This document shows, one piece after another, positions 1 through 64,000 of a stretch of DNA of 64,000 nt (position 1 is the first letter of the stretch; each line of letters starts with the position of its first letter). The notes below the pieces were generated by a model. That model did not search any database. It saw only the letters and a program-made list of their open reading frames with translations, and had not been told where the DNA came from. Origin of the DNA: Eledone cirrhosa (taxonomy: Eukaryota); contig OZ024740.1 in NCBI GenBank assembly GCA_964016885.1, positions 225,308,001 through 225,372,000 of the forward strand, written 5' to 3'. A program made the position numbers and the translations under genes.

Positions 1-75
1 TGATATTCCGATTCTCGATTATTCTACTATATATATATTATATATGTATATATATTAAATATATATTATATATAT

Positions 76-130
<55 letters not shown>

Positions 131-133
131 AAC

Positions 134-464
134 GAAAAGTCAGTGATGCATCTCAACTCAATTTATTATGTGTTACAATTTTTTCGCCGGCGGACAGCTC
201 GAGACGCAATCATTGTGTGGATCTATCTGATTCTGGACCCGCAGGTTCGACGCACACGTCTAATGATTTCGGAGCATATTCTCTCAATGTGAGAGCATAC
301 TCTCTCACTAGTGAAAGAATATGTTCCAAAATCCTTAGACGTGTCCATCGAACCTACGGGTCCAGAATCAAACAGATCCACACAATGATTGCATGTCGAG
401 CTGTCCGCCGGCAAAACAATTGTAGCACATAATAAATTGAGTTCAGGTGCATCACTGATTTTTC
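134..464. mobile_element. Foldback (palindromic) non-coding element with degenerate hammerhead-like motifs in both arms
   Basis: The arms are reverse complements around ~297 (e.g. TCAGTGATGCA / TGCATCACTGA, GCCGGCGGACAGCTCGA / TCGAGCTGTCCGCCGGC). It follows a (TA)n tract. The consensus of the two arms reads ATGCT-CCGAAA...GGC-GAAA-CAATTG-TA-GCA, resembling the motifs at 6530 and 55871. Confidence 0.75.
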
Positions 465-550
465 CTTTTCTATTCTAACATACTCTGCTCTGTAAGAGCA
501 TAGAGTGCTGAACCGGCATTCCGCCTATGGAAGCATCTTAGCTACCATCA

Positions 551-627
<77 letters not shown>

Positions 628-649
628 TATATATATATATATATATATA

Positions 650-1556
650 CTATAAAGTATGTCCATAGAATCGTTTGATAATATATATACACCATTTCCT
701 CTTGCTTATGCTAATTGGGAGAGGAAATGGTGTATATATATTATCAAATGATTCTATGGACATACTTTATAGTATATTGCTCTGATTATTTATTTTATTA
801 ATTCTTCATTGAGCCACATCGTGAATGGTTGCCAAAACACATATATATCTGTGACTTTGTTTAGTTTGTATATGTAAATGTTTATATTTAATAATCTCCC
901 ATAAGGTTGAGATGCAATTTGGGCAATATTGGGCTGCGCTTTCTAGCAACCAACCCATTCGCCGCAAGCAACCAATCACATTCTTTCTTACTTGACCACT
1001 GCCACGTCACGATTCTTAGCCATTTTGAATTTATGTTTGGCGGGTACCACTTTAGAAAATAATCTGTCCTAACGAGTTTGTCTCCTGGCGAGTTCGAAGC
1101 TATAGATTTTATCCTTAATAGAATATATCAAAATGCGAACGAAACCCAAGGGTAGGGACATAATCCTGGTATGTATATAAGCATTTCTAACTTTAATTTT
1201 ATACCTAATTGTGTATGGTTGACCGTATATTTAATCGATTTCCACGTGCTGTTGAAATGTTGGGTAATCACTCTATGGCGGTTGGCCGCGAAGAGATTGC
1301 TATCGTTTATTTATTTACTATTTCTTCATAGGTGCCTTTTAATCTTATAGCCTGGTCTAATTGATTTCTTGTGTGGTTAATTATGCTAATTGGGAGAGGA
1401 AATGGTGTATATATATATTATCAAATGATTCTATGGACATACTTTGTAGTATATTGCTCTGATTATTTAATTTATTAATTCTTCATTGAGCCACATCTTG
1501 AATGGTTGCCAAAACACATATATATCTGTGACTCTGTTAAGTTTATATATGTAAAT
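650..1556 (+). mobile_element. Retrozyme-like non-autonomous element: 675-bp monomer in partial tandem plus short 5' inverted segment
   Basis: TTATGCTAATTGGGAGAGG at 706 recurs at 1381 (period 675) and the repeat runs to ~1556. Segment 650-702 is an inverted copy of ~719-772. Flanked by (TA)n, contains an HHR, and is homologous to 53902-54627 (minus). Confidence 0.75.
1079..1160 (+). ncRNA. Type I hammerhead ribozyme with extended stem II (A6G change in core)
   Basis: TGTCTC-CTGGCGA-GTTCG...CGAAC-GAAA-CCC-AA-GGG-TA-GGGACA; stems I, II and III all pair, GUA cleavage triplet. Confidence 0.7.
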
Positions 1557-1572
1557 ATATATATATATATAT

Positions 1573-3330
1573 ATTAAAATAACAGATTAAAGTTTAAGCA
1601 AAGAATCGCTACTTTCACTCTAACGGGATCTTCTGAAACTAAAAAAGTCAATCTGCGAACGCAGAAGTAAATATTTCAAAAAACTTTGCAACCGAAGGAG
1701 GACAGCAAGACGTGACTTTGGTTCGTGGAAACGTTCCCTAGCAAAGAACGGAAAAAATCGAAGATAATACGTCATTATGTGGATCGGTGAGAACAATTAC
1801 ACGCAAAGACAAAACCACGTAAATGGTATAACTGAAGTTGTAGACTAAAATTCTATTTAGGAAACCGAATGATTCTCGGCTACAGAGTTAAGAATAAAGT
1901 AAATAAAATACAGAGGTAATTGAAATTAAATATATACATACACGCATCCATATACCTACGTACACAAGCATACGCGAAAACACTCGCCATGGGTATGCAA
2001 ATACAAGCACGTACACAAAAAAAAAACAAAAAAAAAACACGCACGCTTCGTACAGAACACACGCAACGCCTGTACCCGCACACATACGAACGTGTACACC
2101 AAATACACATAAAATATATATTAAAAAATATGTATATATGTGTGTGTGTGCGTGTATACATAATATATATAAATAAATATACACACATAAATACGCATAT
2201 AACAAGCGCGCACACATACCTACATGTAAATACACATATGTTCGCGGACATACGTCAACCGAAACAAAGTACACATATACACACACCCTGCAAACGTACC
2301 AACCCGCACACTCACACAGACGCAAAGCTCATGTATACACATAACCAAATGCACATGTACCTATATATATAATATATACGCCATAACATATACAAGCAAA
2401 TATACGTACGAGAATGTATACGTACCTTCACAAAACATACAGGTAATATATACTTACCTATACAAATAAGTAATGGTATAAACATAACAAATACATATTT
2501 AATTCATGAAGACGTAAAATATCCGCGTATAGTTCGTACTATCCGTTAGGGTATAATGTGGGGCTGTAATACAGGAACGTTTAGTGTAATTTATTTTTAC
2601 AAGCCGAAATTGCCTCAGATATTTTGTTTAAGATGTGGTCTTTTGCGTAGAGTATTTGCAGGGCCTCAGCGGCGCAGAGGTCACAGGGTCTTTTATTTCC
2701 GTTATACGATCTATCCTCAGCTAGGATCTCCCAGTGTAACTTATATTGGGTGTGGTTGTCTTTTAGACTCCAGATATAAGCTGAAAGTGACGTCATATTC
2801 CTTCTTAAAGGGTTAAGCAAAGAATGGGTATGCATGTAAAGACACTGCTTGAATCTATTGGAGGTTAACCCTATGTAGGCTCTACGGAACGTGGGTGTTT
2901 CTACCACATTCATTTTTTTCGTTCATTGCCAGTGAACGTCTCCATGAACCACCTATTAGGATATTAGTTTACGACTTCATTTATACCATAAACGTGGTTT
3001 TGTCTTTGCGTGTAATTGTTTTAACCGCACCAAATTATGATGTATTATCTTTGTTTTTTTTTCGTTCTTTGCCAGGGAACGTTTTCACGAACCAAAGTAT
3101 CGTCTTGCTATCTTCCTTCGGTTGCAACGTTTTTTGAAATATTTCTTCTGCGTTCACAGATTGACTTTCTTAGTTTCACAAGATCCCGTTAGGGTGAAAG
3201 CAGCGATTCTTTGCTTAAACTTTAATCTGTTATTTTAATAAATATTTGCTCTACGGTTCTTATATATCTGATATATATTTATCCTTATCGAGCCCTCTTT
3301 GGATTTTATTCTTCAAATTTATTATTATTA
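1573..3330 (-). mobile_element. 5'-truncated Penelope-like element (GIY-YIG remnant plus tail) with inverted terminal copy
   Basis: ORF 2581-2913 (minus) reads YIGLTSNRFK...LSAYIWSLKD...CDLCAAE...SACKNK. Segment 1573-1850 is an inverted copy of ~2960-3240. Bounded by TA-rich repeats. Confidence 0.8.
2581..2913 (-). pseudogene. PLE GIY-YIG endonuclease C-terminal fragment
   Basis: Clear similarity to the 31167-31826 protein (YVGSTSTEFK...LSGVLWQLRQ...CDLCAEE...SCCKHR). Confidence 0.85.
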
Positions 3331-3379
3331 CTATATATATTATTACTATATATATTATTATTATTACTATATATATATA

Positions 3380-6300
3380 TATGAAAAACTCATCTACGTA
3401 GATACCAAGTCTAACCACCCTAAATCTATATTGAACTCTATCTCTAAGGGAGTATCTAATAGAATCTCTAATCTATCCTATGACATAAACACATTTAACA
3501 ATAACTCTCAGTATTATAATCAGGCATTAGCTAGATCAGGCCATAATACAGGGATAGAGTTCCTACCTACAAAAACACATAGCTACAGCATCATTTCACA
3601 CAACATGTCCATGGGAAAATTTAACAATAGGAATAGCAACTGCACACACACTAATAGGGATTGTAACAACAAAAGTAACCCGCACCACAGAAATGACCAT
3701 AGGAACATTAAAGGAAACAAATCACCAGACATAAAAAAACAGAAATAGAAGAAGAGATAATACATTTTTCAACCCTCCTTTCAATTTAAACGTCTCCACC
3801 AACCTACCTAGGGCTTTCTTCTCACTACTAGATAAACACTTCCCATCCGGCCACAGGTACCACGGCCTTTTAAACAAAAACACTATTAAGATCTCTTACT
3901 CTACTACGCCTAACTTAGCATACCACATAGCTAGTACAAATAAAAGAAAAATTAATTCTTACTTCCAACAAACTAAATCACAACAGTCGATAAACCTTCA
4001 AAATAACATTCATAATAACAGTCAAAGTAACATTATAGCAAATAACCGTAATATCAATGGAAATAATAGTAATAGCACTAGTGTAAACATTAACGCCGCG
4101 CACCACAACCCACATAACCATAACCCTATAGCTAACATCCAAACTTCTACACAGCATAGTAACCGGCAGACTAGCACCCAGAGTAATTGTAACTGTAGAT
4201 CAAGTAGAACCTGCCCTTTAGATAAAAAATGCTTAACCAAGGATATCATATACTCATGTACAGTCACAACTAACAACTCCTCGGAAACCTATATAGGCTC
4301 TACTTCTAACTGCTTCAAAACTAGATACAATTCGCACCTCCACTCTTTCAAAAAACACAGTCTAGCCAACTCCACTTCACTATCTAGCTACATACACTAT
4401 CTAAAAACTAAAAATAAAATATATACACTTAAATGGGAAGTGGTAGGTAGTGCAACATCGTACAAACCACCTAATAAATTTTGTAACCTCTGTCTACTAG
4501 AGACCCATACTATCATCTTCTCTAAACATAATCTCCTTAATAAAAAATCAGAAGTGTTCGCAACTTGCCAACACCGCTTCCGACACTCGTTCCAAAACTT
4601 TAAACCCCATATATAATAATGTCAGACTGGAACCGGCACCACCCCTAGCAATTAACATCAGTAGCTCACCTTACACCTCACATCCACACCCATTTGTATA
4701 CTCTAAAGATAATACTGACAGCATTTTAGTACCACCTACCCTGGGAATACCCCCTTGTACCTCTAATTCTGATATCTAGACCGTGGACTACTTAATCTGC
4801 ATTGCACAAATATAAGATTAGTATAAACCGGGGACACGGTATTGGTTGCGATAACATAGTCCTGTGCATGGATTCCCACCAAGAGATAGATTGATGATTA
4901 GATAGATAATCGTATTGTTATGTGAATATATACTGTAAACGATCAGTTCAATGAATTATGCACGGGAGATGCATGAGTTAGGAGCCTCTGTGTTGCCTGG
5001 TGACCTGACCGGCACCTTTTGACGAGAGAACCGGCCACCGGACCACCCTGGTGAATTTACCGGGGATGCAGTCATACCACGACCTGAATCTCGCCGGGAG
5101 TCATGTATGATAATAAGACCATTACTGATAGTGAGACCCATGTAATTAATTATGTAGTCTGACTCTTCTTATGGATTGGCCGGGTGTGGCACCCCATGTT
5201 GGATTGTAGTCATCATGATACGAACTCCTTTAGTACTTGTTACTGGACTCCACTCTAGCTTGTGGATGGGATACCCGATCTATATGTGGGATGGGGGTTT
5301 ATGTATTGCTTGGTGGCCAGACAGGTGCCCTGGTATGAGAGATTTAATCTCCAGATTGTAATCATCTTGATGTGAACTCCTCTAGTACCTATTAATAGAC
5401 TCCACTCTAACTTGTAGATGTGATACTTAATTGATTTATATATGAGATGGGGGTTGTCTATTCCTTGATGACCAGACTAGTGCCTTTATATGTGAAATTA
5501 GATCTCCGGACCATACCGTAGATTTACCGGAGATTCAGACATGCAATGACCCGGAGCCTACCGGGGGGCATATATAATAGAGGGACCATACCAGGTCCTA
5601 CTGTTATATTACATTTGCATGGAACAGTGACTTGAGAGTCTGACTCCTCTTATAGAATGTTCAGAGAGGACACCCCTTAATGTATGGTAATCATCTTGTA
5701 CTTCTTAACGGACAACTCTCTAACCTATAATTGGGAAACATACTCTAAAAATTAGTTATAACTTCATATGATAGGCACGTATTTGAATCACCATAATGTA
5801 GTTTAGGATAGTAATTTAACTAAGATAACTAGCTAGTTACCTCCCCTTACGCATTAATTCCCCTTAGTCATTCAGACACTTCCGGAATCTGGACAGCATG
5901 ATCTATTAATTAAGAACCGACTGGATACGGTTTATAACTTGATTATATGCTGAACCATCGCGAACTATACGATAGACACGTGTTCTATATATTGCGTCTC
6001 ATGGATTATGTGAGTGGTGGGGTGAGCGAAGACAGTGGTACGGCTTTGCCTACGATACAATAAGGTTTATAGTATGTTGAAAGTTTCAGATATTTTGGTG
6101 TTTCCCTGCATCCGAGACTGTATATCATACAGATGTATGAGAATAAATGACTTAATAATTCAGCCCACATAATAAGATCGATTGCCTGCTTCAACTGCCT
6201 GACCCTGCAAATATCATTCTGACGCACTCTAATCATGTATAAATAAGACACGCGTGCATGCTACACGTGAGATTGTTTCATGCACTGACTACTCTAAGCT

Positions 6301-6612
6301 TTCCTCTTGCTTTATCTTCATAGACTGCCAACGCTTCATGTTTATCTTTATTTTCATTCTTGCTTTTATTTTTATTTTTATTTTTATTTTTATCCTGTAA
6401 TATTTACATGTAAATTGCCATGCTATATCATTTGATGAGTGTCACCCCACTGTTGATCAATATGCGCATATGTTTTATGTGTCTCTTGGGTTGAAAAGGA
6501 GGTCAAGTATGTTATAGATCAGTAAATAGTTGCTCCGAAGAATCCAAACCTCGGTTTGGAGGAAACAATTGTAAGCAAATAAATGACTTAAACTGAACTT
6601 TGATTATTGTAA
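3380..6612 (+). mobile_element. 5'-truncated Hydra-like Penelope element with ~2 kb 3' tail
   Basis: Disrupted frames give YVDTKSNHPKSI...YYNQALARSG, FNPPFNLNVSTN...HFPSGHRY, CNCRSSRTCPLDKKC, YIGSTSNCFKTRY and CNLCLLE, ending ~4616. The tail ends with an HHR and then (CT)n(TA)n. Confidence 0.85.
6530..6578 (+). ncRNA. Minimal type I hammerhead ribozyme, CCGAAGA core variant
   Basis: TTGCT-CCGAAGA-ATCCAAACC-TC-GGTTTGGAG-GAAA-CAATTG-TA-AGCAA; palindromic stem III ACAATTGT. Confidence 0.75.
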
Positions 6613-6746
<134 letters not shown>

Positions 6747-6898
6747 TACACGGGTGTGTATGATTGTGTATAGAAGATTATATTAATAAGAGGAATTCCA
6801 ACTCTGTCTGATTTACTCGTTTTATTTACAATCCTTTCAAATGTATAATGGTATTATAATGAAATCGTATGATAGAATATTAAATGTTAAGTGTTAAT

Positions 6899-6937
6899 TG
6901 AACAAGTACTTTCATGCTTTCGCAATCTTCAGGTTCA
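6899..6937 (-). ncRNA. Minimal type I hammerhead ribozyme
   Basis: Exact reverse complement of 7012-7050. Confidence 0.85.
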
Positions 6938-7011
6938 TAATGTGTGGTGAGAGTCAAGTTTGCAATTTTCAACTGTGTTGAAATTGCAAACTTGACTGTC
7001 ACCACACATTA

Positions 7012-7050
7012 TGAACCTGAAGATTGCGAAAGCATGAAAGTACTTGTTCA
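7012..7050 (+). ncRNA. Minimal type I hammerhead ribozyme
   Basis: TGAAC-CTGAAGA-TTGC-GAAA-GCAT-GAAA-GTAC-TT-GTTCA: canonical core, GNRA-capped stem II, palindromic stem III, 5-bp stem I. Confidence 0.85.
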
Positions 7051-7180
7051 ATTAACACTTAACATTTAATATTCTATCATACTATTTCATTATAATACGA
7101 TTATAAATGTTAAAGGATTGTAAATAAAACGAGTAAATCCGACAAAGTTGGAATGCCTCTTATTAATATATATATATATA

Positions 7181-9075
7181 ACGAAGGAAATGTGGTAAGG
7201 AAAAGATGGACCATAACGCACCAAAGTATTCAATTCCTATCGGGAAAATCTTCTTTAGGCTCATCGAAAAACACTTCCCACTACAACACCGCTACCACAA
7301 CATAATCAACAAAAATACCATCAAACTCTCCAGACCTAACTTTGCACGAAACATCGTCTCCTCTAACAACAAAAAACTCAACCCCTATGGAAGAAATAAC
7401 CTAGATAGCGGCGGAGAGCCGACCAGGAGGTGTAACTGTCCTGTTGGATCCATTTGCCCCCTCGACAACAGATGCAGAGATCGTAATGTGATCTACCAGT
7501 GCAACGTGAGGACGGACACCTCCAACAAAGCTTATATATGATTAACCGCTTGTGACTTCAAGACCCGGCTATACCAACACAGACATACTTTCCGAAACCC
7601 GGCCCGGCGTCACGCCACTACACTTTCGGGCCACATCTGGGACCTCAAAGATAATAAAATAACCTACAATCACTTGGAGCTTACTGTCCAGAGCTAAATC
7701 TTACACGGGAGGACGCCGTCCGTGTAACTTATGCTCAGAGGAAACATTACAAATGCTGTTTTCAAAGGACCAACACCTAAACAAGAGAGACGAACTGGTA
7801 ACTGCATGCAAACACAGATTGCGTAGGACTTATCCCGCCCTCAAACCCCATAATGACCCGGGGGTGTAGACAAGGGCTGTAACATCCCACTTGCCGACTT
7901 TGTAATGGGTAACCCCTGCTCACAAAGGTAGACGTAAGATTTTCTTATATATTTGTTATCGTCTCCTCTATATGTCATCCTTCCCCCATCCCTTCCTAGT
8001 CCTTCCACCCCAGTTCTCCTTCTTTGTCGTCGTTCTTTTCACCTTCTCGCCCACCCCGAGGCAGCCCTTCGGACCTCCGTAGCCTCAGTACCCCCACCCC
8101 ACCCCCCATTCTATGATAGAATTGGCTGAGTCCGCTTTTTATAGCAGATGTGCTAGACCCCAGATACTTGCTTTCTTATCTGATTGCTGCACCATTTCCG
8201 TGATTTCTAAATTTCTTAGTGGTATCTCTGGTTTAGTTTCTCGTATATCAGTAAATTTTTTTTGGGGGGTGGGCGGGGGGTGGGGGATTCTGAATTAATT
8301 TTTCGTATTAATTTTTTCTTCTATATCGTACGAGCATTTATGTAGTTTGCATTAGAATTTATGTATTGTAGCGATACTCTTATATATCGTATACATTTTC
8401 GGGATTCTGAATTAATATTTCGTATTAGTTTCGGGACTCTGAATTATTATTTCGTATTAGGTTTTTTGGTTTTTTTTTTTTAGTATTTTGGCCCCCTACT
8501 TGTTGACCTGTCATTGTAAGATAGATTAGGCCGAGTACTATTAACTCATAAAATTCTTTCACTACAATCTCGTATTTAGTATCCCGCCCCACCTATTAAA
8601 CTTTTCTATAGTTTAGCAGTACCAGTGAGAGATTTGATGATTGTGGTAGGGGAATAGTAACCAGAAATTGTGTTTTTTATATTTTTAACATTCTTATTTT
8701 TCTATATAGATTTACTCCAGATAGATCTACTTATTGTTTAGACTTCCTCCCCCCTCCCCCCCCTGTCTTGACCTCTTATCCTTAGGACTCTGCTGTAGTC
8801 GTCACTTTCAACGCACAATTGGATTTCCTCCACTCCCTCTCCCTCTTTCTTCTACTGGCAAGTTCAGCTACCCTTCCTTCCACAAAATGCCATAATAGAA
8901 TTATGTGTCTCAACAACAAACTTTTGACCAATCATTTGTGACAATCACTTTTACCATATATGAAATATTACACCCTGAGTAGCTCGGCTATTCATTTACC
9001 AGGATAAAAATGTACATTTAGTCCAGAATTAGCCGTCGAAATGGCTTGAGCTCAGCCGTCGGGGTCCTACTCGTT

Positions 9076-9078
<3 letters not shown>
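7181..9078 (+). mobile_element. 5'-truncated Hydra-like Penelope element
   Basis: IGKIFFRLIEKHFPLQHRY...NKNTIKLS...CNCPVGSICPLDNRC...IYQCNV, then disrupted YI*LT...CNLCSEE...TACKHR to ~7869. Sits between (TA)n tracts, with an HHR-like motif at the 3' end. Confidence 0.85.
8970..9065 (+). ncRNA. Degenerate hammerhead ribozyme with extended stem II
   Basis: ACACC-CTGAGTA-GCTCGGCTA...TAGCCGTC-GAAA-TGGCT-TGAGCTC-AGCCG-TC-GGGGT; the core CTGAGTA deviates from CTGANGA. Confidence 0.5.
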
Positions 9079-9157
<79 letters not shown>

Positions 9158-9194
9158 ATATATTATATATACATATATATATAAATATATATTA

Positions 9195-10544
9195 CTAGCT
9201 GGCCCATCCGGCTACCAGTGGCGTGTTCTACGGCATCTATATATAGATCTATAGCTGACATACTACTTCACTTGGATAAACAGACGATAAGCTGTCTGTG
9301 TTGTATAGTATTACTGTTGAAAATATATAGTATAGTATTACTATTGAAAATATGTAGTACAGTATTACTGTAGAAAATATATAGTACTGTACTACTGTTG
9401 AAAATATATAGTATAGTATTACTGTTGAAAATATATAGTACAGTATTGCTGTTGAAAATATGTTCACAAATATTTAATTATTTATATATAATTAATTAAA
9501 TGTTGGTGAGAAGCGACGTCAATGCAGACAAGCAGACATACAGACAGATATTATAAGCGTTATATTATGCCGTTATAGCTATGTGTCTATCTAAAATGAC
9601 AGAGTAAGAAAGAGAGAGGAATGTCGTATTATATATGTTATATATAATAAAGTACTAGTAATGTAGTCAGCTTTATTAATATAGATAGAGATTGACAATA
9701 TACACAGAAATTTAATCCATGATACATTAAGAATAAAGACGATATTATATATAAACTGCAAAATATATGAATGTTTATTTAAGCGATCTTAAGCGCGGGG
9801 GGGGGGGGCTCTATAATTAATATCTGGAAAAATGAAAGTGCCCATGACCATCCAGAGTACATATATATCTATATGTAGATGCATGTTTGTGTGTATGTGT
9901 GTGCGTGCGGACATTGTAACTTGCCCAGACACACACAACACACACATATACACACACACACACATACACACACAATCAAATTACGTCTTGTGTGAAAGAG
10001 AGAAAGAAAGAGACGTAAGGTTGAGGAAACAGTGTGTAAAGAATAAATAAATAAAAGTTAAAGTTATCAAACACTGCTATCATTTTCTCCCCTCCCCAAT
10101 CCCCCTCACTCTCTTTCTTTCCTTCTCAACCACTCTGTCTCTTTTTTCTCATACCCCCTCTCTCTCTCTCTCCCTCTCCCTCTCTCTTTCTCTACAGAAT
10201 GGAGAACAATCAAGGACGCGCATTGTATATTTCTATTAAGTTGTTGCGTCATTTTGGAGGACTGAGTGGTGGGAGGAGAGTAGTGGGAGGGTGTGTTTAA
10301 CACAGAGCAGTAGTATCTCCTCTTCTCCCTCTCTCACTGAAACGTCTTCTCTTTCCTCTTCCATTGTAAAATGTCCCCAGGTGTACCATTATTGATATGT
10401 ATTGAAATCTAATTAACCAGTCCTGTTTCTAAATATTAACTTAACATGTGTGTAAAGTTTCATCATGATCGGATCACTGGTGTAGGCGTCAACTGGTTAT
10501 ACACATATACACAGACAGACAGAAATTGCCATTTATATAGTAGA
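9195..10544 (-). mobile_element. Non-autonomous Helitron-like element (possibly two nested)
   Basis: On the minus strand it starts A|TC-TACTATATAAAT with CTGT repeats and ends with a short hairpin plus CTAG|T, the same architecture as 62835-63442. A second possible 5' end lies near 9690. Confidence 0.5.
9304..9462. repeat. 27-bp minisatellite, about 6 copies
   Basis: Unit TATAGTATTACTGTTGAAAATATATAG. Confidence 0.9.
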
Positions 10545-10824
10545 TTTGTGTATATTGAAGCAATTATTTGAAATTTCTGTAAAGATCTAATCAAATGTGA
10601 CACTATATAATATAGTATAATTAAGTTGATTTTGTTTTCATTTAACTAACTTATCTGATTTGAGGTTTGTCTGGTGATGATGAAGGAAAATAAATTTCTT
10701 TGTTTGTTATATCTTTCACAATACCTAGATAGCCAGTCTGGGGAGAATGGTTTGTAGTGGAGCCTGGAGGTGTGGAGACTCCCGATGCTCTTGACCCCTG
10801 GACCACATCCCTACTCACTGTTAT

Positions 10825-10970
10825 TGGAGCAGAGTTGACAACCCGCAGGTGTGTGCCCTGCAAGGTGGAGTGGCTGTTCCAGTGTATCCCCCTCATCATC
10901 CTCCAGTTCTATGTATTCTCCATCCTGTGGGCTGGGACCCAGAGGTGGAGGGTAGGTTAGTTGGAGGTGG
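10825..10970. repeat. Unclassified interspersed repeat (second copy at 51335-51478)
   Basis: Shared CAAGGTGGAGTGGCTGTTCCAG and ATGTATTCTCCATCCTGT-GGCTGGGACC blocks. Confidence 0.7.
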
Positions 10971-13028
10971 CGGATACTCGTTCGCATGTCATGCATTACC
11001 TCTTCTTTTCAGAAGTTATTTCTGGAATGGAGTTTCTTACATATATACATGTCATGAAAAAGAAGGAATAGTAAAAACACATCTGTTGGTTTTTGCTTCT
11101 TATGCTGAGGGCCACTGTTTATAAAATGTAAGTTTTTGAGAAGTTTAACACATTAATGTTTGCATATGTAAATACAAGAGTTGGTTGAAAGGTTCATAGG
11201 CTGACTATGAAAGAGTGAGGCTAGCACTTGCTTGCATTAATTGCAACTCTTCTCATAAAATGTTTTAATCGAAGATGCTCAATAGAAGTTTGACTTTGGA
11301 ACAAATATTTTTAGCTTGAAAAGCATATATGAGTGAATGAATTAAATGTTTGTGTGTATTTACTAATGCGTACATTGGTATGGTTTTGTCTATGATGAAC
11401 AAGTAGAACATACGTAGGAGTGGGAAAGTGTAAGGATATAGCATAACTTTGAGCATTCTAGAGTTATATATGTGTATGAAAAATAAAAGCTTAATTTCTG
11501 ATGATGATGATGGAAGTAGATCTGGTTGATAGAAGATAAATAGCAGTCATGTTTCCTAAGGACAGCCTACTGTGGTTCTTGTGATAGAAAAGAATGATAA
11601 AGCAGTAACAGTCCAGTGGTCTGAGGAACTGAGAATATTTGATCTGTTTGATGTAGAAAGGAAACTGGAATCTATCAACGTACTTTGTCACTTCCAATTA
11701 TGATTTTGTCTTCATATATCCCTGGAAATGCTGTCGTATGACCCTCAGAAGACATCTTACTGGAGATATATGAGTAGTAGGAATTTTACTTGCACAATAA
11801 TCAAACGTTTGTAAAGGCTAACGAATTCCCAGTTGTTGAAATTTTATCCTACTGTGATTAAAAGGCTTATGCTTTGATATGTTTCTTTAGATAGGGACAG
11901 TAGGAAAGATAGAAATAGTAAGAGGCTTATAGGCAGAAAGTAAACGACAGAGGCAGAAATAAACACACACACTCACAGAGAGAGAGAAAGGAAGCAAGAA
12001 GTGGAGAGAGAAATAAAGAACTAGTGACCCTTGCAACCTCTGCCAACGCAGGAAAATGTTTGCAAAATCAATGATGAATACATTGAGGTTTTATGTAATA
12101 TTTATGAGTTGTTATGCTAAAAATCATCTCGTTTCTAACTTCAGTTACAAAGCAGAACAAATACTTTTTTTTAGGAAATAGCCCATTTGAGATATCTCAG
12201 CTTTTCTTCATAAGAAATAGTTTCTATTTAATTTCCTATAATTTTTTTCTTGTTGCAAAGATTTATTAAAAGCAATATTATCAAAGTGAAGGTATGTGGC
12301 CAAGTGGTTAGAATGTTAGTCTTACAAACATGTGATTATACCTGGAGGGGAAGTAAGGAGGATCTAGTCTCTGCCACGTTTTAAAATGCTCTAGAATTGC
12401 TGTATGTCAATACTGCACCCCTGTGACTCCCTTAGGAGTTACAGGACCATGCATGCATATAAATATAATTTCAATCCTATGACCTAACAGTGCAATGCCA
12501 CACATCCTTTCCCAGTGCTACAGTCTACTCAGGTGAAAACGAATACTAGCCACTGTGGGTTAATCTTGCAATGGATTGGTAATCCTATAAGAGATCATGT
12601 ACTCTCAGTCTCCAAATATCTCATCCAAATCCTACCAGATTTGTAAAAGAGACATTAAACTGAATAAAGGTAAAGTAGGAGGAACATTATAAATAAAAGA
12701 AAAACAATTGTTTCCATTCTATATACAGGTTTAGTTATTGAAATATAATTTAGAATATAAACGGAAAAAATGAAACGAAATTTCATTTCTCACTCTTAGT
12801 ACGGCTGTTACTTAAATATAAGTATGTATACGTACATACATATATGTATACAGACGTACAGTAGTATGTATATATATATATACATACATGCACACATATA
12901 TATATGTACGTATGGATTCACCGAACATTTATTACAATGCTCGGTGTGTTTGTAAACAAACATCCCGAATTAAGCCGTACAGTGTCTAGCAACCATCGTT
13001 GCTCATTTGTTCAACACTGACAAAGGAA

Positions 13029-13068
13029 CGCTGTACTAGTTTCAAGCTTATTAGCTATCATCAGCAAC
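13029..13068 (-). ncRNA. Minimal type I hammerhead ribozyme
   Basis: Minus strand GTTG-CTGATGA-TAGCT-AATA-AGCTT-GAAA-CTAG-TA-CAGCG. Confidence 0.88.
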
Positions 13069-13431
13069 TTATACCTTCCTGCCAGATGATTGAACGTCTG
13101 AAAGTATATACTCTCCTTATGCATATTAACGGCTGAGCAGCCTAATTTGCATATCGACTGAGTTAATCGGCCGGGGTACCGAAAACGGTAAACGGAAAAA
13201 ATGAAACGAAATTTGTATGTATACATATATTTATGTACGTATACATACTTATATTTAAGTAACAGCCGTACTAAGAGTGAGAAATGAAATTTCGTTTCAT
13301 TTTTTCCGTTTATCGTTTTCGGTACCCCGGCCGATTAACTCACTCGATATGCAAATTAGGCTGTTCAGCCGTTAATATGCATAAGGAAAGTATATACTTT
13401 CAGACGTTCAATCATCTGGCAGGATGGTATA

Positions 13432-13472
13432 CGTTGCTGACGATAGCTAATAAGCTTGAAACTAGTACAGCG
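13432..13472 (+). ncRNA. Minimal type I hammerhead ribozyme
   Basis: CGTTG-CTGACGA-TAGCT-AATA-AGCTT-GAAA-CTAG-TA-CAGCG; canonical core, GUA site, palindromic stem III ACTAGT. Confidence 0.88.
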
Positions 13473-15193
13473 TTCCTTTGTCAGTGTTGAACAAATGAGC
13501 AACGATGGTTGCTAGAAACTGTACGGCTTAATTCGGGATGTTTGTTTACAAACACACCGAGCATTATAATAAATGTTCGGTGAATCCATACGTACATATA
13601 TATATATGTGTGCATGTTTGTATATATGTATACATACTACTGTACGTCTGTATACATATATGTATGTACGTATACATACTTATATTAGAATATAAAATAA
13701 TTACCCTAAAATATAATAAATTATAATAATGAAGTATCCTATTCATTTCATACCTACTGAAGTTAAATTTAGTACACCTATTCTTCTCTGAACATTGCTT
13801 GTCTATCTGTAAATTTGCGAGAAATATGTGACAAAAATTCAAAAGTAACTTAGGAGGTAGCTTGTATTCGCTATCCAAACATAATGCGTTGATTAGCTGC
13901 CTTGGCTTATAAAAGGGGTTTGACTTTTTGTCTGTTTCTCAGACATAAAATTGGGTCAGCTTATATTCAAGTATATATGGTAATTAAAAATTTCAATTTA
14001 ATATCTTTATTCCTGTGTTGTTAATAATTTGGATATAACATTATCTTGGTAAGAATGACTTGTGGTAGCAATCATCCTATGCCATTATTGATATCAGTTA
14101 ATTAGCTTATGAAATGTGAATGACATCTATTTTCTCAATTGGTTACACCAAGATAAGCCATGTAACTGCAGTTGTGGTGCAGTAATTATTTTTCTCGTGC
14201 CTTGGGATCAAACCATTTATCACCAGCGTATTAAAGTGCAATGGTTACCTGTCTTTTCATCACTGAGGATCTCTATTATTTAAAAGAATTTTCCCAGAGA
14301 CATTAGGCTTTTGAAATGTCTGTTGACTACTCACAAACAGCCTCCACTACCTCTATGAATCTCCAGGGGATCACAGACCACAAGTTGGAAACTACAATTC
14401 TATTATAAAGAGTAGATCAGGATCAGTGCTAATTTTATTACTGAAATTAGAAGATTGACATGGAAATAGGATATCTCTATATAATTCCCTCATAAAACTA
14501 AAGGGCTGTTTATCATTGATCAATGTTGTTGTTTAGTGAGATGGCAGTATGTTTTTAAAGGGATCTGTCTGCTGAATAGATAAAATAATATAACGTTCAG
14601 ACATACAATATCAGCAAACATAGAATATTATAAAATACAGATATAACAATCTATCTCTTCAATTACCATCACCACCATCATCATTATCATCATCATCATC
14701 ATATTTTTCCATGCTTTTCCATGGGTTTGAAGGCACATGGCCTGGCAGTTAGAGAATTGGATTTGCAATTATGAGGCTATGCATTTGTTTCCCAGACCAA
14801 GTGATGTGTTATGTCCTTGAGTTAGACACTTTATTTCATGTTGCTGTTTCTGCCAGATATTGCAGCTAGTAGATAGTATCAGCATTGGAAAGAATAGTAA
14901 TGGAAACATTGTGTCCTTGGTCTGATTTTATGAGCTCCATCCTATACAGTAATCAAAATCGATTCCATATGGGTTAAATATGGCTTTTTCAGTGCAGCAC
15001 ACCTCTATTTGTTTCTTTTCATAGTCATCACTTTGGTACAGCTCAGCATCCTTAGATCTGCTCTCACTACTTCTGCTTGAGTCTTACTCTACTGCAACTT
15101 CCTCCCACTTAGATCTTTTGGTTCTTCTTCACCCAACAATTATCATCCATGCACGTTACTAGTCCATACTAGCACAATTCTTTTCACTTGCAC

Positions 15194-15249
15194 CTAACCC
15201 ATGCTAGCGTGGAAGAACGGACGTAAAACGGTGATGATGATGATGATGA
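15194..15249 (+). mobile_element. Extremely 5'-truncated RTE LINE 3' end
   Basis: CTAACCCATGCTAGCGTGGAAGAACGGACGTAAAACGGT(GAT)n matches the reverse complement of 43534-43585. Confidence 0.85.
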
Positions 15250-15772
15250 CACTACGTCTTATTCCTCTTATACCCAATTTTTCCCTCAGCTAATTTTTAC
15301 TTTGGTGTTTATGCATACTAAACATTACATACTATACAGTAAGCATACAATAAGGGATATATAGTATTATCAATGCATTAATTACTTATACTCCTTTAAA
15401 AAACAATACAAAATAAACTTATTTCTCTCATATAACATATGAAGGAATATCCACAATGTTTGAATTTCCATGTCAATTGGAATCTATTATTAACTGATTG
15501 GACTCTGACATAACCATGTGTTTAGGACTTTACAACCATGAGGTTCCAGCTTCAAGTCCACTTCATGAAATCTTGAGCAAGTGACTTTGACCATAGCCTT
15601 ATGTTCCACCAAGACTTGTGAATGGAAACTAATCAGTAGTTTGTTTACTGTACTGTACATATAAAAATACCTATGTCTGTGGAATACTCAGACACATGTT
15701 AATTTCATGTGTAGTCCACTACATTGATTGAACAATTGCAGCATTCATCATCAAAATTGAAGGAGGTTGATA

Positions 15773-15974
15773 TACAAGGGTCAGCTGAAAGTTTTATAGG
15801 CTGATCAAGACACTCTCATGGAATGACCAAATGGAATTTATTTTTCAACATAATCTCTAAAAAGAATCAATGCTGTTATTGATGAGAAGAATTGAAATTA
15901 ATGTATGCAAGATTTCACAGCTCTAGCATCAATCCTTTATAGTTAGTGTATGAATTTTACAGCCAAGCCTCGTA
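15773..15974. mobile_element. Mariner-derived MITE-like relic
   Basis: Imperfect terminal inverted repeats TACAAGGGTCAGCTGAAAGTTTTATAGGCTGA ... TATGAATTTTACAGCCAAGCCTCGTA; a related end lies at ~11173. Confidence 0.5.
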
Positions 15975-17794
15975 CATATTTACTGAATGCAAGGAAAAAG
16001 TAAATCATATTTTTGATAGTCATGCTTTTGTCCATGGAATTAATCATGTGGAATGGATCTTCACCGGTTCTCATGATGAGTGTCTCAGCTGATTAATCAA
16101 CAGAATAGCTTGCTAATGAAATTAATGTGTAAATGGCAAAATATTCCACAGACATATGTACTCTTAACATAATTCTCACTAAAATTCAATATAGCACCAT
16201 GTATGTCAAGGCTGGCTCTTTGAACTATAGATACTGTCCATCAAATGATCTACCAAACAATTTCCCCTCTATGGAATTTCCACACAAGCGCTGTTGTAAA
16301 TGACACAAGCCCAAGATGTCATACAGTGGTATCTAAACTAGTACCTAATGATTACAAAATGATATCCTTAACCATTTGGATATGTGGCCTTCCCGTGAAC
16401 CATATTTACAACTAGAAATTGAAACCAACTTGTTGACTTTATGCCAGATATGACCTAGTTAACACTACTTGCCAACAATTTATAACACCTCAATTGGTGT
16501 GTATTTCAGTCCAAAATTTGTTTTATTTAAAAGTTGAATTTTATCAAAGATGTTAAATGCAAACTGTACATCAAACACACATACAATTTGTGTATTCATG
16601 TGTGTATATCTGTATATGTATATGTCTGCGAGTGTGTGCATGAAATGTGTGTGTGTGTATGCATGCATGTTTATGTTTGTATGAGGAAGTCAGTGAAATT
16701 TGCCATCAAGTAAATAATAAACACCATCAAAATAATGTGTAAAGCAAAGAAGGAAACAAAACAAAAATGTTCATGTAGACTTGGATAATTGTTTATATAT
16801 CATAGACTAATAATTGCTTTCATGCATGGAAACGAATGCCAAATTTAATTAATACTAATTTACCAAAGTCAGAGCTGAGTTAATAACAAACAATATTGAT
16901 TGAAAAAGTGATGGTGATGAAAGATAAATTTGTAATTCCTTTTAATAACATTTCTATCATGTCTGACAGATATATTGGTATTGACCGTTTAATGCACAGT
17001 TTAGAAAATAGCAATTGACTGGCTTGATAGGGTATCAGGCTACCTAGTGAACAGTCAGTGTTAATAGATAGATATACACCCAGTCTGTTTGTCAGTAAAT
17101 AGGCACCACTTCTCTGGTGGCAAATTAATAGAGCCATTAGAGCATAGGACAAATTTCTTTCTAGAATTTGGACTCTGATTTCAAATCTCATCATGGTCAA
17201 CTGTGGTTTTTGTCCTTTCAAGTTTGTTAAATTAATGTACCAATCCAAGACAATAGATTGGCATGAGTATTAGAATGATAGATGAGATGCCTTATGTTCT
17301 GAGTTCAAAGCTTATTGTTGACTATGTGGATGATAGACTTATTCCACTATCTGTTTAACACCATCTCTTGGCCCTTAGGATAATAAGGTAGGATAATATC
17401 TTCTTCTCACGCCTTTGTGTCTCTGTGCATTGCTCTGCCGTCATTTACTAAACAGAAAAAAAACACAATGACTAATACATATATAGCTTAATATTACAAT
17501 CATGAATGTACAGTATGATTGATTGATGGCTTATTAGCATGCAATAAAATAGTCCGAAAGCCAAAGACTGTAATAATGTCATGTTCTATTCATAGGACAG
17601 GATGTATCAACTTAGTACTTTAAAAGACTGAGTTAAGGAACAAATAAAATAAGAAGCCCAAATAGAAATATTTGTAGTGAATACATCTTCCTGCCTGTTA
17701 CACAAATGCAAGAAATGTTTGATATAAAATATAAGTAGAGTTTTGTATTAAGTTCAATGGGTGATGGTAAAAGGATTTCATAAAACAGAATAAT

Positions 17795-17972
17795 TGTTTC
17801 TACTTTTTGGTACAAGGCCAGCAATGACCCAGCGCATTACTGGTACTTTATTTTATCGACCCCGTAAGGATGAAAGGCAAAGTTAACCTCAGTGGGATTT
17901 GAACTCAGAATGGCAAGGGACGTAACTCTATGCGTCAAAGCATGGCGTCCGACCCTCTACCGATACTGCCGC
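17795..17972 (-). mobile_element. tRNA-derived SINE with Nin/Deu-like core
   Basis: Minus strand B-box GAGTTCAAATCC followed by GCCTTTCATCCTTACGGGGTCGATAAAATAAAGTACCAG; relatives at 54648, 58080 and 60860. Confidence 0.7.
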
Positions 17973-18435
17973 AAATGTTACCTCTTTGATACCTGATTAG
18001 AGCTGAAAAGGAAATTTGATATTTGATATGTAAAAATAAAATTAACATTTTTAAAGAGAGAGAGACACACACACACACATTGGTTATTTCTGTAGAAACT
18101 ACTATCAGCAGAATAAAATGCCTCAATGTTTCATCTTTACTATTTGAGTATCAATATAAATATATATATTTACATACACACACACGTGTGTGTGTGTGTA
18201 TGTAAATATATATATATTTATATTGATACATGTATTCTGTCTTTTTCCATATAGCACCAGCCTGGGGACCCTCCTGCTGGTCATTTAACCTTGTTCTGGT
18301 GACGCAGCCCGATGGAGCATGCAACTACTGATATACTCTTGTTTAAAGGCTCTGATTATTCCTTCCATGGTGTATGGATGAAACATTGTTAGCTAATAAA
18401 ACAATGTATTTCTAAGTACTCTTTGGTTATTCCTA

Positions 18436-18469
<34 letters not shown>

Positions 18470-18472
<3 letters not shown>

Positions 18473-20364
18473 CCGAAGGACTGGCATAGCAGCATCATCG
18501 TTAACTGTTATAAGGGTAAAGGAGACGCCCTAGATAGGAGTAACTATAGAGGCATTAAATTAATCGACCAGGTCATGAAGGTCACGGAAAAAGTAATAGT
18601 GCAACTAATCAGAGAGAGAATTGACCTAGATGAAATGCAGTTCGGGTTTGTGTCAGGCAAAAGTACCACAGACGCTCTTTTCATAGTACGACAACTACAG
18701 GAGAAGTACCTAGCTAAAGGTAAACCCCTCTACTTAGCTTTTGTCGACTTGGAGAAAGCCTTCGACAGAGTCCCCCGCTCCATTATCTGGTGGGCTCTTA
18801 GAAAACTAGGCGTTGACGAATGGCTTGTGAGAGCTATACAAGCCATGTATAAAGAAACAGTCAGCAAGGTTAGAATTAACAACGAATATAGTGAAGAGTT
18901 TAGCGTAAAAGTTGGCATCCATCAGGGCTCTGTTCTCAGCCCCTACTATTTATTATTGCCCTTCAGGCTATAACAGAGGAGTTCAAGACAGGCTGCCCAT
19001 GGGAACTCCTATACGCAGACGACCTGACACTCATAGCGGAATCAATGGCCTATCTAGAGAAGAAATTCCAAACATGGAAGCACGGCCTAGAGTCAAAAGG
19101 ACTTAAAATTAACCTGGCTAAGACCAAAGCTAGTTTGTAGGAAAGAAAACAAGGCGGCGGTCCCTTCTGGGAAATGGTCGTGCTCGGTGTGTAGGAAAGG
19201 CGCAGGTAGAAACTCCATTTTATGTCCTAAATGCAAAGTATGGGTGCATAAAAGATGTAGTGGGATCACAGGTAAGCTAACTAAGAACATAGATTTTACA
19301 TGTGGCCGGTGTTCTGGTGCAATAAGTAGCAGCAAGTGCCCACAAAATACTAGCTCTTTCAATTGCGCAGAGGGTTCTATAGAAATAGTGGACAGCTTCC
19401 GTTACCTGGGCGATAAAATCAGCAGTGGGGGAGGGTGCTCTGAAAGTACTGTAGCTAGAGTCAGTACTGGTTGGAAAAAGTTCAGAGAGCTTATACCAAT
19501 ATTAGCTGCTAAAGGGTTCTCCCTAAAAATGAAAGGCAGGTTGTACGATGCCTGCATACGAACAGCAATGCTGCATGGCAGTGAGACCTGGGCATTGTGT
19601 GCAGAGGATATACGCAGACTAGAGAGGAACGAAGCTTGCATGCTCCGCTGGATGTGTAACAGTAATATACGTGAACGGCAAAGCATAAACGAACTAAGGA
19701 AAAAATTAGAGATAAGAGGGATCAGATGTTGTTTACTCGAGAGAAGGCTACGTTGGTATGGACACGTGATGCGCATGAAAGTCGATAGCTGTATAACAAA
19801 GTGCAGGGCAATAAAGATAGACGGTAGTCACGGAATAGGCAGACCTAGAAAAACCTGGGACGAGCTGATAAACTCCGACATCACACACTTACACCTCTCC
19901 AAGACAATGTCACTGGACCGAGACCTTTGGCGGTACTCAGTAACAGAGAAGACCCGCCTTACCTAAATATATAGTAAAACCTACTCCAGCCAGTAGGCAT
20001 CTCTAACAAAATACACCCCGTCCCACCCCCACCACCCCCACCCCATCCACACCAGCCCGTCCTATGTAAAGTTATGTTGGTGCCGCGCCATCCAGACCGA
20101 AACAAATGAGATCGTGTAGGTGTCACGACAAAAAAACACACAGTCCACGCTGTAATGTGGCCGTGTAGGCAACACGGTAAAAACCTTCCAGACCCACACT
20201 GTAAATGTGGTTGGTGTTAGGAAGGGCATCCAACTGTAGAAAACCTGCCAGACAGTCCTATGCGAGCAAGACAATCACTCTTGCCTCAAGTGGGACTACC
20301 CCCGTCCAAACCCATGCAAGCGTGGAACACGGACGTTAAACGTTGATGATGATGATGATGATGA
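18470..20364 (+). mobile_element. 5'-truncated RTE-clade LINE (frameshifted RT, PHD-like finger, 3' UTR, (GAT)n tail)
   Basis: ORFs 18575-18973 (QFGF, FVDLEKAFD, GIHQGS) and 19187-19966 closely match the 43830-46949 protein; YADD lies in a shifted frame. Confidence 0.93.
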
Positions 20365-20486
20365 TATAATAACTAGAGATTGATTAACATATAAAAATAC
20401 ATGAATAATCACAGGAGATAATCTAAGCTTGCGTGTAACCACGCATAGCTAGTTTAGGCAATATTTACCTTTAAGTGTGATTAACC

Positions 20487-20580
20487 TTCCTTGTATATAT
20501 CCAATTAAAGAAATATATTTCACCAATTAATAAGATGGCAAGTCACGGAAAGTGGATATTATTGGATCGTCAACAAGGAA
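20487..20580 (-). ncRNA. Type I hammerhead ribozyme, U3 variant (UUGACGA)
   Basis: Minus strand TTCCTTG-TTGACGA-TCCAAT...ATTGGT-GAAA-TATAT...ATATA-TA-CAAGGAA; 7-bp stem I. Confidence 0.65.
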
Positions 20581-21020
20581 AGGGATAATATCAGCCATCC
20601 GTGCTTACAGAGCGAGATCAAATCTTCAACTATCCGTCACCACGTGTTGCGTCCACACAAGATAGCGGTTTCGTTTCAGTGGCGTGAAAAGGTATTTGAC
20701 AACTAGAAATAGCAGTCAAAATTCTTCTCAACAGAAATAGCTCTACAATTAAGGAGCCGTATATATATATCTAAGTCCAAAATTAAAATAAATGAATTAA
20801 ATGAATTTAATCGAAATCGAAATCATGGGTGTCATGACATAATGCATGCGCCATATATCCTGAGAATTAAGCTCAAAGATAAATAAATCTGAGCATATTA
20901 TAATAACTAGAGATTGATTAACATATAAAAATACATGAATAATCACAGGAGATAATCTAAGCTTGCGTGTAACAGCGCATAGCTAGTTTAGGCAATATTT
21001 ACCTTTAAGTGTGATTAACC

Positions 21021-21114
21021 TTTCTTGTATATATCCCATTAAAGAAATATATTTCACCAATTAATCAGATGGCAAGTCACGGAAAGTGGATATTATTGGA
21101 TTGTCAACAAGGAA
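21021..21114 (-). ncRNA. Type I hammerhead ribozyme, U3-A8 variant (UUGACAA)
   Basis: Second tandem copy of 20487-20580; stem III TATATTTC/GGGATATA. Confidence 0.6.
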
Positions 21115-21329
21115 AGGGATAATATGATTTCGATTTAGATTAAATTCATTTAATTCATTTATCTTAATTTTGGACTTAGATATATATATATATATATAAT
21201 ATATAAGATCAAAAGATGGTTAAATGAGTTCCATGTATTATATATTATGTATACTCCAGTCCTACAAACTGTAGAGTGCTTCGTATCCGATATCTGCATT
21301 GCTTTATTGTACTACAATAAAACTCACCT

Positions 21330-21368
<39 letters not shown>

Positions 21369-21554
21369 CAAATGTTAACAAATGAAAAATATTCTCATAA
21401 TCAAAATATATACTTTATTATATATATTTCAAAGGAACTGTCTTGTTTTTTCAGTACGTCCTCATCAGACAAAATATATGATTTGATATATGACATACTG
21501 CTGCGGTCATGATTATTCAATTCCAGTATTGGCAGTTATATATATATATATATA

Positions 21555-21952
21555 TTCAGATTTGAGGTTCACCACTGTATAGAGCTGGTCTATTCCGTAT
21601 GGTCAATCGTAATGCAATAATATAGAGAGTACTCAACGTAAAGCAGTTCAACCGTCTTTGTTTTTGTAGTTGGTGGTGCTATTACGGAGTTAAATATTAT
21701 AATGAAATGACAGGAGGCTGGATTTGTGTAAATTCTTGAAAGGTTTATTATACTATGATCATTTCAATGACCGGGTTCCGTATGAATCCGGTGATATCAT
21801 CAGGTATTCGAAATATAATACGTGAATGTAATAGATAAAATCCATGGGGCTGAAAATCGAGGACCCGAGGGCGACCGCTATTCTGTTCCTTCAACCTCAG
21901 CCGGTCGCCCTTTCAAGGATTTACACAAATCCAGCCTCCTGTCATTTCATTA

Positions 21953-21958
<6 letters not shown>
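21555..21958 (-). mobile_element. Short non-coding HHR element between (TA)n tracts with 47-bp inverted repeat
   Basis: 21696-21743 is the reverse complement of 21909-21955; canonical HHR inside. Confidence 0.7.
21751..21806 (-). ncRNA. Minimal type I hammerhead ribozyme
   Basis: Minus strand TAC-CTGATGA-TATCACCGGATTC-ATAC-GGAACCCGGTCATT-GAAA-TGATCA-TA-GTA; palindromic stem III ATGATCAT. Confidence 0.8.
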
Positions 21959-21991
<33 letters not shown>

Positions 21992-22735
21992 TATTAGAGT
22001 ACAAACCTCTCGATGATTATATTACATAACTTCATTAACCAACATAAAAGGACACTTCTTTGTATTCTCATATATATATATATCTTTATATGAAAAAGTG
22101 TACAAGTAAATTTTGTTTGTGTAGATAAGTGTACAAACAAAAATAAAACAAGTAAGATTGCTTACCAAAGAATATTTCTCAACATGGCCCTTCTAGGTTA
22201 CAGTAATAGTCCAATACGAGTGATCCAATTATAGTATCCAGTTGAAAGATCATGCAGTAATAATATATAAACCAGCATTATGTAGATTTATATTGTATTG
22301 AAACATATGTTAAAGAACCAGCTTCTGATTAAATTCTTCATTTTTCTATACTTCATGTCTAGTATTTGTTTTTCCTATACATTAAAAAATATACATATAT
22401 CTTTATAAAGTTACCTGTCTCTAATACTTATACATCTCAATAAAAGGGTATGGTGTATTAATAAATTATCTAGTCAGAGATAAAATATATTAAACTTAAG
22501 CCATTCTCTTTTTTTTTGCGGGGGTGGGGTGGGGGGTATAGTCTAAAAAGGCTAAAATAAGTCGGTTTTCCTTTCAATATTGGTTATTCCTATGTCTGGG
22601 AATTGTTGATGTTATTTCTTGAGTTCTAAATTCTATGGTTGGTGAATTATATAAGTAAAAACTGAGTTATTTTAGCCGATTTAGCTTATGTCCAGCCAAA
22701 ATGATATTTGGGCTTAAGATTAATATATATATATA

Positions 22736-24812
22736 TCATCATCACCATCATCATTTTACATACGCTTTTCCCTGCTTGCAAGGGTGGGACGGGTCTTATT
22801 CAGCACAGCATCTCTCCACTTGTCATGATCCTTCGTCATCTCCACCATGAGCTTCAGCGATCTGATGTCTGTTTTCACCACCTCCGCCCATGTCTTCCTT
22901 TAACTGGCATTTCCTGGCACTTCTTCACCCATCGGTCATCCTCCATGTGCATCACATGTCCATACCACCGCACTCTCCTCTCTCGCACACTACATTCTAT
23001 CCCTCTCAGACACAGTTTCTCTCTCAACACATCCATGCTGGGTCGTTCACGCACGTTGACATTGCACATCCAACGGAGCATGCTTGCCTCATTTCTCTCC
23101 AGCCGTTGCATATCCTCTGCAGTTGCTGCCCAAGTCTCATTACCATGCAGCATCACGCTTCTCACACAGGCATAATATAACTGGCCTTTCATAATCAGGG
23201 AGAAACTCTTCTTCAACAGCAGAGGAAGCAGCTCCCTAAACTTCTTCCAACCCGTCCTTATTCTAGATACTATGGCCTCGAAACCCCCCCTCCCATGCTA
23301 ATCTGATCTCCTAGGTACCGGAAGCTATCCACCACTTCTATAACACCTGCATGCATTTGAAAAATGTGTCTATCAATGCGACTTCTATTGTCTAATTTCC
23401 CTGTACATCTACTGCATACGTAGTTCCTTTTCTGCATATCGAACATGGCCATTTCCTTGACGGAATCACAGTTTTGTCCTCTTTTCTACTCATCAACACT
23501 TTTGTCTTAGCTAGGTTCACTCTCAGTCCTCTTGCTTCCAACTGCTGTTTCCATAGCCAGAATTTATTCTCTAGCTCCTCTACTGATTCTGCTATAAGAA
23601 CCAGATCATCAGCATAGAGAATTTCCCATGGACAGCCAGTCTTAAACTCCTCTGTTATAGCTTGGAGGACTATAATGAACAAGAACGGGCTGAGGACCGA
23701 ACCTAGATGTACTCCTACTTGTATCTGGAATACCTCACTAAACTCGATTCCTACCCTGACTTTACTGATAGCAGCTCTGTACAAAGTTTGCACTGTCCTC
23801 ACAAGCCATTCCACAACACCTAGTTTCCTTAGGGACCACCAGATGACAGATCAGGGTAGCCTATCAAAGGCCTTCTCTAGGTCATCAAAGGCATTCTCTA
23901 GGTCAACAAAGGCTAAGTATAGTGGTTTATTCTTCTCTAAGAACCTCTCTTGTAATTGTCTCACCAAGAAGAGGGCATCTGTTGTACTTTTCCCAGGCAC
24001 AAAACCAAACTGCATCTCATCTAGTTTGACCCTTTCTCTAATTAGTTGCACTAATATCCTTCTGCCACTTTCATAACCTGATCCATCAGTTTTATACCCC
24101 TATAATTGCTCCTCCCCAGAGCATCCTCTTTACCTTTGTAGCAATTTATGAGAATACTGCTGCACCAGTCTTTGGGTATGACACCACCATATATAGCCTG
24201 ATTGATGATGCGTGCAACCAGTTTAGTGCCTACATCCCTTGATGCCTTCAGCATCTCAGCAACTATCTCCGACGGTCCAACAGACCTTACCATTTTTCAT
24301 TTCCTTAATCGCCTCTTGGACCCTATATTCGTCAATCTCAATAGCTGGTCCCTCTGTTGGGTCTACTGGGGGTAATTTCTCTCTGTCCCATTCATTCTCC
24401 ACATTCATCAGTCTCTCATAGCGACTTTTCCAGGCCTACTTTTTTCTGATCATTCATGACACTAAGTACACCGGCATCATTCCGGAGACATTTATCTCCA
24501 ATAACATCCTGATTTGTATTGACACACTGCCTTGCAATGCAGAACACTGCACGCCTCTGATCTTCCCATCGCAGAACATTGGCAAACCTCCTACTCTCAG
24601 CCTCCCTGCGTGCTAAGTACACTTGACGTCTAGCTTCTCTCTTAGCAGCTGTATATCCTTCTCTACTCCTACCCTTTTTCCAAGCCTTCCATGCTAGTCT
24701 TTTGTCTCTAATGGCCCTATCTACCGTGCTGTTCCACCACCAGGTACTCTCTGTCTGGTTGGAGCTCTGCTCCAGCCACAAGTTTCATCAGTAGCCTGCA
24801 GTAAATTGTCAT
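22736..24812 (-). mobile_element. Degenerate RTE LINE fragment
   Basis: Successive minus ORFs (TWWWN, NYRGIKLMDQ, QFGFVPGKST, LYADDL, RWYGHV) colinear with the intact RTE; (CAT)n tail at 22736. Confidence 0.92.
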
Positions 24813-24964
24813 TTATATATACACATACATATATATTTGGGTGTTCACAAAGTAATTACATTTTATCAGAAAGTTTACAAAAACAAATGGCCAAATGCTA
24901 AAACACTTGCTTGCTGGGAGGGGGATCTTCTTTGAAAACCTTTTGCTGTCCAGCTCTCCTATCA

Positions 24965-26290
24965 AAATAATATTCACATTCATTTTTTATGACGACTGCT
25001 CAACAAGACAGCAGATTTTCAATTCTATGTCTAAAGAAATGTTGGTTTTTCCCCTCAAATCATTTTGAAAGACTGTTTCCAATTTCTTGTTTGTTTCTGA
25101 ATGTCATTCCACTTATGATAGGTCCTTGTGATTGAAACAAATGAATATCTAGAGCTGTAATACCTGGTGAATATGGAGGATGTGGAAGAGAATCCCATCC
25201 GAATGAAACTATACTTCCTTGGGTTTATTTTGCAGAATGTGTCCTTCCATTATCATGCTGGAGAATAACATGCTCTTTGTTTCTTGATGCAGGATGCTTT
25301 CGACATAATGCTTCATTTACTTGATCAAATTGCTGGAAATAAACTTCCTCTATGCTTTCTATTCCTTCCCTCTTTCAATGAAGCATAAGTTTTTTGTCTC
25401 CTCCTGCATGTCATTAATTTCTCAGTTATATTTCTCTTTCTATCACTTCACAAACACTTCCCACTTCTTACACTCCATTCCATCCCTATATTTCTTCCTC
25501 GTCTTTAAATGTGTAATCTTGCTATAATTATTTTATTTATTTAGTTCATAGTTTATTACCTCAACATGTAATATTTACAAAAGTTGACCAAAATCTTTAC
25601 AATAAGAACATGCACATGTGATGGTTCTTCTATGCTCTATCAACTCTTAATGGGCAACACCTTTCATATTCCACCAGAGATAAAACAAGAACTTCTGTAG
25701 TCCTGATTTTGATGTTGGTGCTGGCCTCTCGTCTTGTGATAATAACTGTCCTTTTCTTTCTCTCTGTTGACATGCAGTACCCATTTTGCATCACCTGTAA
25801 AATTGTGATGCAAAAATGAACAATTGGTATTCCTGTTTAAATGACTGCTACAGATGTTGCATTGTTGTTTTCAGTTTTTAAGTGAAAACTCATTAGAAAC
25901 ACCAATTCCCTCAATGCACATTTTCCAATTTGCTTGAGACGTCTGTGGATAGTTGATTATCACATTAAATTTTTACACCAAATCTCTGGTGCTTTTGCAA
26001 GGATCCAATTCAATTGCCTTTCTCAAAACGTCTTTCAGACTGGGTGACTGAGTTGTTTTCCAAAGTGAGACTTGTCAGATATGCCACATTCACTATTTTT
26101 AATCCTTTGAAACCATAGTTGACATGTGTGTGCCTTCACTGTATCCTTAAACACTGAACAAATATTTTTAAATGTCTCTGTAACTTAACTATCTTTTCAG
26201 CATTAATACAATAAGCAATGGTGAATATGTTGCTTTTTAAAGTTATTATCCACCATAGGGTTAAAGTCTGAAATACACTACAAATGACAT
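24965..26290 (-). mobile_element. Mariner-type DNA transposon relic
   Basis: Minus translation near 25140-25270 gives LQHDNGRTHSAK*...GWDSLPHPPYSPGITALDIHLF, matching the mariner HDNARPH and HPPYSPDL motifs; boundaries approximate. Confidence 0.7.
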
Positions 26291-26416
26291 GCTGTCACAT
26301 AGAAGAGATGGTAAACTAATTCTAGACACAGTTTCCTATGATTCAACCTGGCTTCTACTTTGGCTGCTTGATTCATAATTCATAGGAGTGAAAAACACAA
26401 TTATATTCCAAACACC

Positions 26417-26446
<30 letters not shown>

Positions 26447-26448
<2 letters not shown>

Positions 26449-29400
26449 CGATATTAAATAAATGGAAACTATATTTATAAAACCATATTTATTTCATTAT
26501 ATATATTTCAGGGATATCATATTAACAATATGTTATGCCTTCCTCAGACAAAATACAATATAGACAGTTTTATAGATAAATAGATTTGACATACCGTTCA
26601 ACATCGACTTGTATTTGAAAAAGTTGATTTGGCAGTGAAAAATTGTAAACAGAAAGAAAGAAAGAGAGAAAGAAGGAAAAAGAAAGAAAACGAAGAAAAA
26701 GAAGAAAAAGAAGAAATGCATGCAACAAAATAGAGAGATGGAAAGATAGATAAAGAGAAGAACTTCATGTAAAGAAACAGAGAGAGATATATATAGAGAG
26801 AGGAAATAGATAGAGATAGATATATAGAGAGAAAAGTAGGTAGTTGGACATCCGTTGAATGAACGTATCAATGATACATTTATTTATTTATTTATTTATT
26901 TATTTAGCTCTAGTATTAATGTAAGGGAGATATATGTGGTTAGGAAAGAAACCAGCCGTTATATAGAGAGAAAAATGAGAAGTAACCAGACATAGGCGAG
27001 GCAGAATTTAAACCCTATGTTTTAATGTAGAAATATTAGTTCGTATAAAAACCAGGCACTATAATGTAAATATCAGTATTCCTGAATGAGACACGTATCC
27101 ATAATGTGTGAAAAGTAATGATCTTATGTCTAGTTTTAAAAATTCATATGTTTATATGATAACTACAAACATCGATGTGAATTTACGTGATCAACTCTGC
27201 AAACCCCTATTTCACAGGAGAACATTCTCATTGTGCTATAAAAATTTAAGTATACATATATGTGTATATATACACATATATATAGAGTCTATATTAATTT
27301 TAACAATACTATTCTTGTCTTTACTCTACATGATTATCTATCAAGCAGAAATAGAGAACAGATTTCAATATATCAATAAAAAATATCAGAAACAAAAACA
27401 AAAAATAATAATAATAATAATAATAAACAAATAAATAAAATAGAAAACTAAAAAATATTACATATTAAAAATAAAAATATTAAAAATATTAAAAATATTA
27501 AAAAATATTATTAAAAAAATATTAAAATAATAAAAATAAAAATAAAAACATAATAGAAACATAATATGCCACGCAAATCGACCACAAAGATCAACCCTTC
27601 AAAATTAATTGACAATATATTGCCAAGTTCATTATAAGCATCAGAGTCGAAAACAGATAAAGCTAAAAATGATTTACCAAATCGCGTCTAACAGAAATCA
27701 TTTCAAAAAAGTTTAGGATGCCCATTTGGTCTACATATGTTCTTATATTTAATATAGAAGTTTATCTAGTGTAACGTTTATTCGAAATATTTGGAGCATC
27801 AACTTTTAGGGTAGTTTAATTTTTCATGAAGAATGTTTAAATAAAAATAAAAATAAAAAGAAGAATAAAAAGAAGAAATCGAAAGATTTATCGGCTAGTT
27901 TCCCAAATAATTATAAATCAAACTAAATATACTACATTTTAAATTTAAATTTATATTTAAAAGTTGAGTTCAATCTATGTTTGCAACAACTGAATAAATT
28001 TGTCCGTAGATTAAGGGAATTTTTAGATTTTAGTATAAAGAATATCTCCTCCGCGCAGAGGTCACATGTCTCAGAGGATGAATTAAAAGGAATCCCTCTT
28101 GAGACTATATTCCAAGCCGTCGAATATCTAACGTTATCTTGCCTAAGTTGCCAGAGTACGCCTGATAGTGCTGTTGAAGATTTTTTGCTTGGATCTGTGA
28201 AAGAATTCTTGTGGTTATTATAGCGAAGTTTAAATTCCGTCGATGTGGAACCGACATAGTTAAAAGAATTAGAGTCCGTTTTAACATTACAGTTGTATAT
28301 TATATTTTTAACTAAGCAGTTGTTATTTAACGGACATTTAGATCTATCTCTACAGTTACATTTGTTAACTTGTATATTATTTATGCTATTATCGCTAGGT
28401 TTTAAGTTCCTATTATTTATTCTATTAATATTTTGTGCTAAATTTTTGGTGGATGAGTAGGTTAATTTTATAGTATGTCTATTGAAAATTGAGTGATACC
28501 TATGTGTTCTAGGGAAGCGATTATCAAGAGCTTTAAAAAATAGTTTAGCGATGTGGGTTTTAATGTTTAGTGAGAAAGGGGGGGGGGGGGGGCAAACCAT
28601 ATTATGTTCCTAGTTCTATTTCTTTTTTGGCTTTTGGAATTATTGTAATGCTTTCTATTATAGTTGTTAATGTTGTGGCCGTAATTAAAATAGTTGTTAT
28701 TTTGTTTAGTTTGTCTATCATTATCTATGTACATAATCTTATCACTATATCCTGCTCTAGCTAACGCTTCATTGTAGTACTGGGCTTTTTCGTCGAAAAT
28801 CTTTCTATTAGACGAGATTCTAGAGATACGTTTTTGAACAGAGTTTACTATAGTGTTTTTGACAGATCTGGGTTGGTTAGAGTTAAAGCTGACATAGTTT
28901 AAGTTTTCATTCAACTTGTGAAAAGGATAGTGAAGACATGTGTTGAGATTTAATGTTATATCTAGGAAATTGACTATTCTATGGTTGTTCTCAATTTCTA
29001 TTTTTAGATTAAAGTAATTAAAAAATTGTGTAATTTGTTTTCTTTTTCTATTTAGTTCAGAGTTATTATTATCAATAAGTAAAAGCATGTCATCTCTATA
29101 TAAACCTCCGGTAGTACCAGGTATTTTCCTATGTAGCGAATTGATTAAAAATAAGCCCACAAGGTCAGTTACCTGAGCTGAGTCGGATGATCCCATAGTA
29201 ATGTCAAAATTGCTATCTCTATCTGCTCTGGTCCATAGTTGGTCATTAAATTCTATCAATGTTTTCCTAGCCGATAATATAATGTGCATTTCATTGCTAG
29301 TTAGGTCTGTATGTTTGAATGCGTAATTTAGTGCCTTATTTAGTAGATTAGGGGTAATAGAAGAATAATAGTTAGCAATATCAAGTTGAATAAACTTATT

Positions 29401-29530
29401 ATTATTGTTTTATTTAATTTGCTTAAACCACTCAACAACCTCTCCAGTTCCCTTCCACAAGCTCAGGTTAGGTAAACAATCCAAGTTTTTAATTTGCTGT
29501 ATCACCCTGTCAAGAATGTTTTTGCTTAAT
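26447..29530 (-). mobile_element. Inverted 5'-truncated copy of the Hydra-like Penelope element
   Basis: Near-identical reverse complement of 30232-33311; ORFs 28567-29289 and 27932-28600. Confidence 0.95.
26492..26553 (-). ncRNA. Hammerhead ribozyme in PLE tail
   Basis: Reverse complement of 33205-33266. Confidence 0.75.
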
Positions 29531-29608
29531 CTTGTATCACCCTGTCAAGAATGTTTTTGCTTTATCTTGCTCCAATACTGTTGAGCGCTTTATATTATAA
29601 CTGAAAAA

Positions 29609-31826
29609 ATGGAATTCTTTAAGATTACTTCCTCTTTAAAAGACATACCTCTACCTAGAAACAAAGACTTTATAAAACAATTAATAGATAAATCTGACTC
29701 TTTTATAAGGAGAATCAGGTGGCGAGCATTCCACTTTGATAAATCTAATATAAATGAAAATGTCTCGGACTTAAACAAAGTTTTCAAATCTAAAAGAAAT
29801 CCACCCCCTAACAAACTTTTATCTGACTTTGAAAACGATATAATTTCTATCATACAAGGGGTCAAATTCAAGAGAAACTTCAAAGGCCAGGAATATCTGA
29901 AAGGCATTAAGGATAATATTGAGAGCTTAGAGAAAACTGAGAAGATCTTGGTGAAATCTGACAAGACCAACAACCTCTATGGAGTGCAGAAAGACATGTA
30001 TAATGGCCTCATACTGAAGGAACTGAGGAAAAAGTACAAGGTAGCAGATAAGGCCGAGCTCGAGAAAATGAATGTCGAAGCATCTTGTATAATGCACGAG
30101 TTGGAAATTGAGAACAGAACACAACCTTTCGTGCCCAGGAAACCGAAGATCAATATGAAAGATCACAAAAGGAATTTTGAAAATGACTTGCCAGTTAGAT
30201 TGATCGCACCATCAAAATCTTACCTGGGCAAATTAAGCAAAAACATTCTTGGCAGGGTGATACAGCAAATTAAAAACTTGGATTGTTTACCTAACCTGAG
30301 CTTGTGGAAGGGAACTGGAGAGGTTGTTGAGTGGTTTAAGCAAATTAAATATAACAATAATAATAAGTTTATTCAACTTGATATTGCTAACTATTATTCT
30401 TCTATTACCCCTAATCTACTAAATAAGGCACTAAATTACGCATTCAAACATACAGACCTAACTAGCAATGAAATGCACATTATATTATCGGCTAGGAAAA
30501 CATTGATAGAATTTAATGACCAACTATGGACCAGAGCAGATAGAGATAGCAATTTTGACATTACTATGGGATCATCCGACTCAGCTCAGGTAACTGACCT
30601 TGTGGGCTTATTTTTAATCAATTCGCTACATAGGAAAATACCTGGTACTACCGGAGGTTTATATAGAGATGACATGCTTTTACTTATTGATAATAATAAC
30701 TCTGAACTAAATAGAAAAAGAAAACAAATTACACAATTTTTTAATTACTTTAATCTAAAAATAGAAATTGAGAACAACCATAGAATAGTCAATTTCCTAG
30801 ATATAACATTAAATCTCAACACATGTCTTCACTATCCTTTTCACAAGTTGAATGAAAACTTAAACTATGTCAGCTTTAACTCTAACCAACCCAGATCTGT
30901 CAAAAACACTATAGTAAACTCTGTTCAAAAACGTATCTCTAGAATCTCGTCTAATAGAAAGATTTTCGACGAAAAAGCCCAGTACTACAATGAAGCGTTA
31001 GCTAGAGCAGGATATAGTGATAAGATTATGTACATAGATAATGATAGACAAACTAAACAAAATAACAACTATTTTAATTACGGCCACAACATTAACAACT
31101 ATAATAGAAAGCATTACAATAATTCCAAAAGCCAAAAAAGAAATAGAACTAGGAACATAATATGGTTTGCCCCCCCCCCCTTTCTCACTAAACATTAAAA
31201 CCCACATCGCTAAACTATTTTTTAAAGCTCTTGATAATCGCTTCCCTAGAACACATAGGTATCACTCAATTTTCAATAGACATACTATAAAATTAACCTA
31301 CTCATCCACCAAAAATTTAGCACAAAATATTAATAGAATAAATAATAGGAACTTAAAACCTAGCGATAATAGCATAAATAATATACAAGTTAACAAATGT
31401 AACTGTAGAGATAGATCTAAATGTCCGTTAAATAACAACTGCTTAGTTAAAAATATAATATACAACTGTAATGTTAAAACGGACTCTAATTCTTTTAACT
31501 ATGTCGGTTCCACATCGACGGAATTTAAACTTCGCTATAATAACCACAAGAATTCTTTCACAGATCCAAGCAAAAAATCTTCAACAGCACTATCAGGCGT
31601 ACTCTGGCAACTTAGGCAAGATAACGTTAGATATTCGACGGCTTGGAATATAGTCTCAAGAGGGATTCCTTTTAATTCATCCTCTGAGACATGTGACCTC
31701 TGCGCGGAGGAGATATTCTTTATACTAAAATCTAAAAATTCCCTTAATCTACGGACAAATTTATTCAGTTGTTGCAAACATAGATTGAACTCAACTTTTA
31801 AATATAAATTTAAATTTAAAATGTAG
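29609..31826 (+). CDS. PLE reverse transcriptase plus GIY-YIG endonuclease, interrupted by one frameshift in a poly-C run at 31170-31180
   Basis: Motifs KSDKT, QLDIANYYSSI, ITMGS, GLYRDD, VNFLDITL, WFAPP|FS, CNCRDRSKCPLNNNC, IIY...YVG, CDLC and CKHR; ORF track 29609-31198 and 31167-31826. Confidence 0.9.
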
Positions 31827-33204
31827 TATATTTAGTTTGATTTATAATTATTTGGGAAACTAGCCGATAAATCTTTCGATTTCTTCTTTTTATTCTTCTT
31901 TTTATTTTTATTTTTATTTAAACATTCTTCATGAAAAATTAAACTACCCTAAAAGTTGATGCTCCAAATATTTCGAATAAACGTTACACTAGATAAACTT
32001 CTATATTAAATATAAGAACATATGTAGACCAAATGGGCATCCTAAACTTTTTTGAAATGATTTCTGCTAGACGCGATTTGGTAAATCATTTTTAGCTTTA
32101 TCTGTTTTCGACTCTGATGCTTATAATAAACTTGGCAATATATTGTCAATTAATTTTGAAGGGTTGATCTTTGTGGTCGATTTGCGTGGCATATTATGTT
32201 TCTATTATGTTTTTATTTTTATTTTTATTATTTTAATATTTTTTTAATAATATTTTTTAATATTTTTAATATTTTTAATATTTTTATTTTTAATATGTAA
32301 TATTTTTTAGTTTTCTATTTTATTTATTTGTTTATTATTATTATTATTATTATTTTTTGTTTTTGTTTCTGATATTTTTTATTGATATATTGAAATCTGT
32401 TCTCTATTTCTGCTTGATAGATAATCATGTAGAGTAAAGACAAGAATAGTATTGTTAAAATTAATATAGACTCTATATATATGTGTATATATACACATAT
32501 ATGTATACTTAAATTTTTATAGCACAATGAGAATGTTCTCCTGTGAAATAGGGGTTTGCAGAGTTGATCACGTAAATTCACATCGATGTTTGTAGTTATC
32601 ATATAAACATATGAATTTTTAAAACTAGACATAAGATCATTACTTTTCACACATTATGGATACGTGTCTCATTCAGGAATACTGATATTTACATTATAGT
32701 GCCTGGTTTTTATACGAACTAATATTTCTACATTAAAACATAGGGTTTAAATTCTGCCTCGCCTATGTCTGGTTACTTCTCATTTTTCTCTCTATATAAC
32801 GGCTGGTTTCTTTCCTAACCACATATATCTCCCTTACATTAATACTAGAGCTAAATAAATAAATAAATAAATAAATAAATGTATCATTGATACGTTCATT
32901 CAACGGATGTCCAACTACCTACTTTTCTCTCTATATATCTATCTCTATCTATTTCCTCTCTCTATATATATCTCTCTCTGTTTCTTTACATGAAGTTCTT
33001 CTCTTTATCTATCTTTCCATCTCTCTATTTTGTTGCATGCATTTCTTCTTTTTCTTCTTTTTCTTCGTTTTCTTTCTTTTTCCTTCTTTCTCTCTTTTTT
33101 TCTTTCTGTTTACAATTTTTCACTGCCAAATCAACTTTTTCAAATACAAGTCGATGTTGAACGGTATGTCAAATCTATTTATCTATAAAACTGTCTATAT
33201 TGTA

Positions 33205-33266
33205 TTTTGTCTGAGGAAGGCATAACATATTGTTAATATGATATCCCTGAAATATATATAATGAAA
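33205..33266 (+). ncRNA. Hammerhead ribozyme in PLE tail
   Basis: TTTTGT-CTGAGGA-AGG...CCT-GAAA-TATATA-TA-ATGAAA; palindromic stem III. Confidence 0.75.
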
Positions 33267-33395
33267 TAAATATGGTTTTATAAATATAGTTTCCATTTAT
33301 TTAATATCGTAAATATACTCCAAATACTTGTTGAGTGCTTTTATATCAGTTATAAATATTTACTAGTTGTAACCCAACAATTTAAATATAACTTT

Positions 33396-33663
<268 letters not shown>

Positions 33664-33941
33664 CTGATTTAATTATTTTTGGCTATCTTTTCACTGATAT
33701 ATCCAGTACATTAAAGACAAATAACTTTTTTATTTTTCTCTGTTATATATATATATAACTTCATGATGCCAGAAATCTCCATTTTAGAGGGGTGCAATTG
33801 TGTAAAATCAGTCTTCATCTTTATAAATTTATATATATGTACTCTTGGGTTTCAAATAATCATCGTCCCCCACCCCATGCTTACTAATTTTTCAGTCAAA
33901 GGAATGGTGAGAATAATGTTAATTGATAGAGTCTCTGAGTC

Positions 33942-34263
33942 AGAGATTTGAGAGTCACTCCAGATGGAGTCACTGCTTCTCTGAATTGAGAGATCACAGC
34001 TCCAATAATACAGACTTGTGGTTGGAGTTTCTCAGGAAGGAATTGCTGGCTGAATATAACTATACATATATATATATAGTTATCCAACCAACTCCCTCGG
34101 AGTCCATCACTAGTTACTAGGTCCCCTTCCAGTTGGTTTTTACCTCTAAAATTCGGCCAGCAATTCCTTCCTAAGAGACTCAACCACAAGTCTGTATTAT
34201 TGGAGCTGTGATCTCTCAATTCAGAGAAGCAGTGACTCCATCTGGAGTGACTCTCAAATCTCT
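33942..34263. repeat. Inverted duplication of an RTE-like 3' coding fragment
   Basis: 33942-34055 is the reverse complement of 34150-34263; resembles the RTE-like relic at 42760-43060. Confidence 0.7.
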
Positions 34264-34373
34264 ATATATAGTTATCCACACCATTTCTATTTATATATAT
34301 ATATATATATATATGTATGTAAAAGGTAAACAGAAATAACAACACAATCGGTACAGTATATGGAAGGAATATA

Positions 34374-35345
34374 TTAGGTAAACGCTTGTATAGGGTCAGA
34401 AGAGAGGGGGCAGAAGGAATGGAGGATATGTTGTTGGAGTGGTAGAGTGATGGGGAGGTAGGTAAGAGGGAAAGGAACGCAGGTGTTGGGACGGTGCTGA
34501 TGAGGAGAGAGAGCTGTGGTATGGTCAGTTTCATGGGTGTGGGTGAGAGCAGCTTGGATTAGGGCAGGGGGATATCTATGCTGGATGAAGCGGGAAGCCA
34601 TGTGAAGGGAATGGGTTTTGAAATCGTCATTCTGGCTACAGAGCCGACGAAGACGGAGGAATTGGGAATAGGGTATGGAGTGTTTGGTGTGGGTTGGATG
34701 GGAGGAGGTGAAGTTGAGGTAAGAGTGGGAGTCTGTTGGTTTCCAGACGATGGAAGTAGAGAGGGTGTGGTGAGAATGATTGATAGATAGAGAGATATCT
34801 AGAAAAGGGACAGATGAATCAAAGATGAAGGTGGTGAAGGTGAGAGCAGGATGGAAAGATAGGACAAAAAATAGAAAGTATTCGAACTGTTCTCATGATA
34901 GAGAGGTAGCACTGATACAGTCGTTGATATAACGCCCATATAGCTCAGGAGTAGGTCCAGCGGGCTGGGAGAAGATCTGGGCTTCGATGTAGCCAACAAA
35001 CAAGTTGGCATAGTTTGGTTCCATTATGGTTCCCATCGCTACCCCTGAGACCTGCTGATAGAATTCACCCGAAAAGGAAAAGCCACTGAGGGTCAGAAAA
35101 AGCTCAGCCAGATGGAGAAGATTGGTAGTGCTGGGGTAAGGGGTAGGGTGCAAGTCTAAAAAATGTTGGAGAATATGGAGGCTGTCATCATGAGGGATGA
35201 CGGTACAGAGAGAGGTGATGTCTAGGGTAAAGAGAAGGTGAGAGGGGCCAAAAGGGAAGGAGAAGGAGTTGAAGTGTCTAAGGGCATGATTGCTATCGTG
35301 GATGTAGGAGGGGAGATTGACGACTAACGGGGGTGAGGATGGTGT
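34374..35345 (-). mobile_element. Penelope-like RT relic of a different (Neptune/Poseidon-like) clade
   Basis: FSFSGEFYQQVSGVAMGT.M.PNYANLFVG, RYIND and SIPYSQFLRLRRLCS motifs in disrupted frames. Confidence 0.85.
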
Positions 35346-35512
35346 CTAAATATTCGGAAGTAATCTCGGGGGTGGGTGGGGGGCTGTTGGATGTGGAAAT
35401 GATAGGATGGCTGGGATTATTTTGTTTGTGTATTTTGGGGAAGAAGTAGATGATATATATATATAAATAGAAATTATGTGGAAGCTGAAGGACTTCTCAG
35501 TTAAATATAGTT

Positions 35513-35720
35513 TCAGCTGTAGAAATGAGATGACTGGGGTCCCTATCATTCCACTGCAAAGTGGACGTGTAGGCGCCACAGAAAAAAAGCACCCAGCACT
35601 CACTGTAAATGAGGTTGGTGTTAGGAAGGGCATCCAGCTGTAGAAATCAAGCCAGTATCAGTTCCTGTCCCACCCTTGCAAGCAGAGAAAAAGCGGACGT
35701 AAAATGAAATGAAAATGAAA
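35513..35720 (+). mobile_element. 5'-truncated SINE with RTE-derived tail
   Basis: Matches the reverse complement of 39941-40160 and shares GGTTGGTGTTAGGAAGGGCATCCAGCTGTAGAAA with the RTE 3' UTR. Confidence 0.75.
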
Positions 35721-35769
35721 AGGACCTACAGGATGCACTTAATGAGAGAGATGATGAGCTATATATATA

Positions 35770-37190
35770 TAATGTAGAGGAAAACTGGAAATTTTTATGC
35801 AACAACCTTTTGCGAATGACTGGCAACACTTGTGGCTGAAGTAAAGTGAGTGACATGGTGTCACTCACTTGACAGAGAGTGACATGGAGGTGAAACAGCA
35901 CACCAGAGGCAGTCATTAAAGCCAATAGACAGGCATGGAAAGACTGGAAAAATTGGGGTAGCTGAGACCAGTACTAAGTAGCTAGGAAAGAAGCAAGGCA
36001 ACTTGTATACACAGCTTGGAGAGAGGATGAAGAAAGTAAATTAGCCAATGTCTTGAGACATGAGAATCAGTCATGTGAAGTATTCCTTATTGCAAGGCAG
36101 TGTGTTAGCGTGAATTGAGATGTTTTTGGGGGGAAATGTGTTTAAAATAACGCTGATTCACTTAGTTCTACTGATGCCCAAAAGAAAGAGGCCTGGAAAT
36201 GTTACTATGAAAGATTGATGAATGAAGAGAATGAATCGGAGGAAGGGAAACTACCCCCAGCTTATGCATAGGAAAGACCAACTATTGAAGTTGATAGTTT
36301 TAGGGTCAAAGACACAATCAAGGAGATAAAGAATGCTAAAGCTGCTGGACCATTAGAAATAGTTGCTGAGATGCTAAAAGCATCGGATGAGGTAGGAGTC
36401 AAACTAGTAACCTGTATTGTAAATGAAGTAATACATGACAGAGTAATAGGCAATGCCTGGTGCAGCAGTACAATCATAAATTGCTACAAGGGAAAACGTG
36501 ATGCTCTAGAGGAAAAACTAAAGAGGAATGAAACTAATGAACCAAGTTATGAAAGTGACCGAAAGAGTTATAGTGCAGCTAATTAGGGAAAGAGTCAAAA
36601 TAGATGAGATATAGTTTGGTTTCATGCCTGGGAAATGTAGTTGCCTCTTAATGAGGTTAGTTTTCTCACTAAGAAGTTCATAGCCAAAAAGAAGCCACTA
36701 TAGTTAGCTTTTGTTGATTCTGAGAAGGAATTTGACAGAGTACCTCGATCTATTATCAGGTGTTTTTTTAAGGAAGATAGGTGTAAAAAATGGCATGTGA
36801 GAGCAGTGCAAGCTATGTAAAGAAGAACTGTCAATAAAGTGAGAATAGGAATCGAGTTTAGTGAATAATTCAAGGTAGAGGTAGGAGTTTATCAAAATTC
36901 AGTTCTTAACCCATTGCTGTTCATCATATTTATTTAGGCCATAACAGAGGACTTTCAAATGGGATGCTCAAGGGAACTTCTCTCTGCAGATAATGTGGTC
37001 TTCATAGCTGACCCCCCCCCCCCCCCCCAAGAAAGTGCTAGAAAATAAATTCTGATCATGGAAACTAAATTTGTAATCAAAAGGGCTGGGGGGTAATCTT
37101 AGACAAAACGTAAATGCTAATGAGTAGGAGAGAATACAGGACCCAGATTCCCTTAGGGAAGTAAGTGGCCATGCTCAATATGCAACATAT
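35770..37190 (+). mobile_element. Degenerate RTE LINE fragment
   Basis: AEMLKAS...WCSSTIINCYKGKRDAL and other decayed RT motifs colinear with the intact RTE. Confidence 0.85.
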
Positions 37191-37849
37191 TAAGTAGTGG
37201 AGGTACATATATGAAAAGACATATTCATGTAGAAAAATAGTTTGAGAATCAAGTTTTAAAGCTAATTATAAAAACCTAAAATATTAGACACAAATCATTG
37301 AGTTATTAGGGACACGGGTTAAAATGGTTGTTACCTGTATTTTTACAAAGTGTCTAATTGTCACATGATTCTGTAATCAATGAAGAGATGTAGAAATTTA
37401 GGTGACAAATACACAGAGCTGTAAGGACAACATTACTTGCAGTACTTGTTCCAGATTGCTGTGCTTTGTGTTCAAATTCCACGAAAAATCTATACTTTTC
37501 ATAGTTCGAGTGTCAATAAAATAAAGTACTTCTTGAGCAGTGGATTGGCAAATTCTTAGAGCATCAGACAAGATGTCTTGTGGCATTTATTTAGACTCTT
37601 TACATATTAATTTAAAATACTGCTGTGACTTATTTGGGTGGTAAACTTAATCTATCACCCAGTTTAATACCACCAACTTAAATTTGAGTGATTCGACTGA
37701 AACTCTCTCAGTTACAAACAATTCTTTTAAGAAAACATTCATCTCTCCCATCAGTTTCTAGTTTTAGTGCATTTTCCTCTCTCCTGCTCATCCCTCTTGG
37801 ATTCTCTGGAAATGGTCATGGTTACTATCCTTTTTTCTTTGACTAAACA

Positions 37850-38290
37850 TTATTATCATCATTTTACATCTGACTTTTCATGGTTGCCTAGATTGAATGG
37901 ATCTTTTCCAGCACAGCATCCCTTCAATAATTATGGTTCTTTATCAACTCGACTGAGAGATTCAGTGATTTGAGATCAACTCTCACAACCAGGGTTCCTA
38001 GGCCTTTCTCTACTGTAGCTTCCGACCTGTAATTTCTTGGCACTTCTTTACCCAACAATCATCTTCCATATGCATCACATGTCCATACCAGTGCAGACTT
38101 CTCTCCTGCTTACTACATCTAATTTCTTTTATATCCAGTTTTTCTTGCTGCTCATCCATGCTTTGTCATTCACACACATTAGCATTGCACATCCAGCAAA
38201 GCAGCTTTGCTTAATTTCTCTCTATTCTTCATATATCCTCTGCATTTATTGCCCATGACTCACTACCAAGCTTCAAACATAGGCATCATA
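37850..38290 (-). mobile_element. Degenerate RTE LINE 3' fragment
   Basis: CATCACATGTCCATACCAG (WYGHVM on minus) and flanking similarity to 44040-44270. Confidence 0.7.
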
Positions 38291-39316
38291 TATTTGTTGG
38301 GCTTTCAGCAAAATTTAAAAAATGTATATTTATGTGTCTGTTGTAGAATTAAATGATGCTATTTTCATATTTATTTAACAGAGGAAAAATTAATGGGACA
38401 TCATAGTCAGTGATTCTTTTTCTCCCTCCCACATCATGGATACTGCAGTAAATGTGGGGTTACTGCTTCCCTTGCCAAATACCTGGATTTATCTAATAAT
38501 TATTTTTTCCAGCCTGTGGTGTCAAGACGTTTGGTAGAGTTGGGTCGCTGAAAGCGAAGTTCTTATCATCACTGATGGCTCACCTTCCTGAGGTATCATG
38601 TGATGCTTGTGAGGGTGCATGGTTATTTCAGTGCCTTAGCCTCGCCATCACCTGTGGTAATGCTGCGAGCATGTTAGTTTGCCTCAAAGTATCTAGTTAA
38701 CCCAAGATGTGAGGTGTGGCTGATTGTCACATTTGGTAGTGAATTGCTTTCAAGCCTTGCCAAAAGTCAACATTGCCTTTCATCCTTACCAGTCCAGTTC
38801 AGTACTGAGGTCAATTATTCCTCTATATCTCTTTCTCATTTCCTCTCTCTCACGCTGTTCTCTGTTTCTTTTCTTCTCTGGAAGAAATCAGTTGTATTCA
38901 GACCTGAAGAGGGGATGTGTTGCATCAGTTTTAAAGTGTGTGTAACACACTTTCTCAAAGGATGATACCTCTATATCCCCATAAGGTATAAAAGTACATA
39001 AGAATACTTGATGATATCTAGCATTCGAAACCCTTAGTCAATGTGCTTTATATTGTTTTCTATATGACAAGCAACCTTTAGTGACTGATGACTCATATTG
39101 TTTTACTACTCTGTGCACTGGAATGGAAAGTTAATTAATCATCATGATGTTTACGTTGTCTTCATTTAATTGCTTTCCAAATGAAACACGTTCGGTTTCA
39201 AACATTCAGCATTATAAAAGTAATTAGGGAGTGTTACAAAAACTTATATGTCAATATTTTTGGTTAGTCAAAGAAAAATATTCAAATAAACAAATGAAAG
39301 AACAAAAAGCGCTTAC

Positions 39317-39553
39317 TATTTATATTTTCTAGTTGGAACAGTGTATGAGAATTGCTTTACAATATCTTGTACATCTTTTGTTGTAAGTCTTGCCAAAGTA
39401 AAATTTATCTTTCCATTCCTTCGGGGGGTCCTGATATTATAAGACATTAATATACTAACAATGTCAAACATTGCTACATACCTCATCATAGGATTCAAAC
39501 ATCTCATAAAAGTTGTTGTTTTATCATCATATTCAATATAGTGAGTGTCTGGG
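39317..39553 (-). CDS. Candidate host-gene internal exon (79 codons, phase 2-2)
   Basis: Minus strand TTTTTTGTTAAG| acceptor, open non-repetitive frame PDTHYIEYDDK...TVPTRKYK, and |GTAAGC donor; length 237. Confidence 0.45.
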
Positions 39554-39940
39554 CTTAACAAAAAAGCATTTAGAAGGAAACATCAGCATAATTTATTGTA
39601 GCATGTAATTGAATGTGCATGCCTTCCATTGATTTTTTTTCTATAATTTTTAATAGTTTGTATATTTTGTAAATCATATTTTTATTCTTTTACTGGTTTC
39701 AGTTATTTGACTTCATTCATGATGTTTTTATCAATCATATCGACCTTTGTACTTATATTTCAAGTTTGATTCTTATTTTATCGATCTCTTTTTATTAAAC
39801 TGCTAGTTTACTATGGGATATAAACAGAGTAACATACACAAATGTAAGCATAAACCTGGACACATACATATATTCAGCCTCCCCATCATTTAATGTCTGG
39901 TTCTCTTCTATCAATCTCTCTCTCTATATACATATGTATA

Positions 39941-40289
39941 TCATCATCATTTTCATCATCATTTCATTTTACGTCCACTTTTCCCTGCTTGCAAGGGTGG
40001 TACGGGAACTGATTCTGGCTTGATTTCTACAGCTGGATGCCCTTCCTAACACCAACCTCATTTACAGTGAGTGCTGGGTGCTTTTTTGCTGTGGCATCTC
40101 CACGACCACTTTGCAGTGGAATGATAGGGATCCCAGTTCCTATCATCTCATTTCTACAGCTGAGTAAACTGGAGCAATGTGAGATAAAGTGTTTTGCTCA
40201 AGGAAACAACACATCACCTGGTCTGAGAATTGAACTCACAACCTTTCGATTGTAAGGCCAATGCTCTAACCACTAAGCCATGTGCCTCC
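39941..40289 (-). mobile_element. Full-length tRNA-derived SINE with RTE-derived 3' tail
   Basis: Minus strand A box TGGCTTAGTGG, B box GAGTTCAATTC, central TGTTTCCTTGAGCAAAACACTT, and a tail shared with the RTE 3' UTR ending in (GAT)n. Confidence 0.85.
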
Positions 40290-40999
40290 ATATATATATA
40301 TTCATAAAAATAAAAACAACAGAGGACTGACTGGAAAATTTACTAGAAATTTAATTCCACCAAATCACTAAACATATTTTGATGGCCTAGCTCTATCATC
40401 TGTTTAAGATGCAAGACAAAGCGATTTCACCTGGTGTTATTTGCAGAATTGTGCAACAGGATTATATTGAATCTAAACATAGAATGGAAGATAGGAGATA
40501 GAAAAAAAAATAGAAGATAGAAAAGTCGATTCAGGGACACCCTGCAGCTATGGTTTTATATCAATATCAGATGGTCTCTGAATATATGTATATACATATA
40601 TATATGACTATATATACAAACTTTTTTATTAATGTTTTATACATACACACACACACACACACACACACATACACACATATAAATATATATATATCATATG
40701 ATACGCTTCTGCAGTTTCACTCTAACAAATCCCACTCACAAGTCATTAGCCAAACCATGGCTAGTCGAAGTTGAAACACAGCTGGACTGAACCCAGAACA
40801 AAGTAGTTGTGAGGCAAACGTCTTATCCACACAGTTATGCCTGCACTGAGCAAAATTTACTTGATGATTACCTTTTGAAATTTATTTGGTGACAGAACAT
40901 CTGTGTGATAAAATATTACATGCCATGCTGATTGTTTACCCTTTGATATATGCAATTAAATGTTTGATTAATTGCACTTCACTTGATTTCCCATCTTCA

Positions 41000-41330
41000 T
41001 TACTGCTGAAAGTCAGAGACCATGGACAAATGCAACAATGCGCTCCACAGGCTCATCTCCTTTTCCACAGTCATGCACTCTGCCAGCATTCTTTGCATCT
41101 ATTACCTGGTATCAGTACTCCAGCATCTTGGTCTTCCTCGTGATCTTCTGTTATCAATGCCATACTCTAAGATGTGGATGCAGAGGTTCTGGGCCCAGAT
41201 ACATGGCCAAATATTGTAGCTTTCACTTCATTATGGTCGTGACAATCTGCCTCTCAGTTCTCATCTCCTCGAGGACTGACGCAACATATTTGTCATCCAA
41301 GCAGCTGATGTGCTGTGCTTGCCTGTAATA
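41000..41330 (-). mobile_element. RTE-like C-terminal relic
   Basis: ASVLEEMRTERQIVTTIMK*KLQYL resembles the RTE C-terminal region before GHV. Confidence 0.5.
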
Positions 41331-42759
41331 TGTCTTTAATGACATCAATTTGTTAACATTGGTGAGTTTTAGTATACTGGTTTTGCAGCAAAACTGTGCC
41401 ATAATAGTAGTCATATATTTTATTTTTCCACTTTTATATATCATGTAGTCATGTAACAGAAATGGTTTGAACATTTCTACTTATTCAAACACAATATCTA
41501 TGTGAACCTCTTGAGCTATATTCTTCTCTCTTAATCTAAATAGCTTGAAAATATATATGATGTCTATCATTGTATAAAAGTATATTATTTGTAAAAGGCT
41601 CCACATTTTATGCAAGAGTTACTTCTAATATATATTCACCAATACATGAAGTAAATATATGATATACAAAAAAATAACATGTACAGATGAGATGAAACAA
41701 AGACTTGTTGCATACATGATATATATCTGATAGATTGTAGTTTTCCTCATCATGAAAATATAAATTCTTAATTATTTATACATTATTAATTCACTTGAAA
41801 TATCTATATAGTACCAATAATGGTGTAAAATTGCTGGAGCAGAAGAAAGACAAGATTGTAGAAAAATCCATAGAAAACCCATCACTTATATATATAGCCA
41901 GAAAAGCTCATTATAGCAATATTACTGAAGAAGATAGAAATCTATATTTAGATATTATATTTTCATAAGGACAATCAATTATAATCATAATTGTTAATAC
42001 TAATTAGGATGAAAGAATGCTATTAGTATAGATCTGATATAGATCTATATTGACAGAACTTTGCCATTAGAAATAAGTATAAACTTCAGTGAAGGTAATT
42101 TGTTTTACTATTTTATATTATACTGTTGTGTTAGGATATATGTTAGAATTGAATATATTCTGATAGCAGTAAACTGTCAAGTGGAAGTTGAAAGAGTTAA
42201 ACTCCTTTTATCATCCAGGTAGGTATACATTAGCAAGCAGCCTTATATAACTTGTTCAGAAGAATAACACAATGGCTCTAACACAATAGATCGGTTTTTC
42301 AGTGACTTAACCTCACGATTACGTTTTTTTTTTATTGTATTGCACAAAGTACTTATTTCCATTTTATTTCATTCTGTGAACAATAGCATAATTGGTTACC
42401 ACTTTCTAATGTGTCCATAATTGGTTCTCTGCATTTATGATGGCATGAATGACAAGGGATTGTTTTTTGGAAACTCAGGTAAAACTGAGAAGTTTTGTTC
42501 AAAAACACAGGTTTATTGTTTTTTCACACCAATTTTTACATATTTCACCAACACACATCACCAAACAAAAGATATACACAGGCATATGGATGATAGTAAG
42601 ATAGTTGTTACAATGCCAGCAAGAGATGGTGAAGATTATATTTTTATTGAGACGAAGCCTAATGAAACAAAAATGTTCAGAGTTTTTATCCAGTTTACTC
42701 TTCTCCTCCTCCTCCTCCTCCTCCTCCTCCTCCTTATTCTTCTTTGCCCACTTATTCTT

Positions 42760-43060
42760 GAGAGGGTTGTGGGGGCAGAGTCCTCAAACACTACTCATAA
42801 CGGGTCCTGTCAGAAGCAACCATCTCCAACTGATCTGGCTCGATTCCTAAGCAAGACCAGTTGAGCAAATGGATGTTATACAACCATCTTGTTTGGGGTC
42901 TAACCCCGGGTCTCCTGCCAGCTGGTTTTGCCCTTAAATTCTGTCCAGAAATCCTTTCCTGAGACATTATAACCACATGTCCTAAATATCAGAGATGTGA
43001 TCTCTCAATTTGGTGAAGTAGCAGCTCTACCTGGAGTGACTCTCTGATCTCCAAGTTCAA
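42760..43060 (-). mobile_element. RTE-like C-terminal relic
   Basis: LGHVV...KPAGRRPGVRPQTRW...LGI...VASDR. Confidence 0.65.
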
Positions 43061-43533
43061 CTCCAATTTACTCAGACAAAGAATAATGTAAGCAACCACC
43101 CAGTATTTTCTCTAATCATCACATTTAACCCTACCATGCATAATTCCAATGTTTTCAATATTGGAAATAACCGAGCCAATAACAACCCCCCCACCACCAC
43201 CACCACCTCAATCACGTATATATCATCTTTAGCAACAGCATTTAACATATATTTTCCATGTTTTCATAGGTAAGACAGTTTGCATGTTTTATGTTTGGCT
43301 AGGTTTCTATGGTTGGATGCCCTTCCCAATGCTAACCACTGTATTGTACCTGTAATATAAAAGTCAAGCTTTATTACATATTGTGTCCTCCTGATTTAGC
43401 TTGAGAATTAGGTTAAGAGTACATGTGCCAGAGAATATTTATCCACTTAATGCTACTTTACTGAGTTACTGACAACAGATTGTCCATCATCAAAACCAAT
43501 GGAAGACCCATCACTATAAAAGATGTACTGATT

Positions 43534-46500
43534 CATCATCATCATCACCGTTTTACGTCCGTTCTTCCACGCTAGCATGGGTTAGACGGGTTGTCCTGTT
43601 GTGGGCAGTGTCTGGTCGGCTGACCATGCCTTGCTCATACAGGAACTGATCTGGCTTGATTTCTACAGCTGGATGCCCTTCCTAACACCAACCTCATTTA
43701 CAGTGAGTGCTGGGTGCTTTTTCGTGGCGCCTACACGTCCACTTTACAGTGTGGGCTGGGTGCTTTTTTGCCGTGGCACCTCCACGACCACCTTGCGGTG
43801 GGGGGGGGGGGGCATATTGTTTATATGCTTCAGCATGTACCCATGGGAGGTCGGGTACCCTGTATTACTGCGTGACGCCAGAAGTCACGGTCGTGTGTCA
43901 TTGACTTTGAGAGGTGTAGTTGGGTAAGGTCGGCTTTTATCACCTCATCCCAAGTCATCTTGGGTCTCCCCACTCCGCGGTTTCCATCAACTTCTAGTGC
44001 TCTGCACCTTTTTATGCAGCTGTCATCCTTCATACGCATCACATGTCCATACCAGCGTAACCGCCTCTCCTGCACGCAGCATTTGATTCCTCTTATGCTC
44101 AGTCTCTCTCTCAATTCATTTATGCTTTGTCGTTCACGTATATTACTGTTACACATCCATCGGAGCATGCAGGCTTCGTTTCTCTCTAATCTACGTAAGT
44201 CTTCCACCTTCAGCGCCCAGGTCTCACTACCATGCAACATCGCTGTTCGGATACACGCATCATACAGTCTGCCTTTCATTCTGAGGGAGAAGCCTTTTGC
44301 AGCTAGCAGTGGTAGTAGTTCCCTAAACTTCTTCCATCCCGTTCTTACCCTAGTTATTGTACTTTCTGAGCACCCACCTCCGTTGCTAATTCGGTCACCT
44401 AGGTAGCAGAAGCTGTCTACTGTTTCTACAGGGCCCTCCCAGAGATTGGTGGTACTTGTTTCCTGTGGCTGTTTGCTTGCTGTTTCAGCACAGCTGCTGC
44501 ATGTGAATCCTACATTCTTAATTAAGCTTCCTGAGATCCCGCTACATCTCTTGTGTACCCATTGTTTGCATTTGGGGCAAAGAATGGAGTTCCTACCTAC
44601 ACCTTTCCTACATACTGAGCAAGGCCATTTCCCTGAGGGGATCTGGGTTCTGTTTTCTCGTCTACTTATAAGGACCTTAGTCTTTGTCATGTTGACTTTG
44701 AGGCCCTTTCTCTCTAGTCCCTGCTTCCAGGTTTGGAATTTATTCTCTAGTTCTACCATAGATTCAGCTATGAGTGCGAGGTCATCAGCATACAGGAGTT
44801 CCCATGGGCATCCGGTCTTAAACTCCTCCGTTATTGCCTGCAGGACTATGATGAACAGGAGAGGGCTAAGAACAGAGCCCTGGTGGACCCCAACCTGTAC
44901 GCTAAATTCCTCGCTATACTCATTGCCAATCCTAACTTTGCTGACTGCTCCCCTATACATGGCTTGTACCGCTTTCACAAGCCATTCATCTACTCCTAGT
45001 TTTCTAAGAGCCCACCAGATTACTGCACGTGGAACTCTGTCAAAGGCTTTCTCAAGGTCGACAAATGCCAAGTAGAGTGGCTTACTTTTAGCTAGGTACT
45101 TTTCCTGTAATTGCCTCACAAGGAAGAGCGCATCAGTGGTGCCTTTCCCTGGAACAAACCCAAATTGCATCTCGTCTATATTCACCCGGTCCCTAATCAG
45201 CTGTGCTATAACTCTTTCTGTTACTTTCATGACCTGGTCCATCAACTTTATACCTCTATAGTTTCCTCTATCTAGTGCATCGCCTTTACCTTTGTAGCAG
45301 TTGACAATGATGCTACTGCACCAATCTTTTGGTATGGCCCCCTCTAGTATTACCTGGTTAACGATACGTGTGGTTATAGTGTGACCTACAGACCCAGATG
45401 CCTTCAGCATCTCGGCAGCTATACCCGATGGACCGGTTGCCTTCCCTATCTTCATATCTCTGATTGCCTTACTTACTACGCTGCCGCTGACTTGTACTGC
45501 TGGTCCCTCTATAGGGTCTACGTGGGGTAGGGTCTCTTCTTCCCATGCATTCTCCTCATTTAGTAATCTATCATAATGACTCTTCCATGCATCTTTCTTC
45601 TCAGCACTTGTGAGGGCAAGCTCACCTTTATCATTCCGGATACACTTCTCTCCAATGACATCACAACTATCTCTGACACACTGCCTCGCAATCTTGAATA
45701 CCTCCTGTTTCTGGTCCTCACGTTGTAAAACATGCTTGAATTTTCTATCCTCTGCTTCCCTCCTAGCTAAGTATACTTGTCGCCTAGCTTCCCTCTTGGT
45801 CTCTATGTAATGTACCCTGCTCCCCCCGTTCTTCCATTCTTTCCATGCCTGTCTCTTGGCCTTGACTGCTTCATCTACCTTATTGTTCCACCACCAAGTC
45901 ACTCTCCTCCTGCTTGAGGTCTTACTCCAGCCACAAACCTCATCCGTCGCCTCTAGTAAGTTATTTTTTAGGAACTCCCAGTTCTCTTCTACGTTAAATG
46001 TCTCTATTTGTTCTTCTTTACTGTCGTAGGCGTTGAGTAAAATATCTTTAAATCTGTTACTGGTTGAGGGGACTTTCAGCTTCCAGATCTTTCTTCTCCA
46101 GGTTGGCCTCTGTTTCAGGGCTCGTCTAGTTCTGACCGTGAGGTCGCTGACAACTAAGCTATGTTGGGATGTACATTCCTCACTAGGGAAGGCTTTTGTG
46201 TTTACGACCGTCCATCTGTCACGTCCTCTGATGAGGATAAAATCTAACTGACTAGAGTGCTCCCCTGATCTATAGGTGATCAGGTGGTTGTCGGGTTTTT
46301 TAAAGTTTGTGTTACATATCGACATGTCATTGGCGTCGCAGAATTCTAGAAGTCTGAATCCTTCCTCATTCCTTGTGCCAACTCCATGGCCTCCATGTAC
46401 TCTATTGAAGCCGTCGCAGTGTTTACCTACGTGTCCGTTAAAATCTCCTGCAATGATTAGGAAGTCCTTGTCGTCTGTTAGAGCAGTAGTGTGTATTAGG

Positions 46501-47265
46501 GACTCGTAAAACCTATCCTTAAGTTCGTCTGGCAGCCCCGATTGGGGTGCGTAAGCTGATATTATTGTGGTAATTGTCTTATTCAGGACTAGTCTGAGTT
46601 TAATGATTCTTGCATTTACCCTGTACACTGAGATTACTTTATCTACCCACTTGTCAGCTAATAGTATACCTACACCACCCATCCCATCGTCATTTCCCAC
46701 CCAGAAAAATTTGTAGCACTGGCTTTTTCCTACAAGGACTCTAGCAGACCCTCCTCTCCATCTAGTCTCTTGCACACAACATACATCAACTTCCTTTCGC
46801 TCTAGCATTTCTACGATTTCTCCTGCTCTTCCTTTCATTGAGCCTACATTGATGGTACCAACTCGGAGTTTTGGGCATTTGTCGACACTCGTAGGGGAGG
46901 GTCTCTGGGTTGGCGCTTCACGTGGGTGCTTGGTAGCTCGCAGATTCATATTTCATCTATTGATTCAGAGTTGCTCGTGTATTCCCAGCTCATCCATCCC
47001 TAACGGTGAAAATTGAGGGCTAGAAGGACAGTGGTGGTGGGGTAATGGCAGGGTGTGTTGGGATGCGCCAGAGGAGGAGAGAGTTAGTTAGGCAGGTAGT
47101 AGCAGCAGCAGCAGCAGTGGAAATGGCATGCTAGGTTTGATTGGTCGAATAGACTATGGTGGTGTGTGGGGGTGGGGGGGAGGGAAATTGTGAGGTAGGA
47201 ACTGAGGGTCGCATGGTAAATATCCAAGTTAATACTACATCAGTAAAATTAACAATAATAACGTC
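43534..47265 (-). mobile_element. Apparently full-length RTE-clade LINE
   Basis: Single intact ORF, ~300-bp 3' UTR and (GAT)n tail at 43534; the 5' boundary is uncertain and may include the 95-bp array. Confidence 0.93.
43830..46949 (-). CDS. RTE ORF: APE endonuclease, reverse transcriptase and PHD-like C4HC3 zinc finger (1039 aa)
   Basis: TINVGSM, VQETRW, SAYAPQ, GDFNGH, LDFIL, SQHSLV (APE); QFGF, DLEKAFD, GVHQGS, YADD, YLG (RT); CSVC...CPKC...H..C...CSSC. Confidence 0.95.
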   Translation of the reverse strand: MNLRATKHPREAPTQRPSPTSVDKCPKLRVGTINVGSMKGRAGEIVEMLERKEVDVCCVQETRWRGGSARVLVGKSQCYKFFWVGNDDGMGGVGILLADKWVDKVISVYRVNARIIKLRLVLNKTITTIISAYAPQSGLPDELKDRFYESLIHTTALTDDKDFLIIAGDFNGHVGKHCDGFNRVHGGHGVGTRNEEGFRLLEFCDANDMSICNTNFKKPDNHLITYRSGEHSSQLDFILIRGRDRWTVVNTKAFPSEECTSQHSLVVSDLTVRTRRALKQRPTWRRKIWKLKVPSTSNRFKDILLNAYDSKEEQIETFNVEENWEFLKNNLLEATDEVCGWSKTSSRRRVTWWWNNKVDEAVKAKRQAWKEWKNGGSRVHYIETKREARRQVYLARREAEDRKFKHVLQREDQKQEVFKIARQCVRDSCDVIGEKCIRNDKGELALTSAEKKDAWKSHYDRLLNEENAWEEETLPHVDPIEGPAVQVSGSVVSKAIRDMKIGKATGPSGIAAEMLKASGSVGHTITTRIVNQVILEGAIPKDWCSSIIVNCYKGKGDALDRGNYRGIKLMDQVMKVTERVIAQLIRDRVNIDEMQFGFVPGKGTTDALFLVRQLQEKYLAKSKPLYLAFVDLEKAFDRVPRAVIWWALRKLGVDEWLVKAVQAMYRGAVSKVRIGNEYSEEFSVQVGVHQGSVLSPLLFIIVLQAITEEFKTGCPWELLYADDLALIAESMVELENKFQTWKQGLERKGLKVNMTKTKVLISRRENRTQIPSGKWPCSVCRKGVGRNSILCPKCKQWVHKRCSGISGSLIKNVGFTCSSCAETASKQPQETSTTNLWEGPVETVDSFCYLGDRISNGGGCSESTITRVRTGWKKFRELLPLLAAKGFSLRMKGRLYDACIRTAMLHGSETWALKVEDLRRLERNEACMLRWMCNSNIRERQSINELRERLSIRGIKCCVQERRLRWYGHVMRMKDDSCIKRCRALEVDGNRGVGRPKMTWDEVIKADLTQLHLSKSMTHDRDFWRHAVIQGTRPPMGTC

Positions 47266-47937
47266 ATGAAAAAAGCTACTAAGAGAAACCCTCGAAAATT
47301 TATCGCTAATACAGCAGGGAAAATTTAACGCTAATACAGCAGGGAACATCATATTAACGACATGAAAAAGCTACTAAGAGAAACCCTCGAAAATTTATCG
47401 CTAATACAGCAGGGAAAATTTAACGCTAATACAGCAGGGAACATCATATTAACGACATGAAAAAGCTACTAAGAGAAACCCTCGAAAATTTATCGCTAAT
47501 ACAGCAGGGAAAATTTAACGCTAATACAGCAGGGAACATCATATTAACGACATGAAAAAGCTACTAAGAGAAACCCTCGAAAATTTATCGCTAATACAGC
47601 AGGGAAAATTTAACGCTAATACAGCAGGGAACATCATATTAACGACATGAAAAAGCTACTAAGAGAAACCCTCGAAAATTTATCGCTAATACAGCAGGGA
47701 AAATTTAACGCTAATACAGCAGGGAACATCATATTAACGACATGAAAAAGCTACTAAGAGAAACCCTCGAAAGTTTATCGCTAATACAGCAGGGAAAATT
47801 TAACGCTAATACAGCAGGGAACATCATAATATTAACGACATGAAAAAGCTACTAAGAGAAACCCTCGAAAATTTATCGCTAATACAGCAGGGAAAATTTA
47901 ACGCTAATACAGCAGGGAACATCATAATATTAACGAC
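47266..47937. repeat. 95-bp tandem array, 7 near-identical copies
   Basis: CATGAAAAAGCTACTAAGAGAAACCCTCG at 47266, 47361, 47456, 47551, 47646, 47741 and 47839; each unit has CGCTAATACAGCAGGGAA twice. Confidence 0.95.
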
Positions 47938-48430
47938 AATATGTAGGCTAAAATACCTTCGTAGATTAGGTGGATGGCTGGCTGGGAAAATTGAATCATC
48001 TCTAGTGGTACATTTTAGCAGAGAAGAATGGCAAAGTGTCTTATCTTATCTTAAGTGATTATTAAACAAAATTCCAATGATAGAATTCATGATAAAATAC
48101 TTGACAATTCCATTATCAATACATTTAATTGCTTGCCATAGAAGCATAGAGATTATTAATAAAAGAGCGATAATGTTATGATTACTGAGAGAAATCATAC
48201 ATTTACTTTATGATTATGTATAAAAAGACTAGTATTTGTCAGTCACCACTAACAGATGAAATTGAAATATCAAACAAAATACTCTTGACCTAAATTCTTC
48301 TAGTGATCTAATTAATATAAAAGATTTCATGGAACTTTCTCTTTGTTTTAATAGACAGACATCTCACTTTGTCATTTCAGATTTAATTGATAATAAATAG
48401 ATAAATAAATAAATATATAATAATAATAAT

Positions 48431-49030
48431 AATAATTTCTTTATTAACTACACAGGGTTTACATTAAGGAAACGTTAAAGACGTTACAGGATGATACAGT
48501 GTGGGATTTTTTGTGTGTAAAATATATTTTATAACAGAGAATAAGAAACTAAACATTTGAAAAACAAAAATAACAAATTCTTCAAAGGCGAGGAGATTCC
48601 AAGTGCCACTCATGAAGAAATCCCACAAAAACTATGGTCACATTGTCTGCTATGGCAAAATGCCCTCTCCCAATTGTTCTCTGCCAATCTACAGGCATAT
48701 GCTCAAGGCAGGCCCATTCACATAGACCATGCTTGCCACTCTCACCAACCTTTCAACAAACTGCTTCGAAGGCAGCACTTTCCTCCCCACCCTGATTTTC
48801 CTCTTCAAGTGAAACCTGAAAAAGTTAATCAGGGCTTTGCCGAAAAGGAAAATGGCTGTTTTCGATCCTTTCAAATTCCTTTCACCACACAACCTCTTTC
48901 AGAATGGACACCAGGCAGATGGAACTGCCTATCCTTCTCCTCTAAAGGAAGATGGCAGGGCAATCTTCACATGGACTCAATTGATAGTCCAATCCATCCT
49001 ATATATGACAGCAGGTGCTCGACATAAACA
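48431..49030 (-). mobile_element. L1/Tx1-like LINE 3' relic
   Basis: ALINFFRFHLKRKIRV...FVERLVRVASM peptide, then AATAAA and an (ATT)n tail on the minus strand. Confidence 0.55.
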
Positions 49031-50036
49031 TTCCCCCTTTTTTTCTTCCTTCGCCTCCCATTTATTGCATTTATAGTCCTTTCCAATACTGCATGTTATT
49101 TCTGTATGTTTGACCAATTTATAATTATAGTAACAATAAATTTATGTATCTTTTAATAATGATAATATGACAATTTTTTAATAGTACATGTTATGGATTA
49201 TTTGTAGAATATCAATTAGAACTGAAACATCTCTTTAAAGTTATGTACCTTAATATAAAGTCCACAGATTTAGACAGCAACTAGAAGTTTTATTTCATTT
49301 GCATAAGAACATTATTATTAGGAAAAATACCCTTTAGAAAATTGATAGAAATAAAGTTTTTTATTTCATTTTGTGAAATGTACTTGTTTCTTTGAGGTGT
49401 GCTTTATATCACTCAGTTTTTTCTATATTGTTGATATATAATTATTTTCTTTTGTATTGTAAAATACAAAAAGAAATCCTAAATTTTTATAAAATTATAT
49501 AAAAACACTCTCTTAGAATTTGAAGTTTAGAAAAATAGATTTAATTCAATAGGACCCTCAAGTTTCATTAGAATAAAATTATTTTTATTGTTTAGAGAGA
49601 AACAGTTTAGAATTCGTCATCTAATGTTTGTACTGAATCACTTTTGACTTTACAAAATAGATACAATAACAATAAAAGAACAGTTTCAAACAAGATTCAT
49701 TATGTTTTCATTTAACAGTAAATTGAAACATATATATTACTAAACACTTAATGTTAAGAGGCATTACATTTCAATTTGATTTTACATGTGCCTCTGAAAT
49801 CTGTTAAACAACATCAACCCTAATAATATATCTTTCCAAACATAGACTCTCTTCTTCCTTTGAAATTTAAATTCCTGGGAAACAGGTTTATAAAACCCAG
49901 AAGTGATCGTATTTGAATTAAGAGAATTGTTTAGCTGATGCCATGAACTCTTTAATTCCTGGCAATCTGTTCAATGAAACTAAGAAATATGTGTTGATGT
50001 GGAAATTCAGTGATGTTGTATAACTTGTAAATTGCT

Positions 50037-50126
50037 CTATCGTTCTGACAGCCTCATAACAAATAGCTCAACTGTAATCGATGAGGGCATATGAATGGGC
50101 TCGGTGTGAATTCTGCGCTTTAGTAG
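50037..50126 (-). CDS. Candidate host exon (LLKRRIHTEP...MRLSER*)
   Basis: TTCTTTTTATAACAG| acceptor; phase 0 matches the donor of 50460-50545. Confidence 0.28.
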   Translation of the reverse strand, partial: LLKRRIHTEPIHMPSSITVELFVMRLSER

Positions 50127-50459
50127 CTGTTATAAAAAGAATTTAAAGCAAAGAAAATCTATAAATGCAAATATAAACTGCTGAATGAAGCCTATTAATA
50201 CATTAGCCTTTTGCATTATGTGTGTTTCGTGGTTGTCTGTATTTAGCATCAACTATTCTCAAATATTATTCTATATTAGAAATGCTGCATTGAGTCAGCA
50301 CCCATTACTCAAGACCCTGGCATTCTATTTGTAAATAATGGCACATTCAAGCAAAAAGTTGGTTTATAGAATTGAATGAAATCAATGGAAATTCCTTACC
50401 TTTACTGCCTGTTGAGATGTGATAGCATCCCTGCCACCTGTTTGTCAACTACGCCTAAC

Positions 50460-50545
50460 CTTTGCTTTTATTATCATCACAGTGCAATTTAAATGTTCCC
50501 AAACCGCTGGTGTTCCCTTAATAACAGTCTCTATGACCTCAGGCT
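50460..50545 (-). CDS. Candidate host exon (EPEVIETVIKGTPAVWEHLNCTVMIIKAK)
   Basis: Long polypyrimidine tract ending TTTTTTTCCAG|, open frame, and AAG|GTTAGG donor. Confidence 0.38.
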
Positions 50546-50967
50546 CTGGAAAAAAAGGTAAAGGAAAGGAAATATAATAGAATACACTGACATGTACAAA
50601 AGAGGGGAAAAAAATCAACAAATTCATGGTTGGTTTATTTGTTGGATCAACTAACAGATTTTCTTTATCATGAACCATAACTGAATCGCTTGAGAACTTG
50701 AGCCATCAGTAATAGGATTCAACCCAGCAATTTGATAACCTACTTTATCATTATTTAGTTTACAATACTTTTCCGCATATCATGCATAAAGCTCCTATGA
50801 CCACAATAAATTCTCTGAAGCTAACTGCCAATAAAGTGATAGTGATCTGACTGTAGCTATGGTTACTAACAGACTATTGATGCTATTATAACAGAAAATG
50901 CTTCTGAATGGCTGAAGTGTAGAGAATTTAGATCAGGAGCAACAAGTACACTAAATAGGTTTAACAT

Positions 50968-51200
50968 AACAGACAAACTTTATTGATTCCTTTCACAGGG
51001 ACAAAACTCAGATTTATATCGAAGAAATGAGATTGTGTGACATTCATGCTTTGCTTAGAGGCAATCATGACCTGAAATTAATATAACAGACAAACTCTAT
51101 TGATTCCTGTCATCAGTACAAACCTCAGATTTATATGGATGAAATGAGATTATGTGACATTCGTTCTTTACTTAGGAGCAATCACGACCAGAAATTAAAG
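50968..51200. repeat. Diverged 117-bp tandem duplication
   Basis: AACAGACAAACT-TATTGATTCCT at 50968 and 51085. Confidence 0.85.
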
Positions 51201-52282
51201 GCAGGTTATATAATTTACTGCTCCAAAATATTATTTCTTTTAACTCAAAAGGGATAGACTATTCCAAGAAGAACCAATTCCAATTACAAGTATTGGCCAC
51301 TCTCTGATAGGTTTGTGGTATAGCCTGTGACAGAGTGGAGTTGGCTGCCTACAGGTGCGAGCCCCACAAGGTGGAGTGGCTGTTCCAGAGTATCTACCTT
51401 GTCTTCCCCTGGAGCAATGTATTCTCCATCCTGTTGGCTGGGACCAAGAGACAAAAGATAAGTCAGTTGGAAGTGGTTATATCAGTACACCTCAGTTTAC
51501 CCCTTAGATTAAGAAATATAAAATATACAAGCTGCTTATCTATAGGACATTTTATGTCTATCTAAGTAATAAATGTTTCTATAACCTTATCATCATCTTC
51601 ATAATTTAACTGCAGTAGCAGAGGGGCACAATATCCACTTATTGCAGTTTACATAATTAAGTATGGTCTTGTAGTGAGATTTGAAGTCATAGCTACAATA
51701 TGAACTCAGAATGAAAAAGGCCAGAACAAATATTACGAGGTGTCTTGTCTGATTTTCTGACCAGTCAACCAATCCAATGTCAGCTATATCATCTTTCCTG
51801 TAAAGATGAAAACCAACGTTGAATTTGGCAGCATTCAAAATCTAGGTACTATTGAACACCCAAACAACTTTGCCAATTCACATATAGACAAATTGAGAAT
51901 CAGTTTCTTCAGATTCAAGATTTTATCTTGTAAGGAGCTATATGTAGAACAGATTTTAATGACTTAGCCTGAGGAGAAAGAGCCCATGAACATTTTTGCG
52001 AGGTCTCAAAGACTGGTGGCAGAAGGAGATAAAGATCTTGATATTCTTAGTGGAAACATGGATCAAATCATTTTGAATATCTTCAGTAACATAGTTTAAA
52101 GTTAGCAATAGTTGTTGTTTAAGTAACCCATAAACAATAACTCCCACAGTCTAGCAGTTCAATGATTGTCAGCAGTATATACAGTACTTAAAATAAAATA
52201 TTGGCTGATGTCAGTTAAAGCACATGGCTATAGAAGAATTGCCTCGGAAATGTTGCATCCAACCCATGCCATCATAGTAAAA

Positions 52283-52482
52283 CTGATGATGATGATAACG
52301 ATGATGATGATGATGTTAATGACAAGGATGACACTGATTATGATGGCATTGATGATTAAGATAATGATGTTGTTACTGATGACAATCATTACGACAATGA
52401 CTATGATTATGGGGATGATGATGATGATGCCGGTGATGACAATGACATTGATGATTAAAATGATGATGATGATGATGAGTGA
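52283..52482. repeat. Degenerate (GAT)n microsatellite
   Basis: Direct inspection. Confidence 0.9.
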
Positions 52483-53704
52483 CCAGTAGCTTAACTTGAC
52501 AGTAAGATTTATAGTTTTGAATATTTATCATATGATCTAACTATTGTGGTTGCTGACAGCAATTCATAGCTTATCATTATTAAAGGTCAACATGAACAAA
52601 TCATTCTTATCTAAAAGAAGTAAGAATTTGAAGAAAATTTGAAGAACTTAACAGAATTATAAGTATACCATTCTGAAAAAAATACTCAGTATTTGGAATA
52701 CAATTTGAAGACCTTAACACAATTATATATGTGTTAGCAATGAAGACTTGAAGATTTTGTGTTAGATAGGTCATATTGATAAATTTCTAGACTTTATATC
52801 TAATTACCTGAAATATAAATCTAATAATTCACTTTAAATTTGATAATACGATACACAAGAGATATTTTTTGTTTTTCTCTTATTTCATTTTACTGTCCTG
52901 GTATTCTTTTCTTAATAGAATGTATTTTAAACAATATATTTCATAACATTTGGATGAAAATCTTTTATTCCATTTTATATAAACTTTAAAAACATTTTAA
53001 TACAGTATTAAGCCTCTCTTGTGTTTAGGATTATTTTTTAAATCATTGTGGCCATATTGTTGTCATTGCTGTTGTTTCTGGTGGTAGCAGTGGTTTTCAT
53101 CATTTCATTTTATTTTATGTCCGCTTTTTCCCTGCTTACAAGGGTGGGTTTTATCCTTATTAAATCTTATTGAGCAGATCCATGATCAGCCAGTCATATA
53201 TTTTCCAGGTGTTCAACACAAAGAGATCATCATTGGTGCCCCTTCCTGGTATTAATCCAAATGGTATCTCATTTAATCAGATTCATTTTTTTAAACTCTT
53301 TCGATTGCTGTTATAACATAATCTTTCAGATAACTTTCTCCATATCTCCATAAATGCTCATTTCTACAGCATCATCTTTGTCCCTGTAGCAGATAATGAT
53401 GATACTGCTATGCCATATCTTAGGTGTGACATGAAACTGTCACATATTACCTGATTGAATAAATGTATAACTTACTCAAGTCATATTTTGCCAGATCTTT
53501 TCAACATATATGGAAGCATCCTAAATGTATTGAGTACCTTTTTTTAACTGTAGTTAAACTTGACACAACTCAGTAATCTACATACACCCACACACTTGTT
53601 TAATAAGTTTGATGAGCAGATTGGGCTGGAGTCGGGTCTATAGGATTTACATATATCCTGAGCCACCCATCTGTGAAGCCTCGCTTATCTTTAATATATA
53701 TGTA

Positions 53705-53813
<109 letters not shown>

Positions 53814-53901
53814 ATATATATATATATATGTGTGTGTATATATATATATATATGTGTGTGTATATATATACATATATGTATATATATATAATATATATGT
53901 A

Positions 53902-54627
53902 TATATATCATAAAACATGTCTATAGAATCACAAGATAAAATATATACTATTTCCTCTCCCAATTAGCATAATTAACTATATAAAAAATCGAATAGACCA
54001 GGCTATACGAATGAGGCTTCTATGAAGGAATCTCCAACAAATAACCAAAACTAGCACTTCGCGTCGGCCGTAGTGGAATATTTATCGAATATTTTGACAG
54101 CGTAAGCGCCTAGATACAGTCAACTAAGCAGAATTAGGTTTAAAATAAACTAGGAGAAAATAGAATACATTTAAATACGTCTACCAAGGTTTCGTCCGTG
54201 TTTTGAGTTTTCCAATAATTATGTAATAATTATATAAACTCGAGCGCCGGATTCTTCAGGAAGCTCGCTCATATCTAGACATAAAATTTTCCAAAACGAT
54301 CGCGCCAAGAATTTATTTCAAAATGGCTAAAAATCGTGACGTAGTCGCGGTCCAGTTGGAAGGGGTGTGGTAGTTGCTTACGACTGGTGGCATTTTTGCT
54401 AGAAAGCACAGCACAATACAGCTAAATTTGTATCTCAACCTAGTGGGAGATTATTACATATAAAAGTTTACATATATATATACATACACATACATATACC
54501 TGTTTTGCAACTGGTCACTTTTTTGGCTCAATGAAACATTAATAAATTAAACAATCAGAGCTATATATCATAAAACATGTCTATAGAATCACAAGATAAA
54601 ATATATACTATTTCCTCTCCCAATTAG
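53902..54627 (-). mobile_element. Retrozyme-like element, 660-bp monomer in 1.1x tandem; diverged relative of 650-1556
   Basis: TCATAAAACATGTCTATAGAATC at 53908 and 54568. The minus strand shares CTAATTGGGAGAGGAAAT, GCTCTGATT, CATTGAGCCA, TAATCTCCCA and ACGTCACGATT-TTAGCCATTTTGAA with 706-1380. Flanked by (TA)n. Confidence 0.78.
54177..54264 (-). ncRNA. Type I hammerhead ribozyme with extended stem II
   Basis: Minus strand GCTTC-CTGAAGA-ATCCG...CGGAC-GAAA-CC-TT-GG-TA-GACGT; same position in the monomer as 1079-1160. Confidence 0.72.
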
Positions 54628-54647
54628 TATATATATATGTATATATG

Positions 54648-54860
54648 GATTGGCTGTATTGGTAGAGCATTGGACACCATGCTTTGCAGTATAGAGTTAC
54701 GTCCCTTTACAGTATGAGTTCAAATCCTGTCGAGGTTAGCTTTGCTTTTCATCCTTACGAGGTCGATAAAATAAAGCACCAGTAATGCATCAGGATCGTT
54801 TAATCGACTTTCCCCTCCCTCAAAATTACTGGTCTTATAGTAGAAATCATTATTATTATT
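54648..54860 (+). mobile_element. tRNA-derived SINE with Nin/Deu-like core
   Basis: TGGCTGTATTGG A box, GAGTTCAAATCC B box, TTTCATCCTTACGAGGTCGATAAAATAAAGCACC core and (ATT)n tail. Confidence 0.7.
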
Positions 54861-55330
54861 ATTTCCACTAGTCTTGATTTTACTGGTTTATTGTTATGCT
54901 ATGCTTATGTCTACTGTTTCATGAACTTTAGTATTATTAAGGCAAGGCTTAGAACTACTTTTATAATGCTTTTAATAGAGTTGAAGTATATTTTGTCAGT
55001 ATATCCTGATCTAGCAAGTGTTTCATCTTGCACACACACACATATGTGTGTGTGTATATATATATATTTATATATATTTATATAGATATAGATATATATA
55101 TATACGGGTAACAGATTATTGTTATAGGTAGTCCACTTAAGTGTAGTCCAGTTATGGTAGTCCAAGTAGTGGATGATATCAACACTTGGCTAAGTCTGAC
55201 TCAACAAGGCGTTTCCATAGTGATGCTGCGAGTACACTGTAATTTCTATGTTGTAAACACTTGGAGTAATGATAAATCAGGAAAGAAGAGTGACACGGTT
55301 TGCTATACAAAAAAGGTTTTTAATCTCATT

Positions 55331-55436
55331 GCTAACAATTGTTTCTCTGAACTTGTAGGTCTAGAGATCGCTACCTGCTTGTTTTCACGTCATTGGATCA
55401 CCAATACAAAGTTATAACCAGTCAATTCATCGGAGC
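55331..55436 (-). ncRNA. Hammerhead ribozyme, CCGATGA core, long stem II insert
   Basis: Inverted copy of 55871-55976 with a GUU triplet. Confidence 0.55.
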
Positions 55437-55870
55437 TTGTGAGAATGAAAGGAATATACAGGCATGGCTACTATATATAGTAGTAATGGCATTCAATCAG
55501 AACAATAACAACAATACTAACAATGCTAGCAATAAATTATTTGAAATAATCACAACATCAATCTAGGTGAGAAATATAGCATACCTACGATTTTAGCGTG
55601 TAAACCTAGTTGACATGAGGCAGATGTATAAAATTGACATGTAAAAGCTGTCATGGGGTGTATTACATGTCAATTTTATACATCTGCCTCATGTCAGCTA
55701 GGTTTACACGCTAAAATCGTAGATATACTATATTTCTCACCTAGATTGATGTTGTGATTATTTCAAATAATGTATTGCTAGCATTGTTAGTATTGTTGTT
55801 ATTGTTCTGATTGAATGCCATTACTACTATATATAGTAGCCATGCCTGTATATTCCTTTCATTCTCACAA

Positions 55871-55976
55871 GCTCCGATGAATTGACTGGTTACAACTTGG
55901 TATTGGTGATCGAATAACGTGAAAACAAGCGGGTAGCGATCTCTAGACCTACAAGTTCAGAGAAACAATTGTCAGC
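55871..55976 (+). ncRNA. Hammerhead ribozyme, CCGATGA core, long stem II insert
   Basis: GCT-CCGATGA-ATTGACT...AGTTCAGA-GAAA-CAATTG-TC-AGC. Confidence 0.6.
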
Positions 55977-56029
55977 AATGAGATTAAAAAGCTTTTTTGT
56001 ATAGCAAACCGTGTCACTCTTCTTTCCTG

Positions 56030-56087
<58 letters not shown>

Positions 56088-57689
56088 GTATGTATTATTT
56101 AGTAATATATATTTATATACACAAACATACATATACATCATCATCACCATCACCATTTGACGTCCATTTTTCATGCTACCATGAATCAGATGAATTGCCC
56201 CATTGTGAGACACACACACACATATATATATATGATAAACAGCTAACCCAAAATAACTTTGTGTTATCTGACAATAATTTTGATGTTTCGATCTCTTCTA
56301 TATAACACAAGAGTTTTAATGGAAACTTTCCTTCCATTCAATATGAATAGGCAAGGAAAGAAACAAACTGTGAAAATATAAATATATATATATATATTGA
56401 ACAGTATACAATATATAAGAAAATAAAATTAAAAAAAACAGTTCAAAAGATATACTAAAAACATATTAATGAAAAATACATAAATAAATAAGTGAATGAA
56501 TAACTAAATGTGTGAACAGACAGTAAACTTTTTTAATTTAGCATGAACGGTGCACATATAAATATTTACATTTATTTAAACGTGTAACCCAAATGTTTTA
56601 TTTCATTACTTATTTAAACATTAGAGAAATGATGAAAACATGAAAAATGCTTATTTTTTTAAGAGATTACTATGCTAATAAAATTATTATGTTACAGTTA
56701 GTCTAATCCTACACCAAGCTTGCTTAACTAATATAAAATTATGGCTTGAATAACCACAATAACTTTTGTTTCTAATTCTGTATCTTATATATTTTTTATT
56801 CCATGAGAAATATTGAATTTTATTATGGTAGTATAAATGAAATTTGAGATAAAATAAATGAAATATCTAACCTTCTAAAAAGTATACTTAACAGAGTTTC
56901 TGAACATCTCAAAATTATATTTTGACTGAAAACTAAAACAAACAATTGTGTTCATTGCAATTTAACATTGTTCTTGCAGGGAGTTATTCTTAACTTTCAT
57001 ATTATTATTATTTTCAAATACCCTTTTCCAATAGTATTGTTGACAATGAATTGATTTCATCTGTTTATTTCTTTTCATTAAACTGTAAAGGCCAATATCA
57101 CTCGATTCAAAGAATCTGTCTTTATATTCAAAATAATACATGTGTTATAATTTGAATCTAAAGCTGCCAGTATTGGCAAAGCTTACATCATCAACTTAAT
57201 CATTATTTATACTAATATTTCCCACTCGACATTATGACTTTCATTCAAACATTAGTATGTAGACCTCACTTATCTATTTATTATTTGATGTTATGGAAAT
57301 TTAGTAAATTACTCATCTGCTTATTTGATATGAGATATTTAAAATATAATGTTCCTGAAATAACTCCTTATTGCGTTATATATAAGGAAAAGAAAACAAA
57401 TGAAAAATTACAAAGGAATCTAAGAAACAAAACCAATGGAGGTTTAGGAGTGTAAGTTTAGAAAAGTTTATACAATTTACAGTCCAGTGTCTTTTACCCA
57501 TTCAATTTATAAATCCATTCACAGTGTTTATTTAGTAGATACGCTTCAAAAAACAATATCTCAAATGATTCTATTGTACAACGCATACACTGTTTATGTG
57601 TTTTTGTATGCAATTTAGCTCAGCAAAATAAATTATATTAGATATCATTATTAATCTCTTATCTTTTGAGATTCCAAATGTTTGTTCAT

Positions 57690-58530
57690 AAAGCTGTTTT
57701 ATTATATTTAATGAGTCTACTAAATGAATATAATATGAGTATCTTATCTCGAGTGAGTTAGCTATTCAACATGCATATGATACATGATCGTTTTAGTTTT
57801 GCAAATACATTGTAGTGGCAATGTAATTACAAAATATCCTATGCTCATATTTTTTGTATTTGTTTCCATTAAATATTGTCCTGTGTTATGTGTCATAGAA
57901 TATGAAACTTTTATAAAATTTGTATCAATCAATTTATATTTGTGACTAGGTAGAAAATACTTCAAGACCTTTCTAAATAGTTTAGTTATTGATGTCACTA
58001 TTTGCTGAGCACATGAAGGATTATATCATGTAGGTTCTATGTTTTCTAGTACGGTTTTGCCAGTATTATTACTATGCCACCGAGGTTAACTTTGTCTTTC
58101 ATCCTTATGGGGCTCGATAAAATAAAGTACCAGTAATACACTGGGATAATTGCTGGCCTTGTACCAAAAGTAGAAACAATTATTACTATAACTATTATTT
58201 TGTGTAAAATCTCTTTTTAATAAAGCATCATTATAATCATTGAACGAGGGGTTAGAAATATGTAAGGAAATAGATTTAAATAGATTATTTATAATATTAT
58301 GGATGTGTTTAGGGAGCCTAATCTGTTTTCTAAATGGGCAATGTAACATGAAGATCATTAAATATCTTTAGATTAGACTGTCATAATTTAATGGTTGAGT
58401 TATGAAAAGAACTCCACATTTTTGTAAAGATATCAAAAACATGGAGTTCTTTTCATAACTTGTTAATGTTTTGTTCATTTAAATTTCGAAGGATAACTAT
58501 TCCATCATCTCTATATCACTCTCATCCTAA
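57690..58530 (-). mobile_element. Old Hydra-like PLE relic interrupted by a SINE fragment (58080-58190)
   Basis: KYFLPSHKYKLIDTNFIKVSYSMTHN, PLQCICKTKTIMY and YNDALLK resemble the 29609-31826 protein. Confidence 0.65.
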
Positions 58531-58639
58531 AAATAGAGGTTTCACAAATAAGCTATACAGGATGTATAATCTTACAACATTGATAGCTTCTGTCAAATTC
58601 CTTGTGAGAATAAAAATAAATATTCAACACAACGTAAAC

Positions 58640-60700
58640 ATATAATGGATAATGGGAAGAGAAAAAAAGAAATATAATAGCTCTGCAAACATGACGTACA
58701 AGAGCCTTTAAAGAACCCACTAATAAGAAACCAGAAAACATCAGGATTTGACAAGGTCTCCTATTTCTAGACAGAGTACCTCTATAGAACTCCAGAGTAT
58801 ATGGTGACAGCATTCAATAAACTGGGAAACAGACCCAAATCAACATCTACTTGGATACTGGAAAGGAAACAGAATTAATTCATTCCCACAAACCAAAATA
58901 TCAAAGAACTTTAAAACTATAGTCCTATAATTTTCTTATTAATAACTTACAAGACCCTTATATCCACAATCTACAATAGGTTTATTTTTCAGCTGGACCA
59001 CAGGAACAGAAAGTAAGCTGAAAAGGAATCGGTTATATAGCTGTAAAGAGAAGCTACTGATAACCTAAGCTGTTATAGTATACAGCAAAAGCTGGAAAGC
59101 AAATCTTAGCATGCTTAAGAGGAATTACCAAAAAGCATCTAGCAGTATACAACAATCTATCATTTTGAATATACCCATCACTAACCTGTTGAGTATCTGG
59201 GCTTAAAACAGCCCCACTGTTGACAGTATACATCAGCTAGTCTTTGACAAAATACAAAACAGCAGTGTTCTAAAAAAAAGTCTGCCTTAAGCCCGAAGGC
59301 TCAACAGGTCAGTGCTCATCCAGTTTTGGTGGTGCAAAGCAACTGCGAGTACCAGACTCCCTCCTCGACAGGATATCAGTCCATCACAGAAGCAATGTGA
59401 AATTAAGTATTTGCTCAAGAACACAATACATAACCCAGACCAGGAATTGATATCAAGACATTATAATCATAAGTCCAACACACTTACCACTAAGCAAATA
59501 AAATACATCATAACTAGCTCTATAACCATAAATATGGAATCCTGCAGACAAATATATCATTCATTTGTTTTTTCCTTACTCTGACTTGGTTGATAAATCT
59601 GTTGAACAAAACCTTACATGGTTACAGATGCTATAGAGAAATTATGAAGCAATTACTTCATATAGGTGACCTGAAAATATTTACCATGGATAAATTCAGC
59701 CAAAACACATAAATGAGAATGGGTTTAGACAATAAACAAATTAATTAAAACTGAGAACAAGAAGTTATACCCAAACACCAAAGCTAGAAGAAATTAGACC
59801 AAAATCATACATAGGAGTAGATGAAGCTGATAAGATACAACCTAAAGTATTGAAGAAGGAAATTTTGGTAGGGTTATGTGTTGTGTTCTTATATATATGT
59901 GTGTATATAATAGCTGAGAGAACAAAATATTTTTCTATCTACAGCTACTAGTTTGACAGATCACCCCACATACCTGTGATGTGACGGCAACAACAATAAT
60001 AGAGAGAGAACTTTGGGTAGAATTATGACAACAGATCACGGTGTTCTCTCAGATTCAGACAAAATAAATCACACTAATATTAAAAGCAGATGCTAGAAAT
60101 AAGATTGTATATTATGGATATACTAACTATCCTAGTTATTAACTTCATCTTCAGAAGAAAAAGAAAATGAAATTTACGTGTATTGTAAAGCTTAGATTTG
60201 CAAAGTAGGTTGCAAAGGAAAACAAGAAAATTACAATGAATTAATATAGATAAATAGAGCAAATGAACACATAAGAGAATATGGTCTGATAGAAATCGAA
60301 ACCAAATAGAAAACAACTGTGGGGTTAATATGCTGAGAATGAAGCAAAGAAAAACTGACTAATATAATAGGGAAACATTATAAAAAAGAAAAGAATTCGT
60401 TTCTATATATAAGGAAATAAAAACAGACAAACTAGAAACCAACTTCACCTAAGAAAAAGATTTAGACAAAGATAAAAATCAGAAAAGATTCAGAAAAACA
60501 AAGGCAAAATTGAACTTGAGTTCCAAAATATACAGAAGAAAGGTGGAAAGAAAAACAATTATATGGTCAATAACTAGCAAGATTTGCTACAAAGAATGTA
60601 AGCCATGGTGAAAGCCACCAATGGCCAAAGGCTCAGGGCTAAAAGCTAAAACAGAAGTTCTATTTGCTGTCCACGAACAATTATTGGCTGTAAACGATTA
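58640..60700 (+). mobile_element. Highly decayed Dong/R4-like LINE pieces
   Basis: Decayed motifs resembling NYRPITCL.T.YK (~58915) and SHQW...GLKA.TE...AxxEQ (~60615). Confidence 0.45.
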
Positions 60701-60859
60701 AAACAATGAATGAAATGCTACTTTATTTTATTGCCATTGGAAGCGCAAAGGAAAAAGACCATAACAGGATTTGAACTTGAAGAATTGGAATGAATGTGTT
60801 TTGTTTAATTTTCAAATGATTTTGCCAATCCACCATCCTTGATTAATAATGATAAATGG

Positions 60860-61075
60860 TATTTAATTTATGCACAAGGCCAACAATTTTGGAAGATGGG
60901 AAAGTTGATTAAATCGAGCCCAGTGTGTTACTGGTACTTTATTTTATCGACCTTGTAAGTATGAAAAGCAAACCTAACATCAGTGGGATTTCAACTGAGA
61001 ACTTGAAGGGCTGTAACTATACTATACACCATAAAAACGTGTTGTCTAAAACTCTACTGATACCGGCAATACACC
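60860..61075 (-). mobile_element. Degenerate Nin/Deu-like SINE
   Basis: CTGGTACTTTATTTTATCGACC...ATGAAAAGCAAA as in 17795-17972. Confidence 0.6.
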
Positions 61076-62834
61076 ACCTTAGTAATCATGATAATAATAA
61101 GTTTGAATTAGGCAAGGCATTTGAGAATTGGGGACACTTGATTATATCAGTCTCAGAAGGATGAAAAGACTTCAGAGGGATTTCATCTCGGAACTTTAGG
61201 AGCTGTAACTAATAACACAATATTTTTTTACCAATGCTCTAACAATTCAGCCAATCAACCATCCTCGAGTCCCAATAATAACAATGAGAAGTAAAGAAAT
61301 TAGCAAGATTAGTATGACTATGCTCAACATGTATGCAAATTTTACCTACAAAAATGGTTGAGTGAGCAGCGACGTTAATAGTGTGCATAATAAATTGGTC
61401 GATAAACCAATATATTTACTGAGTTGGAACTTTAATGTTTAGTCTAGACTATGTTTGTAAAAGAAATTTTCAAAAGCTGGAAGCATTCTTCATGGAATAA
61501 GCAATATGCTTATAGATGCAGTTAGACTATAATAAAATTAAGTGTAGAATTTATACAAAGATATTACATTTATATAAAGTTTTAAGTAATATTTAAAAAA
61601 CATAATGTAATATATACCTCATTATAATTTTACACTGTGTTAGAAATTATGCCACATACAATTTGAAGAATATCTAAGACTTTACTATTTTAAAAATACA
61701 TTTCCTTAAATTCTTTCTTTTTTTTTTGGTATAATAGTATTAATCTTCTACTTTATACACATCAAAGGTTGTATATCAGTTGCAATGTAAGCATTATAAA
61801 CTAAGGCATTCACATGAAAAGAGAAGCATTATTTTTACCAAAAATGATTCATTAAACATAAAAGCAATGTTAAGCATCATTTTCTACAGTTAATGAAGTA
61901 GAAAGATTTCTAAGATTATTTCCACATCATTTAATATAGGAAAAGAGAGATAGAGAGAAAAACAAGCAAACAAATAAAAATTAAAACTGTCACAGTATGA
62001 AAACGTTTGCCTTGAGTCAAGATAATGGATTTAGCTACCTAAATGCCTATATATGTTCCTATCTGTCTATATGCATATGTGTATCTATGTGTATGCCTAT
62101 GCATTTTTATCTGTTTTTGTACATTGTTATGTTTATAAAGTATTTGTATTTAAAGTATTTATATATCTGTTGTTTTCTATGTCTATATTTGTTTTACGGA
62201 AGTGTATTGTGCACACATTAATTACTGTTTACTATTTAGATCTATTTGCAGAGATATTATCAAATGTCTCTTTATTTAGGTAAAGTGTGATACTCCCAAA
62301 ATTTCCTCTATTGAATCTACATTTAGGTTTTGTGACTCACAATTACTCAAGTCAACAGGGTACCTATCAACTAGTTAACATATTAGTAGTTCAAAATATT
62401 TTTTTGTGACATTGCACCATGACTGTAGCTAATGCATTAAAACAGTAGTGCCCATCATTGTCAGGATCTATGACTCCATCTATTTAAAAAAAATCCCCTG
62501 CTTTTGAAAGAACTGTCTACTCAACAAACCCACAGTTTTCCAGTACTGCCATTACAGACATCCTGCATTATTCCAAATGTTACTGTTAGGGATATAACAT
62601 AAGTCACAGTGGTATTATGAAATTGAGGAATAAACTGGCTTGCAGTAATATGTTAAATTTTTCTTCCACAAGATAACAAGAATTCTATCCAGAGGATTAT
62701 TCACTCATCTGCTTAACATAAGATAAAACTAAAAATAATCAACAAGCCTTATGAATAATTTGTTTCAGAGAGGATTATATTTTAGCCTCCTTCGCTCTTC
62801 ATTCATCTATTTATTGTGATTGTTTTATATATGA

Positions 62835-63442
62835 CTAGCAGTGGTACCCAGCGTTGCACGGGATAAGGTATTTTGGAATGCAGGCCGCCAACAGACATAA
62901 TCGTGGAAAAACTGCATGCCTGGACGATACGTAAAGAAAATTAACCGAATACTCTGATGGCTGGATAATCTTTAAGATTTTCCTCGATGAAGCAGGAAAA
63001 ATGCAGGTTTTCATTTACTGCGGGCCCTAGGGGATCAATAAAATGAATTTTTTTTATGTGCATAATATGCCTTGAAATTTCAGGAAAATCGGCTAGAAAA
63101 AGCTGAAAAAATGAAGTTTTTCACCTAATGTGGCCATCCATAAAACAAAGTTGGATTTTCTTTGCTCACGGTATGAAGAAGAGACTGACTAATACATAGT
63201 TACAATTTCAAGAAAATCGGTCTGATGTAACGCCTCAAAAAAAACCTAAAAAGCTGAAAAAAAGCAGTTTTTCTTAGGGATCAAAACGTTTAATTTTTTT
63301 ATGTGCATAACACTCCCCGAAACATAAGTAATATACATGTAAAGTTTGAAAAAATTTGGTTGGCTACTTCTTGAGTTTTAGGGATTCAAACTCACAGACA
63401 GACACACACACACACAGACATCCTCAGTTTTATATATATAGA
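62835..63442 (-). mobile_element. Non-autonomous Helitron
   Basis: Minus strand starts A|TC-TATATATATAAAA and ends with hairpin CCCGTGCAACGCTGGG then CTAG|T. Confidence 0.75.
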
Positions 63443-64000
63443 TGAAGAACTCAATATAATATTACACGGACTACATGACAAACATATTTGTAAGCTTTAG
63501 AAAATAAGTAATGTGGATATACATTCTATTTACAACTAGAAGTTGACCAATACCGATATTAGTGGTACAAAATATCATACTCTCAGGTCCCAAATAATAG
63601 GGATGGTTGGAATAAGTGGGATTTGGAACAAGTAAGGGTGACGGAAATCGGTAATTTTTCTAGGTTGTCTCAGTTGATTTTTTTTTTTAAATACCAATAT
63701 TAGTCATTTAGTTTACATATTAAGACCCCAACCCATCCTATTTATTTTATAGTGTTTGGAATTTCTAGTAAAGAAAATTTTTTGTCATGTATGTTTTTTT
63801 TTTAAATCTAAAGAAAATTGTCACAGGAACACTACCACTTAAAATAAAATTGCTCCTGAGAAGGATTAGCAAAATTTAATAAGAAGTACTGGTGGTGGGA
63901 ATTATTTGAGACCCAAGAGTAAAGTTAATTTCTGATTTGGTGTCAAGAAATGTTATATGACAAAATAACCAGCTGATTAAGAACGCATTAATGAATGATA

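What the first reader, a model, noticed from the sequence alone, without database searches (positions are those of the whole stretch)
12750..13696. Single insertion of two inverted, differently permuted, just-over-unit-length copies of a 431-nt ribozyme monomer
Seen: one 12-bp duplication (TTAGAATATAAA) brackets a minus copy (12759-13214, ~1.06 units) and a plus copy (13218-13686, ~1.09 units). Each has a short terminal redundancy but starts at a different point of the monomer, neither at the cleavage site. Each carries a canonical minimal HHR (CUGAUGA or CUGACGA, GUA site). Inference: this is the footprint expected if both target strands primed reverse transcription on a circular RNA and went slightly more than once round.
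Basis: partly seen in the sequence, partly recalled or inferred. Interest (0 to 1): 0.8.

Follow-up and report, generated by a model that had tools for sequence, protein, structure and literature searches.

The report
Ribozyme repeat inserted Penelope-style, back-to-back
This is one of thousands of copies of a small non-coding jumping repeat carrying a predicted self-cutting RNA motif; its back-to-back layout and two fixed outer ends match the known marks of Penelope-like retrotransposons, whose enzyme likely copied it, while the just-over-one-unit arm lengths are mostly chance and do not show a circular RNA.

Summary
In detail: a 12-bp duplication brackets two head-to-head arms (1.06 and 1.10 units) of a 431-nt hammerhead repeat. 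The repeat is a family of more than 6,400 copies. Across it, 3' ends are fixed at two monomer sites 56 nt apart (76 of 92 arms in a sample not chosen on ends). Head-to-head pairs nearly always carry one end of each kind (20 of 28; none of the same kind), mostly inside (TA)n. 5' ends scatter and arms run from 0.1 to over 2 units; 0 of 37 other pairs have both arms just over one unit. Protein-coding Penelope-like elements (PLEs) in this genome show the same two-end inverted anatomy, and it is published for PLEs (inverted pLTR, one-sided tail, two internal RT start sites, both strands primed). So priming from both target strands is supported, and the 'permutation' is two fixed starts plus random truncation. 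A circular template is neither shown nor excluded: stops are 2.4-fold enriched near one full turn, but several insertions mix subfamily units. No RNA data. It is a non-LTR retrozyme with a PLE footprint; this scan noted the same pattern before in other repeat families.

The parts
12750..12761 (+). Target-site duplication, left copy (TTAGAATATAAA); last 5 nt also match the arm's 3' end
12757..13214 (-). Long-end arm: monomer 73 round to 99, 1.06 units; 3' end at the family's distal fixed site (99)
12757..12812 (-). 56-nt one-sided tail (monomer 44-99) between the two fixed 3' ends; holds a predicted hairpin
13028..13070 (-). Type I hammerhead motif (CUGAUGA...GAAA...GUA), predicted cut between 13034 and 13033; one mismatch in stem I
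   Evidence: consensus read from the sequence
13214..13218 (.). Head-to-head (5'-5') junction; no microhomology, 0-3 untemplated nt
13215..13686 (+). Short-end arm: monomer 1(4) round to 41-43, 1.10 units; 3' end at the family's proximal fixed site (43)
13431..13473 (+). Type I hammerhead motif (CUGACGA U AGCU AAUA AGCU U GAAA CUAG UA), predicted cut after 13467; palindromic helix III, dimer type
   Evidence: architecture as in PMC4209133
13685..13696 (+). Target-site duplication, right copy; first 2 nt also match the arm's 3' end

Best explanation
The locus is a single insertion of an abundant non-coding hammerhead repeat (a non-LTR retrozyme) whose head-to-head arms end at two fixed sites, and it was likely copied in trans by a Penelope-like element's reverse transcriptase/endonuclease. 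Inferred steps: the enzyme nicks both strands of an AT-rich target about 12 bp apart (usually (TA)n). Each 3' end primes cDNA inside the RNA, one at monomer 99 and the other at monomer 43, 56 nt upstream. Both cDNAs run towards the RNA's 5' side through an uncut ribozyme site and stop at largely random points, more often near the hairpin at 66-125. The two 5'-truncated cDNAs are then joined head to head. Shown: family size, two fixed 3' ends, one of each per pair, duplications, scattered 5' ends, same anatomy in coding PLEs. Inferred: the enzyme and the RNA's form. For the RNA I put an uncut linear or mixed multi-unit transcript at about 0.5, a monomer circle at about 0.4, other at 0.1.
For: 6,420 exact matches to a 28-nt ribozyme pattern. 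In 59 loci chosen on the ribozyme, 76 of 92 arms end at 37-48 or 96-100; of 28 head-to-head pairs 20 are 43/99, 8 have one other end, none is 43/43 or 99/99; 65 of 76 such ends abut TA repeats. In 87 arms anchored at 99, 43 have an inverted partner and 37 of 43 partners end at 38-47. Duplications of 12-17 bp are legible at interrupted-TA targets, e.g. L001, L009, L062, L175, L184, L226. Arm lengths are uncorrelated (rho 0.10, p 0.55), and in 12 of 37 pairs neither arm is contained in the other. The genome holds RT + C-terminal GIY-YIG elements; one family has two TA-joined ends 64 nt apart with one long and one short end in 4 of 4 inverted loci (L256, L260, L263, L270), another has ends about 50 nt apart and an inverted pair (L257; also window 6700-7180). 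Published: both strands cut and extended, two internal RT start sites bounding the tail, ribozyme cleavage not needed (PMC11167929); inverted pLTR, one-sided tail, 8-10 bp TSD (PMC3846280; PMC8557442).
Against: No partner PLE was identified: no sequence shared with the 3' regions of 50 PLE loci beyond a weak T-rich likeness of the 99 end to one family's short end (10 of 1,000 shuffles, chosen after looking). The tail (56 nt) and duplication (12 bp) are longer than the 30-40 nt and 8-10 bp reported in the papers read, although same-genome PLE tails are 50-64 nt. Both primed ends show 2-5 nt of match to the target, whereas the Anolis enzyme started at non-homologous sites. 16 of 92 arms end elsewhere (some are later deletions or alignment ends, not checked one by one). 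No empty site was seen.
Confidence: 0.8

Rival explanations
1. One reading: the template is a ligated 431-nt monomer circle; two enzymes start at 43 and 99 and roll round it, and tend to stall when they return to the primed region and must displace strands, giving arms near one unit.
For: 107 of 166 arms cross the cleavage site, with no pile-up of 5' ends there (5 stops, ratio 0.71). Stops are enriched at monomer 70-125 (27 stops, 2.4-fold, p 2e-4 for a window chosen after looking; both arm types). Stop rate per 108 nt for 99-arms is 0.14-0.24 in the first unit and 0.31-0.50 in the second. Arms of a pair usually share subfamily (31 of 35 and 46 of 50 at two indel markers) and share rare alleles more than shuffled pairs (0.35% vs 0.04% of sites). 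The monomer folds strongly (z -8.7; partly TA palindromes). Mussel, coral and axolotl retrozymes are circular RNAs (PMC7229834, passages).
Against: 70% of 99-arms that reach position 125 on the first turn go on (35 of 50), and the same positions stop arms on the second turn (3 of 7). On inspection, 3 pairs have arms of different subfamilies at linked markers (L005, L083, L183) and 2 arms mix subfamilies in adjacent units (L059, L182): one monomer circle cannot give these. Rare alleles shared by both arms are in all copies 5 times but in a subset 15 times, often next to the centre, as gene conversion would give. Units within an arm (4.0%), between arms (3.7-3.8%) and between loci of one haplotype (3.9%) differ equally, so there is no one-molecule signal. 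Coding PLEs show overlapping inverted arms too. Long arrays show DNA-level expansion (2- and 4-unit periods). Each window arm has one ribozyme; only 18 of 166 arms hold two.
Confidence: 0.4
2. Fold-back: one arm was made first and the second is a snap-back or self-primed copy of it (self-priming was proposed for PLE palindromes in PMC3846280), or a later DNA-level inverted duplication.
For: Head-to-head geometry fits; 6 of 86 pairs have 5' ends within 15 nt of each other; alleles are shared near the centre.
Against: 6.2 such pairs are expected by chance. In 12 of 37 pairs neither arm is contained in the other. In the window neither arm contains the other and their 5' ends differ by about 70 nt. 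The strict 43/99 pairing is unexplained.
Confidence: 0.07
3. Two independent insertions into one site, or LINE-type twin priming on one linear RNA with abutting, non-overlapping arms.
For: The family is abundant and nested insertions in TA tracts occur (L006, L061, L065). A few pairs have arms of different subfamilies.
Against: One duplication brackets both arms; about half of 99-anchored arms have a partner within 30 nt (43 of 87); arms overlap over a whole unit; no poly(A) tail; independent events would give 43/43 and 99/99 pairs, and 0 of 35 pairs with both ends at fixed sites are such. The LINE twin-priming geometry is recalled, not read here.
Confidence: 0.05

Closest known systems
Metazoan non-LTR retrozymes (Cervera & de la Pena 2020, PMC7229834, passages read; Li, Clavereau & Pollet 2026, bioRxiv 10.64898/2026.07.22.740005, parts 1-3 of 5 read, supplements not seen)
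   Same: Non-coding 150-450-nt repeat, low GC, type I hammerhead per unit with short palindromic helix III, dispersed monomers plus tandem arrays, TSD longer than 4 bp, PLEs in the same genome and proposed as helpers.
   Different: Expression, cleavage and circles were not testable here. The passages read do not describe head-to-head pairs or two fixed 3' ends for retrozymes; the 2026 preprint argues from co-occurrence and pLTR phylogeny in vertebrates and leaves the mechanism open.
Insertions of endonuclease-bearing Penelope-like elements: inverted pLTR with one-sided tail (Arkhipova et al. 2013, PMC3846280; Craig et al. 2021, PMC8557442; passages read)
   Same: 5'-truncated inverted copy head to head, tail on one end only, TSD, microsatellite bias; opposite-strand hammerhead pairs 100-700 bp apart were noted in PMC4209133 (part 1 of 4 read).
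   Different: No ORF; the whole element is a tandemly repeatable unit; tail 56 nt and TSD 12-17 bp rather than 30-40 nt and 8-10 bp.
Poseidon PAc of Anolis in vitro (Frangieh et al. 2024, PMC11167929, parts 1-2 of 4 read)
   Same: Both target strands cut and extended; RT starts inside the RNA at two sites that bound the tail; AT-rich target; uncleaved RNA is used.
   Different: PAc is autonomous; its starts are about 30-40 nt apart and not homologous to the target; here ends match the target by 2-5 nt and lie 221 and 277 nt after the ribozyme site.

Membership tests
Non-LTR retrozyme | Short non-coding repeat unit with a type I hammerhead in each unit | tested here: met
   431/421-nt units; core intact in 118 of 150 units; read from consensus, Rfam negative
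Non-LTR retrozyme | Tandem arrays with at least two consecutive ribozymes, plus dispersed copies | tested here: met
   50-unit array; 18 of 166 arms hold two ribozymes; 6,420 pattern matches. The window's own arms hold one each.
Non-LTR retrozyme | No LTR/PBS/PPT; TSD longer than 4 bp | tested here: met
   12-17 bp duplications; PBS and PPT were not searched for formally
Non-LTR retrozyme | Self-cleavage of the RNA | not testable with these tools
   Needs in vitro transcription; the monomer fold alone is not better than shuffles, as expected for a dimer-type motif
Non-LTR retrozyme | Expressed as linear and circular RNA | not testable with these tools
   No RNA run was available for this stretch
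PLE-type insertion | Inverted 5'-truncated copy head to head within one TSD | tested here: met
PLE-type insertion | One-sided tail between two fixed RT start sites | tested here: met
   ends at 43 and 99, one of each per pair
PLE-type insertion | Shared cis sequence with an autonomous PLE (pLTR homology) | tested here: inconclusive
   No homology in 50 PLE loci beyond a weak T-rich match; only the best-scoring GIY-YIG hits were sampled
Autonomous PLE | ORF with RT and GIY-YIG endonuclease | tested here: not met
   The insertion is 930 bp made only of the 431-nt unit

The most novel reading that the evidence does not exclude
The family is copied from a ribozyme-made RNA circle by a dimeric Penelope enzyme whose two active sites start 56 nt apart and roll round the same circle from the two strands of one break, stalling more often once they return to the primed region; the window, with a rare non-microsatellite target, shows the whole footprint including the 12-bp stagger.
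Probability: 0.3. Interest if true: 0.7.

Novelty: new member of a known kind. Interest (0 to 1): 0.4.

Why it matters
That PLEs mobilise animal retrozymes has been proposed from co-occurrence and pLTR likeness, with the mechanism left open. A family whose insertions carry the PLE-specific mark (two fixed internal starts, one used by each target strand) is direct genomic support. It also suggests that the PLE tail and the inverted pLTR come from one two-primer event, and it names an RNA, two start sites and candidate enzymes for an in vitro test of circle against linear template. The single locus adds a legible duplication; it does not add evidence for circles.

Tried and rejected
Rfam: no hammerhead hit; the miRNA hits below threshold are TA-rich hairpins. 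Sequencing runs: no RNA holder listed. Empty site: the left flank is single-copy in the assembly, and contigs of 4 runs laid on the left flank showed no empty-site loose end among the rows shown, with two runs giving no cover; no verdict. An apparent pile-up of 5' ends at monomer 217-228 in ribozyme-anchored loci vanished in the end-anchored sample (ratio 1.11): sampling bias. Register test of shared alleles gave mixed results (4 loci in register, 7 out, 2 mixed). Divergence within versus between arms had no power (difference 0.4%, interval -0.3 to 1.1). Four apparent subfamily mixes (L091, L184, L195, L202) were dropped on inspection as larger deletions, mispairing or alignment errors. The 50-unit array is another haplotype than the window's arms, so it is not their source. 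Helper search: 50 GIY-YIG loci and the window's young inverted element gave no convincing shared sequence. The sigma-70 scan is irrelevant to an animal genome. The ribozyme lies outside all subfamily differences, but the count is too small to show selection.

Full report
Observation. The sequence is as described. TTAGAATATAAA occurs at 12750-12761 and 13685-13696 only; chance gave such a duplication in 5 of 19,002 trials. With window 13215-13645 as monomer 1-431, the minus arm runs 73 to 99 (1.06 units) and the plus arm 1 to 41 (1.10 units), 5' ends together, 3' ends outward, 96% alike. Each has a type I hammerhead consensus with a 2-bp palindromic helix III, the dimer-dependent form described in PMC4209133 (part 1 of 4 read). 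Rfam does not detect it.

The family. The window lies in a 3.0-Gb animal genome rich in microsatellites. A 28-nt ribozyme pattern has 6,420 exact matches; exact junction patterns of the two end types with TA repeats have 2,953 and 4,248. I took three samples: 30 best hits, 70 loci anchored on the ribozyme and 120 anchored on an end; the last two come from the first 111 Mb of contig C1 because the tool lists the first matches. After removing duplicates, 76 of 92 arms in 59 ribozyme-anchored loci end at monomer 37-48 or 96-100. Of 28 head-to-head pairs there, 20 have one end of each kind, 8 have one other end, and none has two of a kind; the best-hit set adds 15 of 19. Of 87 arms anchored at 99 (90 loci; one duplicate and two without anchor dropped), 43 have an inverted partner and 37 of these end at 38-47. 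Most ends abut (TA)n (65 of 76). Where the target is interrupted, duplications of 12-17 bp are legible. Copies are 0-4% from their subfamily majority for the most part, the window arms 1.0 and 2.1%.

Lengths and 5' ends. Arms range from under 0.1 to over 2 units: of 166, 99 are below one unit, 15 at 1.0-1.15, 52 longer. No other pair of 37 has both arms at 1.0-1.15, and the two lengths are uncorrelated. So the window's 'different permutations' are the two fixed 3' sites plus free 5' truncation, and its matched lengths are mostly coincidence. One deviation is real: stops are 2.4-fold enriched at monomer 70-125, around a hairpin in the tail (p 2e-4, window chosen after looking), in both arm types and again on the second turn; the stop rate about doubles after one unit. 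There is no excess at the cleavage site.

The same anatomy in coding elements. The genome has many RT plus C-terminal GIY-YIG elements. One family has a hammerhead variant and two TA-joined ends 64 nt apart, with one long and one short end in 4 of 4 inverted loci. A second has ends about 50 nt apart and an inverted pair at L257; a solo inverted pair of its terminal repeat lies in this window at about 6700-7180. This is the published PLE structure: inverted 5'-truncated copy, one-sided tail, TSD (PMC3846280 and PMC8557442, passages). In vitro, the Anolis PLE protein cuts and extends both target strands and starts at two internal sites that bound the tail, without needing ribozyme cleavage (PMC11167929, parts 1-2 of 4). 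I found no helper by sequence.

Mechanism. Most likely a PLE enzyme nicks both strands about 12 bp apart; one 3' end primes at 99 and the other at 43; both cDNAs are 5'-truncated and joined head to head (confidence 0.8). Fold-back copying is unlikely, since 12 of 37 pairs have neither arm inside the other and symmetric centres are no commoner than chance. Independent insertions would give like-ended pairs, and none was seen.

Circle or line. For a circle: 107 of 166 arms cross the ribozyme site; no run-off ends there; more stops near and after one turn; arms of a pair mostly share subfamily and some rare alleles; strong fold; related repeats in mussel, coral and axolotl are circular RNAs proposed as templates (PMC7229834, passages). 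Against: at least five insertions combine different subfamilies between arms or in adjacent units; shared rare alleles are more often in a subset of copies than in all (15 vs 5) and may be conversion; units of one insertion are no closer than copies of one haplotype elsewhere; a 530-nt linear RNA would template both window arms, and 31 of 99 long-end arms are that long; long arrays grew at DNA level. The family is too old for the test to have power. I put linear or mixed multimer at 0.5 and monomer circle at 0.4.

Novelty. It is a new member of the non-LTR retrozymes. A 2026 preprint (parts 1-3 of 5 read; supplements closed) already calls these non-autonomous PLE derivatives from distribution and phylogeny. 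In five searches on the topic and the passages read I did not find the two-fixed-end, one-per-strand footprint described for retrozymes; the library lacks most subscription papers, and I saw no supplements, including the life-cycle figure of PMC7229834. Earlier notes of this scan report the same pattern for other repeat families here and in another genome; none matched this sequence. I had reached the two-site reading before opening them, and their stronger circle claims are not confirmed in this family.

Noticed in passing
window 26441-33398: Very young head-to-head element: arms 100% identical over about 3.1 kb, RT-like ORF (YRDD) and a cysteine-rich, endonuclease-like C-terminal frame, TA flanks, about 80-nt tail on the right end only. 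Looks like a PLE; no Pfam hit at E 0.1.
   Followed up: partly
window 6700-7180: Inverted pair of the terminal repeat of a coding PLE family, each with a hammerhead motif (6932 minus, 7017 plus), long end left and short end right, in TA/TAGA repeats.
   Followed up: partly
window 55272-56035 and 125-473: Two more head-to-head inverted pairs (373 nt at 97%; 162 nt at 88%) with (TA)n at one end.
   Followed up: no
window 21365-21960: About 600-nt TA-flanked element with a possible hammerhead-like motif on the minus strand near 21803.
   Followed up: no
window 34452-35333: Minus-strand RT fragment about 30% identical to the genome's PLE proteins.
   Followed up: no
window 13349-13356: ATGCAAAT, recalled as the octamer of snRNA-type promoters, lies in each monomer about 110 nt before the ribozyme site; role untested.
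   Followed up: no
G000:C1:51772395-51793780 (L276-L278): 50-unit array of the same repeat, one haplotype, neighbours 4.7% apart with a 4-unit higher-order period; L095 and L055 show 2-unit periods.
   Followed up: yes
L251:952 (minus) and related loci: A coding PLE family carries a hammerhead with the U3-A8 core variant that PMC4209133 reports from schistosome PLEs.
   Followed up: no
window 47255-47926 and 50961-51198: Tandem repeats of 95 nt (7 copies, 98%) and 117 nt (2 copies).
   Followed up: no
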